Assembly: GCA_000004985.1 (NCBI GenBank)
Contig: GG738847.1
Source: Naegleria gruberi
Lineage: Eukaryota
Length of the DNA stretch: 64,000 nt
Direction: 5' to 3' (one strand)
Position numbers and translations under genes: made by a program. Numbering within the stretch: the first letter of the stretch is position 1; every line of letters starts with the position of its first letter. The notes under the pieces were generated by a model. The model ran no database searches and was not told the origin of the DNA. It saw only the letters and a list, made by a program, of their open reading frames with translations. Below are positions 1 to 64,000 of this stretch, in pieces.

Positions 1-439
1 TTAATATGATGCTGATAATTTATAGTGTTTTGATCATCCATGAAAAGTTAGTGCAGGCCGCGGGTGTTTAAGCAATTCCTACGGATGTCCTGGACACAAG
101 TTTTTTGCAATTCCGAAATCCATAGATCAACCAGGAATGGAACATAATAAAATTCTTCTCATTGTAAATGTATTTTTATATTCTTAATTATCATTGTAAT
201 GTTTTGGTCAACTTTAATGTTTTTAAGAATGTTTTTTTTAATAATAAATTATAAAATTGTTGCTTAGATGGATTGAATCTGATGAAGGAATGGAATCCAA
301 TTCCATAGCTATCTTTCACAATTCAATCACAATTCATGCCTAGTATACTGAATAATCTATACACGATCCAAATCATCTAGGTCGGTAACTTCACTAGCTG
401 GAATGAGAGTATCAGCGTCCAATAAATACTCTTCATAGG

Positions 440-1243
440 TCATTGGTGGCATAATACCTTCAACAGATCGACAATATCTTTCATACTCTTGTCGCTTAAC
501 TTGGTTTTGTTTTTCTTCTTCGGTCTGTTGTTGTTGTACAGTGGAACTGGTGAGTTGTGAACCACTTGAAACTCCACTACTACGCTGCTTCCTTCAAGTA
601 TTTCTCGTTGTAATTCAGTTGCTTGTTTTTGAGATTTCAGAATGTTTTGAGCATCCTTTACAGCTTCTTGTTCCTTCTTTGCATTTTCTAAAATTTCTTT
701 TTCGGCCTGTTTACTCAGCAATTCCTCTTCTTCTTTAAGGTTAGCCTTCTGCAATTTGGTTGCATCAACTTCACCAAAGAACTTGTTGGCTTTTTGAACG
801 TATTCTTTCATTTGTTTATCCCAATCTTCGTCAACTTCCTCATCCTGTTGAGATGTCCTTGAGTTTCTCTTTTTTTTAGTTTGTTTCTGTTTCTTTTTCT
901 TCTTTTTCTTTACTTCAAAATCAGAGTCATCTGAATCCTTTTCGGAATCAGAATCAGAAGTGTCAAAAGAAGAGGTCTTTTTACTTGTTGATGTTTCGAT
1001 TGACTTTCTTTTGGCTACTCTAGGATTTCTATTGGTAGTAGAGGTTGAACTACTAGTGGCTGTTGATGTAGATTCTGGTTTATCATCATCTTCTGATAAA
1101 CTAAATGCTTCCTCTTCTGTTGTTGGTGGACGAATAATCGTCTCAAAACGAGTTTCATTATCATCATCTTTATGAGTAGATCCGAATAGTTCTGATGATA
1201 ACTTTCTTCCTCTATCAGTTTTTTTCTTTGCAAATACTCTCAT
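440..1243 (-). CDS. Lys/Ser/Asp/Glu-rich low-complexity protein (nucleolar-like), function unknown
   Basis: ORF 440..1312(-); the first in-frame ATG corresponds to MRVFAKKK at 1243. Long K-runs and acidic/Ser tracts. A possible 3' splice or frame change near 440-560 was not resolved. Confidence 0.4.
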   Translation of the reverse strand: MRVFAKKKTDRGRKLSSELFGSTHKDDDNETRFETIIRPPTTEEEAFSLSEDDDKPESTSTATSSSTSTTNRNPRVAKRKSIETSTSKKTSSFDTSDSDSEKDSDDSDFEVKKKKKKKQKQTKKKRNSRTSQQDEEVDEDWDKQMKEYVQKANKFFGEVDATKLQKANLKEEEELLSKQAEKEILENAKKEQEAVKDAQNILKSQKQATELQREILEGSSVVVEFQVVHNSPVPLYNNNRPKKKNKTKLSDKSMKDIVDLLKVLCHQ

Positions 1244-1902
1244 TTTGGAGAAGTTTAAACTTGTCACGCAGTGTGATGATGATTTGATCCTGCTGCTGAT
1301 GAAAACACACAATAAACAAACGTTATGGTGTCAAGTTATTTTTTTGATTTTGAAAACTTGAAAAAGGCGCCAAACGTGTGTAACGGAAACATTTGGATAA
1401 CAAATTACATCTTCATCATGATGAATATAAAATATAAGAAGATAAATACCACTGTGTTATCTAATCGTCGGAATGTTGTCAAATAATTATTGAAAAATCC
1501 TGTTATTATTTTTTTAATTGAAACCCAAAATTTTATGAACATTTAATTAATTGGTATTTTTGGTGTGAACAGTTTGAGCAGGGGACCTTTGAATGATGAA
1601 ACAAAACTCTTTATCTAAACCTAGCTCTATGATTCGATGTGATTATTCCTAAGTTCAAATTATTATTCTGACCAATTTGATTGTTGCAATTAGTTAATTT
1701 ATTGCATATTGTACAGACCTTTTTATTGACATTATTTCTTCTTTAAAGAAGGACATTTTTGAAAGAAAACATTCATCCTCATTATCTTGACAATTCTTTC
1801 TTCTGAAGCTTTTCACAATCCAGAAAATGTTTTGGGCTTGAATTGTCTGGGAATCGTTTTGCCGCCAAAAACAATTTTAAAACGTTAATCAATTCAAAAA
1901 AA

Positions 1903-4133
1903 ATGACCGATTTTTCATCAAACAAAATCTTTGCTCCAAAGACTGATGGAAATGTCGATTTGAGTACAATAACCGAGTCGAATGCCGGAACAGTCTTTGG
2001 TTTATTTATTAATAATTTTAAACAGGATAATCAATATATTTATAAGGATCAAATGAGGTCTCACTTTGCTAATGGGCTCTACTATTTAGAAGTTGAATTG
2101 TTGCACCTCTCGGCATTCAATGATAATTTACATAATGCCATCATTAACACACCTAATACATATATTCCTTTGGTAAGTTTGATGATACGGAAATTCTAAA
2201 ATTTTGGAAATAGGTGGAAAAACATGTCAAGGAAAGTGTCATACCCAAACTGTGTAAACCAACAACTGAAAAACAATCAGAAGAAGAATTTAAAGAATTT
2301 TTGAAGGATATTCCTTTTCAAGTCACATTCAAATGGTCAATTGCAAAACCTATTAACATTAGAGATTTGAAAGCAGAAGACGTTGGTAAAGTTGTTTGTG
2401 TGAAAGGAATCATTATTAATAATTCTAGAGTGAGTGTAAAGATTGAAAAGGCCTATATTAGATGTTCTCTTTGTCCTAAGGAAGAAATCATTCATGTAAA
2501 TCCAGGTTAGTATATTATATTTCAGTAAATTTGGATCTGACACATTTTAGGTTTTACTGGAATAACACTTCCAACAAGATGTAACAATGAAGGTGGATGT
2601 AAAGGATCTTTCAGAGTAGTACCTGATAAATGTAAATATTACGATCAACAAACACTCAAATTACAGGAAAGCCCTGAAACTGTAACAACAGGTGACATGC
2701 CTAGAACCATTTTAATGTATAGTGATAGATATCTTGTTGAAAGAACGCCACCAGGTACAAGAGTCAATGCAGTTGCAATTATGAGTACATTCCACTCTTC
2801 TGGAGCTAAGAAATCGGATTCTAATATTTCACAACCTTATTTAAGAGTAATTGGATTTGAAATTACAAATGATGGTTCTGGTAGATCAAGGATTGAATTT
2901 TCAAGCAGTGAGGAAAATGAAATGAGACAATTCGCCAAACAAAAGAATCTCTACAAGAATATTGCAGAATCTATTGACCCTGCCATTTATGGTTGCGAAG
3001 ATATTAAGAAGGCTCTTGCTTGTCAATTATTTGGAGGTTCTGCCAAAACGCTCAATGATGGTATTAGAAGAAGAGGTGACATTAATGTTTTGCTCCTTGG
3101 TGACCCTTCCACTGCCAAATCTCAATTACTGAAATTTGTGGAAAAGGTTGCCCCAATTGGAGTTTATACAAGTGGTAAAGGCAGTAGTGCTGCTGGTTTA
3201 ACTGCTTGTGTTATTAAGGAACCTGGAACAGGTGAATTCTATTTGGAAGGAGGGTCAATGGTTCTGGCTGATGGTGGTATTGTCTGTATTGACGAATTTG
3301 ACAAGATGAGAGAACAAGACAGAGTTGCTATTCACGAAGCTATGGAACAACAAACTATTTCAATTGCCAAAGCTGGTATCACAACTGTATTGAACAGTAG
3401 AACGTCTGTTTTAGCAGCTGCCAACCCTCTCTTTGGTAGATATGATGATTTCAGATCTCCAGCTGAACAAATTGATTTCCAAACTACTATCCTTTCAAGA
3501 TTTGACATGATATTTATTGTGAGAGATTTGGTGGATAAAGACAGAGATCAGAGAATTGCCAATCACGTTCTTAATCACAAGCGTGATAGCACTAAGAATA
3601 CACAAGACGAAAGTAGCATCTACAAACTCAAGAGGTATATTGCCTTTGCTCGTTCATCTTGTTCACCTAGATTGAGTGATGATGCCTCTGAATTTTTATT
3701 GAATTTCTATGTACAACAAAGAGAAGCCAGTAAGACTGAAGACTCTATTATTCCTATAACGGTAAGACAATTGGAAGCCTTAATTCGTATTTCAGAATCT
3801 CTTGCCAAAATGGAACTTGCTGATTCAGCCACTCTCAAACATGCAGAAGAAGCAGTGAGATTATTCAAGAGCTCTACAGTCGAAGCCATCAATAGTCATG
3901 GTTTGGGTGGAGAACTTGCATTAGCTTCCATGTCAAAAGATTTACAAAATATTGAAAATGAAATCCTCAAAATTACTCCTATCGGTCACACAACACAAGT
4001 TGAAGCCATTGTTAGTAATTTGGAAAATGCTGGTTTCAAACGCCATCTCATTGAAAAGGCCATATTTGTTATGTGTCAAAGAAAAGATATGGAATATAAG
4101 GCACAACGAAGATTCATCCAAAGAAATAGATAA
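1903..4133 (+). CDS. mcm5: DNA replication licensing factor MCM5 (3 exons: 1903..2172, 2214..2505, 2551..4133)
   Basis: Walker A GDPSTAKSQLL, Walker B CIDEFDKMREQDRVAIHEAMEQQTISIAKAGITT (an MCM5-specific string), arginine finger SRFDMIF. N-terminal YYLEVELLHLSAFNDNL matches the MCM5 N-terminus. Introns of 41 and 45 nt with GT..AG in consistent phase. Confidence 0.9.
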
Positions 4134-4270
4134 TTTAACAAATAACCAAATAAAACAGAGCTCTCTAATAATTTAAGATTTTATTTAACAATAAGGAGAT
4201 CTATAAAATACAATAATTTAAACGGTGTTTATTACTTAGTTATTCCCAATGATATGAAATTGTTGTTAAT

Positions 4271-5050
4271 TTACAACAAACTACTATCAGGGACCTTATC
4301 TCCCAACATAATGTTATCCATTTCTCTTTCGCTGAGTCCTTGCTTCTTCTTTTCAATGTAAAGTAATTCTTCATCTTCATGCAGATATCCTTCAGGCTTG
4401 AATGATTCTTCCAAACTATTTCCGAATAATTATTGTTATTTTGTGATGATGGTTATTATTATTAATAATAATATTCAAATTATTATTATGTGATGATGAT
4501 AATTTCCGGAATTAATTTCCAATCATGTTAATTATTGAACAACTTACACTTGTTGATAGAGAGCATTAGCATATAATTGGTCATTGACGAAGGCTTGTCT
4601 AATAATTTGATTATAGTCATCAGTGAGTGAGTCCAACTTGGAGTTGTATGATTCCAAAGCGTTATAGAGGAGAGACATGGCCTCAGTGTTAATGTTTTTC
4701 ATGTTTTGATGGACGTGTTCCTTTGGTTGCTTGAGAGCTTTAGCAACAGCAGAGACGATGAAACTTTCCAATCTGTTTTTAGACAATTTAGAGAGGGATT
4801 CATCAACAACAACTCTATTAACGGTACCCAATCCATTAACGTAGGCTGTAACATTTGGTGTATTTTCTCCGGTGAAGGCTTTTCCAATATATTCCTTATA
4901 CTTTAATTCATTTCTTAATTTGAGAGTATTATTTTCAATGTGGTGCATAATTTCAGCTCCTTGTTGTGGTGAAAGTTTGTGTCCTCTCACTAAAAATCTC
5001 ACCAATTTTTGCATTGGAGAAGCGACAGTCTTTTGAGTTTTAAGCATCAT
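4271..5050 (-). CDS. Conserved hypothetical protein, about 215 aa (2 exons: 4548..5050, 4271..4415)
   Basis: ORF 4544..5050(-) ends at a GTAAGT donor. A 132-nt intron (4416..4547) with acceptor AAATAG joins in phase 2 to a 48-codon exon (LEESFKPEGYLHEDEELLYIEKKKQGLSEREMDNIMLGDKVPDSSLL*). The terminal exon is not in the ORF track. Confidence 0.5.
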
Positions 5051-5253
5051 TTTTTTTATTCAATCAATTTTTTAATAAATTTTTATTTTATTTAATTATA
5101 TTTCATCGTTGTGAATGATAACAATATTTATGATCGTCCACCTATTAGTAATAAACACTAGTAATATGATAACAATCATATAGTTCGGCAAGAGTGAGAT
5201 TGCTATCATCACAGACAATTAATTCCAAACAAAAAATTTAAAAAAAATATTTC
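5051..5253. promoter_or_regulatory. Divergent intergenic region between the 4271..5050(-) gene and the 5254(+) gene
   Basis: 203-bp AT-rich spacer between two head-to-head ATGs. Confidence 0.3.
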
Positions 5254-5685
5254 ATGGCTTCAGCATCGCTCGGACCGTGCTTGGCACTTGCAGTGTGTAT
5301 CGCTGGAATTGGAGGTGGACCATATCTTGGTAGAAGATTATTTGAAGGAGAATGGGTAGGTTTTGAAACTAGTAAAAAGAGTGTTAAATAGTCGAAAATT
5401 TATAATTTCATATTTATTATTGGATATTGAATATCAACATCATGATGATAGAGAGAAAAACAAAAACCAGACTTTTTCAGATACGGTTTGTGGATGAGAG
5501 ACTATGCTGTCTCTGATACTATCCGAGAAGGAGTTGAACCAACAAATGCTTCCATCAAATCACCAGTGGCCAAGCCAGTTTTTGGTTTGTTTGGACCAAA
5601 TATTGATACCACAAATCCAATGAAGAAGGAATTTGATGAACAAATGGATAGATTATTACTTGAAGTTGCTTTCAAATCAAAGTAA
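5254..5685 (+). CDS. Small membrane protein, 2 exons (about 5254..5355 and about 5481..5685); splice phase unresolved
   Basis: ATG at 5254 gives a hydrophobic N-terminus MASASLGPCLALAVCIAGIGGGPYLGRRLFEGEW, followed by GTAGGT. After acceptor TTTTTCAG at 5480 the open frame reads YGLWMRDYAVSDTIREGVEPTN...FKSK*. The two exons are in phases that cannot be joined by a canonical GT-AG intron without a 1-nt indel. Confidence 0.3.
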
Positions 5686-5934
5686 ATAATATTGATAATA
5701 ATTTGGAATTTTGATGCAAATGATAAATAGGGCTACAATATTTGTTATTTGTGTAGTAAATACAATTAGAAAATAAATCAGGTGGCGATTATTATATGAT
5801 GTTTTTACTAAATGATGAATAATAGAAATGAGGATATTAGAATTCAATAACTATTGGCAAATGGTGCCATCGTTAATTACCGTTATTATTATGAAATTAA
5901 AACACTCCATCTTCAAATAATAGATAAAGAAAAA

Positions 5935-6852
5935 ATGTCATCACAACAAGATAGCCAATCGTCATCCACAAAACACAAAGTTGATCCGAATGGAAAGTAT
6001 TATGAAGTTTTAGGAATTGAAAATTGGCAAGATGCCTCTTCCGAAATTATTCAAAAAGGTTTTCGTAAGATGGCAGCACTCTACCATCCTGATAGAGTTG
6101 TCGATGATGAAGAGAAAAAGAAGGACTATGAGACCAAATTTTCTAAAATAACAGAAGCCAACTCAATCCTCAAAGATCCCGAACTCAAAACTAAATATGA
6201 TCTTATTCTAAAGCAAGCAGAATTTAAAGAAAAGCAAAAACAGGAAATGGATGAAAAAACTAAAGAGTTGAGAGAATCTTTGGAGGAGAGAGAAAAACAA
6301 GCTCATCAAAATCGATTGAAAAAAGAGAATATGGATCTAGTCTTTGCTAATAAGGAATTGGCATCAAGAATTAAGGAAAGTGGAGCCTATGATGCCCTGT
6401 ACAAAGTTCAAGAAAAGAAGCAGGAAAGAGAAAAGAAGGAAAAAAAAGACAAGAAGGAATCAGGTCCCACTCGACAAGTCATAGTTTCTTGGAAGAAATC
6501 TCAGGAAATAACTGAAGAAAAACTCAAAGTACTCTTTACAAGATTATTTGGACTTATTGAAATTATGATTTTCAAGGAAGCCAAAAGGAAATGCATTATT
6601 TCTTTCGAATCCGAGTCAAGTGCTCAGAAAGCAAAAGAATTCGATTGGGATGATCTCATTCAATACAAATTTAAAGTCAAACTAGCTGGAGGATCTTCAT
6701 CGTCAACAACTGAAGAGAATGATACTAAAAAAAGAGCAATGAGTGAAGCAACAACGATTGAATCTGACTCTGAGGAAGAATCAAGCAAACAGGATTATGA
6801 TCTCAATTTAAGACTAATGAGAATGGCCAATAAGAAACACAAAATAACCTAA
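5935..6852 (+). CDS. DnaJ (J-domain) protein with C-terminal RRM-like domain (DNAJC17-like)
   Basis: J-domain YYEVLGIE...AALYHPDR (HPD motif). C-terminal region VIVSWKK...KCIISFESESSAQKAKEF is RRM-like. The ATG at 5935 is in frame with track ORF 5854..6852. Confidence 0.75.
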   Translation: MSSQQDSQSSSTKHKVDPNGKYYEVLGIENWQDASSEIIQKGFRKMAALYHPDRVVDDEEKKKDYETKFSKITEANSILKDPELKTKYDLILKQAEFKEKQKQEMDEKTKELRESLEEREKQAHQNRLKKENMDLVFANKELASRIKESGAYDALYKVQEKKQEREKKEKKDKKESGPTRQVIVSWKKSQEITEEKLKVLFTRLFGLIEIMIFKEAKRKCIISFESESSAQKAKEFDWDDLIQYKFKVKLAGGSSSSTTEENDTKKRAMSEATTIESDSEEESSKQDYDLNLRLMRMANKKHKIT

Positions 6853-7032
6853 TTTGATTTTCAACATTTTATAGAACATGTGAAGAAGGTAAAAGTATTA
6901 GTCGAGATGAAAAGAAATGATGATAGCAAGATAAGGACCTATTCTGAACCAAATGAAGGTGAAGAGAAAGTTCCAATAATTATTAATTCCCATTTCAAAT
7001 AAAAAACAATAAATTTTAAAAGTTAAAAAAAA

Positions 7033-7320
7033 ATGGTGTTATTTTTCAGTTTTTTTAAAACTCTTGTTGATAAGGAAGTGATTGTCGAGTTGAAGAATGA
7101 TGTATCACTGAGAGGAACTTTGCACAGTGTTGATCAATATTTAAATGTTAAATTAAATAATGTACAAGTTGAGGACAAGGAAAAGTATCCATATTTATGC
7201 TGTATTAAAAATTGTTTCATCAGAGGAAGCACAGTCCGATATATACAACTCCCAGCTGCTGATGTGGATACGGAAGCATTACAAAATGCTACAAGAAAGG
7301 AACATATGCGTAAGAAATAA
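7033..7320 (+). CDS. lsm2: U6 snRNA-associated Sm-like protein LSm2
   Basis: 95-aa single-exon ORF, near-identical along its full length to LSm2 (FFKTLVDKEVIVELKND...GTLHSVDQYLNVKL...KNCFIRGSTVRYIQLP). Confidence 0.85.
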   Translation: MVLFFSFFKTLVDKEVIVELKNDVSLRGTLHSVDQYLNVKLNNVQVEDKEKYPYLCCIKNCFIRGSTVRYIQLPAADVDTEALQNATRKEHMRKK

Positions 7321-7488
7321 TTTTGGAATCAATTTCATGTACATATATTAAATTATTAATTTTATTATGATGGTGATGATTATTTTCACAATTTATTATA
7401 AATTAAAACGGAGAGGAGATTGGAATACTATTAATTGTTCAGGATGTATTTGTTTTAACTCGATAGTCTTGTTATTTCTACAACTTTA

Positions 7489-8130
7489 TCACAGTGCATC
7501 AAAGATGTCATCAAATGAAATTGGAGTAATTGCTGAAGGCATTGGAGAAGGTAGTGGAAGACCACTTGAATCAACATCAACTTGAAAAGGAAGTGAAGAA
7601 TCCTCACTAGTTGGAGGCTTGGTCACTTGTTTCATCTTTTCGTCAGAAAGTGTCACAAATACATCTTCAGCCTTACCAGTCTCTGGATTAAATTCCATAA
7701 ATATTGGAGTTGGATATTCTAAAAAGTCTGCTATAGAATCAGCTTGTGGACAAAGTTCAATAGCCTCACATTCTTCAATTGTTGGTATTTTCAATTGTGG
7801 TTTTTGATTTGTTAAATTCTTGGTAGTCAATTCGGATTTTTTCTTCTTTGTAGGTTGTTGATTTGTTTGTGTTGTGATTGTTGACTTCTCTTGATTTGTA
7901 ATATCACCAAGAGCCTTTCGTTTCTGACCTCCTGTTGTTGTCTTTTGTGATGAAAAAGATTTATCCTGAGTTTCTTTTATTTTGATCGGACCCGAAGATG
8001 ATGAAAGAATATTCTTCTTTATAGATGGAGTAGAAGGAGGCACTGAATTTTCTAAATCAGTGACAGCTTTTATCTTTTCGTGATGAATTTGTTGTTGTTG
8101 CTGACGATCCACAATGATTTGTCTTTTCAT
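7489..8130 (-). CDS. Securin-like protein (putative APC/C substrate with D-box)
   Basis: 213 aa with destruction box RKALGDITN (RxxLxxIxN), K-rich N-terminal half, and a C-terminal YPTPIFMEFNP segment resembling the securin separase-binding segment, followed by a Pro/Ser-rich tail. Confidence 0.4.
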   Translation of the reverse strand: MKRQIIVDRQQQQQIHHEKIKAVTDLENSVPPSTPSIKKNILSSSSGPIKIKETQDKSFSSQKTTTGGQKRKALGDITNQEKSTITTQTNQQPTKKKKSELTTKNLTNQKPQLKIPTIEECEAIELCPQADSIADFLEYPTPIFMEFNPETGKAEDVFVTLSDEKMKQVTKPPTSEDSSLPFQVDVDSSGLPLPSPMPSAITPISFDDIFDAL

Positions 8131-8452
8131 TTTTTATTTAAAAACTTATTCGAAAATCAAGTAACAAAACGGCAAAAAATGGCGCCAAGCCAAAATTGTC
8201 CTCTCTTGATAACTGTAAACACCAAACTCAAAACCAACCTTAATTATCCTCCAATTGTGCACTAACGACAGCCTCATTATTATTATAATACTACCAAACA
8301 AGCTACTCAATAGCCTTTCATCCCGCCCAATTCACACAGTTTATTCTCACAACAATAGCCTAAGAAACGAGAATGCACAATTTTTCTTCATTTGGTATTT
8401 TTTTTGCACTTCGCACTCCAAGCAACTTTGTTCAAATTTGAAAAGAAAAAAA

Positions 8453-9862
8453 ATGAAACAACAATCAACATTATGCTGTAACGTCTTGATAATAGGTGGT
8501 GGTTTGGCTGGGCTTTCCGCTGCTCATCATTTTAACTCGGTGGGAATGAGTGATTTCCTTATTGTCGAAGCTGACTCTCGTTTGGGTGGGCGTATCTATT
8601 CTGATACCCAAAGTGGTATTGAAATTGGTGCTGAATTTATTCATGGTCAAGGAAGCATGGCTCATGATATTCTTACCAAGTTGAAAGTACCACTCGATCA
8701 CGTTTTTGATTTTTCAAAGACTAATCCAAAGGAACATGGTGCCATGTATTTCATTGGTAAGTGTTTTTTAGTTTGATATGCTTATCGGAAATTAGATGGA
8801 AAACTTCATTCGATTGATTCACCTATTGCTAAGGAAATGCTTGGTATTATTGATGAATTGATGGAAGATAAGGAATTAAAAACAAGCCCAGATATGTCAA
8901 TTAAGGAATGGTTAGTCAAGAGAAAGATTCCAGAAAAGTATCACGTTTTTATTGATTCACTCCTCGCCAAAACAAATGGTGGGTGCATTAATACAGTTAG
9001 TGCTAAGGGTATACAAGAAGAAGGAAACAAGTGGCCATATGGTTCAGGAAACTTCCAGCTTAATGGTGACCACTATATGGAACCATCCTTGATGAAATAT
9101 TTATTGAATAATTTATCACTTAAGGATCAGGTTAAACTTGATTATGTTGTCCGTAAAATTGATTATACATGCAAATCGGGAATGATTAAGATCAATGATG
9201 GTGAAATTTTGTGTAATAAGGTCATTTGTACCGTCCCTATCACTGCATTGAAGAATCAAACTGTTGTTTTTAATCCACCATTGTCACCAATTAAGAAGCA
9301 CATTATTCAAAACATGTTACCAATGCAAAGTGGTATGAAAGTTGTTTTGAGATTTAAGAAACCATTCTGGAGAACAATGATTCCAGATACTAATATTATC
9401 ATCCTTGGTGATGAAAATCCATTTGTTGCTCAACTCTGGTTCCCACATACAACTCAACAAAAGCACGATCAATATGGTTACTACATGACTGGTTTCAGTA
9501 TGGGTAATAAGACTGATCATGGTCTTTTTTACACAGAAGAAGAAATTGCTCAAAGTATGAGAAAGATGGTTCACAAAGTTTTTGGTTTGAATGAATCTAA
9601 TGACGGTTTCATTGGAGGTATTGTCAAGAATTGGCAATCATTCCAATACGTTGCTGGTTCATATGCCTATTGTGGTGTTACTGATGCCTCCAGAAAGAAC
9701 TTTGTTGAAAATTGTAGACAAGTTTTGGGTGAACCAATTGAAAATAGAATCTACTTTGCAGGTGAAATTTATGCTGACTATTCTCCAGCCACAATTCATG
9801 GTTCTATGGAAACAGGTGATGCTGTTGCCAAGTCCATCATGAGCAGAGGATCCAAGTTATAA
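8453..9862 (+). CDS. Flavin-containing polyamine/amine oxidase with C-terminal PTS1 -SKL (exons 8453..8756, 8796..9862)
   Basis: FAD-binding VLIIGGGLAGLSAAHHF at the N-terminus. Amine-oxidase C-terminal block YFAGEIYADYSPATIHGSMETGDAVA. 39-nt intron GTAAGT..TTAG in phase 1. The protein ends RGSKL*. Confidence 0.8.
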
Positions 9863-9891
9863 ACAATTTATTGAACTAGCATTTCTCTTAT

Positions 9892-11163
9892 TTAAAGTTG
9901 TGAAGCATCAAAGGTTCGAGGAGCATCATCATCCCCTTCTCTTGAAGGCATGTTATCGTTGAGTGTTTCATTTGATTTCATTCCTCTTTGCTCGCTGAGG
10001 ATTGAGTAAATGGTCCTTCCATTATTAATATAAATATCCACAAACTTTCTATCAAATTCAAACATATTATCCTCTGAATCGTCTAAAATTATAATATCCT
10101 TGATTTCTTCTGGAATATCTTTCGAAGTATCCTTTCTCAAGTAGGATGATTCTAATTTTTCTTCCTCAACTGTAAACATATTGATCTTCTCCTTTGTGTA
10201 GGTCTTGGTATTTTGTAAATGGGTGAAGAGTGAGTAGCATCGGGTGAGAGAATTGGCATGGTAGGTACACTTCTTTGAGCAAGTATCCATTTCTAAAAGT
10301 TCATAACATTCAGAGATCACCTTCCAGAATGAATAGCTTCTAATATTCGTCTGATAACAAGTGTCAATGACTGTAAATTTAAATCTGATATCCACTCCTT
10401 GTTCATTGACCGTGACATCCTTCTTTTTAATCTCATCACTAATAAGGAATAACAGTGACTCCTTCACATGGATGCATCTCTGCAATAAACCAATGCATTG
10501 AGTGAGAAGGTACTTATTCAATTTAGTGTTTTTCATGACATGTATCAAAACTCTTGCCTTGAATTCCCAAATCTGTGTCATGAAACTGGCCACATGTGAC
10601 TTGGAAAATTTCTGACTCTTTGGCAAGACACCATTCTTTCTAATAATTTCATACTCTATTACATTCAAATATTTAATAATCATATATTCTGCACCAGTAT
10701 CTCCTTTCATATTATTCATAATCTTCAATAAACATCTTAGGAAGGTATCGAGAATTTCTCTCCTAATCACAATCGGAACTTTCAACAATTTGAACATTTT
10801 AAGAAAATTAGCAATGGAATCATCACTGAAAATATAGGAAAGCAATTCATCACCATCATTAAATTCTTGATTAATTCCTTGCATTCCGATACTTTGAAAA
10901 ATTAATTCCACAACCTTGGTATATTCCCTCTTCATATACATATGATCCAATTCGTATTTTAAACAATTAGGTTCCATTTCCTTTCCTCTCTCTTGACAAT
11001 ACCAATTGCTAGTATGAAATTGTGCAATATATTTAATATTGTTATTATTATTTTCATCATGATGATTATTTTCCGAATATTCAGTTGTTGTTTCTTCTTC
11101 TATTGGAGCATTAAATTCCGAACCAGAATTTTGCAAGGGATTTACCTCTTTCTGTTGACTCAT
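9892..11163 (-). CDS. Hypothetical protein (423 aa), Asn-rich N-terminus, acidic C-terminus with SIM-like IIILDDSED
   Basis: Long uninterrupted ORF with ATG at 11163. No recognised domain. Confidence 0.5.
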   Translation of the reverse strand: MSQQKEVNPLQNSGSEFNAPIEEETTTEYSENNHHDENNNNNIKYIAQFHTSNWYCQERGKEMEPNCLKYELDHMYMKREYTKVVELIFQSIGMQGINQEFNDGDELLSYIFSDDSIANFLKMFKLLKVPIVIRREILDTFLRCLLKIMNNMKGDTGAEYMIIKYLNVIEYEIIRKNGVLPKSQKFSKSHVASFMTQIWEFKARVLIHVMKNTKLNKYLLTQCIGLLQRCIHVKESLLFLISDEIKKKDVTVNEQGVDIRFKFTVIDTCYQTNIRSYSFWKVISECYELLEMDTCSKKCTYHANSLTRCYSLFTHLQNTKTYTKEKINMFTVEEEKLESSYLRKDTSKDIPEEIKDIIILDDSEDNMFEFDRKFVDIYINNGRTIYSILSEQRGMKSNETLNDNMPSREGDDDAPRTFDASQL

Positions 11164-11449
11164 TTTTTTGTAAACGGAAAATGCAATTTTGTAATTGATT
11201 GTGAAGTTTTTTTGTATTTAGAAATATAGTTCGTTTCTTTCAGAACTATTATCTCCCTACAGAACCAACTTTTCAAATCAATCAAATGCACAAATTAACA
11301 ATTGTCTGAAATGGTCAACTCTGTACAATTGGTAACTTTCAACAATTTTCTGCATTCACTCAAAGATGTTAAATTGTCCTGAACTAACTTACCGTACCGA
11401 ACGAGAGTGATTCGTATTGTTTATAACATTACATTTATTATAACAAGAT

Positions 11450-14400
11450 TTACAAAAGGAAAACAGAGGCAATGGCCAAAAGGACAGCCAAGAGACTAGA
11501 GAAAACTGAAGCAGATGCACTCTTTACAGTGAGGGAAGTGAATTTGTTACCAAAATTGAGGGTTGGGAGAGAAAGGGTAACAGTAGCATCAGACAAGTCA
11601 ACAACCATTGGAGCATTCATAAATCCAGAGAATGTACTAGTAGCACAATCAATATCCAAATTGGTCTTAATCTTCATAGTATGGACCTTTCCATTTTGAC
11701 TAACTGGAACAACATAGAATGACAATCCATTTTCCAAGAGATGTCCCTTAAGAACAGTTGATGGTCCAAGATTTTGAGTGGCCTTAGCAGTTTCAGTATA
11801 GAGGACAATGGTACCATTGGCAAACCATGATGAAATATAACCAGTGTAGGAACCTTGAATTCTATCCAAGAGACCATCAGGATAAGCTGGGGCAACAACA
11901 CTCTTACGGAGTTGTTCAATAATTGGAGTGAAAATAATTGGAGCATTCTTGAGAGCAATATTGTTAGCAACTGGAGAGTTCAAAGAAGCTAAAGTAATCA
12001 TTACAAAATCAAGTTCTGGAACAACCAATGGTTTGGCATTGTAACCATAAACAGAACCTCCCTTAGTCAAGTAGAACAAGTTATTTTTGTTGTCATACAT
12101 GGTTTCAAAGGCACCCAAACCAATGGTGAACGTAGCATCGTTAGCCAAGAATGTTGGCATGAATTGTCTCATAGCATCCTTTGAAATTGGAACTGGACAA
12201 GCATTGGCATTGTTAAGAGAGCTATAAGTGAAACAAGAGAAGAATTTTAACATATCATTAGCAGTACTGTACATGCCACCAGCAGGTTCTTGAGCCAACA
12301 ACATGGTCAAATAATCTGGATCTCTACCAACAACCATCTTGGAAAGAATATCAGAAGTATAATCAAATCCAGTGTTTGACATGCCCAACTTGTCGAAAAT
12401 GTTAATCTTACAGAATTCTCTGAATGATTTACCTGTAATCAATTCAAGAACTCTACCCAAAATAGTAAAGTCTACATTACTGTAATAACGATCACTGATG
12501 GATGGAGCCATAAATTGCAACAAGTCAACAGTGGCTTTTCTGTATTCATCAAAAGTCATACTGCAATTATATGGGTCACAAGGGGAAGTTCTAGACAAAC
12601 CAGCACCATGGATCATTAATTGTCTGAAAGTAATCTTGTTAGTTGCTGTCGTAAAGTACTTGTTAGTATATTGGAAATCTTTAACATAGTTAGTGATTGG
12701 TTCATCAATACTCTTAATAATACCCAATTCTTGAGCAATCAAAGCAGCCATACTGGTAAAAACTTTAGTGACAGAGGCAACTCTAAAGATGGAATCGGCA
12801 GTAGGGGTTTCAGTTTCCTTACCCTTTGTACCAACTTGACCAACACCTTGGTTCATAACAACAGTATCTCTATATTTGGCAAGAATAATTCCTGATCCAT
12901 TCTTTGCGCCATTGTCAACCAAAATAGATTTAACCATGTTATTCTTGAGGTCTGTTAAAGCAGATTGAAGAGTTGAAACATCAATTTCTGCAGATCTTGG
13001 AAGAATGTTACATTTAGGGTTTGAATCAGCTGCCTTCAATGCTCTGACTTGAGACTTGAGGGATCTAGCACTTGCCTTTGGATTGACATCAGAACTAATC
13101 TTAGTGTAAGCAACGAACCAATCAAGACCTGGCATCCAGAAGTACAAGTTACCGTCCTTATCATTTGAGAATCTAAGAACTTCATTTCCGTAACCTCCCT
13201 TAAACAATGTCAAAGAATCGATATATGCAGCTTCTTGAATATCTCTAATAATGAAAGCATTATTTGGTTGGTAATCCAAATCAAAATTAACATAAATTCC
13301 ACCCAAATTAATGTTCATAATAGTTTGACCATCTTGATAATACAAAGTGGCATTGGTTCCATCAGCATTACACAAATAGGTACCTTGGTACTTGGCTTGA
13401 TCTTGAGCTGGAGGTAAAACAAATGCTGGCATGACAGACACATATTGACTCATAAGTGTTCCAACAGCCTTAGCATAAATTTGTTCAGCAATATATGTAG
13501 CAAAGACATCTCTATTGGAAGAAATTGAAATGATTGCAAACTTGTATTCTGGAACAAAGATCATGTGAGAAGAAAATCCGAGAACGTTTCCTCTCTTAGA
13601 TCTCTTCCATACGTTATACTTGCTATCGTGACTCATTTCAAAGGCAAAACCAGTTGCATTTTGAGCGTCTGGAGAAATATATTGAGGAGTGAAAAATTCA
13701 CGAACAGTTTGACGAGTAAGAATACTTTCATCATTCAAGATTGAGGAGGCATAATAGGTCAAATCTTGCAATGTAGAGTAAGCATCCATGGAACCTTCAC
13801 ACCAACCAGACTTTACTTCAGAATCGAATGTGATGGTGGCATTGCCAGCATAGCTTGGAGTAACGTGAGTGGAAACAGTGAGGAGATCAGAGACGAGACC
13901 AGAGTTGGACATGGAGGCACTTTTCATTACATCCTTAAGATTAGAAGAGACGGATTGGCCATTCATCTTGGCAAGAGCTTGACTCAACCAACAATAACCA
14001 AAGTCAGAATAAACTGGTACAGAGTATGGTTCATGTATAGCTGACGAATGTCCAGGAAGACCAGAATCGGTCATTGCCTTAACGACTTCATCACTAGAAA
14101 GATTACAATCAAAGAGTTTGCAAGGAGCTTGTCTACCGAGACCGCTCATGTGTGTGGATAATTGTCTCAAAGTTACAGAGGAAATTGGAAACTTGGAGAA
14201 TGTACTAGTGAGAGCATCATCGAGTTTCAACTTTCCAGCATCTCTCATTCTGAACATTTGAGTAGCAACCAACAACTTGGTCAAATCACCAATACGAACC
14301 TTAGTGGTGGCGTCACCATTTCCAGAGAACAAACTAATTGTGTTACCACCTGGATACACAATAGCACTAGCAGCAAAACCTGATGAAACTGTAAAGGCAG

Positions 14401-14506
14401 CATCTTGGATAGCTTGAGCATCACTTGGAGAAAACTTTGCGTCTAAGAATGTTGAGCAGAAAAGCAAGCAACTTAGAAGAATTACTAGAATTGTTGGTTT
14501 GAGCAT
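11450..14506 (-). CDS. Secreted protein with two beta-lactamase/penicillin-binding-protein-like serine hydrolase domains; hydrophobic C-terminus (GPI/TM-like)
   Basis: Signal peptide MLKPTILVILLSCLLFCSTFLDA. Second domain has SxxK motif SVTKVFTSMAALIAQELG; first domain is related but more degenerate. C-terminal SLLAVLLAIASVFLL. Single 1018-aa exon. Confidence 0.7.
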   Translation of the reverse strand: MLKPTILVILLSCLLFCSTFLDAKFSPSDAQAIQDAAFTVSSGFAASAIVYPGGNTISLFSGNGDATTKVRIGDLTKLLVATQMFRMRDAGKLKLDDALTSTFSKFPISSVTLRQLSTHMSGLGRQAPCKLFDCNLSSDEVVKAMTDSGLPGHSSAIHEPYSVPVYSDFGYCWLSQALAKMNGQSVSSNLKDVMKSASMSNSGLVSDLLTVSTHVTPSYAGNATITFDSEVKSGWCEGSMDAYSTLQDLTYYASSILNDESILTRQTVREFFTPQYISPDAQNATGFAFEMSHDSKYNVWKRSKRGNVLGFSSHMIFVPEYKFAIISISSNRDVFATYIAEQIYAKAVGTLMSQYVSVMPAFVLPPAQDQAKYQGTYLCNADGTNATLYYQDGQTIMNINLGGIYVNFDLDYQPNNAFIIRDIQEAAYIDSLTLFKGGYGNEVLRFSNDKDGNLYFWMPGLDWFVAYTKISSDVNPKASARSLKSQVRALKAADSNPKCNILPRSAEIDVSTLQSALTDLKNNMVKSILVDNGAKNGSGIILAKYRDTVVMNQGVGQVGTKGKETETPTADSIFRVASVTKVFTSMAALIAQELGIIKSIDEPITNYVKDFQYTNKYFTTATNKITFRQLMIHGAGLSRTSPCDPYNCSMTFDEYRKATVDLLQFMAPSISDRYYSNVDFTILGRVLELITGKSFREFCKINIFDKLGMSNTGFDYTSDILSKMVVGRDPDYLTMLLAQEPAGGMYSTANDMLKFFSCFTYSSLNNANACPVPISKDAMRQFMPTFLANDATFTIGLGAFETMYDNKNNLFYLTKGGSVYGYNAKPLVVPELDFVMITLASLNSPVANNIALKNAPIIFTPIIEQLRKSVVAPAYPDGLLDRIQGSYTGYISSWFANGTIVLYTETAKATQNLGPSTVLKGHLLENGLSFYVVPVSQNGKVHTMKIKTNLDIDCATSTFSGFMNAPMVVDLSDATVTLSLPTLNFGNKFTSLTVKSASASVFSSLLAVLLAIASVFLL

Positions 14507-15073
14507 TTTTTTGCTTTTATTTCATTGTGATAACAAGAAGCTTGGTTTTAAAACAATTTCGAGATACAGCCTTAAATTGCGTCTTTGAAAAAGTTTACAA
14601 CAATCTAGATTGTGTTTGGCTTGAATACTTGGAAGGTGAAATGAGCACGAGAGATGCGAGTCGAATGATTTTTTGGAAGGGCACTGTAATGGAAAAGGAC
14701 AAATGCCGTTTGAGAAATAAGCCAACATTCCATCATGAAAGAGGATAAATTCGTTGAGGATTAAGCGGAAGGGAATTGAGAGAATGAAGTAGTAGGGGAC
14801 AGGATGCAACAATTCAAATGGAATAGGGCGAGATATTTTGGAGCACAAATTATGAAAACAGGCGATCAAGCAATCGTGAACTTCAACTACAAGAAGAAAA
14901 GAATCCTTAATATTATTGTTTGTTACTTGATGATATTCATGTTATTGATGCAGATGAGTTGATAGAAAGACACCCGAAATATTTCAATTTGCATTATGCC
15001 ACTTCTTGTATATCACACATGGGATATTACAATTTTCTTGACTATTAGATAGATGGAAAAGATGAATGCTATT

Positions 15074-16152
15074 TTACATCATGCTACACTTTTCATTCTT
15101 GTTGGAAACCTGTAATACTTTTGCATCGTCTTTTAACACTAACTTGAGAATTTCACTGATCGAGTAGGATCCAAGATAATGTCTTCTTCCCAATTGTTCA
15201 AACATGGCCCTCAGACTCGAATTACTGGTGGCGTTCGTTTCAAAAATTTCACTGTTCGAAAGATCATACGTTTTGATTAATTGTCCAAGCTTCTTCTTAT
15301 ACTCATCAACTTGATTTCGATATGTTGGATCTGAATTTGAAAAATCAATCTTATTCAGTGCAAACATGACTGGGAAATCATTCACCACTGCATTCTTTGC
15401 TTTCACAATCAGCTCGATATTAAAAATCAATTCTTGCATAATGAAATTGTCAATGGATGATACCACAACAAAGGCTTGTCTGTATTTCATATACTGTTCT
15501 TTCATTGAACTGAATTCCTCTCCATGAATATCATCATTCAATTCCAATCTAATTGATTTTTCATCCACTCGAATAAATTTCAAATCCACATCTTCTATTG
15601 TTGGATCGTAACTGTTTCATATGATTTAAAGTTATGAAGGATTGGAATGTTTCACAATATTTACATACGTTAAACCATAATTGGAAAAAATTCATGAACA
15701 AATGAATTGATTATACTGGTCTTTCCACTTTTCCTACATCCAGTAACGAATATTCTAATATCTCCTGCTCTATTCTCTGAAACTGGATGCAGTAGTGTTC
15801 TTCTAGCATGTCTTGTCAATAGAATTTTCCTTTTCAAGCAATTCTTCTTAATCATTTCCAACTTTGCTTTTTCAATTTCTTTTGAATTACTTTCTGGTTG
15901 TTCCAATTCGAACACTTTCCACCAAAAATTATTTAAATATTCTCTCATTTCCATTCTAGAATTTAATCGACAACTCAAGCTCTCAAATATGGCCATCATT
16001 CTAATAGAATTTTTAACTGTTCCACGATCGGATAATGATGTGTCCACAACAAATTCTAAAATTTCTATCAAGATTTCACTTGGGATTTGCAGAAATAAAT
16101 TAAATTCTTGAGGGTGGCCATACTGATGTGAGTGTTTCTTGTGTTTCGACAT
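15074..16152 (-). CDS. F-box-like N-terminus fused to Ras-like (pseudo?)GTPase domain; 2 exons (about 15670..16152 and 15074..15611) with unresolved junction
   Basis: F-box-like IPSEILIEILEFV. P-loop IFVTGCRKSGKTSII in exon 1. Exon 2 opens with the Ras switch-I string YDPTIED, then a degenerate G3 LELNDDIHGEEF and G4 ALNKID. The intervening 56-nt GTATGT..AACAG intron is obvious, but exon 1 ends on TAA one base out of phase (see findings). Confidence 0.55.
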
Positions 16153-16355
16153 TTTTTTACTGGTTGTTGGAACTTTGGTTGTTGGCGCCAAAATTTGATT
16201 TGCTGTTTTCCAAAATTAAAAAATGTCAACACGAATTTGTGCTTGAATTGCATAATTCGGGATGTGTTGAACATTTGAGATGAACATTTAATAATTCGGA
16301 GGAATGAAGAAAATAATAAAATAATAGATGATTTATTGAGAAGTTTAGAAACCAT

Positions 16356-18616
16356 TTAAACTACAGTACAAATAATTATTACAATAATTGAACCGATGAT
16401 AGATCCACCAATTGAAGAAGAAGCACTTGAATTTCTATTACTTGGTTGAGGATTATTTGATGATTTGGATCCAATAGGTTTAGGAAGGGATGAAGAAACA
16501 GGAGTTTCAATCTTTTCCAAAACTCTGATACGAAAATTGGATGCATCCCCAATGAAAATCTTTCCACTCACAGGATCAATTGAAACATCATATGGATAGT
16601 ATAATTGAGATTGTGTGGAAAGAATGCCATCTTGATTATATCCTCCAATTCCATTTCCAGCAATGGTAGTCAAATTTCCATTTTGAATTCTTCTAATTTT
16701 GTGGTTATTAGTGTCAGCAATATAAATCACTTGCCCACTTTCATCAACTGTGACATCATATGGAGAGTTTACTCTGGATTCGAGAGCTGACATGTTGTCA
16801 TCATTGAAACCTGCCTGTCCTGTTCCTGCAATGGTGGAAATCATTCCAGTACTTGCTAATATTTTACGAATTCTATGATTCTGCTTGTCAGCAATGTACA
16901 CATTTCCCTTATTATCAACTGAAACGCCATGAGGAAGATAGAGTTTTGCCTCTGTTGCCATAATGACATCGCCATTATATCCAGCGGATCCAGTTCCAGC
17001 AATGGTTGAAATAATACCATTATTGGAAACCTTTCTAACACGATGATTGGAACGATCAGAGATGAAAAGTTCATCATTTCCATTCAATGCAATACCGAAT
17101 GGATAATTCAATTGAGAAGAAGTGGCTTGAATTCCATCCTTATTAAAACCAGAATTACCATTTCCAGCTATAGTTGAAATAGTGCCATTTGTGAATACAA
17201 TTCTCACTCTATGATTGTATGAATCTGATATGTAAATATTTCCAATAGAATCACTAGCAACACCATGAGGATAATTCAATTGAGCGTCTATTGCCAACAT
17301 TCCATCTCCATTGTATCCACCAATTCCATTACCAGCAATTGTCTTTACAGAACCATCTTTTGAAATTCTTCTCACGCGATGATTGGAACGATCACAGAAG
17401 ATTAATTCACCATCCTTGAAGGCCATAGAGGATGGATGATTAATTAATGTAGAGAGGGATGTAGCTCTATCACCATTGAAACGTTCAAAGCCAGTTCCTG
17501 CAATTGTTGAAATCATTCCATTGAGTTTGACAATTCTAATTACAAAATTATCAGTGTCCGTAATGATCAGCTCTCCATCATAACCGATGGTTACATCGGC
17601 TGGGCGACTGAGTTTGGCAGAGGTTGCTAGAACTTCCTCATCTCGAGAACCAGTAGTACCATTACCAGCAAGTGTTGAAATGATTCCACTACTATTGGAA
17701 ATGAGTCTAATTCGATGATTATTTCTATCTGCAATAATGATATTATCATTCGAGTCGATAGTGATACCATTGGGAGTATTTAATTTGGTAGTATTAGCTG
17801 GAATTCCATCACCAGAATAACCACTCACACCTGTTCCAGCAACAGTTGAAATAATACCACTATTTGAAACCTTTCTGATACGATGATTTTGACTATCAGC
17901 AATGAAGACCTCATTTAAACTATTCAAAGCAACAGTTGTTGGAAGATTCAAACTAGATAACGTTGCCAACATGTTATCACCATTATATTTACCATATCCA
18001 TCTGCATCTCCTTCTCCATTACCTGCAATAGTAATGATTGTTCCATTTGAAAAAACCTTTCTAATAAGATGATTAAATGTATCGCTGATATAAATTCCTC
18101 AGTATTTGGTTGACCAGGTTGAGACTTTACATAGATACCATGAGGATAATTCAATTTGGCTTGCATGGCAGTAGAATAATCACCAGAATAACCAGCACTT
18201 CCAACACCAGCCACAGTAATAATGGTACCATTCAATAATATCTTTCTAATTCTATGATTATACGTATCAGCAATATAAACCTCACCCAAATCATTTACAG
18301 CCACATCATATGGATAGTACAAGTGAGCTTGTGAGGAAAGAATACCATCTCCATTGTAACCAGCAAAGCCAGTACCAGCAATTGTAGTCATAGTTCCATT
18401 TGCAAGGATTTTTCTAACTCTATGGTTATAAGTGTCAGAAATGAAGTATTCTCCCTTGATTGGTCCAGTTGATACATCGAATGGCCAATTTAAGGATGAT
18501 TCCTTAGCAGGGAGAGAATCACCCAAACCACCTGCAAAAGTTTGAATGAGATAGTCTTGTCCAAAAACCAAGGATTGGACTAGTAAGATTGAAAGGAGTA
18601 GAAGGATTAATTTCAT
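16356..18616 (-). CDS. NHL-repeat protein with signal peptide and hydrophobic C-terminus; reading frame interrupted by a 1-nt frameshift near 18093
   Basis: ORFs 17948..18616 and 16356..17972 both consist of repeated YNHRIRKI...NGTIxTIAGTG units (NHL repeats). Signal peptide MKLILLLLSILLVQSLVFG. C-terminus IIGSIIVIIICTVV. The frames join if one A is added in GAGGAA(A)TTTATATC. Confidence 0.65.
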
Positions 18617-19263
18617 TTTTTAACACAATTCGAATTGTTATTGGGAAACAATTCTTGAGGTTAAATAGTTTCATTGTTAATAATTATGAGTAGGGTATTA
18701 ATGGTTGAATGTGTTGTGTGTAAAAAATAAGGTAGAGGAGAATTTAGTGATTGAAAATACTCTCAATTAGGAAGGAATAGGATAACATTCAATCAATTTG
18801 TATCTCATTCGTGTGATTTTCATTCACATTCAATGAATAGGTTGAGTTATTTAGGACTGGATTTAGATAAATGGATATTTGTTGAATGAGCTGTTTGAAT
18901 GGTATCGTTAGAAACTGATTGGTTTTGATTGGATTGGATTGAATTGACCATCCATTTTTGGTATTTGAAATGGTGGTGTGGGTTGTGTGGATTCATACTT
19001 GAATTATTTCTAACGAATGTAGCCAACATCATTTTCGACTTTGTGCATTCTAGCAATACAGAAATCTATTTAGAACTCAAAATGATATAGGAGAAAGAAA
19101 TCTTGTGCTACCTTTTTAGAAACAACGTGAATAATAATTATTGTAAAATGTAAGGTACTTGTTATTGTGAAACATTGGAAATCTCCCTCAGCTCTTAATA
19201 AATTTCCTTTATAAGAAAAGAGAAACTTGTATTTTGAAAAACTTGTATTCCTTAGAAATAAGT

Positions 19264-21030
19264 TTATTGGGAATCTTGGTTGAGCTTCTTGATTTCAGAC
19301 AATTGGAATCTACCGCTAGGATCGACTTCATACTTACTCCATGGCAACCACTTCTTGCAAGTCTTGGCACAAATATCAGATGGGAAGTGCTTTTCGAACA
19401 AGGTTCTATAATAGTAAGCTTCCTTAGAAATTGGAGTATTGTAAGGGAATCTTTCAGCAGCCTTAGCAAAGTCTTCGTCAGTGACTTGCTTGTCACAGAA
19501 TTCCTTCAAAGAGTCAATCCAACCGTGACCAACACCATCACCAAATTGAACCTTAGTTCTCCACAAAATTTCATCAGGAATCAAATCCAATCCATCAAAG
19601 GCCTTTCTAAGAACAAACTTTTCCATATTGTGTTCCTCACCATCAGTACCATGGTAGTGATGCAATTTATGATCTGGATGAATAGTCATGACAGTATCCA
19701 AAAAGTCCTTATCCAAGAATGGAACTCTAGCTTCCAAACCATGAGCCATGGTAGCTCTATCACATCTCATAACGTCAGCCAAGTGCAAGTTTCTAACCTT
19801 AGTAACCATTTCATCTTGTAATTGTTGAGAGTCCTTGGCATCTCTGAAATAGACATAACCACCAAACATTTCATCACTTCCTTCACCAGACAAGATAACA
19901 CGAATGTATTGAGAAGCCAAGTGAGAGAGCAAGAACATTGGTGTAGTAGCTCTAACAGTAGTGACATCATAAGATTCCAAGTGATAGACAACCTTTTCCA
20001 AAGCAGCAATACCTTCGTCAATAGCGAAAATGTGTTCATGGTGAACAGTGCCCAAGTGAGCAGCAACCTTTCTGGCAGCAACCAAATCGGAACTTTCATT
20101 TGCACCAATACCAATTGAGAAACTGTGCAAACGAGGTTGGTTAGTATACTTTTTAACAAGAGCAGCAACAAGTGAGGAGTCCAAACCACCACTCAAAAAG
20201 ACTCCCAATTCAACATCAGACATCATTCTCTTCTTAACAGCAGCCTCAAAACCTTCTCTAATCTTGACCAAATCAGTTTCTTCTGGCTTGTTGTAAACCT
20301 TGCTATCAAACCAAATTGGGTTATAATATTGTTCAATAACACCAAATTCTTGAGAAGAATGTTGAAGATAGACCATACCTGGTAAGAAGGTATCAATTTC
20401 ATAACAGCCAGCTGCACTCAAAACTTTCATTTCAGAGGCAAACCAGACACTGTCCATTTGTCCATCAACATTCTTCTTTCTACCCATGTAGAGAGGCTTG
20501 ATACCAATACGGTCACGAGCAGCAACCAAGGTTTGAGTAACAGAGTCATAGACAACAGTAGCAAAGTAACCATCCAATTTGGAAACAAATTCAACAGCAT
20601 CTTGAATGGTAATAACAGTCAATGGATCGACTTGACCTTTTTCAATTCTCTTCTTTTTAGCTTGTTCGTACAAGTGAAGAATACATTCAGAATCGGAATG
20701 AGTACGGTATTGGAATCCTTCCTTTTTCAATTCAGCATCAATGTCATCATGGTTATAAATTTCACCATTGTGAATGACAGCACAAGTTTCATCTTGTGAA
20801 AGAATTGGTTGTTTACCAGTAGTAAGATCAATAATGGACAAACGTTCATGAGCCATACAAGCATAGGATTCCTTGGCAGTGGAAAGAGGCCATACTTTAA
20901 TATCAGATTCAATTGGTCCTCTGTGAACGAGCAATTTGGATAAGGCACGAACTTCTTCCAACGCTTCTTGTCTTTGATCTTGACTAGCTTTTTCAGTGAG
21001 ATATCTCAAAACAAAGGTAATTCCGCACAT
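19264..21030 (-). CDS. asns: Asparagine synthetase (glutamine-hydrolysing)
   Basis: Starts MCGI (class II glutamine amidotransferase Cys2). PP-loop SGGLDSS. 588-aa single exon colinear with AsnB/ASNS. Confidence 0.9.
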   Translation of the reverse strand: MCGITFVLRYLTEKASQDQRQEALEEVRALSKLLVHRGPIESDIKVWPLSTAKESYACMAHERLSIIDLTTGKQPILSQDETCAVIHNGEIYNHDDIDAELKKEGFQYRTHSDSECILHLYEQAKKKRIEKGQVDPLTVITIQDAVEFVSKLDGYFATVVYDSVTQTLVAARDRIGIKPLYMGRKKNVDGQMDSVWFASEMKVLSAAGCYEIDTFLPGMVYLQHSSQEFGVIEQYYNPIWFDSKVYNKPEETDLVKIREGFEAAVKKRMMSDVELGVFLSGGLDSSLVAALVKKYTNQPRLHSFSIGIGANESSDLVAARKVAAHLGTVHHEHIFAIDEGIAALEKVVYHLESYDVTTVRATTPMFLLSHLASQYIRVILSGEGSDEMFGGYVYFRDAKDSQQLQDEMVTKVRNLHLADVMRCDRATMAHGLEARVPFLDKDFLDTVMTIHPDHKLHHYHGTDGEEHNMEKFVLRKAFDGLDLIPDEILWRTKVQFGDGVGHGWIDSLKEFCDKQVTDEDFAKAAERFPYNTPISKEAYYYRTLFEKHFPSDICAKTCKKWLPWSKYEVDPSGRFQLSEIKKLNQDSQ

Positions 21031-21841
21031 TGTCAGTTTGGTAAATGTTCTTCTTTAGCTACTTGGAGTGGTCTACGATAGGTAATGAGGCTAAGGCTGC
21101 AATAGACAAATAATTCGTCTGTGTTGATGGTTTGTTGACAATCTAATAATACTTGTTGCATAAACAAAAACTTTGAATAATACAAAGTAGGTACAAATGT
21201 TTCAAAGGTGAGAGAGAACTTCTTTTAAAAAGAATTGTATGGAGAGCAATAAATCGTGATGATTAAATCAATCGTGATTATTGTTGAGTGAAGTGTTTTT
21301 TTTTTCGCTTTTAAATGATGTGGAAATCTTGCTCGCTTTATATCTCGTTTGCGTCGATTTGCATCTTTGTATTTGTCAATTTTACCGTGAATAGAAGGCA
21401 TTACAGTGTTTTTACGGGGAATTGGATTGGTAAGGGCTCCGGAAAATCTCTAGCTGCTTTTTCAACCTTGCACAAAAAGATGACGACTCTGTGAGTTTAC
21501 AAGATAGGTGAACTAAATTGCACTCATTGTGTGTGAAAAGAATTTTAACACACCCATTCCCAAAGTTGATGTTGTGTGAAAAAGTTCTATTTTTACATGT
21601 TAAAATGATACACGTCACTCTGTTATTAAATACTTTTGCAGATTACAATGAGTATTTACGATGATGATGGTCAGTTTACGATTATTTAGTATGCAATTTG
21701 GAAGATACATGAAAGTCGAGGAATCTCTCATACATTACTGTAATACTAGAGTTTACAATATTGAACATTTACAGTCTACCACATTACAACAAGAAGAAAG
21801 TTAAATATTTGTTGTGTTCAATTAGTTCATTCTATTAAAAG
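21031..21841. promoter_or_regulatory. Divergent intergenic region between asparagine synthetase (-) and ATP23 (+)
   Basis: About 800 bp. Contains a less AT-rich block (21300-21560) and a T10 run. Head-to-head gene arrangement. Confidence 0.3.
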
Positions 21842-22789
21842 AATATCAAAACCAATCAATTAAAAAATGCCATCAGTACAACATCAGCAACAATTGACTT
21901 TAATTCACCAACAGATAATAATACAAGTGAAGGAGGAATAGATTTTGATTCGGATTGGTGGGATCAAGAAATTAATTCAAAACCAAGAAGGGCATCAGGC
22001 CCAGTGTTTACCTCCGATAATGTCTATCATACCATTGAAAAATGTAGAAAGGATGCTGTGCACTTGTTACAGAGTGATGATAGAGTGAAGGAAATTGTGG
22101 CTGGAATTAAGAGTGGAAGATATGGTGGAACTAATATTTTAGATGAGGTATATATTGATATTTAATTATTGTTTAAATGGATTTATTGAATCCATTCAAT
22201 TTAATAATATTTATATTATGATTGAATTTTGAATTGGAAAATGAAATATAAAAAGGGACTCATTGTGGAAATGTGTCACGGAACACAACGATCAGATAAT
22301 TCATATTCAGGACTCTATGAACCAGTGAAGAGAATTAAAATTTGTTGTAATAGAAATGTGGGAATTTATGAATTGAGAAGGACACTCATTCACGAATTGG
22401 TTCATGCCTATGATTATGCGAGAGTGAGTTTTAAATTTTACTGATCATTGATATTAAAAAATTAATTGGAAATTATTTCATATTATTGGTATAATTAGGG
22501 ATTCAATAGAAGACATGGCTGTAAATTTAGAGCTTGTACAGTAAGTATAGCTATACTAATCTATTGAAATCTTACTCATTGTAATTAGGAAGTTAGAGCA
22601 TACATGTTGGGAGGAAGTTGTGATTTACCAATTGACTTGGCAAAATTTAATGGAGATCGAGAGGCATGCATTAAACATCATGCTTTCATGTCTGTAAACC
22701 CTTATTGTGACGACGCCACAAAGGTAATCAATGAGGTTTACCCTCAATGCCACAAGGATTATTCTCCAATTCAAAAAGATTCCCATTAA
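21842..22789 (+). CDS. atp23: Mitochondrial inner-membrane metalloprotease ATP23 homologue (exons: ?..22147, 22256..22423, 22499..22540, 22589..22789); 5' end unresolved
   Basis: HEXXH motif HELVHAYD. Downstream block FNRRHGCKFRACTEVRAYMLGGSC aligns with yeast/human ATP23 (SNLRHHACSEIRASSLSGEC). Introns of 108, 75 and 48 nt with GT..AG in phase. The conserved frame is open from 21839 but has no in-frame ATG; the ATG at 21867 is in another frame. Confidence 0.7.
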
Positions 22790-23140
22790 TTACTTTACAA
22801 TCAGATTCAAATCTATTTTTGAAAGGTTTTTTAATAATTGAATTATAATGGATTTTCTTGGAACTGAATAGTCATTACTTAAGTCAAACCAGTTAAAGAG
22901 ATAATAGTAGGTAGATGAATTGCTTTAATAAAAATGGTTCATGGAATGCCAACTTTAACCATTCATTTTGTAATATTTCCAGCAAGATGATGAATGGTCC
23001 AAGAAATCGAATAATAGATGAAGATGTGGAGGTTCTGGAAGTGGAAAGGAGAGTTGAATGAAGAATTTCTCTTTTGAATTTTCCCTCCACAATTCCAATT
23101 AAAAACAACAGAACGGACCACAAAAATCTCGAAGAAAAAA

Positions 23141-25687
23141 ATGCCAAAACAACAGCCGTTTTCTTCTTCCGCTGTTAATGCGGGAGAGTCTACCTCACTC
23201 CTCGGATCGTCGTCTTCAGGAGTTGCTGTTGGTGAATATGATAATTATGAAAATAATGATGGTGGTGACGGAATGATGGTGGGTTATCAACAGGACCATG
23301 GAATGGCTATTAATCATATTGGCGGAGGTTGGTTTGAATTATAATGAATTTTAATAGTTTAACACTTGTTTCTAACAGATTCCACAATTTATAGAAATAC
23401 GGAAACAGAATTTCCTAAAAAAACAACAAAGGATTCTATTGGACAATTTTATCAATTAAAAGAAAATGAGATGCTTGAAGAACATGAACAAGCTCTTGCC
23501 GAATGGGAATCGGAACAAAGTCAAAGATCATTCTTTTCAAAGTGGGTTCCAGGATACGATTTTGTAACGTCATGTAGGAAGGGAAATCGCTCTAATGATG
23601 TCGATGAAAGTCCAGTTCTTGATGACGGAGTTGCAGAGTTACATGTGGATAGAAGTGATGCTAAACCTCAAATCATTCCAGAATCACTCACACCAAAAAA
23701 GGAACACAAACTAGGTGAGCTTTTTGCCACTGCTATTTGTGGCAATGATATTACAAGTTCATGCTTGTATGTTATTGGTGTTTGTATCAGTTATGCAGGT
23801 ATTTGGGCTCCTATTTGTCTCTTACTTGTCAGTGTTTTACTCTTTTTATTTAGAGTATGTTTTTTTATTATCATTTTAATTTTAAATATGGAAAATTGCA
23901 ACATGACATTACTGGAATTATAGTCAATTTATGCAGAAGTAGGTTCTGCAATCACACTTAATGGTGCTTCTTATACACTCCTTTTGAACACTACATCGAA
24001 AAAGACTGCTTCCTTAGCTGCTTGTTTAACTGTAAGTCTCATAACATATTTGAGAATATTTAATTTGTGTGAAATTGCTTTCAGATTATTTCCTATGTTG
24101 CTACTGCTGTCGTTTCAGGAACCTCAGCTATTCAATACCTTAAAAATGTTCCATATTGTGAAGACATTCCCCTCATTCCTTCTACTGTAATTCTTTTGGC
24201 TATTTTTGCATTTTTGAATTTAATTGGTATTTCTGAGAGTGCTTTTGCTGCTGCTCTCATTTTTATTTTCCACCTCTTTTCACTTGCCACAGTTACCGTC
24301 TATGGAGGTCTTTATGTTTCTGTGACAAACAGTTTTGAAATGCTCCAAAGAAATTGGCAATTGAGTCAGAGTGATATTTCCGCTGTTGGAATGTAAGTTG
24401 TTTTTAAATGGAGAATTGAGAATTAATTTTCATAGTGCCAAATCAATCTTTTTCGGTTTTGGAGCTGCTATGCTTGGTGTTACAGGATTTGAAAGTAGTG
24501 CCAACTTTATTGAACAACAAAAACCAGGCGTTTTTCCAAAGACTTTGAGAAACATGTGGTGCTTGGTCTCATTCTTCAATCCAATTCTTTGCTTTATTTC
24601 TCTGTGTACACTCCCATTATCAGAATTGACTGACCCAGCTAAGAATGGTAGTGTCTTGTCTCAAGTTGGTAGAGTTTCTGCTGGCAAATGGCTTCAAATT
24701 ATGTTATCTTTGGATGCTGCTCTTGTACTGAGTGGTGGTGTATTGACAGCTTACGTTGGTATTATTGGTTTGGTTAGACAAATGTCTATGGATAGAGCCT
24801 TACCTTCATTCTTCCTCCAAGTTAATGCTTTCAGAAAGACCAATCACTTTATCATTATCTTGTTCTTCATTTTGTGTGCATCTATGGTCACTATTTTGAA
24901 TGGTGACATTGAAGCCTTGTCAGGAGTTTATACAATTTCCTTCCTTTCAGTTATGATGCTTTTTGCTATGGGTGACTTTTTGCTCAAGTACAAGAGAGGA
25001 CAACTCAAGAGAGACAGAAGAGCCAAAAAGACTGTGATTGTAGTTTCAGTCATTAGTGTTGGTATTGCATTGTTGGCCAATATTTTGGAAAATCCTGTTT
25101 ATCTTGAATACTTTGCTATTTATTATGCTATTTGTGCCTTGACCGTATTGGCCATGTTTTGGAGAGCCAAGATTATGAAGTTTGTCATATACTTGGTCTA
25201 TTCAAAACTAAGAGAATGGAAGATTGCCAAATCAGTCACAAATACAATTTTGAAGTTCTTGGTTAAGCAAGCAAAGAATGTGAACAGTCAATCATTTGTC
25301 TACTTTGCCAAAGATGATACGATAGCCATGTTGAATAAGGCCATTTTGTATGTTCGTGAAAATGAATTGACAGATTGGATCAAGATTGTGCACGTCTACA
25401 AGATTCCAAACACTGAGGAAGAGTATGTTAGACAACAAAAGACTATCGATAGAATCAGAAATGATTGTAAGAAATTGGATGAAGTTTATCCAAGAATGAG
25501 AATTGACTTTGTTGCTATTGAAAGTGAAAAAGGTTTCGGTGCTGATGTGATTAGATTAATCGAAAGTAGATTTGGCATTAGAAAGAACTTGATGTTTATT
25601 TCCTGTCCTGCTGCCAAATTTAAAGTTAGTGATCTTGGAGGTGTTCGTATTATTACAAATGATTCAAGTAGTGTTAGCTTCCTCTAA
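23141..25687 (+). CDS. APC-superfamily amino acid/polyamine-type transporter (5 exons: 23141..23327, 23379..23854, 23924..24031, 24085..24392, 24436..25687)
   Basis: Cytosolic N-terminus followed by multiple TM helices (ICGNDITSSCLYVIGVCISYAGIWAPICLLLVSVLLF; GFGAAMLGVTGFESSANFIEQQKPGVFPK ...), plus a C-terminal cytosolic domain. Four introns (51, 69, 53, 43 nt), all GT..AG with consistent phases 1,0,0,2. Confidence 0.7.
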
Positions 25688-25883
25688 ATTATAATCAATA
25701 CTTTGATTTCTAGTAGTAGTAGTAAATTTGAATATGTTCTGTAATTTTGTTAGAGGTATCTCTTTCTGCAGTGCATGTCCTAGATGAATTTCAAATAAAA
25801 TCAATTAATGAATAAATCGATCACAACAACATCATCTATGTCCTCTCAACCAACCTACAGACTGGAAGTCAACCAATCAAAAA

Positions 25884-28800
25884 ATGTCAAAACATCTCAT
25901 CATCACAGTGTTATTATTATTCATTACTTATTACACAAAGTCATCAACAACAGTATACATTGATTCAATAAATGGAATTGACTCTAATTGTTCATCATTA
26001 GAAAATCCATGCAAAACAATCTCCTATTTTGTTGATTCAATTTCCTTTCCGACTGATCAAAGTTTGATTAACATTGTTCTATTGACAGATTGGTTGGATG
26101 AATATGAATGTTTAAATTTCAAGAATAGAAACATTACTCGGGTTCATTTCATGGGATTTAATGGTTCATTTGTTAAAATTAAATGTAATCCAATGGCTTA
26201 TTTTGTGACTCTAGTTAGATTTTCAAATGTGGAAATGGATTTTGTAACAACCAAATTTAACACTTTGGAAATTGTTGATAGTATTGTTAATAATGTTGGT
26301 ATTACAAGAAGTGCAAATAGAGTTCTTTTGGATAATGTACAAATGGGAAGATGGATAGTATTTAACCATGTCGACTCGTTGATGATTAACAATTCCAAAT
26401 TTGGGAGAGCATCATTGCATCTTACTGGTGGTTCTTACATTAGTAATTCAACATTTTCGAATAGCGTACTCAAAATTGACATGGATAGTGCACAACAACA
26501 TCTAACAGTCATTAATGGCTCAAGTTTTATGGAAAGTTCAGTTCAAGTAACAGGCAGTGGCCAATTTATTGTAGATCGTTGCAGTTTTACAAAGAATATT
26601 CCTTCACAATTGGAAAAACCTTATGCACTCTTTATTCAATCCATTTTCTTGTTGAAAATTTCAGTTTCATATTGTAATTTTACAAATTTCAATTTGGGAG
26701 TAGTGTATTTAACAGGAATTGGACTTAGTGGCGAAATTACAAATTCAATCTTTTCTAATAACTCGAATACAGGTGGGGGTGGGGCAATATCTTTAAATAG
26801 TATACAAATATTACAGGTTAGGGAGTCTGTTTTCATTAATAATAGACAAATTGGAGCAGGTAATGAGAATTTTGCAGATCAAGTTGGAGGAGGAGCTATT
26901 TATCAATATCAATCATTGCTCAGGACTGAGTATTGTAAATTTATTAAGAATGAGGCAATTACAGGTGGAGCTATTTTCTCATTCCACGCCTATCAGTACA
27001 GCTCGAGTTTTGATGTAAGTTTCACAACACTACTACTTGGCTCACAAAGAATAGCAATTTCTTAACAACTCGGCAGTTTATGGTGGAGCATACTCTTCCA
27101 TTTATTCATCATCATCGAGCACTGCCAATATTTACATTTATACCAGTTTATTTCAGTATAATAGAGCTCGAAAATATGGTGGTGCTATTTTCACACTGAG
27201 AGGTTCTCTTTTTTTCACCCAAATTCCAATAGTATCGTTTAATGGTGCTGATATTTTAGGAGGAGGAATTTATTTGATTGGAACCACTACATCATTGCAT
27301 TCTGAATCCTTTTACAATAATTATATAAATGGTGGTGGTGGTGGTGAATATTCAGATGTTGCTTCATTTCCTGAGCTGATTGAGGCAACTATTTCAGAGA
27401 AGAATTTTATTTCATACAATAACAAATCACAAATTGACATGATCTATATGAGATTTGGTGAAACTATATCTATTGATATACTATTATTTGATACTATTGA
27501 TGGAAAACCTAATATGGTTAATTCAAATACTGAATTTGAAATTAGTGTGGAAATTGAAAAAATTGCAGTATTTGATAAATTAGAAGCAAGTAATACCAGC
27601 GTGACTGGTGTCTTATATTCGAAAGTAGTACAAGAAAAAATCAGTAATTTCACTCTCACAATTACCATCAAATCAACACTTTTCACAACAGAAGCTTACA
27701 ATCGAAAAATTTCAATTCAAGCAATACCAACCCAATGTCAATCATGGTTCAGTTTACAGAGACAATCAAAGAAATTGTATGGAGATGATATTTATGCATG
27801 TACTTTCAATGTTGCATTAGTGTCCCCTTTTATAATTGCATCCATTGTTGTAATTTGTTGTCTATCATCAATTATTGTAATGGTTTCATGTTACAAACTC
27901 TATGGCATGCGTAGTAAAATCAAAATTCTTCACAAGAAGGAGAAAGCAGAGGAAGAATTGACTCAAAAGCTATTGGAATTACAAACCATGTACACAACAG
28001 AATTGGAAAGTAAATATTCATTGAAGAATTGGCTTATTAGAGTTGAGGATATCAAGATTGTGAAAAAAATTGGAGAAGGCGGAATGGGAGTTGTATATTT
28101 GGCATTGTAGGTTTTCATTTCTAGTATTTCAACATTAACATTTACCAATTTAGGTGGTCCAATGTAGAAGTTGCCTTAAAAACCATCAAATTGAGAGATG
28201 AGGATATTGATAGTGATGAGTTTGAACACGAATCTTCAATGTTATCATCAATAAGACATCCAAATATTGTAAATTTTTATGGAGTTTGCCTTTCTAAGGA
28301 ATCTAAATTCATAGTGACTGAATATGTGAGTGGAGGAAGTTTGGATAATTTAATTTATGATTGTAAATTGAAGAGAAACCACATTAATTTACGTGAAAAG
28401 ATTTCAATTCTACTTGGAATTGCTAATGGAATGAGCTATTTACATGGAAAAGACAAGTGTATCATTCATAGAGATTTGAAACCTGCTAATATCTTACTTT
28501 CTAATGATTTCATTCCGAAAATAACAGATTTTGGTCTAGCTCGATTATCTGAAAACTCAAATAGTACCAAAACAGGACATGTTGGAACCTTACTGTTCAT
28601 GAGTCCAGAAATTCTATTAGGACAATATTACAATGAAACATCAGATGTGTTCAGCTTTTCCATTATTATGTGGCAATTATTGTTTGATGAAAGTAATTTG
28701 TTCCACCATGATTATGCTACCAATCCTAAATATGTTTCAATCATGTCTAAACAAGAACAAGAAACTTTTGCTTCCTTCAAGTTTCAACCTTCACTTTTGC

Positions 28801-29099
28801 TTATTCCAAAATTAGTTTCAGAGGGTTTACGTTTGCCAATACCAACCTTACCAATCAATTCTCAATCCCAAATTATGAAATTGTGGATTAGAGAATATTT
28901 TCTATCTGAGGATTTGAAATACAGTACTTCTCAAGTAATCAAATCAGAAGATAGTGTAACTAATATCTACCTCAATGCATTGAATGAAATATTTTCAATT
29001 ATGAAATTGTGTTGGAGTGAGGACATTTATCAAAGGCCACCTTTTACAGAAATTGCTTTGAAATTAGTGGAAATTCAAAAAACAACTGTTTTTAAATGA
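25884..29099 (+). CDS. Receptor-type protein kinase (TKL-like): signal peptide, beta-helix-like repeat ectodomain, TM helix, cytoplasmic kinase (exons 25884..27014, 27055..28106, 28154..29099)
   Basis: Signal peptide MSKHLIITVLLLFITYY. Ectodomain has GGGAI/GGAIF-type repeats (NTGGGGAISLN, GGGAIYQYQ, YGGAIFTL, GGGIYLIG). TM IIASIVVICCLSSIIVMV. Kinase motifs IGEGGMGVVY, VALK, HRDLKPANILL, DFGLARL, SPE. Introns of 40 and 47 nt in phase. Confidence 0.75.
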
Positions 29100-29152
29100 A
29101 ATGCTTTACAAAAATTAGTGTAAATATTACGGTTGAGAAAGTGTTGTTTGAT

Positions 29153-31270
29153 CTACTGCATTTCTTTTATTGGAAGTGTTTGAATGGGATTATTGAGAAT
29201 ATTGAGATACTCCTGGTACCATGAATGTTTCGAATATTTGAGAGCATTATCTTGAACACTCTGTTCATACTTGAGAATATCTGAGAGCGAGTCAGGAACT
29301 GGTCTTCTTCCATTCGAGGTATGTTCCTTAAGGGCATTCAACATGTTTTCCTCCAAATGGGCTGCCCTAACTTTCCACAATTTAGTTGACATTAGTTTTG
29401 AAATATGAGAAGGTAAATGATAGTCCACATAAATGACATGAATCAAACGAGTTGCCTTCTCATTGACCCTTCTAATAATATACATGAATAGTCCATCAAA
29501 TATAACAGAATCCTTTGGCGGTGAATAGCCAGGATATTTACACGTATGACCAAAGTTAATATAACCATCCAAAACTTCATCGAAAACAGTTGTTTGTAAA
29601 TTGGGAAAATCTCTCGATTTCACACCTGGAATTTTGGAATCAATCAAACATTTGGAGAATTGTAGGGAGAGGGGAACTTCCTTTCCTTGGGAAGGGTCGC
29701 TTGCCTTTTCAAAAATGTTTTCCTTGTCAACTAGTGTTCCACATGGTGAGTAGTGAACTAGTTCAACACTGGTGGGAGTTACAGCTCCTTTTTGGGTCAA
29801 TTGCAAATCTTTGAAAACTTTCCAAACATCTTCCAATGGATAGGGTATCAAGGATGACATTTTGAAAAGTTTCATTGCTTCGTTTTGTTCTCCAAATGAA
29901 TAAGTTGTCTTGGAATTGTAAAGTTGTGTCTTGTTTGAAACTTTGGACGATTTAATCGAATCCCAATCAGGAGAATCCTCTGCCATTGTTAAAGAAAACA
30001 ATAAATCCCTTTCCAATATTTGAACCTTATTAAAATCTTTCAATTTGTATCGAATATCAATATTGTAACCTCTTGATATATCAACAGCAATACTTCTTGT
30101 AAAGTTTTCTCCTTGTTTCTCTAAGAATTCAAAGAGTTCTTTCGATCTGGCAAATCGAGGGAATTGATCACTCTTCAAATCTAGCTCAACAGCAAACACT
30201 GCCTTTTCGAATACTTTTTCTGGATCCATCATGTTGAAAATTCGAATTAAATCATTGTACGTAATAGTTTTCACTTCACTCAATGAAGGATACATTCTCA
30301 CTGGAGAAACCTCTGTTACTAGTATTGCTGATCCTTTAATTACTGGACTCGAAGGAAGATTAAGTGGAGATTCGGATAAATAATCACCATTATTCGAAGT
30401 GACTGAACCCTTTCTTTTTGGAACTACATCTCTCATCTTTTGTAACATGTATGGTTCTATTTCTGAATTCCAATAATTGAGAATTTTGTTTTGAGATTTT
30501 CCCAAATTAAGTTCCATCAAACTTGCAGATTTGATAAAAGTGCCAAGAATTTGTTTTGCCAGATCATAAACATGTTTACAATATTTCATAGTCTGTTCTA
30601 GACAATTTGAATCATCTAGTTGATTTTTCAATTGTAAAATCTGATGTTTGCATTTGAGATATTCCTTTCTGAATTTGGTCAACTCGTTAAAGAAAATCAT
30701 TGGTTCTTCATTGCAGGCAACTTTTTTGAGATAAATTCTGAAAACTTCTCTTGCTTCGCTATTATTCATGACCTCCTCGTAAATGATCATATAGTTTCTT
30801 GGATCGAATTTTGTCTTTTTCTTTTTGAAAAAACTTCCTCTTCCTTCGGTTGACCTAGGTGAGGTTGCTGATTGGCTTGTTGGTGAGATTGGTAGGGGAT
30901 AATCCTCTTCATTGAAGGCAACTATAATCTCTGTATCGTCTATCAAAGCTTGATCATCATTCTTTGCCAAATCTCTAGTGGAAAGACTCTCCTTAAATGA
31001 TTGAGAAGCTTTTGAAATTTTATCCTTGAGAAAGTTCTTTAAACTTTTTTGTTTTGATAGAGGAGAAAGTGTTCCAGTTTCATCGGGTGATTGATTCTTG
31101 GGTGAGGATGGCTGGTTGGAATCAACAGAGTTTATCGAAGTGTTATTGTTATTATTTTGAGTTACGTTTGACTTGTGTAGTTTTAGTAATTTAATAATTG
31201 ATGAAGAACGACCCGATGATGACGATGAAGGTGGTTGTTGTAAGGTTTCAGTTGTTTCATTCGTGGTCAT
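29153..31270 (-). CDS. RGS-domain protein (705 aa) with Ser/Asn-rich N-terminus
   Basis: RGS-like block YMIIYEEVMNNSEAREVFRIYLKKVACNEEPMIFFNELTKFRKEY...VYDLAKQILGTFIKSASLMELNL. Single long ORF. Confidence 0.6.
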   Translation of the reverse strand: MTTNETTETLQQPPSSSSSGRSSSIIKLLKLHKSNVTQNNNNNTSINSVDSNQPSSPKNQSPDETGTLSPLSKQKSLKNFLKDKISKASQSFKESLSTRDLAKNDDQALIDDTEIIVAFNEEDYPLPISPTSQSATSPRSTEGRGSFFKKKKTKFDPRNYMIIYEEVMNNSEAREVFRIYLKKVACNEEPMIFFNELTKFRKEYLKCKHQILQLKNQLDDSNCLEQTMKYCKHVYDLAKQILGTFIKSASLMELNLGKSQNKILNYWNSEIEPYMLQKMRDVVPKRKGSVTSNNGDYLSESPLNLPSSPVIKGSAILVTEVSPVRMYPSLSEVKTITYNDLIRIFNMMDPEKVFEKAVFAVELDLKSDQFPRFARSKELFEFLEKQGENFTRSIAVDISRGYNIDIRYKLKDFNKVQILERDLLFSLTMAEDSPDWDSIKSSKVSNKTQLYNSKTTYSFGEQNEAMKLFKMSSLIPYPLEDVWKVFKDLQLTQKGAVTPTSVELVHYSPCGTLVDKENIFEKASDPSQGKEVPLSLQFSKCLIDSKIPGVKSRDFPNLQTTVFDEVLDGYINFGHTCKYPGYSPPKDSVIFDGLFMYIIRRVNEKATRLIHVIYVDYHLPSHISKLMSTKLWKVRAAHLEENMLNALKEHTSNGRRPVPDSLSDILKYEQSVQDNALKYSKHSWYQEYLNILNNPIQTLPIKEMQ

Positions 31271-31970
31271 TTTGTGTTTTTTCTTCTATGAATTGTTTAT
31301 GCAGATTTCAGAGTTTACAGAGCTATGAGAAAGTTGACTAGTCTTGATGCCACAGAGAGAGACGGGAAAATTATCAAAAGAGTATGTTTTTTTCGAAATT
31401 AAGAAGTTTACTTGCTTCTTAAAACATTACTATCGGTCAATCAACACCAATCCCATAAAACATGAATTATCGGATTAGTCATGATTAGTTTTTAAAATTC
31501 GGTGACAAAGATTCCCATGAAAAAATCATGTTGATAAGATGCACCTCTCTCAATCATTCACTATTCCTGTCAATTACTTGACAAAACATTCACCTTACAA
31601 TGAGAATCAATTATTACTGTCATTTGCCATTCGAAAGGCTGTTTTTCGCCTTTATCTACTTGAACAAATTAATATTCAGCACATTGGATCTGATTAATTT
31701 CTCCAATTATCTTTGCAACTTAATCGATTTTGAAAATGTATCAAGTGGATTTTCATTTTGTAAATTGTTAAAAGTTTAAAGCAAAATACTTGAAAAGATT
31801 TTCTTTTAAAAATAACACAAAAAAATGCCAGTTTTTCAAAATACGGAAAAGTAAGTGAAAAATTAATGACGATCGATCGGGTGGAAAATTATGATGATAT
31901 TGATGATTAATAATTTGTTATAATTCGTAATGATATAATTTTGTTTTGTTGCAATGTGTGAAAAATTGAT

Positions 31971-32636
31971 ATGATGATCAAAATGTGTGTTGGTTGTGGA
32001 ATTAATTTTCGGAATGATGATGTAAAAAGATTTTCAACAGCTGTTGCCTTGATGAATACAATTGATCCTCCACAATTGTTCTTCAAACTTTTAAATCACA
32101 TTCTCTTAAAAAAGCTCTCCTCTGAAAATCAATCATTTTCCAGTCTTGAAAAAGAACGTTTATTAGAAACATTCCCAATGATTAAGAATGACAAACTCTT
32201 AGTATTATTAATTGATGGTTGTAGCTATGTTTTTGAACAAGCTCTCTATAATGCTTTAAATCCAGAAAAATTATTCCAAGAATTGACTGAATCACAAAGT
32301 GGTATTTCTGAAACACATGCTCAAGCTTTTCAAGAAGCTTGGAGAGTGAAAGGAAGAGAATATATGAATACTGCTAAGGAACACACTCTTGGAGGACCAG
32401 TTGTTTTGGAAAACTTTGATTGGCGTTTACAAATGCAAATTTCTGAATCAGATCTCTCCAAAATGAAGATACCTAATGTCTTGTTTGAATTCACAACACT
32501 TGACTATCAAAATAAGAATACTGAAACAATGAAACCAAAAGAGGAAAATATTGTGGTGGAATTTACTAAAGAAGAATTGTATGGATTCTTTACAAAACTT
32601 GAAGCTATTCAAAATCAATTGGATAAGATTAGTTAA
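31971..32636 (+). CDS. COMM domain-containing protein
   Basis: C-terminal VLENFDWRLQMQISESDLSKMKIPNVLFEFT...VVEFTKEELYGFFTKLEAIQNQLDKI matches the COMM domain pattern (DfDWrl...ss....P.l.l.l); about 220 aa, as for COMMD proteins. Confidence 0.5.
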   Translation: MMIKMCVGCGINFRNDDVKRFSTAVALMNTIDPPQLFFKLLNHILLKKLSSENQSFSSLEKERLLETFPMIKNDKLLVLLIDGCSYVFEQALYNALNPEKLFQELTESQSGISETHAQAFQEAWRVKGREYMNTAKEHTLGGPVVLENFDWRLQMQISESDLSKMKIPNVLFEFTTLDYQNKNTETMKPKEENIVVEFTKEELYGFFTKLEAIQNQLDKIS

Positions 32637-32858
32637 ATATCTTTTGTTGTGTATTATAGAAAACTATTTAAAACTATTGAAATTGTATTAAAAAAAATTA
32701 TGTCTTTCAATTATTTTGATTTTTTAATCGTAGATGATACCCTATGAACCTTATTATCATTCTATGGACAATTTTAAATGTATTGAAACATAATGTATTA
32801 ACAAAATTTAATAAATATTAAATATTAAATGTTAAAAATAAAAATAATTTAAAAAAAA

Positions 32859-34274
32859 ATGAAGTCAAAGCTTATTCAGAAAATTTCATCAACAAACTTT
32901 GATCTTGGAGCCTGTGCAGCCTTCCACAATCTCTTCACCGTTCATCACTTTAGTAATGAGAAGAATAAATTGGAAATTTTCGCAATTTTTGAAGAAAACA
33001 AAGCGGAAGAACAAGATAAGAAGGATTCAAGCCTTGGTGATGGTCAAGAACAACAACAAAATCCAACTCTATCGGGAGGATTAGAAGTTAAAACACCAGG
33101 AATGACCTTTCAGAAATTACGTGAATTGGATGAAGTTAAATTATTTTGTATTGTGCCTCTTTCTACTCTTTTCGAGGAGAGAAATTTGGTGATTTGTATT
33201 ATGAATGATAATTCAAAGAAATTAGTTTATATTAGTAGAGGTATTAAATCAACAAGTGAATATAATGTAAAGGATGTGGAAGATCAAATTCCTTCAACTA
33301 TTACTGATTTGCTTGATTCTGAGTGTTTGATGAGTTCTTGCTCTTCGGGATACTTTAGTTTTTATTCACCACAACATAATTTATTACAAATTATTAGAAT
33401 TAGTATGGCTAATCAAGGTTTGGTATTTGATAAGATTGCAGATATTGACATTTTCTCAAAGAAGGCCTATAGCTTACAATTAACACATTCTCATGTTGTG
33501 CTTGGACAATTGAATTCTATTCAACTTTGTGATTGGAGATATCAACAAATTAAGCAAAATAATAGTGACAACTCTAATTCAAATCTTAGAACAACAGGAA
33601 GAATTATTTATTTGCCAAAGGTTACTAAAACCACAAAGAAGAAGGCAAAGCAAGGAATTACCACAGAAAAGAATGGCTTACTAGTTCCAAAGAAAGAGGG
33701 AGAATCAGCAACAGCTGCAACCACATCAACAACAAGTGAATCAACAACAAATACTCAACCATCAACAACAAGTGAAAAACCTATTCTTGTTGAAGAGACT
33801 ATTTCAACAATTAGTAAGCAAAGAGATGAAAAAGTTAAGGATGTAAAGAGTTTGAGCAATAACTCATTCATCATATTATCAAGCTTGGGTAATTTATACT
33901 TATTGAACTGTCTCATGCCAAATGAGGGAGATGTTTTCGTCAAGCTTTCTCTTCCAATTACCAATGAAAAGCTCTCAAAGATCACTAGTTTTGATGTCTT
34001 ATCAACACAATTGGAACCACTTTATAATCCATCCTTATCAGGACTTTTGGTATTGGCTTTTGAAAATTCAGACACTATTGTTGTTACATCATTGAAACCA
34101 ATTTATTCATATTTACAAACCAAACAATCACAACCAAAGGAGCCATCTGTAATTGATATTGGAATTGACAATACGATTTTTAGCACTGACATTATCCATG
34201 GTCTTTGCTTGTCTGCTGTTAACAATCTAGTTGTTTCAGACAAAAAAGAAATATTAATGTATCAAATAATTTAA
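32859..34274 (+). CDS. Hypothetical protein (471 aa) with Thr/Ser-rich linker
   Basis: Uninterrupted ORF with ATG at 32859. No recognised domain. Its 3' end overlaps the 3' end of the gatA-like gene by 4 nt. Confidence 0.45.
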   Translation: MKSKLIQKISSTNFDLGACAAFHNLFTVHHFSNEKNKLEIFAIFEENKAEEQDKKDSSLGDGQEQQQNPTLSGGLEVKTPGMTFQKLRELDEVKLFCIVPLSTLFEERNLVICIMNDNSKKLVYISRGIKSTSEYNVKDVEDQIPSTITDLLDSECLMSSCSSGYFSFYSPQHNLLQIIRISMANQGLVFDKIADIDIFSKKAYSLQLTHSHVVLGQLNSIQLCDWRYQQIKQNNSDNSNSNLRTTGRIIYLPKVTKTTKKKAKQGITTEKNGLLVPKKEGESATAATTSTTSESTTNTQPSTTSEKPILVEETISTISKQRDEKVKDVKSLSNNSFIILSSLGNLYLLNCLMPNEGDVFVKLSLPITNEKLSKITSFDVLSTQLEPLYNPSLSGLLVLAFENSDTIVVTSLKPIYSYLQTKQSQPKEPSVIDIGIDNTIFSTDIIHGLCLSAVNNLVVSDKKEILMYQII

Positions 34275-35800
34275 GCAAGTTTAACTTTCTCTAAAACAGT
34301 GGCACCTTCGAGACATGATTGTTCACTCAAAGCAATTAATTGTAAACCAATCTTTGATTTGGAACCCTCCTTATTTGGATCATTAATTTCAATAGGCACA
34401 GATATTGCTGGCACACCTGCTAAACTGCTTGGAACGGTAAAGATATCATTAACAAACATTTCCACAGGTGACATCTTTGTAAATAAATCTCTATCAATAG
34501 CTGGGGTAGGTGTGCAAGGCGTTAATAAATAATCAATTCCTTGATCTTGTAAAACTTGATAAAAATCGTTAGCAATTAATCTTCTGGTTTGTTGGGCCTT
34601 CTTGAAGAAGGTATCATACTTATCTACTGAAAGGGCAAAATTACCAGAAACAATTCTTCTCAAAACTTCATTTCCAAAACCTTCGCTTCTATTTTGTAAA
34701 TAATATGCAAGTAAATCTTGATTCTTTGAGACCTTATTACCATATCTCAAACCATCATATCTAGATAAATTGGAAGAAGCCTCAGCTGTTGCAATAACAT
34801 AATAAGTAGAGAGAGCTTCTTTTGAGTGTGGTAAGGAAACATATTCAACTTGAGCTCCAGTTTGATCTTGTATCCATTTAATAGTTTCTTCCCAAACTTT
34901 AACAATATTATCATTCAATTCATCAACGAAATATTCAACAGGAATACCAATCTTGACATTCTTGAGTATTCCCTTATTATATTCATTATCAATTGAATCC
35001 AATTTAGATAAATCCACAGGTGAAACATTGAGTTTTGTAGTTGGATCATTTTGATCATTTCCACTAAGAGTATTAAAAACAATTGCACTTTCCCTGACAG
35101 TCTTTGAGAAAATTCCACAAGTATCAAGAGAAGATCCATAAGAAATCATACCATATCTACTGCATGAACCATAGGATGGTTTAAACCCAACAACTCCACA
35201 ATATGATGCAGGTAAACGAACACTACCACCTGTATCAGTACCTAAAGAGCTATATAATTATATACTAATTAATAAATGAATTTAACATTAAATCACATAC
35301 AAGAAACAACTTTCCTCAGCAACACAAGCAGCACTACCTCCTGAACTTCCTCCAGCAATTTTCTTTTCATCGAGTGGATTTCTAGTTTCTCCAAAAGCTC
35401 CAAAAATTGTACCACTTCCCATAGCAAACTCATCCATATTTGTTTTTCCAATCATGACAGCACCTACATCTTCCAATCGTTTTACTACAGTAGCTGTGTA
35501 TGGTGGAATGTAATCCTTAAGAATATTACTAGCCATTGTTGTTTGAATTCCTTGCGTACAGAAAGCATCCTTCACAGCAAAAGGAACACCTTTAAGTGGA
35601 TGTTCTGGTTTTTCATGTGATTCATCCAACTTTTTCTTGGCATACTCTGGACATGTTCTAATGTAGGCATTAAATTTATTTTCCGAAGCCTTGTTCAAAC
35701 AATAATTCAAAACTCCTTCTCCGTTTTTAAAAGATGATGAAGCCTTTGCTTTAGAAAAACAGAGGGAAAGCAATTTGGATGCTTCTTGTGGTGATGGCAT
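34271..35800 (-). CDS. gatA: Glutamyl-tRNA(Gln) amidotransferase subunit A-like amidase (exons 35301..35800, 34271..35249)
   Basis: Amidase signature [12 protein letters not shown]...[15 protein letters not shown] spans a 51-nt GTATGT..TATAG intron in phase 2. The rest of the protein is colinear with GatA/QRSL1. Confidence 0.8.
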
Positions 35801-35865
35801 TTTTTTTAAATTACTTAAGTAAACATTTTTTATTAATTATTTAAATTATTTAATATTTAGGAATA

Positions 35866-38424
35866 TTAATTAGCAATGGAAGGTGTGGAGCTAGTATTTG
35901 AACGGTAAGTTGATTTAAAATTTGGAATTGAAAGAAATCTTCTCTTGATCCAATCTGTGAGTTGATCGTAATTTTCAAATTGATTTTTCATTCCACACTG
36001 GGTCATTACTTGATTCCATTCCTCAATGGAGAGCAAATCAATTAATTTGGTGAGAGAATCAATTGCAGATAGCCTCCATTCAGTTCTATATTGATCCCTA
36101 ATTGTGGCATTGTATTTGGAACGAATAGTTTTAAGAACGAGATGCATGGTATTGATTCGTTCCTGGATTGACATTTCACAATTTTCAAATTGGTACTTGA
36201 CATATAATTTAACATGAGAGATGTTTCCACTTTCCAATAGAGAAATGATTACTCTCAAATAATAGTATCTTCTGAGAGAATTATTTCTGGAATAGGCACC
36301 AGAAACAAATTCTAGCAAATCATCAATTTGTCTCAATCTTGGTTTGATAGCATAATTTTGAATTAATATTCTCAAATCTAATCGACATGTATCAGATGCT
36401 ATGAGTTTGGATTGTTTGTTTTGTAAAAAGTGTGGAATGCTGGAATCAGAAGAAGAAAGAAAAGATTCTTCATCCATTGACCTAGTTCCATACCTTAAAT
36501 GCCTAGCTGTAGATTGTGGCATGTACCAATCGGCCTTGCTTGTCTTACTCTTCGATTGTTCTTCATTGAGTTTTCCCATAACACTGTAACTTGTCAGTAT
36601 GTATTTGTCAAATGATCTCTCCATTTGTATAACCAGATATTCAAAAATCATGGTTTGGGTTGAAATATTCTTCTCTTTAGTAGTGTCAAATAGAGGATTT
36701 TCATGTAAATTCTTCTTCCAATCAATTAGAGAAGATTGATTATTCTTCTCAAATGCTTTGATAGACTCAAGAAGTGGAATATTAGTTGCTTTGAAAGTGG
36801 TTGGTATATTATCAGTTCCAATATTAACTGTATGATCTATTGTCATCATGGTGTTCCATATAAAATCGTGATAAATTTTCCATACAATATTGAGGAATGG
36901 TATATCAAATACGAGTGGCTCTCGAATGATTCTGTCACATATTTTAATAGCATCTTCATACTTGGCATTATTAGCCAAGTAGGTAAGAATGATGGTGAGA
37001 GTAGAGACATTAATTTGTACACCATTTTCCTCAAATTTAGTCAAAGTTTTTAGTGCATCTGCTTCTTTGCCATGTTTTAACTGTAAATTCAAAAATATAT
37101 TTAAAATTCTAGTACTACATTTGATATTTAACTTGTTAAGGAATATGTCAAACAGAGTCGATACTTGTTCATAGGTCATTAAACTAGATGCCTTTGACTC
37201 GGATCTGAATAGGTCTCTAATATTTATAGGTGAAATAATATGAACATAATTACTCTTATTAGTTATGTTTTCTTGAATAATATCAATTAGTATCCTCAAA
37301 TGGTCTGGCTTATTAGATTCCGACAGATAATAAATTAATAAATTAAAACACCTTTGGGATGGTCTCTTAATGAGCTTGTATACCTCATAAACTTGATCAT
37401 AGTATTTACACTCCCCAAATATTGTCAATAATTTGTGTGCAATCTCATAAACATGCGAATTGCTAAAGAAATGTGACTCAGTATGATCATTTGCCAAACA
37501 AGTAATAAATGGAAGAATTAATCTATCACTTTCTTGCTTTACCAAAAGATAGGCCGTTTCATATTTTCTTCCTTCAATTAAAAGTTCCAAAATAATATCC
37601 AGTGAATAAATATCCATAATATAATAATCACTATTAGACATTCCAACAACAAATGATAAACATTGTTGCATGGATGAATCATTGGTAAAATCATCCTGTC
37701 TGAAAATATCCAACAAGAGTTGAAGGGAAGGAGCAGAAGGTGAAGAATTTCCTTCATTATTATTAACAGCTTCAAACAGTCTTTTTCCATATTCTTCCTT
37801 CATTGAATTAATAGATAATCTCACAAGAAATGATATTCCTTTTTGAGTGATTGGATCACAAATATTTTTCTTATTCCATGAATTATCCTTTGTGTAATCT
37901 TTCAGAAATATTAAAATCTTTTGAATTTTTAAATATTCTTTGGTTTGATCAAAATGGCAAAGAAGAGTATCACAAATCTTGGCAATTGACAATACTGTAT
38001 ATTTTTCCGAGTTTTCATCATGTTCTTCATATATGAAATCAAATAGATCCTTCCCTTTTTCTAATAAAAACAATGCTTTGTGATAGTTTCCTCGATCCAA
38101 TTGTTCAAAAATTGGATTAAAATTATTAGCAATTTGTGTTAATTTTTTTAAATTAATTGCCATATCATTTGATAAATTAGTATTAGATGAAATTATTTTC
38201 AATGATTTCCTAGATGTTGAATGATTAAATTTCTTTGATGTTGAAATAATAACCTCCTCATGTAGTTTAATTCTGTTTCTTTTCTTTTTTTCTTCCACAT
38301 TTTGTGTAAATGATGATTCCTCATGATATGTAAATCCGCTTCCGAAGGAGGAACTATATTTTCTATATCCTGTTGGGGTCACAGAAAATGTCTTGTGTAG
38401 AAAAGGAAGAAGCTGTTTTTTCAT
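35866..38424 (-). CDS. Large helical-repeat protein (852 aa), putative mitochondrial (PPR/TPR-like)
   Basis: N-terminus MKKQLLPFLHKTFSVTPTGYRKYSSSF looks like a mitochondrial presequence. The remainder is long alpha-helical repeat-like sequence. No firm family assignment. Confidence 0.45.
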   Translation of the reverse strand: MKKQLLPFLHKTFSVTPTGYRKYSSSFGSGFTYHEESSFTQNVEEKKKRNRIKLHEEVIISTSKKFNHSTSRKSLKIISSNTNLSNDMAINLKKLTQIANNFNPIFEQLDRGNYHKALFLLEKGKDLFDFIYEEHDENSEKYTVLSIAKICDTLLCHFDQTKEYLKIQKILIFLKDYTKDNSWNKKNICDPITQKGISFLVRLSINSMKEEYGKRLFEAVNNNEGNSSPSAPSLQLLLDIFRQDDFTNDSSMQQCLSFVVGMSNSDYYIMDIYSLDIILELLIEGRKYETAYLLVKQESDRLILPFITCLANDHTESHFFSNSHVYEIAHKLLTIFGECKYYDQVYEVYKLIKRPSQRCFNLLIYYLSESNKPDHLRILIDIIQENITNKSNYVHIISPINIRDLFRSESKASSLMTYEQVSTLFDIFLNKLNIKCSTRILNIFLNLQLKHGKEADALKTLTKFEENGVQINVSTLTIILTYLANNAKYEDAIKICDRIIREPLVFDIPFLNIVWKIYHDFIWNTMMTIDHTVNIGTDNIPTTFKATNIPLLESIKAFEKNNQSSLIDWKKNLHENPLFDTTKEKNISTQTMIFEYLVIQMERSFDKYILTSYSVMGKLNEEQSKSKTSKADWYMPQSTARHLRYGTRSMDEESFLSSSDSSIPHFLQNKQSKLIASDTCRLDLRILIQNYAIKPRLRQIDDLLEFVSGAYSRNNSLRRYYYLRVIISLLESGNISHVKLYVKYQFENCEMSIQERINTMHLVLKTIRSKYNATIRDQYRTEWRLSAIDSLTKLIDLLSIEEWNQVMTQCGMKNQFENYDQLTDWIKRRFLSIPNFKSTYRSNTSSTPSIAN

Positions 38425-38579
38425 TTTTTTAGAATGCTATTCTTTCAAGAAATTTCTTTGTTGCATTTAATGAGTTTCTTTTATTGAACAAAATTTCTAC
38501 AAGATATTCTGATCACAAAATAACTCGACCTAGGTTTTCTACAGTTCACAGCAAACATTTAGCCGTTTCATTGATTTAT

Positions 38580-39806
38580 CTAATCAACACGACCATAAAC
38601 TCTTCCATAAGCTTTCCTTAAATCTTGGTATCTTTGTTTTAGTTCCTGTTCCTTACTTCTTGAAACTACATTAGTTCTTTCAACTGGTGCTTCCTTTTTA
38701 GGTGGTGCACTCCTTTGAGGTGGATAATCTGACTCGGAATCACTCTCCTCTTTCTTATAGGAATCTACCACTGATCGTTTTGAAGAGTGGTTCTTTTGAG
38801 ATGATTTTGGTTTTTCTTCCAACATTTCATTCTCTGATTCTGTTGATAAAAATTCAGTAGAGTGGGTTTCCTTCCTGAAAACTGGAGAATTGATGGCAGT
38901 TCTCTTTGAAAGAACTACTAATTGAGGTTGCTCTCCCTCTGTATCAGAGGACGACGCGGATGACATTACAATTCTATCCCTCGATCTTTCCCTCGAGTCT
39001 GGTTCTTCCTCAGGTTCTGGCTTCTGTGAAGCAAGATCTTTGAACTTTTTCTGGAGGTATGCAGTCTTCCTTCTGTATCTTTCTTGAATGTCTCTAAGCT
39101 CGGTTAATCTCTCCTCGAATATCTTCAGTTTTGTTTCATGAAGTGTAAAAAGCTCCTCTATTGACTTTTTTTGAGAACTAACATTTTCTTCAATGTTGTC
39201 CACTCTGTGTCTTAATGAACTGTACTTTTTGGCCTGGGTTGTTACTTGTAAATCCATTTCCTTCATCATTTCTTCAACAGAAACAATTTTCTTTTCTATA
39301 GCATGGTTTTTGCTCTTTTGCTGGTCGTACAATAATTGATACTTGTTGAAGAGTGTCTCGTACTTTTTCAATTGTTCTTGATATTGACTTGTTGTTGAAG
39401 AGGACCTCATTGGAATACTCTCGGCATTGTTGTTACTATTACTGGAAGCTGTTTTTGAAACATTATGGGATGACGAAGAAGGTCTGGGTATTGTTACAGT
39501 GTTTGTCCTAGATGGTGTTTGTTGAGAATTACTGCTCAATGATTTACGAACGGGAGAGCTTGATTTTGATCTTTTAGGTTTCTTCTTTGTCGTATTTCTA
39601 GATGATGATTTGTTGTTTTCATTTCTTTGAGCCATTGTCTGATTGTACCTAGCACTGGATGAAAAAGTTGGTTGTGTGAGTCTTGATTGCTGTTGTTGCT
39701 GTTGTTGTTTGGTCGATGATGAGTGAGTGGTTGTCGATGGAACTGCTGCATTCAGTAAGGGAGATGAGTATGCCTTACCGCCCATCAACACACTCTTTGT
39801 TTTCAT
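38580..39806 (-). CDS. Coiled-coil protein with Ser/Thr/Gln-rich N-terminus (408 aa)
   Basis: Poly-Q (QQQQQQQ), S/T-rich low complexity, and a central heptad-like region (LKKYETLFNKYQLLYDQQ...LTELRDIQERYRRK). Confidence 0.45.
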   Translation of the reverse strand: MKTKSVLMGGKAYSSPLLNAAVPSTTTHSSSTKQQQQQQQSRLTQPTFSSSARYNQTMAQRNENNKSSSRNTTKKKPKRSKSSSPVRKSLSSNSQQTPSRTNTVTIPRPSSSSHNVSKTASSNSNNNAESIPMRSSSTTSQYQEQLKKYETLFNKYQLLYDQQKSKNHAIEKKIVSVEEMMKEMDLQVTTQAKKYSSLRHRVDNIEENVSSQKKSIEELFTLHETKLKIFEERLTELRDIQERYRRKTAYLQKKFKDLASQKPEPEEEPDSRERSRDRIVMSSASSSDTEGEQPQLVVLSKRTAINSPVFRKETHSTEFLSTESENEMLEEKPKSSQKNHSSKRSVVDSYKKEESDSESDYPPQRSAPPKKEAPVERTNVVSRSKEQELKQRYQDLRKAYGRVYGRVD

Positions 39807-40070
39807 TTTTTTATGCTTTTGAAAATTGTTTTTTGAGCGGGAAAAGTGTTACAGTGGCGCCACAAAATTTTGATGGGTTGCTGAGGTTTCTAATGACCAT
39901 CATCATTGAAGTTTTTTCAGAAAGGAATGTATTATTTTGAATTAAACTAATGATACATCATACGTTATTCTTTTGGAAATTTGTTGTTAATGGCAAATGG
40001 ATTGAAAGTGTAGTTGAAGAGATTGAAGGCATTATGACGTGCTGATTGCAAAATAACAATCAAATAAAAC
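39807..40070. promoter_or_regulatory. Divergent intergenic region between the coiled-coil gene (-) and the RCC1-like gene (+)
   Basis: 264-bp spacer between two head-to-head ATGs. Confidence 0.3.
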
Positions 40071-41627
40071 ATGTCTATTCGATTGAGTGGACGTTGGAAT
40101 AGTGAATTATTGAATTTGCATCTACAACAATCTCAACCTAATTCTCGGAATGATCAATCCAATAATTTGGGAAGAGTTATAAATTTGAAACATGCTTTGA
40201 ATGGAAGAAACATCAAGGATATTTCCTTGGGAGTGTATCATATGCTAATATTGACAGGTTTGTAGTTCTCCATTGATTTCAAAGTGGTTAATTGAACAAC
40301 ATGACAGACCAAGATGATATTCTGGTGGCAGGTACTAGTTTACCAATTAATGAAAAAAGTTTCCAACTCGTCCAAATTCAAGATCCAAAGAATGAGAGTA
40401 ATATTTATTTTCCCATTTATAAATTTACTCCCTCACTCTCGTCCTCACAAACACTATTTCAATCTCCACAAATAGCATGCGGTCCAGAATTCTGTATCTT
40501 TACCCAATCAGTTAAGGAAGGTAAAAATTATAGGCATTACCTTAATTTGTTTGGGTGGGATAGTAAGAAAGTATTCGATTCTCGTAGGAATACTACTAGA
40601 AACTCCCTTACAGATATTTTGCAAGGATTACTTCTCAAAAATATGATAACAGAGGAAATTCCAACAACATGTGAAGGAGATACAATTAGTCAAATAGTGT
40701 GTGGTGGAGACTTTTGGATGATTGTCATGAATAGGAAGAAGATATTCGGAAAGGTATGTTGTTGAATTTGATAAATAATATCACAACTATTCAAAGGGAT
40801 ACAATAGAGATGGTGTGCTTGGGTTAGGACACAAGAATGATTGTAAGAAAATTACAATCCTCCCTTCACAAGACATGTTCCAATGCGAGTATGATACAAT
40901 TAAGAAGGTTTCTTGTGGGCTTCACCATGCAATATTTGTCATTTCTAACCTGTTAAATTCCTCAATTCAAGTATTTACCAGTGGTGACAATAGATTTGGT
41001 CAACTTGCACATAATAATAGCAAGTTCCAAACCAAATTTTCCAAGAGTGAATCTCTAACCAATCTCATTCAGACAAACGGATTTAGAGATGTTTGTTGTG
41101 AATATCAATCTACATGGTTATTAACATCAAATAATAAGTTGTTTGCCTGTGGTCTTTTAAGTTACTCTTCGACCAATCAGTCAGTTCTACGTAAGGTACT
41201 CGTTCCTATTGAATTTAAAGTTCCATACTCGAGCTCATTGTTGTCCAATGGTTTATCTCCAAAAACATCATTTCACTTTGGATGTGGAGGATTCCATTCT
41301 GTTTTCTCCAATCATCGAAGTGATTCAATAGTAGGTATTGGAACTAACACGTGTGAGCAGCTCTTCCCTCACCAAAGTACTACAATCCAAGAGCATCAGA
41401 AGAATACTCCACCAAGTACAGTTGGAATGACAGTTGCAGTGAGCAAGCTAACTTCCATGCAACAAGAAAATAGTCCAGAGAAAATGATATTGAAGAAGAT
41501 ATTATGCTCTCGTGACTGTTCGTTCATGGTATTTGAACCATTACCTGCTATCCAGGGATTGCATGAATATTTAATCAAATCCAATAGAAAACTATCCGAT
41601 GTAGTGTTGATTACTTCCTCTTGCTGA
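40071..41627 (+). CDS. RCC1-like repeat protein (exons 40071..40257, 40308..40753, 40797..41627)
   Basis: RCC1-type blades: ISLGVYHMLILT, GYNRDGVLGLGH, VSCGLHHAIFV, GDNRFGQLA, FGCGGFHSVF. Introns of 50 and 43 nt (GTTTGT..GACAG phase 1; GTATGT..CAAAG phase 0). Confidence 0.7.
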
Positions 41628-42137
41628 GATGATGGTGATATTATTAATAAAAGCAATTCCACAGAAAATCCATCAAAATTATTATAGTTTTGATAAATAC
41701 TTGCTAGTGATAACAAGAATTAAATAATAGGATCAGAAATCTGTCTTGAACACAGAGGTTTGTTTTCATGGTTAAGTTACCGATCAACAACACGGACCAA
41801 TAAATTATCATCATCAACTTTCATTATTGGCATAACTCGTGGTAAAGATGCAATGTTGAGTTAAATTTTTTATTTTGGTTTTGAAAATATTCCAATTTAT
41901 CAAATTAATCAGCTCATCACACACCAAGAACAATTAATTTCAACTGAATATTAGCACTTCATCACAATTAATCATAAACAACAATATTGATGATTTGTAT
42001 TTTAGAAATTTTATGTTTAATAAATATTTATTTTGAAAAAGCTTAGGAACTATAAAGTTCGGTTTACAATGAGAATGCTCCACTACTAATGGAACAAATT
42101 ATATATTTACAAGAATCGCAAATTACCATTATCTAAT

Positions 42138-42554
42138 TTATGTTCTTTCACCTCTAATTCTCTTGGCCAATTGCATATCCTTTTGCATGATAGTAACTCT
42201 CTTGGCGTGAATAGCACACAAGTTAGTATCTTCAAAGAGGGAAACAAGGTAGGCTTCGGAAGCTTCTTGGAGAGCCAAGACAGCATTAGATTGGAAACGC
42301 AAGTCAGACTTGTAGTCTTGAGCAATTTCTCTGACCAATCTTTGGAATGGCAACTTTCTAATCAACAATTCAGTAGACTTTTGATACTTTCTGATTTCTC
42401 TCAAAGCAACAGTACCTGGCTTATATCTGTGTGGCTTCTTCAAACCACCAGTTGATGGTTGTTTGGCAGACTTTCTAGCAGCTTTAGAGGCCAATTGTTT
42501 TCTTGGTGCTTTACCACCTGTAGACTTTCTGGCAGTTTGTTTGGTTCTAGCCAT
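42138..42554 (-). CDS. Histone H3 (138 aa; 2-residue KQ insertion in N-tail)
   Basis: [82 protein letters not shown]...IRGERT. The track ORF extends upstream as an artefact; the real ATG is at 42554. Confidence 0.9.
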
Positions 42555-43193
42555 GTTGTTGTATTTTTTTCGGTTAGTTGTTCTATGATCTGGAAAGTAG
42601 AACGGAAAGGTAGCATTTATGAGGTGGTAAGATTTTCGACTTTCATGTAACGGTTTTGCAGGGCATTTTTCGTCATTAGAGTTTTCGAGCCGCTTTTCTT
42701 TCCAAGCGCAAGTGGATGCGCATTTTTGGTAGTTGTTACAATAAAATTTCTGACCAATCGTTTCAATAGAGACTGTTGTAAAGCGATTAACAATTATTTT
42801 CGTCATTTGAACATTTGGAGCCATCACAAAAATTTGTCATTACCCATTAGAATGCTCCTTCAATCGTGACCATGATGTGTTTTCACATCAAGTTGGACAA
42901 TATTCATCATCTCTTGAATATTTTCATGGAATTTAATATCTAATTATCATAACACCACAGTGTTGGATCGGAAAGTTCTTGGTCTCAACAAATAAGAAAG
43001 CCCTTCATTCACACTCACTTTAGGAGCATATAATAATGTGAAGATTCTCCAAACCAACTTTCTGTGAAGACAATTTTCATTGTATAATCTTCTCTTCTAT
43101 CGTTTCAAACAGGAGAAGAGGTTAAGTCCTTTTTTGTGTAACCCTAGTATTATACACGTAATATGATGAGCAAATTTTCATTGTGAATGTGAA

Positions 43194-43266
43194 GGGGATG
43201 TAGCTCACATGGTAGAGCGCTTCTTTAGCATGGAAGAGGTACGGGGATCGATACCCCGCATCTCCA
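43194..43266 (+). tRNA. tRNA-Ala (anticodon AGC), 73 nt, no encoded CCA
   Basis: Cloverleaf GGGGATG/TA/GCTC-ACATGGT-AGAGC/G/CTTCT-TTAGCAT-GGAAG/AGGTA/CGGGG-ATCGATA-CCCCG/CATCTCC/A. G3:U70 alanine identity pair. Followed by a T-run. Confidence 0.9.
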
Positions 43267-43426
43267 CTCAATTTTTTACCTACTTTTCAACATTTTCACA
43301 ATTTCTATTAGTAATTGTAGACTGTTCTTATTCTTGTTTCTTAACCTTTTCAAAATAAAGTACTGCAACCTAATTGTTATCTTCAAAACTCACTTCAACT
43401 CAATCAAAACAACTTCAAACAAAAAA

Positions 43427-44551
43427 ATGGGCGGAAACACAATCTCCAAAGTTACCAAAACACTTCCGAAAAATCCTGCCTCTGTTTTGCAAGAAGCAAA
43501 AGCTTCTCGTGCAGTAGCAAACAATGCTGCCAGTACATCATTTTCTTCTCCAACATCTTCATCTAAATTTTCCAAGAGAGAAGAGGAAGATAAATGGATG
43601 GAAGACCAAGCAACCAGAGTAGTCGGAGATGAACATAGAAAAGTAAGACTTGTTGGATATAATCTTCCTGGAGAGGATGTAAAATATGTTTCACGAGAGG
43701 ATTATGATGTCATGGAGGAATGGAATAATCTTGTAAAGGAGCAAGGAGTTAAAGGATTGGAACAAGTTGAAAGGGAAATGAAGGAAATGAACGATATCAA
43801 TGTTGAAGAACGTAAATATTGGGAAGAACAACAATTGAAGGAAGAATATAAAATTTCCTCTGGTGTTGCAGCAGATGAGAGCCCTGACGAATCAAATGTT
43901 AAATTAACACCAGAACAAGAATTATTAATGAAATTATCTGGAAATGCACAAGTGAAGGATTTGACAGATTCAGACAATAATAAGGAGGATGAATATGAAA
44001 AATTAGTGAGTCAAAACAAGGATGATGATTTCGTGCATCACTTACAAAATATTACTTCAACTTTCAAAGTACAAACTAATGAAGTTGAGGAAACAACAAA
44101 TACTGATTATACTAATGTAGTGGGTAAAGCTCGTGCTCGTCCATTATTCGAAGATATTCACAATGATTCTGGAAGAGTTTATTTACCACACAACAATCAA
44201 CTCAATGCTGGTGAAGATAAGGAAGAACTTGCAAGAGGAATTATAACAAGTATATCCGGTAATAATAATCCAAGAGCTGTAAGAGGTAGATTCTATCCTG
44301 ATACAGTCAAAGATGTGGAATTGAGAAAATTCTGTGATTTGAAGAGGGAATTGGAATATGCCAATACAGAACAATCGAATAAGGATGCTGAAGCTCTGCT
44401 CAAAGATTTTGCCTCACAACAAGCCATGAGTGAAGAAACATTGAAGAGTATTTTGAAATATGTAAATAGTGTGTATGTTTATTCTCCTTCTCAAAATCTT
44501 GAAAGAGATGGAGAATCGTATGGATTTTGGAATAAAATTGAAAGGCAATAA
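43427..44551 (+). CDS. Hypothetical acidic protein with N-myristoylation consensus (MGGNTIS)
   Basis: In-frame ATG at 43427 within ORF 43334..44551. Glu/Lys-rich central region. No recognised domain. Confidence 0.5.
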   Translation: MGGNTISKVTKTLPKNPASVLQEAKASRAVANNAASTSFSSPTSSSKFSKREEEDKWMEDQATRVVGDEHRKVRLVGYNLPGEDVKYVSREDYDVMEEWNNLVKEQGVKGLEQVEREMKEMNDINVEERKYWEEQQLKEEYKISSGVAADESPDESNVKLTPEQELLMKLSGNAQVKDLTDSDNNKEDEYEKLVSQNKDDDFVHHLQNITSTFKVQTNEVEETTNTDYTNVVGKARARPLFEDIHNDSGRVYLPHNNQLNAGEDKEELARGIITSISGNNNPRAVRGRFYPDTVKDVELRKFCDLKRELEYANTEQSNKDAEALLKDFASQQAMSEETLKSILKYVNSVYVYSPSQNLERDGESYGFWNKIERQ

Positions 44552-45236
44552 TCTGAAAAGGGGTTCCAATTCTTATCAATATTATAAGGTGCATTTCTAC
44601 TCCTTAAATTAATTATACGAAACAAAACAATGGCCAAAGTCAATCCACCATCTATAATAAAAGAGGAAGGTAAAAGTTACTGATATCAGAAGCCTGGCTC
44701 CTTTTTTTCAATTTCGTAGATTATAACAATGCCAATTGAGGTCAGAATAGCAACCCGAGTCTAAAAACAACTACATTACCAACGATGATCGTTCTAAATG
44801 TCCCTTGTCATCAATAAACAAAAAAAAGCAACAACAATTTCCAAGTTGTGTGAATGTTTGTGAAATAACATGTCAAGACACAAACAAGCAATAACTTCAC
44901 AAGATCTTCGAGATGGCAATGACCACAATATAACAACTCCAACTGCACAGAATCAAATCACATCCAATGATGATGAGGAAAATAATGTTGTGGAATTTTC
45001 ATCCGAATCATCCATAACCAATATCAACAACCAAAATTCCAACCACAACATTATCTGCCAATAACAAGTCAACCACAACAAAAACTCGAACCAGTCATAC
45101 TGCTAGGAGACTCTCTCGAATCTATCGATCCTCACCATCCTCACCATCAGTAGTAGTTGTACAGAGTGGTACTGCTGAAAACTATCATCAGGATAATTCC
45201 TTTGCTGTTGAAGAGAATACAGATGATCCGAATGTT

Positions 45237-48218
45237 ATGGCTGATGATGAACAAGATGAAGAGGAGGGAGCACTCTCTCCACCACAAATCATTACCAAAT
45301 CACCGACTCCTTCTTCATCTTCTCCAAATTTCAAACTGAATCTTGCTAATATCAAATCTTACCAACAACAACAAAACAATTCAATCAATGATGCTTCATT
45401 ATCAACAACATCTAATAAGATGTCTTCTATTCAGCATATTATGATTAAAACACCGAGAGGAAGAAGTGTTTCGGAGGCTGTTCTTCCAAACTCTGCAAGA
45501 GTCAGTAGTAGTAACAATTCATTGGAATCCGAGTCAGAGTTTTATCAAGTACCAGCAGTCAATTCTTCTGGTCGATTCACATCAAGAACAAGTCGAATGA
45601 ATAATAATTCGAGTACTAGGAGAACTAATCAATCATCACCATATTACATTCCTCCTTCTTCTTCTACTCAATCACCTCGTTCAATTCTCTCCAATTATAA
45701 TAATAATAATAACAATTCATCATCAACACCAAGAACCCGATCACCAGCCAATCAATCACCTCGATCAGCTCTCACACCCAGACAAGTTACCTTCTTTGAT
45801 GAGTCACCTAACCAGTTGCCTCATTCAGCCAATGCCATACTCTTTAATCAGCAGCAGCAAATGAGTCCCGATTACATTTTCCAATTAGCAGCAGCAACAA
45901 ATTCAAATAATAATGCTATTGGCAGTAGTGGCAATAATAGTCGATCTCAATCACCAGCAACAACAAACAAATTGGCGCCAAAACATTTACAAGGCAACTT
46001 GAAAATTCCTCACGAAAAATATATCACAACACCATCACCCAATGGTGGAAATGGATCAAAATCACCTTTGGCACCATCGGTTTACGAGTCGATTTTTGGA
46101 GTGCCTCATTCAAAGCAATCACTCATGTTTAGGCACAGTTATGGAAATGAATTTGAGGCGAGAGGAGAGGAAGAGGTTGTTGAGGATTTGAGTTTCAATC
46201 ACAAAAGTCCAAATTATAGTAATAATCAATCGAATAGGACTGCCTCTCCGCAATTAACACCAAGAAGATTGGCACAACAAATGACATCTTCTATTAAGGC
46301 ACGTCTTTCGCCGAGAAATAAGGCAGAGAAGGAGGGATTTTCTGGACTAGTTGATGAAAGTAGTTCATTGGAAATGAACCAAAATGTTTTCTCAAATGAT
46401 ATTGGAATAATTATGCATTCTCATGATGATCATCTAAATGATCTTAAAAGTGATGATGAGAGCTCTGTGAGACATGTCGTTCAGGATATTGACATGCACG
46501 AGGTTATTGCGACTGCTATGGATGGAATGAAATCACACCACGTTCAAACCATTTCAGCAGATAGTATCAATAGGGAGGGATCAACTCTTTCAGTGAGTCC
46601 AAATTATTTGATACCAAACATGGATTCAACAGAGTCAAGTTGCCAATCCCCTCCAACAACTTCACAATTAGTCATGGCTGCTAGTGTAACAAATATTAAC
46701 AAGCCACCCATGCATACCTATTCCACTTCTGATTTGACAACCATCAGTCCAGGTATGATGAAAGGGAGAGCCAGTGTTGGAACAGATGCTGAGGGAAAAT
46801 CAGTTGTTTCAAATCACAAGAAGAAGCAATTATTCAAAGTTAAAACTTGTTGTGGTACCATTGAGCTGTCTGTTTTCAAGCTTTTTGCACTTGCTGCACT
46901 CTTTGTAAACACTTTGGCCTTTGTGTGGCTTGCTGTATTGCTTTCCTTAATTTATGTCAATCAAATTGACCAGTACACCCTCGAGACAACTCCAAGTTTA
47001 AAAGCCACACAAAGTATACAATACACCAGAGCAATGATGTCCTATCTCACTAAAGTAACTGCATATTCATCGACTTGTGCTCCACTACTTTTACAATATG
47101 AAAACTTTACTTATTACAACGAAACTATGTACATTAACAGGTTTGAAGCTGACTATTTGGCATTAATGAGCGATCTTAATGCCTCCAAAGCTGTTCTATC
47201 TCAAGAAATTGTAAATAATTTGGAAAATTCTTCCTTTATGGGAAAAGATTTAGAGGCATACCAATTATTGAAAAATGGTCAACCTTTGGAAGCTCTCAAA
47301 TTATTGGAAAGTAATGAATATGTAAAACAGTACAAGATGGAAAAAGATACTGTAGTAGACCCTATTTCTAGCTATTTTGAAGCTCTAGGATTGAAGAAAA
47401 CATATGAAATGTCATTTTTATCATTGATGGGTCTGATTGTGGTTGCCTGTGTATTTGCATTTGTGGTTCCTCTATTTATTTTCATTTTGGTTTGTGCTTT
47501 CAATAGAGATAGCTTACATTTGGAAAGATTGAATAGAGCCAATGCAGTTATGCTCATGGATACTATGAACAATGAAATACTCAGAGACCTTTTCAAAAAG
47601 CATTGCGAGATCGAGTATGCCTCAGAGAATTTCTCAATTTTGGAAAAGATCAATGAATACAAACAATTATGTGAAAAGAGTTTTGAAATTCAAGTGGCAC
47701 TATTTGATATTGAAAATAATGGACCAAACGAATTGGATGTTTCCTCACCTGTAAAGAGAAGGCCAGGAACTGTTGAAATCGAATTTCCTAGCTCACCTAT
47801 TTCTCCAATGAGAAGAAAGCAATCTTCTGCTGATAATAGAGATTCAAAGAGAATGAAACTATTTAAACGACAATACTCTGAAAAGGATTTAGAACGTATT
47901 GAACAAGAAAAGTATGAAATTGCATTCGAAATATTCACTGACTATCTTGATGTGAATGGAGAAAGGTCTATAAATATTAACAAAACCCTTTCAGATAAGG
48001 TAAAAGAACAAATGGATGGCTATGCCAAGGGTATGATTGACTTTTTGTCAGACAATTTGTTTGACATTGTAGAATTAGAAGTTTGTGTAGTATTGCTAGA
48101 TACTCACTATCGTTTTAAGGAGAGTTTGAGTTTCCAAAAACAAATGAAGATTGACAAGATCAATAAGGCCAAACTGGTACGAAAACATCGTACAAGAAGT
48201 TCAAGATATTTTCAATAA
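45237..48218 (+). CDS. Membrane protein with Ser/Asn-rich N-terminus, TM segments and C-terminal RGS domain
   Basis: TM-like LSVFKLFALAALFVNTLAFVWLAVLLSLIYV and SFLSLMGLIVVACVFAFVVPLFIFILVCAF. RGS block LRDLFKKHCEIEYASENFSILEKINEYKQL...EIAFEIFTDYLDVNGERSININ. A possible 5' exon or uORF lies at 44870..45064. Confidence 0.6.
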   Translation: MADDEQDEEEGALSPPQIITKSPTPSSSSPNFKLNLANIKSYQQQQNNSINDASLSTTSNKMSSIQHIMIKTPRGRSVSEAVLPNSARVSSSNNSLESESEFYQVPAVNSSGRFTSRTSRMNNNSSTRRTNQSSPYYIPPSSSTQSPRSILSNYNNNNNNSSSTPRTRSPANQSPRSALTPRQVTFFDESPNQLPHSANAILFNQQQQMSPDYIFQLAAATNSNNNAIGSSGNNSRSQSPATTNKLAPKHLQGNLKIPHEKYITTPSPNGGNGSKSPLAPSVYESIFGVPHSKQSLMFRHSYGNEFEARGEEEVVEDLSFNHKSPNYSNNQSNRTASPQLTPRRLAQQMTSSIKARLSPRNKAEKEGFSGLVDESSSLEMNQNVFSNDIGIIMHSHDDHLNDLKSDDESSVRHVVQDIDMHEVIATAMDGMKSHHVQTISADSINREGSTLSVSPNYLIPNMDSTESSCQSPPTTSQLVMAASVTNINKPPMHTYSTSDLTTISPGMMKGRASVGTDAEGKSVVSNHKKKQLFKVKTCCGTIELSVFKLFALAALFVNTLAFVWLAVLLSLIYVNQIDQYTLETTPSLKATQSIQYTRAMMSYLTKVTAYSSTCAPLLLQYENFTYYNETMYINRFEADYLALMSDLNASKAVLSQEIVNNLENSSFMGKDLEAYQLLKNGQPLEALKLLESNEYVKQYKMEKDTVVDPISSYFEALGLKKTYEMSFLSLMGLIVVACVFAFVVPLFIFILVCAFNRDSLHLERLNRANAVMLMDTMNNEILRDLFKKHCEIEYASENFSILEKINEYKQLCEKSFEIQVALFDIENNGPNELDVSSPVKRRPGTVEIEFPSSPISPMRRKQSSADNRDSKRMKLFKRQYSEKDLERIEQEKYEIAFEIFTDYLDVNGERSININKTLSDKVKEQMDGYAKGMIDFLSDNLFDIVELEVCVVLLDTHYRFKESLSFQKQMKIDKINKAKLVRKHRTRSSRYFQ

Positions 48219-48244
48219 TTTCCAAAAAAGAAATTAATAATAAA

Positions 48245-48858
48245 TTAGTAAGTGCTATATTCAGGAGGTTGAGAATTTTTCTTATTCTTTGGTGAAGACA
48301 TTTCTCTTCTCAAACCAGTCAGAATTTGAGCAATATCATAATTGCTATTCCATTGAGATCCAAGCAGTGGGAATTCATTGAGAAGAATTTCACCACGCAA
48401 ACCAACACAACTCATATTAACTTTGCTGACAAAACGAACAGTTGGTGCAATTTCAGGATAGCGATCTCCACAAACAATATTAACAGTGAAAATTCTACCT
48501 TCAAATGCAGTCTACAATTCCAATATTATTTTGATTAGCCTACAAATCAATATAATTATTATTATACATACACCTGATGGTCCAATAATAGTTCCGTCCC
48601 AATTTGTGAGAGTAATATCATCACCATTTTGAAGCCCGTAACTAACAGTACCATCACCGATACCCTTTTCACCCTTTTCTAATTCTTCCAAAAGACGGAA
48701 ACTTCTTGGTACTATATTCCGTTATTATTTATCATCACCAAATAGTCATATAAAAATTTTCCAATATCAAATTAATATTGATCCATCAAAATGATCAAAA
48801 GTTTTCGGCCGATTAAAAAACAAATTCCTTCATCCATTACTACCATACCTTTGGACAT
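48245..48858 (-). CDS. Ubiquitin-conjugating enzyme E2 variant (UEV/Mms2) (exons 48849..48858, 48572..48711, 48245..48511)
   Basis: Spliced product [83 protein letters not shown]... is colinear with UBE2V/Mms2. A 10-nt first coding exon ATGTCCAAAG is followed by a GTATGG donor. Introns of 137 and 60 nt in phase. The + strand ORF 48326..48538 is antisense noise. Confidence 0.8.
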
Positions 48859-49099
48859 TTTTGTATTTTTTTATTATTTAAAAATTTATTTTTAGAAGTT
48901 CAACTCCCAACACAAAAACCTTAAAATTCCTCCTAACTAATTCCATGAAGAGAAACTACATTTCTGGCAGATGAATATTATTGAAATTAACATTATCACA
49001 CAAATACAAGAAGTTTTTCAGAATGCTGTTGTTTCAATTAAAACAAGTTCATAGCGCAGTTGACAAGAATCTTGTAATGAATTTCAATTTTAAAAAAAA

Positions 49100-50950
49100 A
49101 TGGGCAATGATAAGAGTAAGGGCTTTTTGAACTCTGCCAATTCGGCAGACAAGGATGAACTTGATAAAACCATAGAAAAATTGAAGGGTATTGAAGTATC
49201 TTCGATGAAATTCTATCCGATCAAGTTGAATGGCAAGGAGAAGAATCAAAACTTGTTATTTCCAAAGGAGGTTATTATGGAGATGGCAATTAATTATTTG
49301 GAAATTAGGGATATGCATAAATTGGCAATGACTTGTAAATTATTGTATAATTGGTTATTTTCTGATGCAAATGAATTTTGGAGAAGAGTTGGAGAGAGGG
49401 ATGGATTTTCTGATAAAAGTGGAGAAGAAATTCAGAAAATCTATGCTAATTTATGGAAGCAATGTTTTGATTTTGAGAATCATCAGTATTTTGAAAATTG
49501 CCTTCAATCTAAGATGTATACCTACTCGAATAGCCATTCTTACAATTATGAGAATTTTATGAAATTTTTGGATGGAATTAATAGAGATATTAATCAAATG
49601 ATTTATGTTTTGAGAAATCCAAAGAGAAATATCATTTTGAGGGCTTATATTGCTGTTTATGGATTGTGGGATCACACAAAGGGAGAAGAGTTGGATGAAA
49701 AACTTGAGAAAATCTTCAGAACACTGTGTTTCACTGAAGATGGAACTGAATTAGAGGCAATTATTGATTGGCAAAGTACCAAAGTTTGCAATTTACTCTC
49801 TATTACAATGGATATGAACCTTCAAAGGTTAAATAGTGATCAGGTAAAGGAAAGAATTGAAGATTTATTTCTACAAACAGCAGCATTTAGAGTTGACTGT
49901 TCTGGATTCACAAAATATTATAGGTTTGCAGAGGGACAATTATCTGAAAGGGCTAACAAACTTCTCTCTAACAGATATCAAACTAGGGAAAGCAATCCAA
50001 AATGGTGTGAATATTATGATTTGCTTTTGAGGGTTCTGACAACACCAGAGATACGTAAGACAATCCATAGCATTTATAGCTTAGAATCCATCATGCAGTA
50101 TTTCCAATCATTTAAAAGGGAGGAATCGATTGATATTATTATAGATCTTTTAAGGAGTAATGAGTTATTTAAGGAAGAACAAACAATTGGATATATAACC
50201 TGTAAGAGTTTAGCTTGGGATCATCCGAGAATATTTGAAGAGTTGATGAATGAAAGATACTATTCGAATGAGTGTTCATATATCTATGCAAATCTGATCG
50301 GAAGATATATATACACCAATAGTCAGGAGGTTAATGTGGATGTCAGGAAAAGAGCATTGAACCACATTTCATTTATATGTAAGAATAAGAAGCATATTAA
50401 TGAGATTGCAGATACATTCATCTATTATCTACCATGGAAGAAATTGAAAGAATTTACTAATTTCCAATGGACAGAATTTAAAGAGGAAGCATTGAAAGAG
50501 TTAAAGGAATGTACATATTATATGTGGACCTACACGCAAAAAGTTTCATTCCTTCCAATCCTTACAGATTTTTATGCTGAAGAACAAGATAGAACAATCA
50601 ATCAACTATTGAGCTTAAAGCCCCTTTCAGGTAGAGACACAAGCCACTACATTGTTGAGGAGGCATTCAGAATCTTGAAAAATTATGCTGAGAGAATTCA
50701 ACTACAAGACTACGATTCATATTTCCCTCGGTTGATTGAGTACCTGAAGGCTTATATTCTAAACCCTGATTGCCACAATAATGATTGTACTATTAAGGAA
50801 ATAGTTAAAGCTGCTGAATGGATTCAACCAAAGTATTCTATTGAGAAACTGTATGGAACCATGAAAAAGGCATCAGAAACCAGTTCATTTATTCAATACT
50901 ATGTAAAAGATGGTCTTCCAAGTATTGAATTAATCATGAACAAACAATAA
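49100..50950 (+). CDS. F-box domain protein (616 aa) with MGxxxS N-terminus
   Basis: F-box-like FPKEVIMEMAINYLEIRDMHKLAMTCKLLYNWL. N-terminal MGNDKSK myristoylation-type consensus. Confidence 0.55.
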   Translation: MGNDKSKGFLNSANSADKDELDKTIEKLKGIEVSSMKFYPIKLNGKEKNQNLLFPKEVIMEMAINYLEIRDMHKLAMTCKLLYNWLFSDANEFWRRVGERDGFSDKSGEEIQKIYANLWKQCFDFENHQYFENCLQSKMYTYSNSHSYNYENFMKFLDGINRDINQMIYVLRNPKRNIILRAYIAVYGLWDHTKGEELDEKLEKIFRTLCFTEDGTELEAIIDWQSTKVCNLLSITMDMNLQRLNSDQVKERIEDLFLQTAAFRVDCSGFTKYYRFAEGQLSERANKLLSNRYQTRESNPKWCEYYDLLLRVLTTPEIRKTIHSIYSLESIMQYFQSFKREESIDIIIDLLRSNELFKEEQTIGYITCKSLAWDHPRIFEELMNERYYSNECSYIYANLIGRYIYTNSQEVNVDVRKRALNHISFICKNKKHINEIADTFIYYLPWKKLKEFTNFQWTEFKEEALKELKECTYYMWTYTQKVSFLPILTDFYAEEQDRTINQLLSLKPLSGRDTSHYIVEEAFRILKNYAERIQLQDYDSYFPRLIEYLKAYILNPDCHNNDCTIKEIVKAAEWIQPKYSIEKLYGTMKKASETSSFIQYYVKDGLPSIELIMNKQ

Positions 50951-51892
50951 CTTTAATATTAGATAATTCCAAAATGATGACCTTAACAAAAAAAATGAAA
51001 CATTCACTCTCTGACTCGTATTGTGAGGCAAACAAGAAGAATAAATCTGTTCCTTCGTTGGACAAGTGTAAAGGATTTGATTCAACGATGACTAGAGATT
51101 TATTGAAAGAATTTGTTCATTCATCTCTTTAGATGCTGGCTCTTCTTTAACAAGCGTTGAGATTGATTATGGTCCATCCAAGCAAGAAACTGATTGGTCT
51201 TGATGAACATTTCACCTTAACAAAATTTTGACAATATCTTCTTTATAGTGGAATTCGTGTAATGTTCCAAATCAGAAAGAACAATTATAATTCAAAACTG
51301 GCATCCATTGGATGAGTATGTCATTACTATTGTGATTGGCATGACTAAGTCCAAATGGTGTGAACTACTGTGTTCTTGGAATTTTCTATTAAGGAGAGTT
51401 CTTAAATTGAGTCTGCGAGTAAATTCTTCAATTGAGGGAAATCACCAAATCTATTCTTGATTCCAGTGAGGGTTTGACATTAATTTTGGACAATTGTGTA
51501 AATAAACTAATCTCTTTGGCACGTAGTTGAAGTTTAAGTATTGGGAAATATTTCAATGATTCATTGAATTTTGCCATCTTGTTTTCAATACTATAATACT
51601 ATAATACTATGAATCTCTTCCAAGTCATGAACAAGCAATAAATTCATCCTTTTTCAAATTGACAAGAATCCAATCTTATCTTGCTTTTGGCTACTCAGTG
51701 AAATTGAAGTTACCTTCCTTGTGCTATCCCGATTTCTAACCACAAAATTAAATTTTAATTAATTAATTGCAAATTCAATGTTCCGAAACATGATGACCAT
51801 GCTATCAATCGGAGATGACTTCATAAAATTCTAAGAATGGCTCCTTTCAATAAAGATCGCAAATAATTAAATTAATATTTAAAAAATTCAAG

Positions 51893-52099
51893 ATGAGATT
51901 CACTGGCTTGTATCGTACCACCAATTATTTGCGCAATAATGCTCTCGGCAAGGTTGCCTCTCCTTCTTCAACAAGTTCTACTACATCAACAACAACATCA
52001 ACTGTTAAAACCGCTGCTAAGAAATCAGATGGTGTGATTAGAGGAAGTGCCGTTGCTGTTATTGGTGGTGCTGCTATTTTTGGTTCAGCATACTATTAG
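51893..52099 (+). CDS. Small protein (68 aa): basic N-terminus, Ser/Thr-rich middle, hydrophobic Gly-rich C-terminus (mitochondrial membrane peptide-like)
   Basis: Real ATG at 51893. MRFTGLYRTTNYLRNN...GSAVAVIGGAAIFGSAYY*. No family assignment. Confidence 0.3.
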   Translation: MRFTGLYRTTNYLRNNALGKVASPSSTSSTTSTTTSTVKTAAKKSDGVIRGSAVAVIGGAAIFGSAYY

Positions 52100-52242
52100 T
52101 ATGTTTTGTGAATATTATTTAGAGAATTTTAATCATCATAATATTTAATAATTACTTATTATTTAATAATTATATTGTTATCATTTAAATTTTCGGATTT
52201 TATTTGGATAATAATTATCGGATTTATAGTTTGAGAGATCTT

Positions 52243-52611
52243 ATGGAAAGTGAAACAAATCAATTAATTGAAAAGACTAAAAGTATTGAATCATTAAAGA
52301 CTAAACGTCAACTTTTGGAAGAAGAAAAGAGAGAAATAGAAAAGGAACACGAAAAATTATTAAAGAAGAGAGAATTGGCCAATCAATTGCCAGAAGAAAA
52401 GGATCAAGCCTCCCACAAACTTCTCCTCCTTAAATTCTATCGTAATTGGAATTCGATCTTTTATGGTGTTAGCTCTGAAATAGATAGTCAAAATCAAAAG
52501 AAACAACAAGAACGTATGAGTGTTATGAGAAGCAGAGTTGAGGAAGAAGTGCAATCCAAATTTAGTTTGAAGGATGGTCAATATAAGATTAAGACTATTC
52601 AAGAAGAGTAA
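52243..52611 (+). CDS. Small coiled-coil protein (about 122 aa), hypothetical
   Basis: First ATG (MESETNQLIEK...) lies within track ORF 52204..52611. Glu/Lys-rich heptad-like sequence. Confidence 0.25.
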   Translation: MESETNQLIEKTKSIESLKTKRQLLEEEKREIEKEHEKLLKKRELANQLPEEKDQASHKLLLLKFYRNWNSIFYGVSSEIDSQNQKKQQERMSVMRSRVEEEVQSKFSLKDGQYKIKTIQEE

Positions 52612-52754
52612 ATCTTGCCAATTTTAAAAACCTTGTAACAAAATGGATTTAATATAATGATATTATTTAAATATTATGACTTTTTTCAATATGTCTCTTT
52701 ATCTCTTAATTAGTGATATCTTTTGGCGCCCAAACAAATTTCAAACCGTAAAAA

Positions 52755-53501
52755 ATGTCTGAAAGTGAGACCATTGATATAAACGAGATTAGGAGGAAGA
52801 GGAAGGATCTCATCAAGGGCCTTCCAAAGCCATCATTTATACGATTAAAAGTAATTAGTATGGGAGAGTCGGAAGTTGGAAAAAGTTGTTTAATTAAAAG
52901 ATATTGCGAGGAAAGAGTATGTTTGTGTGTTCATCTTCATTGAAACAATATTGATGAAATTAAATAGTTTGTACCTAAATATACAGGAACGATTGGGGTA
53001 GATTTCGGAGTCAAAAGAGTAATGATAGATGGAAGAGAGGTACGAGTAAACTTTTGGGATTTGAGTGGACAGCCCGAGTTCTTTGAAGTTAGGAATGAAT
53101 TTTATAAGGATACACAAGGAGTAAGTCAATATAATATTATTTTCGAATGTATTGACAATGATCATCATCACGGAATTGAGTAGGCAGTTTTAGTTTATGA
53201 TGTTTGTTCGAGAGCTAGTTTTGAGGCCCTTGATACGTGGCTGGCAGAATCATCAAAATATGGAGCTAAGGGTCTTTTCATTGCTGTTTGTGGTAATAAA
53301 TCAGACGATAAGAATAGAGCAGTAAGCGAGAAGGATGGAAGGGATTGGGCAGAAAAGAATGGACTGGTGTAAGTTTTCTTCAAACTATTTTGAATTAATG
53401 AACTGTTTAGATTTTTCGAAACGAGTGCACAGAATGGAACAAATGTTCAATTAATGTTTGATACATTATTCAGGGATATCATCACTCAAATGTATTCTTA
53501 A
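52755..53501 (+). CDS. Spg1/Tem1-like small GTPase (4 exons: 52755..52916, 52968..53120, 53184..53368, 53411..53501)
   Basis: G1 GESEVGKS. G3 WDLSGQPEF (compare Spg1 WDLGGQREF). G4 GNKSD. G5 ETSAQNG. Three introns (51, 63, 42 nt), GTATGT/GTAAGT..AG, phases 0,0,2. 35-aa N-terminal extension. Confidence 0.75.
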
Positions 53502-54015
53502 ATCTTGAGTGTTAGGTTGGTAGTTGTGTTCGATCCTCCTATTTGAACATGAAAGTTCAATTTGTAAATATTTAACCACACATCACCAATAAAATTCCGT
53601 TGTAAAAGTACAAATATATATTCAAATATGGTCATGGTCAATTGTTAAATGTGTAATGAGAACAATATACTATACAACAGAAATTGGTTATTCATCTCTC
53701 TCGGCGTATTATTAAGGCTCTTCGTTCACTTTATGGTGGTTCTCTCTTTAGAGGTGGTAACTGCTAGTACTGACCTATCAAAGAGGTGGTAGCATGACAT
53801 TAGAAATAGTGGCCAATCAAATGATCAAGTTGGTTGGTTTTGACCATCTTATTGTCGTCGTTCCCTTCTTCTCACCAAGAGGAATATTGGACAAGAAGAA
53901 GTGGCCACTCCTCCTCTCTACAATTATCCAAACTCAAAAGAAAGACTTCAACTGATTGAGTCTATCTTCCGATTGAACCTTTTAATTATCCATACTACAA
54001 ACAGAACGACAGCAA

Positions 54016-56091
54016 ATGACTCAATTCAAAGAAGAGAAAGAAATGTTGAATCATCATCAACATGAAGAAGAGGAGCAACTAGTTGAGAATCAAAACCCTT
54101 CGATACCAACAGCAAATAATTCAATTGAAGAAGAAGAACAAGAAACTCATCAAGCTAACACTGAACAAGATTCAAAACAACACAATCATCTGCACCCCAA
54201 TGATTCATATCCTCAACAACATCACGAACAACATCAGCACAACAACCAACATCATCATCAAGTTTATTACAATACAGCTTCCTCACTCTCGACAATATCT
54301 GAGAATAATAGCGAGGAAATTGATCATCCCTACTATGAACAGAATAATGTGGCAACTGATTTGAATCAAGTTTTGGATTGTTTTAATGAGAATGTTTTGC
54401 CAACACTGATTATAACTGAGAGACACATTCACGATGATTTGAAACATAGAGCCTCACTCGAAAAACCTGATCATGGTCATCACAAACATCATGGTCGTCA
54501 ACCTTCCACAGAACAATTAAAAAAGGAAATTGAAGAAATGGGATCTTCAAATAAGGAAAATCAACAAGAATTGAAATTGTCCAATAGGAGAAGATATGTA
54601 AATTTGATACTCTTCCTATTTGGTACCATGTTTTTCAAATTTTCATATGAAACTCTGTCAGGAGCAATTGGTTTAACAATTTTAACACGACTCGAAGGTC
54701 ATCCACTTGGAGCAACTACAATTTTGAGCTTGTTGACCATTACCTTTGGTTTATCTCAATCTGTTTCTTCATCGGCAGTTGAAGGTCTATTGAAGGTTAT
54801 TCGTGCCACTCGTTTGTACTGCATTTCACTGATATTCTTCTCTGCACTGATTATAACAATGATTGTTTTGGAGGCCACCACTGGAGGTACCCTCACCTCG
54901 CCAGGTTATTGGACTCCTTGGATTATTTTCCCAATCTATGTCTTTATTGGATTCAATGTTGGTATTATTGAGGTGGTGAGAAAGATTATTCCTGCCTCAA
55001 TTCTTGGTAATTCTGAATCTTCAACGTTGAAGAGATTGAATGCTGGAATTCACATTTCCTATGAAATTGCTGGAACTATTGGTGCTTTCCTTTCAAGTGT
55101 TTTCATTGAACAATTGGGAACTATCTATGCTCTCTTCCACATGCCGGTTTGCTTCTTTATTGGCTCGTTGTTCTTCTTTTTCATTACATTGAAGGATACT
55201 GAGAGAATTTTGGAAGAGGATACCGCTGATGAAGATGACATCTTTAAGGAAAATGTTCCAACAGAGAATCGTGTCCTCAACATTTTGAAAAAGATTGGCA
55301 AAGTTATTAAGGATTACTTCTACAGCATGTACATTGGAGCCAAAATTGTGCTCACCAACAGATATTACATTTGGTTGATTCCATGCTTTGTCATTCCACA
55401 AGTTCTCCATCGTTTGATTGAGAACATTTTCTTACCTGCCTTCTCCAAGATGATCTTAAAGAAGGGATCCTACTCTGGTATCATGCTCGGGGGTAGTAAT
55501 TTTGGTGAATTGGTTGGTGCTGGTTTACTATTAATCTTTGCCAAGAAGGTCAAACTTCCAACTATATGGATCATTTTGGATTCTCTCTTTTTGAATTTAA
55601 TGTGGATTTTCCCATTCCTCACTTTTGATGAGACAACCAATGAAAATTTAATATTTGCCATTTGCATTGTTCCAGCAATGGTTTTGATTTCTGGATCGTG
55701 GGCTGCTGGTGATATCAGTCAAATTGCCTACTTGCAATCAACCTTATCAGATGAACCAAACGAACAAACTGGAGTCAATGAGTTGGCTGCAGTGATGAGT
55801 TTCTTGTATTCCTGTTATATTGTATTGACTACTTTGGTGGCCTTTGGTCTTTCCCAAGCTGTTGATAGATTTAAGGAAAGTGGACGTCCAGAGTTTGGTT
55901 TCATGACCATTTGTATTGTAATGTCTGTAATTTCCTTTGCTATCTGTATCATTTATTTGACTGTGGCCAAATTCAAACCATCAGTTCATGATGATCACTT
56001 GGGAGAAGAGCTTGAAATGCAGCAAACTGCTACAACAACAAATAATGTTGAAAGAGAAAGTTCAATTGAGGAACAAACAGTAAATGTTTAA
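54016..56091 (+). CDS. Polytopic membrane transporter (about 12 TM, MFS-like) with His/Gln-rich N-terminal extension
   Basis: 691-aa ORF with a roughly 190-aa hydrophilic N-terminus followed by about 12 hydrophobic helices. No diagnostic motif recognised. Confidence 0.5.
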   Translation: MTQFKEEKEMLNHHQHEEEEQLVENQNPSIPTANNSIEEEEQETHQANTEQDSKQHNHLHPNDSYPQQHHEQHQHNNQHHHQVYYNTASSLSTISENNSEEIDHPYYEQNNVATDLNQVLDCFNENVLPTLIITERHIHDDLKHRASLEKPDHGHHKHHGRQPSTEQLKKEIEEMGSSNKENQQELKLSNRRRYVNLILFLFGTMFFKFSYETLSGAIGLTILTRLEGHPLGATTILSLLTITFGLSQSVSSSAVEGLLKVIRATRLYCISLIFFSALIITMIVLEATTGGTLTSPGYWTPWIIFPIYVFIGFNVGIIEVVRKIIPASILGNSESSTLKRLNAGIHISYEIAGTIGAFLSSVFIEQLGTIYALFHMPVCFFIGSLFFFFITLKDTERILEEDTADEDDIFKENVPTENRVLNILKKIGKVIKDYFYSMYIGAKIVLTNRYYIWLIPCFVIPQVLHRLIENIFLPAFSKMILKKGSYSGIMLGGSNFGELVGAGLLLIFAKKVKLPTIWIILDSLFLNLMWIFPFLTFDETTNENLIFAICIVPAMVLISGSWAAGDISQIAYLQSTLSDEPNEQTGVNELAAVMSFLYSCYIVLTTLVAFGLSQAVDRFKESGRPEFGFMTICIVMSVISFAICIIYLTVAKFKPSVHDDHLGEELEMQQTATTTNNVERESSIEEQTVNV

Positions 56092-56666
56092 GTGTATGTG
56101 CCCCATTTACGTTATTTGTGAAAAGCATTTGGAAAGTCATTAATTTCCAAAATTTCCAAACTTTTGAATAGTAAATGGATCAGATATCAAGCTTGGCACT
56201 TGATTTGATTCAGAAAGTGAGTTATTCTTCTTTATCTTTGAAAGTTTCGGATTTTCAATTTCTGAAACTCTATACTGTTATCGTATTTTTGAATATTTCT
56301 ATTAAGTATTGCTCTGAAGTGCTTTCAGAGTTCAAAAATTGTTTTCTCAAACTCTTTCGAAGCAAGAAAACGGGTAGAAAAGGGCAGATCGCAATCAGCA
56401 ATTACGTGTTTCACAGTGACGATCAAGAACAACGTAAAATCCCTGGACAAGAACTGTTTGGAAATAACTGGATATGAGTGATGTATTAGTAAACTCGGAA
56501 GTGCCTTGGAAAATGTTAATATATTGTGGTTTTGGCAAGGTTGAACCAGTAGCAATGTTAATACGCCTTCTTTAAGAACAATATAACAATTCTTACTTAT
56601 TGGATCTTCTTCTTTCAAAGTGTAGAAGCTACACAACATCTTGTTTTAATTTATTGTATTTATTCT

Positions 56667-57809
56667 TTAGATTTTGAATTTTGCTGTTTTCAAAGAATTG
56701 TGGAATAGTCTGCTTTGAATTGGACCTCCCAAGAAATCAATATGTGATTGTAAAGTGAATTGTCCAGCTCTATATATGAAATTGGGTGACTTGTTGAGAA
56801 TAAGATTGCCTGCATCCATCTTTGGATCTGGATAATAATTGAATATTAAATAATTCATATCCTCAGTATTCTCAAAGTGATAGACAAATATTCTTCTTCC
56901 CATACTTTTTCTAATTTGTTCACCCGATCTGGCAACATTCCACACTCTTATATCTGTAAATTCACCCTTCATAGTTCCAGAATGAATATCAGAAGCGGCA
57001 GCAATCACTAGCTCCATATTATTCTTTTCAAAATCCAAATCTCCATCAGAAATAAATACCTTGTCAAATGCTTCTCCATTCACGTAAAATGTTGCATAAT
57101 TACTCTTCATATCATACACTCCAGCAACATGTGTCCATTCGTATGATTTGGTGAGATAGCATTGAGTTTGTTTAGATCCAACTCCAAATCTAATATCTAA
57201 CTTTGGAGAAATATATAATCCAATACCATGTTTCGAATCCTTATTTCTCAATACTAGAACACAATCATTTCCATGCACTGTATTCCATTCATATGGAATA
57301 TTTATCCATGCCTCAATGGTAATTCCCTCATTTTGAACCAAGACTGAATGAAAATCCTCATTCAAATCTTCAGATAAAATCCCATTCAAATTGCTAAATC
57401 TAGAACTAGCTTGAAAAGTGTAAAAATCCGAAGAGAAGAACAAATTTTTCATCTCCAACCAATTATTATTCATAAAGAAAATAACTTGTAAACAATTTAG
57501 GGATGAAATTTGATCCAGAGTTGTTTCCTTAGGAATTAACTTTCTTCTGCTTAATTGCTTCCAAACATAGGGCTTGAATTTTTCAATTTCATTCCACATC
57601 TCTCTGGTCATACTTTCTCCATCATTCCTTGTCTTTTCACTACTTTTAGCAATGATCTGCAATAACCATTCCGTAAAGGCAGATGAGTTTGGATCTCGAA
57701 AATGTGTCTCATAACATGATCGGGAAAACAACGTCATAGATTTGTAATCAGAGATGGGACAATAGCTTAACACGAGACCTAGGACATCCCCCGTTAAGTC
57801 GTCTAGCAT
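56667..57809 (-). CDS. F-box-like protein with C-terminal ConA-like/LamG-type domain
   Basis: N-terminus LDDLTGDVLGLVLSYCPISDYKSMTLFSRSCY is F-box-like. The C-terminal 200 aa has a LamG/pentraxin-like beta-sandwich pattern (WINIPYEWNTVHGNDCVLVLRN...YATFYVNGEAFDKV...GEFTDIRVWN). Confidence 0.5.
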   Translation of the reverse strand: MLDDLTGDVLGLVLSYCPISDYKSMTLFSRSCYETHFRDPNSSAFTEWLLQIIAKSSEKTRNDGESMTREMWNEIEKFKPYVWKQLSRRKLIPKETTLDQISSLNCLQVIFFMNNNWLEMKNLFFSSDFYTFQASSRFSNLNGILSEDLNEDFHSVLVQNEGITIEAWINIPYEWNTVHGNDCVLVLRNKDSKHGIGLYISPKLDIRFGVGSKQTQCYLTKSYEWTHVAGVYDMKSNYATFYVNGEAFDKVFISDGDLDFEKNNMELVIAAASDIHSGTMKGEFTDIRVWNVARSGEQIRKSMGRRIFVYHFENTEDMNYLIFNYYPDPKMDAGNLILNKSPNFIYRAGQFTLQSHIDFLGGPIQSRLFHNSLKTAKFKI

Positions 57810-57976
57810 TTTTTTTGTAATTTTTTTGTAAGTTTTGAGGAATAAGAACTTGTGATTTCTTTATAGGTAGGATTCCTTCTATCGGTTCAAATGTAAACTC
57901 TGGGGAAATGTTCGGAAACAAATGCTTGAAATTACTATTCTTAATATTATTAGTAAATATTCGTTATGAATGTGAA

Positions 57977-58049
57977 GGGGATGTAGCTCACATGGTAGAG
58001 CGCTTCTTTAGCATGGAAGAGGTACGGGGATCGATACCCCGCATCTCCA
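57977..58049 (+). tRNA. tRNA-Ala (anticodon AGC), second copy, 73 nt
   Basis: Identical to the 43194..43266 copy over all 73 nt. Shares the 5' flank TGAATGTGAAG and the 3' flank CTCAAT(T/A)TTTT. Confidence 0.9.
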
Positions 58050-58200
58050 CTCAATATTTTTAAATAACTTTAAATTTTTAAAAGCCTACACAAAATTAGG
58101 AAGAATAGGTCCCTATATAATATTCTCCACTCAAACCTTAAATATGATACAAAAACACATTTTACTATACTCAATGGCTGATCAAGATAAAATAAATTAG

Positions 58201-59118
58201 CTAAACAATAACCACAGTTTCTCCTGGAAAGACAGCCTCAATGTCATCGTTTCCATCAAAGGAACTTGTCTTATCTTCCAACACTTCTGCATAATGAGAA
58301 AAGGTCCCATGATGAACAACCAATGTTTTTCTCGCTTTCAATTTCTTATGCATTTCAATAATATTCTTTGAATTATTGGTAATTGAACCAATTACTCTAG
58401 TTGCAATAGCTCCAATAATTTTCTTCTTATCCATTGATGCTTCTCCTCCATTTGTTACAATAAAATCCAATGGATTTTCACTCAATTCCTTGTAATCATC
58501 TGAAATATTGTCCTCATTATAAATTGAATCACCAGTTGCATAAAATCTTGAATGATGATTGCCATTTGAGGATATTGATACCAAATAACCATTTCCATTT
58601 CCAACCATTGCTCCAATTTTTCTGCAACTTCCATGGAAAGCATTTACTGATCTCAATGTAATATCAAATCCATTAATTTCCAATTTTAAATCTTGAGCAG
58701 GTGACATCCAATGAACATTTCTATTTCCAAATGTCAAATCCTTTTGTTTCAGAACTTTTTTCATTAATCCCTCAACACTTGGATGAGCAATCACAATACT
58801 ATCCTTCTTTCCATTCAAAATTCGTTCCAATCCAAATGAGTCCAAGTGATCTTCATGTCCATGAGTTAACAGCCACAAATCAACATCCAATAAATCAGCA
58901 TCACCTTCCAGTGCAGGTTCTTGCATTCTAGTCGATTTAAAAAGTCCATAATTCTGCACATGTCCTTTTGGACACAACACTGGATCACACGCGATGATCA
59001 AGTCTTGTTTTCCTGTTGTTATTATCTTATATACAAATGTTGCTCCTCCAATGGATCGGAGAGTTGAAGTGCCCTCTGTTGCTGCTGTATTCTCAACGAG
59101 TATTTCAGCTTGTTGCAT
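58201..59118 (-). CDS. Metallo-beta-lactamase-fold hydrolase
   Basis: HxHxDH motif LLTHGHEDHLDS plus downstream His/Asp ligand candidates. 305-aa single exon. Confidence 0.7.
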   Translation of the reverse strand: MQQAEILVENTAATEGTSTLRSIGGATFVYKIITTGKQDLIIACDPVLCPKGHVQNYGLFKSTRMQEPALEGDADLLDVDLWLLTHGHEDHLDSFGLERILNGKKDSIVIAHPSVEGLMKKVLKQKDLTFGNRNVHWMSPAQDLKLEINGFDITLRSVNAFHGSCRKIGAMVGNGNGYLVSISSNGNHHSRFYATGDSIYNEDNISDDYKELSENPLDFIVTNGGEASMDKKKIIGAIATRVIGSITNNSKNIIEMHKKLKARKTLVVHHGTFSHYAEVLEDKTSSFDGNDDIEAVFPGETVVIV

Positions 59119-59464
59119 ATTCTAGATTTGTATTTATTTTTTTTGTTGTTGAGAGTTTGTTTTTTTGTTGTGAATACAATTTGAGTTAAAGCAACCCAGT
59201 TCATATATGCGTTTAAATTATTAATATAATATCCTTTTAAGCGAAATAGATATGAAATTGTACCATCTCGGAGATGTATATGTTTAAGGTTATCATTTCA
59301 ACTGCCACTGTTTAAATTGATTATTTTCTATTTTCTTTTGAAAAATTGTTAATACGCTATGAATTGGCCTCCACGTCGCTTCTTATTGTAAAAATTCATA
59401 ATTTGTCCGCTCAGTTACAGTCCAAAAGTAATCAACGGTTGTAGGACCGTTTTACTATTGGTCA

Positions 59465-61692
59465 TTAATTAATTGTTGATGAGCTAATATCGCAAACCAA
59501 TCTATGAGTTTGAGATGATGGAATTGAAAAGAAAGTAACACTCAATGGCAGTTCAGTATATGAATTTCCTTGCTTTTTTGGAGAATTTAAAATTGCCACT
59601 TTTGGAGAATAATCTGTTTCAATAAATGGTAATCCAAATATTTCTAATTCGATTTTGGAGGATAATTTGAATACTGGTAACCCTGATTCAATGTGATATA
59701 ATGAATCATGAGTCATTATAAAGCTTAATCGAACACCTTCCATCTCTCTAGATTGTATTTGAGAAAATTCTAATGGTCTTGGAGTAGAGATTGTAAACTG
59801 TGCAAGACTTTGTCTGTTGAATCTGGGCATTTGAGGAGTGAATGTAATTGCATCCGAATTATTGTTGTTATATGATAACTGATGATATGTTTGTCTAATA
59901 GAATTTACACTATATTTTACACATAGGAGTTGCAGATGTTCAGCTCGAGCACAATCATTGTCTGTGAATGGAACATGATTTGTTTCAATTTGTTGTTTGA
60001 TTTGATGTAAATAGGTCACAAAGGACTTGGTATCCATTGATTTATCTGTTTGTTCCTCGTTAGTGTATTTCCGTTTAACACCTGTAGTATATGGTAGTTT
60101 TACACATTCTTTCTTGAAATATTGAAATTTGAGTGATGAATATTTCATAATATACTCCATTACTGTTGTTCTTTTCGAATACACTCGTTGTTCACCAAAA
60201 AATCCTTCTAAAGATCTTGTGCCAAACACTTGAAGTTGTGGCTGGGTATTTGGTGGTATTAAGGGAATTAATTTTGAAATTGTTTCCAAGTTATGCTTAA
60301 TCGTTGCCTTGGAAAACGTTCCAAAAATAGTAAAATTATTATTCTTGTTGGTGCTATTTACATCACTAAAGATATCATCCCACCAATCAAGAAACTCTAA
60401 TGATTGAGAAAGAATTAATAACTTGAGTGAGAGAATTTTTTGATTTCTTTGTGACTTTGTGAATGTCATCGTACGTGAAAAATCATGAATAAGTTTCAAG
60501 TAAGAATATAGACCCAAATATTTGTTGTTAGTTTGTTGATTCAATTTTGCCAATTCATTAATTAACAAGGGAGAACACACTTGCCGCAATACATCTTCAG
60601 ATTGATCATCATAATTAATAAAAGCAGACCTTCTAATAATTTTGCACCAATATGATGGATTTGTTTGGTAAATTTCATCTAATGTCTTCAGCTCAAATTT
60701 TTGTAAGAGTGATTCTTCAATTGAAATGAAAAACACATTCTCAATACTTCTATTGTTAATTGTTAAATTTGGAATACTTGTTTGGTTGGGGTTGGAGCAG
60801 AGAAAAGTTAATGATAAATTATGCAAGGAATCATCAATAGTGTAAAAAAAAGATGAGCTTGCACCATTAACAGTAGTGGATTTCTTATTGGCCCAAGAAA
60901 CAACTATTTCATCATCTCCAAGATTGAATGCAAGATTAATTATAGCATCACTATATTTGTGAAATGAAAGTTTAAGTAGATGACTGTCCTCCAGTTGTTG
61001 ATGATAATGGAAGAGTGGAACGACCTGGTATTTCTTCCATTATATATCTCCTTTGATACTGATGGAAAGAGTTTTGGCTTTGTTTCAATAGCATTCCTCA
61101 AATTTTTACATAAATGAGAATAGCAAAAATGGTGAGGATATTCTGATGTTTGCCAATTAGCACCTCCTGCATCAGAAACAGTGCATGTTATTTGATTAGT
61201 ATACACATCCTTGAATTTTGTAATAACATGTTGAAGATCTTCACTTGTTTCAGACTTGCAAAACTTGAAATTGCCTGGAATTCTCAATTTTCCTTCAATA
61301 TAGAGTGTTTGGATAACCTTTTCGGCCAGAAAATTATTTTGAATAATATTATCATTAATTGTATGTGATTGTGTTATTGGAATAGGACCTTGAATAGCTC
61401 CAATTAATAATCCAGATTTACGATTAATACTTAAACTAGAGAAAAGATCCATTCCATCCACTTGCAAAATACCTAATGTAGTATTATCTATTCCAATGAT
61501 TTCACGTAGATGTGAGAAATCAGCTGCATCTAAAGAAGTATCACCATAGCCAACATTTGGGTGATGAAAATGATTATCAAGCGTAGAAGAACATGGAAGT
61601 ATTAAATTACAATAGTATGCAGATGTGTCAAATTTTTCTGAATTTCCAGTCATATATCCTCTTCCGATAGCTTCATAAAGATTATAACCCAT
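59465..61692 (-). CDS. Hypothetical large protein encoded by two overlapping ORFs (60940..61722 and 59465..61039 frames) separated by a frameshift; possible pseudogene or assembly indel
   Basis: ORF 60940..61722 (first ATG MGYNLYEAIG at 61692) and the frame of ORF 59465..60826 (open up to 61039) overlap by about 100 nt in different frames. The downstream ORF has no ATG near its start. No recognised domain and no reverse-transcriptase or transposase motif. Confidence 0.35.
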
Positions 61693-62118
61693 AGCTGCTA
61701 GCAAATCTTGACCATGATACACAAAATTATGAATATTGGGTCATGTTCAACAAGTACATGTTGTTGCACTACTCTGAAGGTCAAAGTTCTTGACAATAAT
61801 AATCTAGATTATGTTAATTATCCATGTGGTTGGTATACATGCCTGGGCGAAACCAGGAAATATTGGATTCATCCACAAGGTATTCCTTTGGAAGGGTCGG
61901 AAAGTACTTTTTATTTGACCAGCACAATGAATTATTGGAACGTGTTGAAATGAATGACAATACGTACATTATTTTCAAGTATTTGCACTTGTTTTTTCCA
62001 AACTACATTCAATACGACCAACGTTATCATCATCAAATCATGCAATCACCAAATCACAACACCATCACAATCATCACAACGGTGCCATCAAATAGCTTAA
62101 AAAAAAATCATCAAAAAT

Positions 62119-64000
62119 ATGAAACATACCTTCCTTCGTAAAATCAATAGATTGCAGTTATTTACTGCATCACCCAAAATCAACAGATCAATATTAAAAA
62201 TTAATAATTTAACTAATGATATTAACAAGTTTACAATTAATAGAGTGAATCAAACTAAAAACTATTCAAATACATTAAAACCAACAACAAATAATGTTGA
62301 AAATATTAAATTTAAAAATATTGGTGACCGAAATTTGTTGGTGCCATATTTTCCATATGGTGAATCAGATTTTGCTTCCATCAGAAGAAGTAAACAATTT
62401 TATGTTGATAAAACTAATTTAATTCCTCTATTAGAAGAAAGTGGAAAACAATTATTTTTTGTTCGTCCTCCGAGATGGGGAAAATCACTATTATTATCAA
62501 TGCTTTCATCATATTATGATGTTAACAAGAAAGATGAATTTGATGAATTATTTTCTGGTTTATGGATTGGTGATGAAAATAATTGGACACCTGGAAAGAA
62601 TCAATATTATGTTTTAAAGTTAGATTTTTCTATTCAAGTTGATGGTACTGCTGATGATATTAATCAACGACTTCACACAAAAATCAATACAACCATTGAA
62701 GGATTTTTGGAATGTTATGGTATGGGTGGTGAGGTTAGCATTAATCAAAATGATTCATTTGATACTTATCAAAAACTTATCCAACTTTTAGTCAAGAGAA
62801 AAGGCAAATTAATGGTATTAATTGATGAATATGATAGATTTGCAAACAAATTAATGTTTGAAAATCCTGAAAAATATCAATTAATAGTTGAAGGAAAGAG
62901 AGGAGATCCAACATCTTCACCAATTCGTTCTTTCTTTGAAAGATTGAAAGAGTCTTCCGCTACTGGTTTACAAGATTTTCGTAGTATCATCACTGGTATC
63001 ACTCCTATTGCTCTTGCTGATGCATCTGGATATAATGTTTCCAGTAATATTTCCTCTGATAAGATATTTGGTGGTTTGGTTGGTTTTACAGAAAATGATT
63101 TGAGAATGGCATTAAATAACATTGATATTATTGGAAATGATCAAGATATTACCATTTCAACCATGAAAAAGTATTATAAAGGTTATCATTTTCCTGGTTC
63201 AAAACATGCTCTATTCAACACAACTCTTTCAATGTTCTTTTTGAACAAACTTGTAAAAGATGAACCTTTCAGAAATGCTGTTCTACAAAAACAAGAAATT
63301 CCATTATCAATATTAACAGATACCAACACAATGATCAGTGAGAACGTTTTTGCAACTTTGGCATCATCAGTTGTATCGAATGATATTATTCAACAATTAC
63401 TTTCAAAAGATTATGTAGAAGTAACAGAGTCAATTTATCCTTCACTGAAATTAAGAGAGATTATTGATCCACCATCCAATGAAGAAGATATACAAAAGAT
63501 TCGTGATAATGCTTTATCATTCATGTATTATCATGGTATGATTACTTTCACAGAATCATCCTCAAAACAAATGAATCCAAAACAATTGTTAATTCCAAAT
63601 GAAATTGCAAAGGTTCAATATTTGGAACAGTTACGTAGACTTATATCTTTACGTGAAAGTGATATATCAACTTTTATTAATGAACCAACTCAAGATAATT
63701 TGAAAAAATTACTTTGGAGTATTTTAAGCAAGCAAGAAACAGTGTTTGACAATGATATGTCTGAAGGAGGTTTACAATCTTGTATTGAATCTGCATTGAG
63801 ATCATATTCTTTATATAGAAGCAAAGATTTTACTCTTAGAGCAGAAAAGGAATATACAAATTATCATATCAATGGAAAAGAATATACTGAATTAAGAGCT
63901 GACCTTGTTATTTCAACCGACAATGACATATTTATCATTGAATTGAAACATTTGAGACCAATGTATTTATCACAATATTCTACTATTAGAATTTGGAAAC
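62119..64000 (+). CDS. AAA-ATPase-like (PF09820-type) / PD-(D/E)XK nuclease-like (PF08011-type) family protein, 3' partial (runs off window)
   Basis: Open frame from ATG 62119 to the window end (over 620 codons). Absent from the ORF track because it has no stop. Contains YFPYGESDFASIRRSKQFYVDKTNLIPLLEESGKQLFFVRPPRWGKSLLLSMLSSYY, then VLIDEYDRF, and later TELRADLVI...IFIIELKH. Confidence 0.65.
   Translation, partial: MKHTFLRKINRLQLFTASPKINRSILKINNLTNDINKFTINRVNQTKNYSNTLKPTTNNVENIKFKNIGDRNLLVPYFPYGESDFASIRRSKQFYVDKTNLIPLLEESGKQLFFVRPPRWGKSLLLSMLSSYYDVNKKDEFDELFSGLWIGDENNWTPGKNQYYVLKLDFSIQVDGTADDINQRLHTKINTTIEGFLECYGMGGEVSINQNDSFDTYQKLIQLLVKRKGKLMVLIDEYDRFANKLMFENPEKYQLIVEGKRGDPTSSPIRSFFERLKESSATGLQDFRSIITGITPIALADASGYNVSSNISSDKIFGGLVGFTENDLRMALNNIDIIGNDQDITISTMKKYYKGYHFPGSKHALFNTTLSMFFLNKLVKDEPFRNAVLQKQEIPLSILTDTNTMISENVFATLASSVVSNDIIQQLLSKDYVEVTESIYPSLKLREIIDPPSNEEDIQKIRDNALSFMYYHGMITFTESSSKQMNPKQLLIPNEIAKVQYLEQLRRLISLRESDISTFINEPTQDNLKKLLWSILSKQETVFDNDMSEGGLQSCIESALRSYSLYRSKDFTLRAEKEYTNYHINGKEYTELRADLVISTDNDIFIIELKHLRPMYLSQYSTIRIWK

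What the first reader, a model, noticed from the sequence alone, without database searches (positions are those of the whole stretch)
11450..14506. Secreted 1018-aa protein made of two beta-lactamase/PBP-like serine-hydrolase domains with a GPI/TM-like tail
The protein has a signal peptide, an N-terminal beta-lactamase-fold-like domain, and a second domain with a clear SxxK motif (SVTKVFTSMAALIAQELG). The tandem arrangement and the hydrophobic C-terminus suggest a surface-anchored enzyme. The gene is single-exon in an otherwise intron-containing neighbourhood and is of a bacterial-type family, so it may be a horizontally acquired gene retained for cell-wall, peptidoglycan or lactone hydrolysis in a bacterivore.
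Basis: partly seen in the sequence, partly recalled or inferred. Interest (0 to 1): 0.5.

Follow-up and report, generated by a model that had tools for sequence, protein, structure and literature searches.

The report
Tandem LACTBL1-like serine hydrolase, one half dead
This Naegleria gruberi gene encodes a probably surface-anchored protein built from two copies of a beta-lactamase-fold hydrolase unit, of which only the second keeps its catalytic serine; it belongs to a eukaryote-wide family (LACTBL1-like), so it is not a recent bacterial import.

Summary
Window 11450-14506 (-) is one uninterrupted 1018-aa ORF, identical to an NCBI 'predicted protein' of Naegleria gruberi. Each half hits Pfam PF00144 on its own and models as a beta-lactamase/DD-peptidase fold. 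The only hydrophobic segments are a signal-peptide-like N-terminus and a GPI-signal-like C-terminal tail.

Three things change. First, only the C-terminal domain is catalytically complete (S578-x-x-K581, Y675-x-N677, K815-G-G). The N-terminal domain has Asp74 in place of the nucleophile Ser and YSD in place of YSN, so it is probably a pseudo-enzyme. Second, a second N. gruberi paralogue (NAEGRDRAFT_72626) has the same tandem layout with the opposite pattern: N-domain intact, C-domain TxxQ/FxT. Third, the closest relatives are eukaryotic: Amoebozoa, a choanoflagellate, a fungus and Nematostella 'beta-lactamase-like 1'. They share a Cys pair that was absent from all 66 bacterial-type hits and from every named prokaryotic sequence examined. 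Codon usage matches the neighbouring genes.

A Naegleria-specific transfer from bacteria is therefore not supported, although an ancient bacterial origin of the whole family remains possible. The likely function, a cell-surface D-stereospecific peptidase acting on bacterial peptides, is inferred and untested. Interest is modest.

The parts
11450..14506 (-). Complete single-exon CDS of 1018 aa plus a TAA stop. Identical to an N. gruberi 'predicted protein'.
14438..14506 (-). Residues 1-23, MLKPTILVILLSCLLFCSTFLDA. Signal-peptide-like: Lys3, a hydrophobic core, and a small residue at -1.
   Evidence: Hydropathy. The cleavage site is judged by rule; no predictor was run.
13520..14371 (-). N-terminal S12 / beta-lactamase-fold domain, residues 46-329. 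Probably non-catalytic.
   Evidence: PF00144 63.6 bits. AF2 model mostly above pLDDT 90. Foldseek E 1e-17 to 1e-22 against S12 structures.
14276..14287 (-). D74-L-T-K77, in the position of the SxxK motif. The nucleophile Ser is replaced by Asp. The codon is GAT, two changes away from any Ser codon.
   Evidence: It aligns to rvgSVTK of the R61 DD-peptidase, rigSVTK of 9s7k and igSTSK of 9sn1. Ser is present in 218 of the 223 domain units that have a residue at this column. Codon read.
14003..14011 (-). Y166-S-D168, in the position of the YxN motif. Asn is replaced by Asp.
13589..13597 (-). K304-R-G306. The third motif (K/H-x-G) is retained in the N-domain.
14105..14122 (-). C129-x4-C134, the family-signature Cys pair of the N-domain (…GRQAPCKLFDC…).
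13097..13426 (-). Extension 1, residues 361-470. A beta-strand-rich module that follows the N-domain and is homologous to the C-terminal module of single-domain eukaryotic family members.
   Evidence: A profile built from 12 non-Naegleria family members scores 23.9 bits; the best of 100 shuffled controls scores 6.5. Beta strands appear in the AF2 model.
12947..13096 (-). Inter-unit linker, residues 471-520. Its first part is predicted as a helix.
11969..12871 (-). C-terminal S12 / beta-lactamase-fold domain, residues 546-846. Catalytically complete.
12764..12775 (-). S578-V-T-K581, an intact SxxK motif (nucleophile Ser plus general-base Lys).
12476..12484 (-). Y675-S-N677, an intact YxN motif.
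12056..12064 (-). K815-G-G817, the third motif with Lys. Together with S578, K581 and Y675 it gives a Ser-Lys-Lys-Tyr set like Lip3 and class C enzymes.
   Evidence: PMC12903863
12563..12580 (-). C643-x4-C648, the family-signature Cys pair of the C-domain (…SRTSPCDPYNC…).
11522..11902 (-). Extension 2, residues 869-995. A divergent beta-rich module following the C-domain.
   Evidence: It aligns with the extension of metagenomic relative P0072: BLASTP covers 436 aa at 31% identity. P0072's extension in turn matches the family extension profile at 15.1 bits. Extension 2 is not detected directly (2.1 bits), and the AF2 model is below pLDDT 50 here.
11453..11521 (-). Residues 996-1018, SASASVFSSLLAVLLAIASVFLL. 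Small-residue candidate omega sites are followed by a hydrophobic tail that runs to the last residue. This looks like a GPI-attachment signal, or alternatively a membrane anchor with no cytoplasmic tail.
   Evidence: Hydropathy. Judged by rule; no GPI predictor was available.

Best explanation
The gene encodes a secretory-pathway protein of the eukaryotic LACTBL1-like branch of the S12 (PF00144) serine-hydrolase family.

Architecture. One family unit is a catalytic domain plus a beta-rich C-terminal module. That unit was duplicated in tandem inside a single ORF before two N. gruberi paralogues diverged. Afterwards each paralogue lost the catalytic residues of a different unit. In this protein the N-terminal domain is dead (Asp for the nucleophile Ser, Asp for the YxN Asn). 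The C-terminal domain keeps the full Ser578/Lys581/Tyr675/Lys815 set.

Proposed working. The protein enters the ER through its signal peptide. It is then tethered to the outer face of the plasma or phagosomal membrane by its C-terminal signal, most likely a GPI anchor. The C-domain would acylate on Ser578 and hydrolyse an amide bond, most probably next to a D-amino acid in bacterial peptidoglycan stem peptides or other D-residue peptides. The folded but inactive N-unit would serve as a non-catalytic binding or spacer module.

What is shown: the architecture, the motif states, the family placement, and the host-like gene context.
What is inferred: the GPI anchoring, the substrate class, and the role of the dead domain.
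For: Architecture:
- One ORF with no internal hydrophobic segment.
- PF00144 hits both halves.

Motif states:
- Shown by PDB alignments and by MSAs of 18, 63 and 231 units.
- Only 5 of the 223 units with a residue at that column lack the Ser.

Reciprocal decay and order of events:
- P0071 (NAEGRDRAFT_72626) aligns collinearly, query 24-863.
- Its N-domain reads SxxK/YxN/KSG and its C-domain reads TxxQ/FxT/KYG.
- N-to-N (140 bits) and C-to-C (135 bits) comparisons score higher than N-to-C comparisons (68-108 bits).
- The two C-domains plus P0072 cluster at 96% bootstrap.

The dead domain is still under constraint:
- The model has high pLDDT.
- Amino-acid divergence from the 96-97%-identical copy P0002 is the same in the dead and the live domain (3.6% against 4.1%).

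Eukaryotic family:
-.
- The Cys pair is present in 42 of the top 50 hits and in 0 of 66 bacterial-type hits.
- Peitsaro 2008 defines the 'LACTB-like 2' lineage in vertebrates plus Dictyostelium and predicts members in phagotrophic protozoa (PMC2266909).

Peptidase leaning:
- The best NCBIfam match is the AmpH DD-carboxypeptidase/endopeptidase.
- The best PDB sequence matches are Lip3 DL-peptidase, a Yersinia D-Ala carboxypeptidase-like protein and alkaline D-peptidase.
- In Lip3 the same Ser/Lys/Lys/Tyr residues are essential (PMC12903863).

Surface exposure is a family theme:
- P0072 ends in a Ser/Thr/Gly-rich stretch, a true TM helix and a short cytosolic tail.
- The Nematostella protein has an N-terminal TM segment.
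Against: - No biochemical data exist for any LACTBL1-like protein. Human LACTBL1 was insoluble when expressed in E. coli (PMC12148432).
- All NCBIfam matches are far below their cut-offs (AmpH 123 against 266).
- Signal peptide and GPI signal were judged by simple rules only. I found no paper documenting GPI transamidase in Naegleria.
- The NJ split that puts the gene among eukaryotes has only 55% bootstrap, and the N-domains are unresolved.
- The inactivity of an Asp-for-Ser domain is inferred from other S12 enzymes and was not measured.
- No orthologue from another Naegleria species was recovered, so conservation of the dead site cannot be assessed.
Confidence: 0.6

Rival explanations
1. Recent horizontal acquisition. 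The gene was taken by the Naegleria lineage from a bacterium and kept for digesting prey cell walls.
For: PF00144 is overwhelmingly bacterial. The word-indexed search returned mainly metagenomic bacterial-type PF00144+DUF3471 proteins at about 30% identity. The gene has no intron. The eukaryote/prokaryote split in the NJ tree has only 55% bootstrap.
Against: - The exhaustive search ranks eukaryotic proteins first.
- Eukaryotic family members score 85-166 bits against 26-90 bits for bacterial ones, for all four Naegleria domains.
- The Cys-pair signature is shared with named eukaryotes and absent from every named prokaryotic sequence examined.
- Extension 1 matches the eukaryotic family's C-terminal module and not bacterial DUF3471.
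- Codon usage and GC3 are host-like.
- The flanking genes are ordinary eukaryotic genes.
Confidence: 0.08
2. Same architecture, but the live domain is an esterase, lipase or acyl-transferase (like family VIII carboxylesterases, EstB, IS11 or LovD) acting on lipids or small esters, and not a D-peptidase.
Against: The top sequence matches lean towards peptidases: AmpH, and Lip3, the Yersinia DD-carboxypeptidase-like protein and alkaline D-peptidase. This is a weak discriminator.
Confidence: 0.25
3. The C-terminal hydrophobic stretch is a permanent transmembrane anchor (type I, with no cytoplasmic tail) and not a cleaved GPI signal.
For: The nearest C-domain relative, P0072, has a genuine TM helix followed by a charged cytosolic tail. 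No GPI predictor was run, and I found no paper on Naegleria GPI transamidase.
Against: The hydrophobic run reaches the very last residue with no flanking basic residues. It is preceded by a run of small residues (K-S-A-S-A-S), which is the usual layout of a GPI signal. A Naegleria pangenome paper reports evidence of GPI-anchored proteins (PMC9928731).
Confidence: 0.3
4. The N-terminal domain is not dead. Asp74 acts as an alternative nucleophile or base and gives the domain a different chemistry.
For: Lys77, Tyr166 and Lys304-x-Gly306 are all retained around Asp74. The domain is as conserved as the live one against the near-identical copy. Asp nucleophiles are known in other hydrolase folds (general knowledge).
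Against: - To my knowledge no S12 or PBP-fold enzyme uses Asp.
- Ser-to-Ala substitution abolishes activity in Lip3 (PMC12903863).
- The YxN Asn is also lost (YSD).
- The paralogue's degenerate domain lost Ser, Lys, Tyr and Asn together (TxxQ/FxT), which fits simple decay of whichever unit is redundant.
Confidence: 0.04
5. Gene-model artefact. Two adjacent single-domain genes are read as one protein.
For: The Heterostelium 1021-aa model looks like such a fusion. Its two units are near-identical, and the second is preceded by a hydrophobic, signal-like segment.
Against: Here the 3057-nt frame has no stop and no internal hydrophobic segment. The same collinear two-unit layout is found in an independent paralogue on another scaffold.
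Confidence: 0.03

Closest known systems
LACTBL1 / 'LACTB-like protein 2' lineage of eukaryotic PBP-beta-lactamase homologues (Peitsaro et al. 2008, PMC2266909), for example Nematostella 'putative beta-lactamase-like 1' XP_032226577
   Same: - A PF00144 catalytic domain with SxxK/YxN/K-x-G.
- The conserved '…G-L-P-R-x-x-P-C-x3-4-C…' Cys pair.
- A beta-rich C-terminal module.
- A secretory or membrane-tethered topology.
- The best sequence scores of any named group: 108-137 bits to Nematostella, and up to 166 bits to an unnamed, Cys-pair-bearing metagenomic relative (P0074).
- The proposed, untested role in digesting bacterial peptidoglycan in phagotrophs.
   Different: - Two units in one polypeptide instead of one.
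- One unit has lost the nucleophile.
- A GPI-signal-like C-terminus instead of an N-terminal TM segment (Nematostella) or no anchor (the Amoebozoa transcripts).
- Only about 28-30% identity.
- I could not compare directly with human LACTBL1.
N. gruberi paralogue NAEGRDRAFT_72626 (XP_002672351, 963 aa)
   Same: The same tandem two-unit layout, collinear over residues 24-863 at about 30% identity. It has a signal peptide and both Cys pairs.
   Different: The dead domain is the other one: N-domain SVTK/YSN intact, C-domain TLTQ/FST degenerate. It has no hydrophobic C-terminal tail, so it is probably soluble and secreted.
Lip3/Lip7 DL-peptidases of Paenibacillus (PDB 9sn1; PMC12903863)
   Same: Lip3 is the best PDB sequence match to the C-domain (E 2e-15). 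It has the same Ser-Lys-Lys-Tyr residue set. It has an S12 domain followed by a beta-rich C-terminal domain that shapes the substrate cavity. It is also the top Foldseek hit for the N-half.
   Different: Lip3 is bacterial and has a single catalytic domain. Identity is 17-27%. No homology of the C-terminal modules was demonstrated. Its substrate (syringafactin lipopeptides) is known for Lip3 only.
Streptomyces R61 DD-peptidase and E. coli AmpH (MEROPS S12 DD-carboxypeptidases/endopeptidases)
   Same: The same fold and the same motif positions. R61 Ser62 aligns with S578 of the C-domain and with D74 of the N-domain. AmpH is the best NCBIfam model.
   Different: The score is far below the AmpH equivalog cut-off (123 against 266 bits). 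R61 has His, not Lys, in the third motif. Both are single-domain bacterial enzymes.
Mitochondrial LACTB
   Different: Sequence similarity is weak (E 3e-4 against 2e-15 for the best PDB hit). LACTB is imported into mitochondria and forms filaments. This protein has a secretory signal peptide and belongs to a different lineage.
Bacterial PF00144+DUF3471 (PF11954) serine hydrolases and bacterial multi-S12 proteins (Spartobacteria NCD34874, 4 domains)
   Same: An S12 domain followed by a short beta module beginning with a Y-x-G-x-Y motif. Tandem S12 repeats exist in bacteria too.
   Different: There is no Cys pair. The extension profile is not homologous to DUF3471 (hhalign probability 1.8%), and there is no PF11954 hit. 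In the bacterial proteins (Spartobacteria domains 2 and 3, metagenomic P0129 and P0130) and in the Heterostelium protein, repeats pair with each other at 100% bootstrap, which marks recent, independent duplications.

Membership tests
Pfam PF00144 / MEROPS S12 beta-lactamase-fold serine hydrolases | Significant match to the family profile, for each half separately | tested here: met
   The whole protein scores 178 bits. The N-half alone scores 63.6 bits (E 2.4e-17). The gathering score is 27.
Pfam PF00144 / MEROPS S12 beta-lactamase-fold serine hydrolases | The alpha/beta plus all-alpha DD-peptidase/beta-lactamase fold | tested here: met
Pfam PF00144 / MEROPS S12 beta-lactamase-fold serine hydrolases | Catalytic motifs SxxK, YxN and K/H-x-G in the C-terminal domain | tested here: met
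   S578-V-T-K581, Y675-S-N677 and K815-G-G817.
Pfam PF00144 / MEROPS S12 beta-lactamase-fold serine hydrolases | Catalytic motifs SxxK, YxN and K/H-x-G in the N-terminal domain | tested here: not met
   D74-L-T-K77 and Y166-S-D168. Only K304-R-G306 is kept. The domain has the fold but not the catalytic set.
Pfam PF00144 / MEROPS S12 beta-lactamase-fold serine hydrolases | Acyl-enzyme hydrolase activity | not testable with these tools
   Needs biochemistry.
Eukaryotic LACTBL1-like ('LACTB-like 2') lineage | The closest relatives are members of this eukaryotic lineage and not bacterial proteins | tested here: met
   Named top hits are Amoebozoa, a choanoflagellate, a fungus and Nematostella LACTBL1-like. 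Bit scores are 85-166 against 26-90 for bacterial proteins. The NJ eukaryote|prokaryote split includes all four Naegleria domains, with 55% bootstrap.
Eukaryotic LACTBL1-like ('LACTB-like 2') lineage | The conserved Cys pair after the G-L-P-R-x-x-P segment. This is a signature I derived here, not a published definition. | tested here: met
   C129/C134 and C643/C648. The pair is present in 95 of 225 domain units and in 42 of the top 50 hits. It is absent from all 66 bacterial-type hits and from every named prokaryotic sequence examined.
Eukaryotic LACTBL1-like ('LACTB-like 2') lineage | The family-specific beta-rich C-terminal module after the catalytic domain | tested here: inconclusive
   Extension 1 matches a profile of 12 non-Naegleria members at 23.9 bits (shuffled controls reach at most 6.5). 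Extension 2 does not match directly (2.1 bits) and is linked only through P0072.
Eukaryotic LACTBL1-like ('LACTB-like 2') lineage | Reciprocal best match with human LACTBL1 or with the Dictyostelium LACTB-like 2 proteins of Peitsaro 2008 | not tested
Nematostella XP_032226577, which NCBI names 'putative beta-lactamase-like 1', and dictyostelid Heterostelium PPL_02860 served as proxies.
Mitochondrial LACTB | Orthology-level similarity and mitochondrial targeting | tested here: not met
   LACTB 7v21 scores E 3e-4, against 2e-15 for the best PDB hit. The N-terminus is a hydrophobic secretory signal.
Class C beta-lactamase (AmpC) / AmpH equivalogs (NCBIfam) | A score above the curated equivalog cut-off | tested here: not met
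   bla_class_C scores 62 bits against a cut-off of 415. AmpH scores 123 against 266.
Bacterial PF00144+PF11954 (DUF3471) hydrolases | A C-terminal DUF3471 domain | tested here: not met
   There is no PF11954 hit even at E up to 10. hhalign of the eukaryotic extension profile against the bacterial DUF3471 region gives probability 1.8%.
GPI-anchored surface proteins | An N-terminal signal peptide plus a C-terminal signal: small omega-site residues, a short spacer and a terminal hydrophobic stretch with no cytosolic residues | tested here: inconclusive
   The sequence pattern is present: residues 1-23, and K-S-A-S-A-S followed by an 18-19-aa hydrophobic end. No dedicated predictor was available, and the Naegleria GPI machinery was not examined.

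The most novel reading that the evidence does not exclude
The two N. gruberi paralogues are a case of reciprocal sub-functionalisation of a tandem enzyme. An ancestral protein with two live S12 units gave rise to two proteins that each keep one live and one dead unit, in opposite order. The dead unit would be retained as a ligand-binding 'pseudo-PBP' that recognises bacterial peptides or peptidoglycan and presents them to the live unit. One version would sit GPI-anchored on the amoeba or phagosome surface and the other would be secreted. That would make these proteins combined receptor-and-hydrolase devices for bacterial prey, and the first functional handle on the uncharacterised LACTBL1 family.
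Probability: 0.2. Interest if true: 0.5.

Novelty: new variant of a known kind. Interest (0 to 1): 0.3.

Why it matters
LACTBL1-like proteins occur from amoebae to vertebrates, yet none has a known substrate (PMC12148432). Peitsaro et al. 2008 predicted that phagotrophic protozoa would carry such genes for digesting peptidoglycan, and this Naegleria gene fits that prediction. It also extends the lineage outside Amorphea, into Discoba.

The pair of paralogues offers a natural experiment. Each has one live and one dead domain, in opposite positions. That allows a test of whether a catalytically dead PBP-fold domain is kept as a binding module.

For genome annotation, the result is a caution. A 'bacterial-type' domain plus the absence of introns was not evidence of horizontal transfer here. 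The word-indexed homology search was also misleading on this point, and only the exhaustive search found the eukaryotic relatives.

Tried and rejected
- The word-indexed homologue searches with the full protein and with each half returned almost only distant bacterial-type metagenomic proteins. Taken alone they would have supported HGT. The exhaustive HMMER search overturned that.
- The look-up of encoding contigs for the near-identical copy P0002 found nothing on record. I could not decide whether it is an allele, a paralogue or a broken model.
- The metagenome scan with an alignment of the two Naegleria paralogues gave 80 loci. All are distant S12 genes at 22-33% identity. No further tandem Naegleria-like relatives appeared, so conservation of the dead site in other Heterolobosea is untested.
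- The afdb50 fold library was unavailable. I could not obtain UniProt-annotated structural neighbours such as human LACTBL1.
- I first assumed from MAFFT alignment A1 that the extensions correspond to bacterial DUF3471. A profile-profile test rejected this, and Pfam gave only a sub-threshold Calycin_like hit (E 0.09).
- The NJ tree of all 225 units was too poorly resolved to place the N-domains. The distances exceed 1.1 substitutions per site.
- Literature searches for Naegleria plus beta-lactamase, LACTBL1 and Naegleria plus GPI transamidase found nothing specific to this gene.

Full report
1. THE OBSERVATION

Window 11450..14506 on the minus strand is one open reading frame of 1018 codons ending in TAA. 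An in-frame stop lies five codons upstream of the first ATG, so the start is well defined. The product is 100% identical to an NCBI 'predicted protein' of Naegleria gruberi on a 941,567-bp contig. The window is therefore N. gruberi nuclear DNA.

Domain evidence:
- Pfam PF00144 (Beta-lactamase) matches the whole protein at 178 bits, in two stretches.
- The first 360 residues alone score 63.6 bits, E 2.4e-17, residues 46-329.
- The best C-terminal stretch is residues 546-846.
- The two halves align with each other at 25% identity over 328 residues, E 2e-22.

Only two segments are hydrophobic enough to be membrane-active, residues 1-26 and 992-1018.

2. ANATOMY

AlphaFold2 models were built from 63-sequence alignments.
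- The N-half has mean pLDDT 79, with the catalytic-type domain mostly above 90.
- The C-half has mean pLDDT 69, with a good catalytic domain and an extension below 50.
- The N-half matches S12 structures by Foldseek at E 7e-22 to 1e-17, with TMt about 0.74 to class C beta-lactamases. Its three best hits are Lip3 9sn1, esterase IS11 7spn and Pyrococcus Pab87 2qmi. All three are 'S12 domain plus C-terminal beta domain' proteins.

The half-to-half alignment runs past the catalytic domain into the following ~130 residues (…AKYQGTY… against …RIQGSY…). The repeated unit is therefore 'catalytic domain plus beta-rich extension'.

The resulting layout is:
- signal peptide, residues 1-23
- unit 1: domain 46-329 and extension about 361-470
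- linker
- unit 2: domain 546-846 and extension about 869-995
- a Ser/Ala-rich stretch and a hydrophobic tail that reaches the last residue

3. CATALYTIC RESIDUES

| Motif | C-domain | N-domain |
|---|---|---|
| SxxK | S578-V-T-K581 | D74-L-T-K77 |
| YxN | Y675-S-N677 | Y166-S-D168 |
| K/H-x-G | K815-G-G817 | K304-R-G306 |

The C-domain carries the Ser/Lys/Lys/Tyr set. Mutagenesis showed this set to be essential in its best PDB sequence match, Lip3: S98A and Y193A/F were dead, and K101A retained about 14% activity (PMC12903863; alignment).

In the N-domain the position of the nucleophile is Asp. HMMER alignments place D74 on Ser62 of the R61 DD-peptidase (rvgSVTK), and on the corresponding Ser of 9s7k and 9sn1. 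Among 231 aligned domain units, 223 have a residue at this column. Of those, 218 have Ser and only 5 do not. The D74 codon is GAT, two substitutions from any Ser codon, so this is not a single-base error. The N-domain is therefore most likely a pseudo-enzyme that keeps the fold.

4. A PARALOGUE WITH THE OPPOSITE PATTERN

The exhaustive HMMER search of 1.84 billion representatives found 29,097 hits at E up to 1e-3. The best non-self hit is P0071, which is N. gruberi NAEGRDRAFT_72626 (963 aa). It aligns in one collinear stretch, query residues 24-863, at E 1.4e-61. In that protein the N-domain reads SVTK / YSN / KSG and the C-domain reads TLTQ / FST / KYG.

Pairwise BLASTP scores between the four domains:

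| Comparison | Bits |
|---|---|
| N(this) vs N(paralogue) | 140 |
| C(this) vs C(paralogue) | 135 |
| N(this) vs C(this) | 86 |
| N(paralogue) vs C(paralogue) | 89 |
| N(this) vs C(paralogue) | 68 |
| C(this) vs N(paralogue) | 108 |

The two C-domains, together with a metagenomic fragment (P0072), cluster at 96% bootstrap. The tandem duplication therefore came before the split of the paralogues, and each paralogue then lost a different active site.

Against a 96-97%-identical second N. gruberi gene model (P0002), amino-acid differences are equally frequent in the dead domain (3.6%) and the live one (4.1%). This is limited evidence that the dead domain is not decaying freely.

5. WHERE THE FAMILY SITS

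The word-indexed searches returned mostly bacterial-type metagenomic proteins at about 30% identity, many with PF00144+PF11954. The exhaustive search ranks eukaryotic proteins first. Named hits are:
- Heterostelium album PPL_02860
- Phalansterium (three transcripts), Cavostelium, Clastostelium and Nolandella (Amoebozoa)
- Salpingoeca infusionum (choanoflagellate)
- Calcarisporiella thermophila (fungus)
- a cluster that includes Nematostella 'putative beta-lactamase-like 1'

Most of these share a Cys pair just after the conserved G-L-P-R-x-x-P segment. Calcarisporiella is the one named exception found. The pair is present in both Naegleria domains. It occurs in 42 of the top 50 hits, in none of the 66 bacterial-type hits, and in no named prokaryotic sequence examined.

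All four Naegleria domains score 85-166 bits against eukaryotic single-unit members and 26-90 bits against bacterial ones. In an NJ tree of 41 named units, one split separates all 20 eukaryotic-type units, including the four Naegleria domains, from all 21 prokaryotic-type units. Its bootstrap support is only 55%.

A profile of the C-terminal module from 12 non-Naegleria family members detects extension 1 at 23.9 bits, where the best of 100 shuffled controls reaches 6.5. The same eukaryotic module shows no profile-profile similarity to bacterial DUF3471 (probability 1.8%).

Peitsaro et al. 2008 (PMC2266909) had already defined a 'LACTB-like 2' lineage shared by vertebrates and Dictyostelium. 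They proposed an ancient alpha-proteobacterial origin and predicted members in phagotrophic protozoa. This gene is best filed there.

It is not mitochondrial LACTB (E 3e-4 against 2e-15 for the best PDB hit). It is also not an AmpC or AmpH equivalog, because the scores are far below the cut-offs.

6. THE HGT CLAIM

- Codon usage correlates with ten neighbouring ORFs at r = 0.94, higher than any neighbour's own leave-one-out value (0.67-0.92).
- GC3 is 0.315, within the neighbours' range of 0.22-0.35.
- The flanking genes are ordinary eukaryotic genes: MCM5, a Ras-family GTPase, an NHL-repeat protein and asparagine synthetase.
- Several neighbouring ORFs are also uninterrupted, so the lack of introns says nothing.

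A Naegleria-specific bacterial acquisition is not supported. An ancient bacterial origin of the whole eukaryotic lineage remains possible and is the published view.

7. HOW IT PROBABLY WORKS

Shown:
- a secretory-type N-terminus
- two folded S12 units, of which only the second is catalytically equipped
- a terminal hydrophobic stretch preceded by small residues

Inferred:
- The protein is translocated into the ER and attached to the outer membrane leaflet by a GPI anchor. A tail-less TM anchor is the alternative.
- Ser578 attacks an amide bond, or less likely an ester bond.

The peptidase reading rests on the best sequence matches: AmpH, Lip3 DL-peptidase, the Yersinia D-Ala carboxypeptidase-like protein and alkaline D-peptidase. 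It also rests on the bacterivorous life style. Structure alone cannot exclude an esterase. No LACTBL1-like protein has been characterised, and human LACTBL1 was insoluble in E. coli (PMC12148432).

Relatives vary in how they are tethered. P0072 has a true TM helix with a cytosolic tail. Nematostella has an N-terminal TM segment. The Amoebozoa sequences have only signal peptides, and the paralogue has no anchor. An extracytoplasmic location therefore appears to be the conserved theme.

8. VERDICT

The finding is real and the domain description is right, but the horizontal-transfer interpretation is not supported. What is new is modest: an internally duplicated member of a known but uncharacterised eukaryotic family, with complementary loss of the active site in two paralogues. 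None of my literature searches found a description of this. Interest is 0.3.

Noticed in passing
not in the window; protein P0002 (N. gruberi, 628 aa, on a 461,873-bp scaffold): A second N. gruberi gene model is 96-97% identical to this protein. It lacks residues 1-86, 375-459, 741-878 and 942-1018. It could be an allele, a very recent paralogue, a pseudogene or a mis-modelled gene. It keeps YSD in the N-domain and SVTK in the C-domain.
   Followed up: partly
window 15074-15589 and 15670-16191, minus strand: Two adjacent ORFs lie about 80 bp apart on the same strand. The downstream ORF matches the C-terminal two-thirds of the Ras family profile (PF00071 positions 40-158). This looks like one small-GTPase gene split by a short intron.
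   Followed up: partly
window 16356-17972, minus strand: A 538-aa ORF with six NHL repeats (PF01436, 190 bits; teneurin-type NHL). It is a beta-propeller protein lying two genes upstream of the hydrolase gene.
   Followed up: no
window 2697-4133 (+), 19264-21030 (-), 8837-9862 (+): Ordinary eukaryotic housekeeping genes: the MCM5 C-terminal part, asparagine synthetase, and a flavin amine oxidase fragment. They confirm that the hydrolase gene sits in normal chromosomal context.
   Followed up: partly
not in the window; P0073 (Heterostelium album PPL_02860, 1021 aa): This dictyostelid 'tandem' protein has two nearly identical units, both with SxxK. The second unit is preceded by a hydrophobic, signal-like segment. 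It is probably two adjacent recently duplicated genes merged in one gene model, and not a true fusion like the Naegleria one.
   Followed up: partly
not in the window; P0072 (JGI metagenome fragment, 478 aa): This is the closest relative of the C-terminal unit (37% identity by phmmer, 31% by BLASTP). It is 5'-truncated at the contig edge. It ends in a Thr/Gly/Ser-rich stretch, a real TM helix and a short charged tail. It may come from another heterolobosean and may also be the second half of a tandem protein.
   Followed up: partly
not in the window; P0125 (716 aa) and P0097 (742 aa), unnamed metagenomic proteins: These are other tandem S12 proteins with degenerate sites. P0125 has lost the nucleophile in both domains (DxxS and QxxE). 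P0097 has lost it in the first domain only (TxxM). Non-catalytic S12 domains therefore recur in tandem architectures.
   Followed up: no
not in the window; P0077 (Spartobacteria MAG, 2259 aa), P0155 (Kiritimatiellia MAG, 2913 aa), P0129, P0130: Very large bacterial and metagenomic proteins carry two to four S12 domains. Within-protein domain pairs cluster at 100% bootstrap in the Spartobacteria protein (domains 2 and 3), in P0129 and in P0130. Tandem multiplication of this domain has therefore happened independently several times.
   Followed up: partly
window 9892-11163, minus strand: A 423-aa ORF immediately downstream of the hydrolase gene has no Pfam match. It has an Asn/Glu-rich N-terminus and unknown function.
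   Followed up: no

What the first reader, a model, noticed from the sequence alone, without database searches (positions are those of the whole stretch)
62119..64000. Partial gene with AAA-ATPase-like N-terminal block and PD-(D/E)XK-like C-terminal region, invisible in the ORF track
A continuous open frame of over 620 codons on the + strand from ATG 62119 to the window edge is missing from the supplied ORF list, presumably because it has no stop inside the window. Its N-terminal block (GESDFASIRRSKQFYVDKTNLIPLL...FFVRPPRWGKSLLLSMLSSYY...VLIDEYDRF) is the signature of the 'predicted AAA-ATPase' family. That family is usually paired with a C-terminal PD-(D/E)XK nuclease-like domain; candidate D/E...ELK residues are present here (ELRADLVISTDNDIFIIELKH). 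The architecture is abundant in some bacteria and patchy in eukaryotes, so it may be horizontally acquired or lineage-expanded. It lies directly beside a frameshift-disrupted unknown gene and 4 kb from a tRNA-Ala gene.
Basis: partly seen in the sequence, partly recalled or inferred. Interest (0 to 1): 0.6.

Follow-up and report, generated by a model that had tools for sequence, protein, structure and literature searches.

The report
Naegleria ATPase-nuclease gene of bacterial ancestry
The open frame at the window's end is the first 627 of 709 codons of an already annotated but unstudied Naegleria gruberi gene for an ATPase fused to a DNA-cutting domain, belonging to a eukaryote-only branch of a bacterial family that is multi-copy, reshuffled between copies, and probably sent to mitochondria.

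Summary
ATG 62119 opens a 627-codon frame that runs off the window. It equals residues 1-627 of N. gruberi NEG-M NAEGRDRAFT_62270 (XP_002682256.1, 709 aa, 'predicted protein').

Pfam PF09820 is hit strongly (E=1.7e-42). PF08011 is not hit at Pfam thresholds, even full length. Profile-profile comparison still shows the C-terminus is homologous to bacterial PDDEXK_9 domains (97%, E=7e-11), with a clade-specific ~45-aa insertion. E549, D595 and E608-x-K610 are intact. A confident AlphaFold model matches Arch_ATPase/ORC-Cdc6/STAND NTPases plus PD-(D/E)XK nucleases.

New points:
- The gene belongs to a monophyletic eukaryote-only clade (100% bootstrap) covering Naegleria, Willaertia, Balamuthia, Clydonella, Flabellula and Amoeboaphelidium. 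Its nearest bacterial relatives are at most 35% identical.
- Most clade members carry unrelated but presequence-like N-termini, so mitochondrial import is predicted but unproven.
- NEG-M has at least three near-identical paralogues on one scaffold. Their 5' 1.4 kb is identical (dS=0) but their nuclease cassettes are divergent (dS~0.6), which indicates gene conversion.

Verdict: a real gene in a known, uncharacterised family (DUF1703), representing an undescribed eukaryotic variant. Moderate interest.

The parts
62098..62118 (+). In-frame stop (TAA 62098) and A-rich leader before the start codon. Identity to the paralogous copy on L001 begins about 60 bp upstream of the ATG (at 62059).
62119..62346 (+). 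N-terminal extension, residues 1-76. It is basic, has no acidic residue before position 34, is disordered in the model except for a short helix at 2-13, and has a KNYS motif near its end. Predicted mitochondrial presequence plus linker (inferred).
   Evidence: Orthologues carry IR[RKS]FSTT-type motifs.
62353..63021 (+). AAA+-type NTPase domain (Pfam PF09820), residues 79-301.
   Evidence: E=1.7e-42; fold matches to Arch_ATPase, ORC/Cdc6 and STAND NTPases
62464..62487 (+). Walker A variant RPPRWGKS, residues 116-123. R116, P117, R119, G121 and K122 are invariant in 84 sequences. The eukaryote clade has Pro where bacteria have the second Arg of RPRRFGKS.
   Evidence: PMC1913061
62815..62838 (+). 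Walker B VLIDEYDR, residues 233-240. D236 and D239 are invariant and E237 is present in at least 90% of sequences.
62611..62823 (+). Variable cassette inside the ATPase domain, about residues 165-235. The window copy equals paralogue 62226 here, while paralogue 78045 is only about 50% identical.
62941..63000 (+). Short divergent patch (80% nucleotide identity) inside the otherwise 98-100% identical tract shared with L001. Looks like a short conversion tract.
63022..63738 (+). Mostly helical middle region, residues 302-540 (AAA+ lid and linker domains). It contains columns conserved between bacteria and eukaryotes: G322, F358, D401, N403, G473, P493, N494.
63739..63999 (+). First half of the PD-(D/E)XK (PDDEXK_9-like) nuclease domain, residues 541-627. 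It holds motif I (E549, 63763-63765), motif II (D595, 63901-63903) and motif III (E608-x-K610, 63940-63948). This is the cassette that diverges from the paralogues (55% amino-acid identity, dS 0.59). The rest of the domain (insertion, motif IV helix, two final strands; residues 628-709) lies beyond the window.

Best explanation
Identity: the frame is the first 627 codons of NAEGRDRAFT_62270, a single-exon nuclear gene of Naegleria gruberi NEG-M that encodes a 709-aa protein. Architecture: it has the four-part DUF1703 layout. This is an Arch_ATPase/ORC-Cdc6/STAND-like AAA+ NTPase with an unusual P-loop (RPPRWGKS) and a DEYD Walker B, then a lid and helical linker, then a C-terminal Mg-dependent PD-(D/E)XK nuclease (E549, D595, E608-x-K610). 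Proposed mechanism (inferred from the fold families, not shown): ATP binding and hydrolysis by the NTPase module controls self-assembly or nucleic-acid engagement, and so licenses cutting by the nuclease domain. Origin: the gene sits on a eukaryote-only branch of a family that is otherwise bacterial or archaeal. The most economical reading is one old bacterium-to-eukaryote transfer, followed by vertical descent with losses and/or spread among amoeboid protists. Family dynamics: in N. gruberi the gene was duplicated into at least three dispersed copies on one scaffold, and non-allelic gene conversion keeps their 5' 1.4 kb identical while the nuclease cassette and an internal ATPase cassette differ. 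Localisation: the added 76-residue N-terminus most likely acts as a mitochondrial import signal, which would make the protein an organellar ATP-regulated nuclease for mtDNA upkeep or removal of unwanted DNA. I put this localisation step at about 50% likely.
Against: No activity, expression or localisation data exist for any member. The three paralogues are absent from the held part (about 582 of about 1,024 entries) of the published N. gruberi mitochondrial and peroxisomal proteome. No dedicated targeting predictor could be run. One subclade (EYKRLR type) has acidic, non-presequence N-termini. PF08011 is below the Pfam threshold. In this paralogue the motif IV glutamine (Q in 80/84 sequences) is a lysine, and omega in the cassette is 0.58, so this copy's nuclease may be altered or under relaxed constraint. 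The tree is neighbour-joining on only the best 120 hits and is unrooted, so the donor and direction of transfer are inferred. The nucleotide-level mosaic was measured against a metagenomic copy (L001), not against the NEG-M paralogous loci, which the tools could not fetch.
Confidence: 0.7

Rival explanations
1. The same protein works in the cytosol or nucleus as an innate-immunity-type sensor-effector. In this reading it is an NTPase switch coupled to a nuclease that destroys invading DNA from viruses, plasmids or ingested bacteria. The N-terminal extension would be a disordered tail rather than an import signal.
Against: There is no PADLOC match for the Naegleria protein or for a bacterial relative. 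The protein has no repeat-type sensor domain (TPR, LRR or WD40). Presequence-like N-termini recur in lineages whose extensions share no sequence similarity, which is hard to explain without a targeting role. Omega is below 1.
Confidence: 0.2
2. The gene is cargo or machinery of a selfish mobile element, and the identical copies reflect recent transposition rather than gene conversion.
For: There are three or more copies with identical 5' sequence in different genomic contexts. A 145-bp upstream segment is present but inverted at the L001 copy. The gene is a compositional outlier, with the lowest GC (0.287) and GC3 (0.177) of 17 ORFs. The family is prone to horizontal transfer and expansion in symbionts and insects (PMC6387759; bioRxiv 10.1101/2024.06.03.597214).
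Against: Identity starts only about 60 bp before the ATG and ends inside the coding region (about 63540). That fits conversion tracts, not element boundaries. No transposase, integrase or terminal repeats were seen next to the gene, and there is no second copy within the 64-kb window. Orthologues are retained across Naegleria species and Willaertia.
Confidence: 0.07
3. This particular copy is a decaying duplicate with no function of its own.
For: It is the only one of 84 sequences with lysine at the motif IV glutamine position. It has a divergent cassette with omega 0.58 and the lowest GC3 in the window. Other family members have clearly lost catalytic residues: N. lovaniensis P0008 and P0009, and Willaertia P0004.
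Against: The 709-codon frame is intact. The Walker A and B motifs and nuclease motifs I-III are all intact. dN is less than dS in every segment.
Confidence: 0.03

Closest known systems
DUF1703 family (Pfam PF09820 AAA-ATPase_like + PF08011 PDDEXK_9), defined by Knizewski et al. 2007 (PMC1913061)
   Same: [quoted passage not shown] It shares the arginine-rich P-loop ending in GKS, the DEYD Walker B, nuclease motifs I-III and the extra C-terminal strand.
   Different: This is a eukaryote-only clade with RPPR[WF]GKS instead of RPRRFGKS and DEYDR instead of DEYDN/H. It has an insertion of about 45 aa after the ExK strand, a 20-120 aa N-terminal extension, and sub-threshold PF08011 scores. The family was described as bacterial and archaeal only (PMC1913061, PMC3424549).
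Archaeal Arch_ATPase proteins (PDB 2fna SSO1545, 2qen PABY2304) and ORC/Cdc6 initiators
   Different: Sequence identity is only 8-14%. These proteins have no nuclease domain. The match is to the fold, not evidence of family membership.
STAND NTPase immune proteins with nuclease effectors (Avs, NLR-like)
   Different: There is no repeat sensor domain, the nuclease is C-terminal rather than N-terminal, and there is no PADLOC hit.
CifB/CinB cytoplasmic-incompatibility nucleases of Wolbachia and other symbionts
   Different: CifB has tandem nuclease domains, works with a CifA partner, and is a bacterial effector delivered into host cells. No partner gene is evident here.
Bacterial AAA-ATPase-like genes transferred into hemipteran insects (whiteflies, psyllids, mealybugs)
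   Same: This is precedent for bacterium-to-eukaryote transfer of this family followed by expansion (bioRxiv 10.1101/2024.06.03.597214).
   Different: Those are independent, recent, insect-specific events. The clade here spans Heterolobosea, Amoebozoa and Aphelida and has acquired eukaryote-specific features.

Membership tests
DUF1703 (PF09820 + PF08011) | [quoted passage not shown] | tested here: met
   146 bits against a 26.1 cutoff, E=1.7e-42, residues 79-301, profile positions 1-199 of 201
DUF1703 (PF09820 + PF08011) | Arginine-rich Walker A (RPRRFGKS) and a DEYD Walker B | tested here: met
   RPPRWGKS and VLIDEYDR. R116, P117, R119, G121, K122, D236 and D239 are invariant in 84 sequences. 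One deviation: the second Arg of the bacterial motif is Pro throughout the eukaryote clade.
DUF1703 (PF09820 + PF08011) | C-terminal PDDEXK_9 domain scoring above Pfam's gathering threshold (25.5 bits) | tested here: not met
   No hit in the window fragment or in full-length P0129. Paralogues and orthologues score 14.5-17.8 bits, E 0.003-0.035.
DUF1703 (PF09820 + PF08011) | C-terminal domain homologous to that of PF08011-positive members when compared profile to profile | tested here: met
   hhalign of 47 eukaryote-type against 43 bacterial C-termini: probability 97.1%, E=7.3e-11, 104 aligned columns, with one insertion of about 45 aa
DUF1703 (PF09820 + PF08011) | PD-(D/E)XK motifs I (E), II (D) and III (ExK) | tested here: met
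   E549, D595 and E608-x-K610 sit in columns that are 79/84 E, 76/84 D, 82/84 E and 75/84 K. All lie inside the window.
DUF1703 (PF09820 + PF08011) | Motif IV glutamine in the second core helix | tested here: not met
   The column is Q in 80/84 sequences. NAEGRDRAFT_62270 has K672, with Q675 one turn later. The paralogues 62226 and 78045 have Q. The position lies beyond the window.
DUF1703 (PF09820 + PF08011) | [quoted passage not shown] | tested here: met
   AF2 model elements: H549-564, E572-582, E588-599, E603-612, inserted helices and strands at 628-661, H662-684, E690-699, E703-708
DUF1703 (PF09820 + PF08011) | ATPase and nuclease activity | not testable with these tools
   I found no biochemical data for any family member in the literature searched.
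Mitochondrial matrix proteins with a cleavable presequence | N-terminal basic, acid-poor, amphipathic segment with an R-2/R-3 cleavage motif | tested here: inconclusive
   First acidic residue at position 34; 7 K+R in the first 30; hydrophobic moment 0.57; helix 2-13; KNYS motif. Orthologues carry IR[RKS]FSTT, and other lineages carry MLxRR...RFLSTT-type N-termini. These are heuristics only, because no trained predictor was available.
Mitochondrial matrix proteins with a cleavable presequence | Detection in purified mitochondria | tested here: inconclusive
   None of the three paralogues appears in the held portion (about 582 of about 1,024 entries) of Supplementary Data 2 of PMC8134430. The file is truncated.
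STAND NTPases (NLR, Avs, Apaf-1 type) | NTPase core followed by a C-terminal repeat sensor (TPR, LRR or WD40) | tested here: not met
Known anti-phage defence systems (PADLOC-DB v2) | Match to any defence-protein model | tested here: not met
   0 families for P0129 and for the bacterial relative P0058 at E up to 0.1

The most novel reading that the evidence does not exclude
A previously undescribed, eukaryote-specific organellar system. In this reading, amoeboid protists from at least three supergroups import a bacterial-type ATP-gated PD-(D/E)XK nuclease into mitochondria. There it polices or maintains the organelle genome, for example by degrading damaged, foreign or selfish DNA. In Naegleria the gene family diversifies its nuclease specificity by swapping cassettes between paralogues through gene conversion.
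Probability: 0.2. Interest if true: 0.7.

Novelty: new variant of a known kind. Interest (0 to 1): 0.38.

Why it matters
The DUF1703 ATPase-nuclease family is large (more than 579 loci among prokaryotic species representatives) but has no known function. It had been described as bacterial and archaeal only, apart from recent insect transfers.

This work shows a coherent eukaryote-only branch with its own P-loop variant, a nuclease insertion and presequence-like N-termini. That gives a concrete, testable hypothesis: a bacterial-derived, ATP-regulated nuclease working in the mitochondria of free-living and pathogenic amoebae (Naegleria fowleri and Balamuthia have orthologues).

The cassette mosaic among N. 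gruberi paralogues is also a clean small example of gene conversion shaping a multi-copy gene in an organism whose recombination biology is poorly known.

If the mitochondrial prediction fails, the finding reduces to one more horizontally derived, lineage-expanded gene of unknown function.

Tried and rejected
1. Extending the contig: exact look-ups of P0002 and of two neighbouring window proteins found no indexed N. gruberi DNA. The missing 82 codons are therefore known only from the deposited protein P0129.

2. NCBIfam gave no meaningful hit.

3. A sequence search of the PDB gave only spurious Csm2 and chemoreceptor hits at E of 0.03 or worse. No relative has a solved structure.

4. A first HMM built from only 8 bacterial C-termini gave weak, uninformative scores. 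Two hhalign runs failed on input format. The a3m-formatted run is the one used.

5. My first tree test mis-binned Willaertia P0004 as bacterial because its Walker B is degenerate, giving a false 0% support. This was corrected.

6. Giant-virus or other viral vector for the patchy distribution: the IMG/VR scan found only bacterial-type relatives at 24-32% full-length identity on contigs of 56.6 kb or less. Rejected for lack of support.

7. Alphaproteobacterial (endosymbiont) origin: no alphaproteobacterium appears among the best 80 prokaryotic loci. Not supported.

8. Bacterial contamination of the assembly: rejected. The flanking genes are N. gruberi genes, the gene is 29% GC with GC3 of 0.18, and eukaryote-type tRNA-Ala(AGC) genes are nearby.

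9. Literature on the three locus tags or UniProt IDs: none found.

10. Intron versus frameshift in the upstream neighbour: the GT-AG enumeration gave 59 frame-restoring joins. Left undecided.
Full report
**1. Observation**

Translating window 62119-64000 on the + strand gives 627 codons without a stop. An in-frame TAA lies at 62098, and ATG 62119 is the first ATG after it, so the N-terminus is well defined. The frame is missing from ORF lists only because ORFs that run off the window are not listed.

- Walker A, RPPRWGKS, at 62464-62487.
- Walker B, VLIDEYDR, at 62815-62838.
- RADLVI at 63895-63912.
- IIELKH at 63934-63951.

A tRNA-Ala(AGC) lies at 57977-58050, which is 4,069 bp upstream.

**2. 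Source organism and gene identity**

Seven long ORFs of the window are exact matches to Naegleria gruberi NEG-M proteins on a 941,567-bp scaffold. Examples are NAEGRDRAFT_62267 at 56667-57809 and NAEGRDRAFT_62268 at 58201-59118.

The closest database clusters were P0001 (a metagenomic contig, 91% identity) and P0002 (NAEGRDRAFT_78045, 86%). Opening the 90% cluster of P0002 revealed P0129, which is NAEGRDRAFT_62270 / XP_002682256.1 / D2V0E8. It is 709 aa and annotated as 'predicted protein'. Its first 627 residues are identical to the window frame.

So the gene is annotated and single-exon, and 82 codons lie beyond the window. The N. gruberi DNA itself could not be fetched.

**3. Domain architecture**

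*N-terminal domain.* Pfam PF09820 (AAA-ATPase_like) hits residues 79-301 at E=1.7e-42.

*C-terminal domain.* The predicted PF08011 hit does not appear in the fragment or in full-length P0129. Paralogues and orthologues reach only 14.5-17.8 bits against a threshold of 25.5.

A profile-profile comparison of 47 eukaryote-type C-termini against 43 bacterial ones gives 97.1% probability and E=7.3e-11. The eukaryote type has one insertion of about 45 residues between the ExK strand and the motif IV helix.

Column counts in the 84-sequence alignment:

| Position in P0129 | Residue | Sequences sharing it |
|---|---|---|
| 549 (motif I) | E | 79/84 |
| 595 (motif II) | D | 76/84 |
| 608 (motif III) | E | 82/84 |
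| 610 (motif III) | K | 75/84 |

R116, P117, R119, G121, K122, D236 and D239 are invariant.

*Structure.* An AlphaFold2 model of P0129 built on this alignment is confident (pLDDT 85.9, pTM 0.82). Residues 1-65 and 69-72 are disordered (pLDDT below 50; block means stay low to about residue 70). The C-terminal domain runs alpha-beta-beta-beta-(insertion)-alpha-beta-beta.
- Foldseek ranks ORC/Cdc6 first and gives a weak match to the Shedu nuclease SduA.

This is the four-domain DUF1703 layout defined by Knizewski et al. 2007 (PMC1913061). No relative has a solved structure detectable by sequence.

**4. A distinct eukaryote-only clade**

The motif table separates two groups:

| Feature | Eukaryote-type group (includes the window gene) | Bacterial proteins |
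|---|---|---|
| Walker A | RPPR[WF]GKS | RPRRFGKS |
| Walker B | DEYDR | DEYDN/H |
| Nuclease motif | D...E[LF]KR[IVL]R | ELKY |
| Tail after ExK | 92-137 residues | about 56-74 residues |
| N-terminal extension | 20-120 residues | none |

*Support.* A neighbour-joining tree on 532 columns recovers the eukaryote-type group in 100/100 bootstraps. It joins a Desulfobacterales-like group in 91/100.

*Members.* Named members are N. gruberi, N. fowleri, N. lovaniensis, Willaertia magna, Balamuthia mandrillaris, Clydonella sp., Flabellula baltica, Amoeboaphelidium occidentale and an MMETSP transcriptome. The two unnamed members on long metagenomic contigs sit among eukaryotic genes: LTR-retrotransposon pol, Ras/Arf, Integrator subunit 8 and ankyrin proteins.

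*Nearest prokaryotes.* A scan of one genome per prokaryotic species found at least 579 relatives. The best are at most 35% identical and scattered over Competibacteraceae, Desulfobacterales, Chromatiaceae, Thiothrix, Chloroflexota, Bacteroidota and others. No alphaproteobacterium is among the best 80.

*Viruses.* Viral contigs hold only bacterial-type relatives.

*Reading.* The simplest reading is one bacterium-to-eukaryote transfer, from an unidentified donor and not from the mitochondrial ancestor. It was followed by vertical descent with losses and/or eukaryote-to-eukaryote spread. There is precedent: this family has repeatedly entered hemipteran insects from bacteria and then expanded (bioRxiv 10.1101/2024.06.03.597214).

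*Limits.* The tree is a distance tree, uses only the best 120 hits, and is unrooted.

**5. The N-terminal extension**

Residues 1-76 are absent from bacterial proteins. They contain no acidic residue before position 34. They have 7 K+R in the first 30 residues, the highest of 17 long ORFs in the window. A short helix forms at residues 2-13 and the rest is disordered.

Orthologues and paralogues in Naegleria and Willaertia have non-homologous extensions. These end in IRSFSTT, IRKFSTT, IRRFSTT or IKNYSNN, the pattern of R-3/R-2 processing sites (established knowledge about mitochondrial processing peptidase).

Members from other lineages begin with MLVRRAFAGRRFLSTTT, MLKVVRKVLPFHRLSST, MLSVRRGAVVPRFARG... 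or MFPVFFRRVALSSAALRRFAAT. A protein from the experimental N. gruberi mitochondrial proteome shows the same QRLFSTL feature.

I therefore infer mitochondrial import. Three things count against or limit this:
- None of the three paralogues is in the held portion (about 582 of about 1,024 entries) of that proteome.
- One subclade has acidic N-termini.
- No trained targeting predictor was available.

I put the localisation at roughly 50%.

**6. Paralogy and mosaicism**

*Copies in NEG-M.*
- Three full-length copies at 90% or more on the same scaffold: NAEGRDRAFT_62226, 62270 and 78045.
- A partial copy on a 7.6-kb contig.
- A divergent 376-aa copy (63616) on another scaffold, which is 68% identical to the C-terminal half of N. 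lovaniensis P0005.

*Protein level.* 62270 and 62226 differ at 2 of the first 475 residues, then fall to about 55% identity across the nuclease domain. 78045 shares the 62226 nuclease cassette but carries a different cassette at residues of about 165-235.

*Nucleotide level, window against the metagenomic copy L001*:
- 98-100% identical per 60-bp bin from 62101 to 63540, apart from an 80% patch at 62941-63000.
- 58-88% identical after 63540.
- Unalignable upstream of about 62059, apart from a 145-bp inverted piece.

*Substitution rates*:

| Codons | dS | omega |
|---|---|---|
| 1-270 and 301-470 | 0 | not defined |
| 471-540 | 0.50 | 0.21 |
| 541-627 | 0.59 | 0.58 |

Old duplicates whose 5' parts have been homogenised very recently fit these numbers. 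So does a recent replacement of the 3' cassette. Either way it is non-allelic gene conversion or recombination. The boundaries fall inside the gene, which does not fit transposition of a discrete element.

*Peculiarity of the window copy.* It is the only one of 84 sequences with lysine instead of the motif IV glutamine (K672, beyond the window). Its nuclease may therefore be functionally altered. It also has the lowest GC (0.287) and GC3 (0.177) of the 17 long ORFs.

**7. Mechanism**

Shown:
- The fold and the intact nucleotide-binding and metal-binding motifs.

Inferred from the behaviour of ORC/Cdc6, STAND and related AAA+ proteins and of PD-(D/E)XK nucleases:
- Nucleotide state controls assembly on, or engagement with, nucleic acid.
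- The C-terminal domain then cleaves in a Mg-dependent manner.

If the protein is imported, its substrate would be mitochondrial nucleic acid.

Rivals:
- A cytosolic or nuclear immunity-type sensor-nuclease. The NLR/Avs/BrxC fold matches and the variable cassettes favour it. The lack of a sensor domain, the lack of PADLOC hits and the presequence-like N-termini argue against it.
- A mobile-element gene.
- A decaying duplicate.

**8. Comparison with the known, and verdict**

The gene is a member of the DUF1703 family by every test except two: the Pfam PF08011 threshold, and in this paralogue the motif IV glutamine. The family has been known since 2007 but has no experimentally established function. 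It was described as prokaryotic. I found no paper on the eukaryote-type clade or on these loci.

What is new is the delineation of a eukaryote-only variant with presequence-like N-termini, and the cassette mosaic among the Naegleria paralogues.

This is of moderate interest. It is not surprising in kind, since horizontally derived, expanded gene families are common in Naegleria. But it offers a concrete hypothesis for an uncharacterised family in amoebae that include two human pathogens.

Noticed in passing
window 43194-43267 and 57977-58050 (+): There are two tRNA-Ala(AGC) genes with identical 74-nt sequences about 14.7 kb apart. Their 150-bp flanks are only about 50% identical (189/374), so this is a dispersed duplicate and not a segmental repeat.
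   Followed up: partly
window 61727-61871 versus L001 2897-3035: A 145-bp segment just upstream of the gene is 94.5% identical to a segment just upstream of the paralogous or orthologous copy on metagenomic contig L001, but in inverted orientation. Nothing else in the upstream regions aligns. It could be a small invertible or mobile promoter-proximal element, or a short exon.
   Followed up: partly
window 59465-61722 (-): The neighbour called 'frameshift-disrupted' is two ORFs (453 aa and 260 aa) in different frames, 113 bp apart, with no significant Pfam hit. 59 GT-AG joins would restore one frame, and a T8 run lies in the gap. Intron versus frameshift was not resolved. It is presumably NAEGRDRAFT_62269.
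   Followed up: partly
window 35866-38424 (-), NAEGRDRAFT_62256: This 852-aa 'predicted protein' also has a presequence-like N-terminus (MKKQLLPFLHKTFSVTPTGYRKYSSS..., first acidic residue at position 35), so it may be another mitochondrial protein.
   Followed up: no
window 62119-63999: The gene is the compositional outlier of the window: GC 0.287 and GC3 0.177, against 0.30-0.39 and 0.22-0.34 for 16 other long ORFs. The cause is unknown. Low expression, a conversion-associated bias or an AT-rich source are possibilities.
   Followed up: no
P0008, P0009 (N. lovaniensis) and P0004 (Willaertia magna): Some family members have lost catalytic residues. P0008 and P0009 have DESD in place of DEYD, D-to-S at motif II, K-to-T at motif III and Q-to-R at motif IV. 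P0004 has E-to-G in Walker B and D-to-R at motif II. These may be non-catalytic, regulatory paralogues.
   Followed up: partly
P0023, P0027 and P0136-P0141 (Clydonella sp. ATCC 50884 transcriptome): Many Trinity isoforms of one 'gene' fall into two clusters below 90% identity (661 and 678 aa). This hints at the same multi-copy, mosaic behaviour in an amoebozoan.
   Followed up: no
L002-L080 (IMG/VR contigs): Seventy-nine viral or prophage contigs encode bacterial-type relatives of this ATPase. Many are near-identical short matches from human-gut-type samples. This suggests the bacterial family often rides on mobile elements.
   Followed up: no
window 56667-57809 (-) and 58201-59118 (-): The neighbouring genes encode a ConA-like/Laminin_G_3 domain protein (E=7.8e-16) and a metallo-beta-lactamase-fold protein (Lactamase_B_2, E=1.1e-12). 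I see no functional link to the ATPase-nuclease.
   Followed up: no
L161 840-3743 (+): The eukaryotic metagenomic contig carrying clade member P0026 has an LTR-retrotransposon pol gene about 6 kb upstream and a putative Ulp-type peptidase immediately downstream. This is context only and was not analysed.
   Followed up: no
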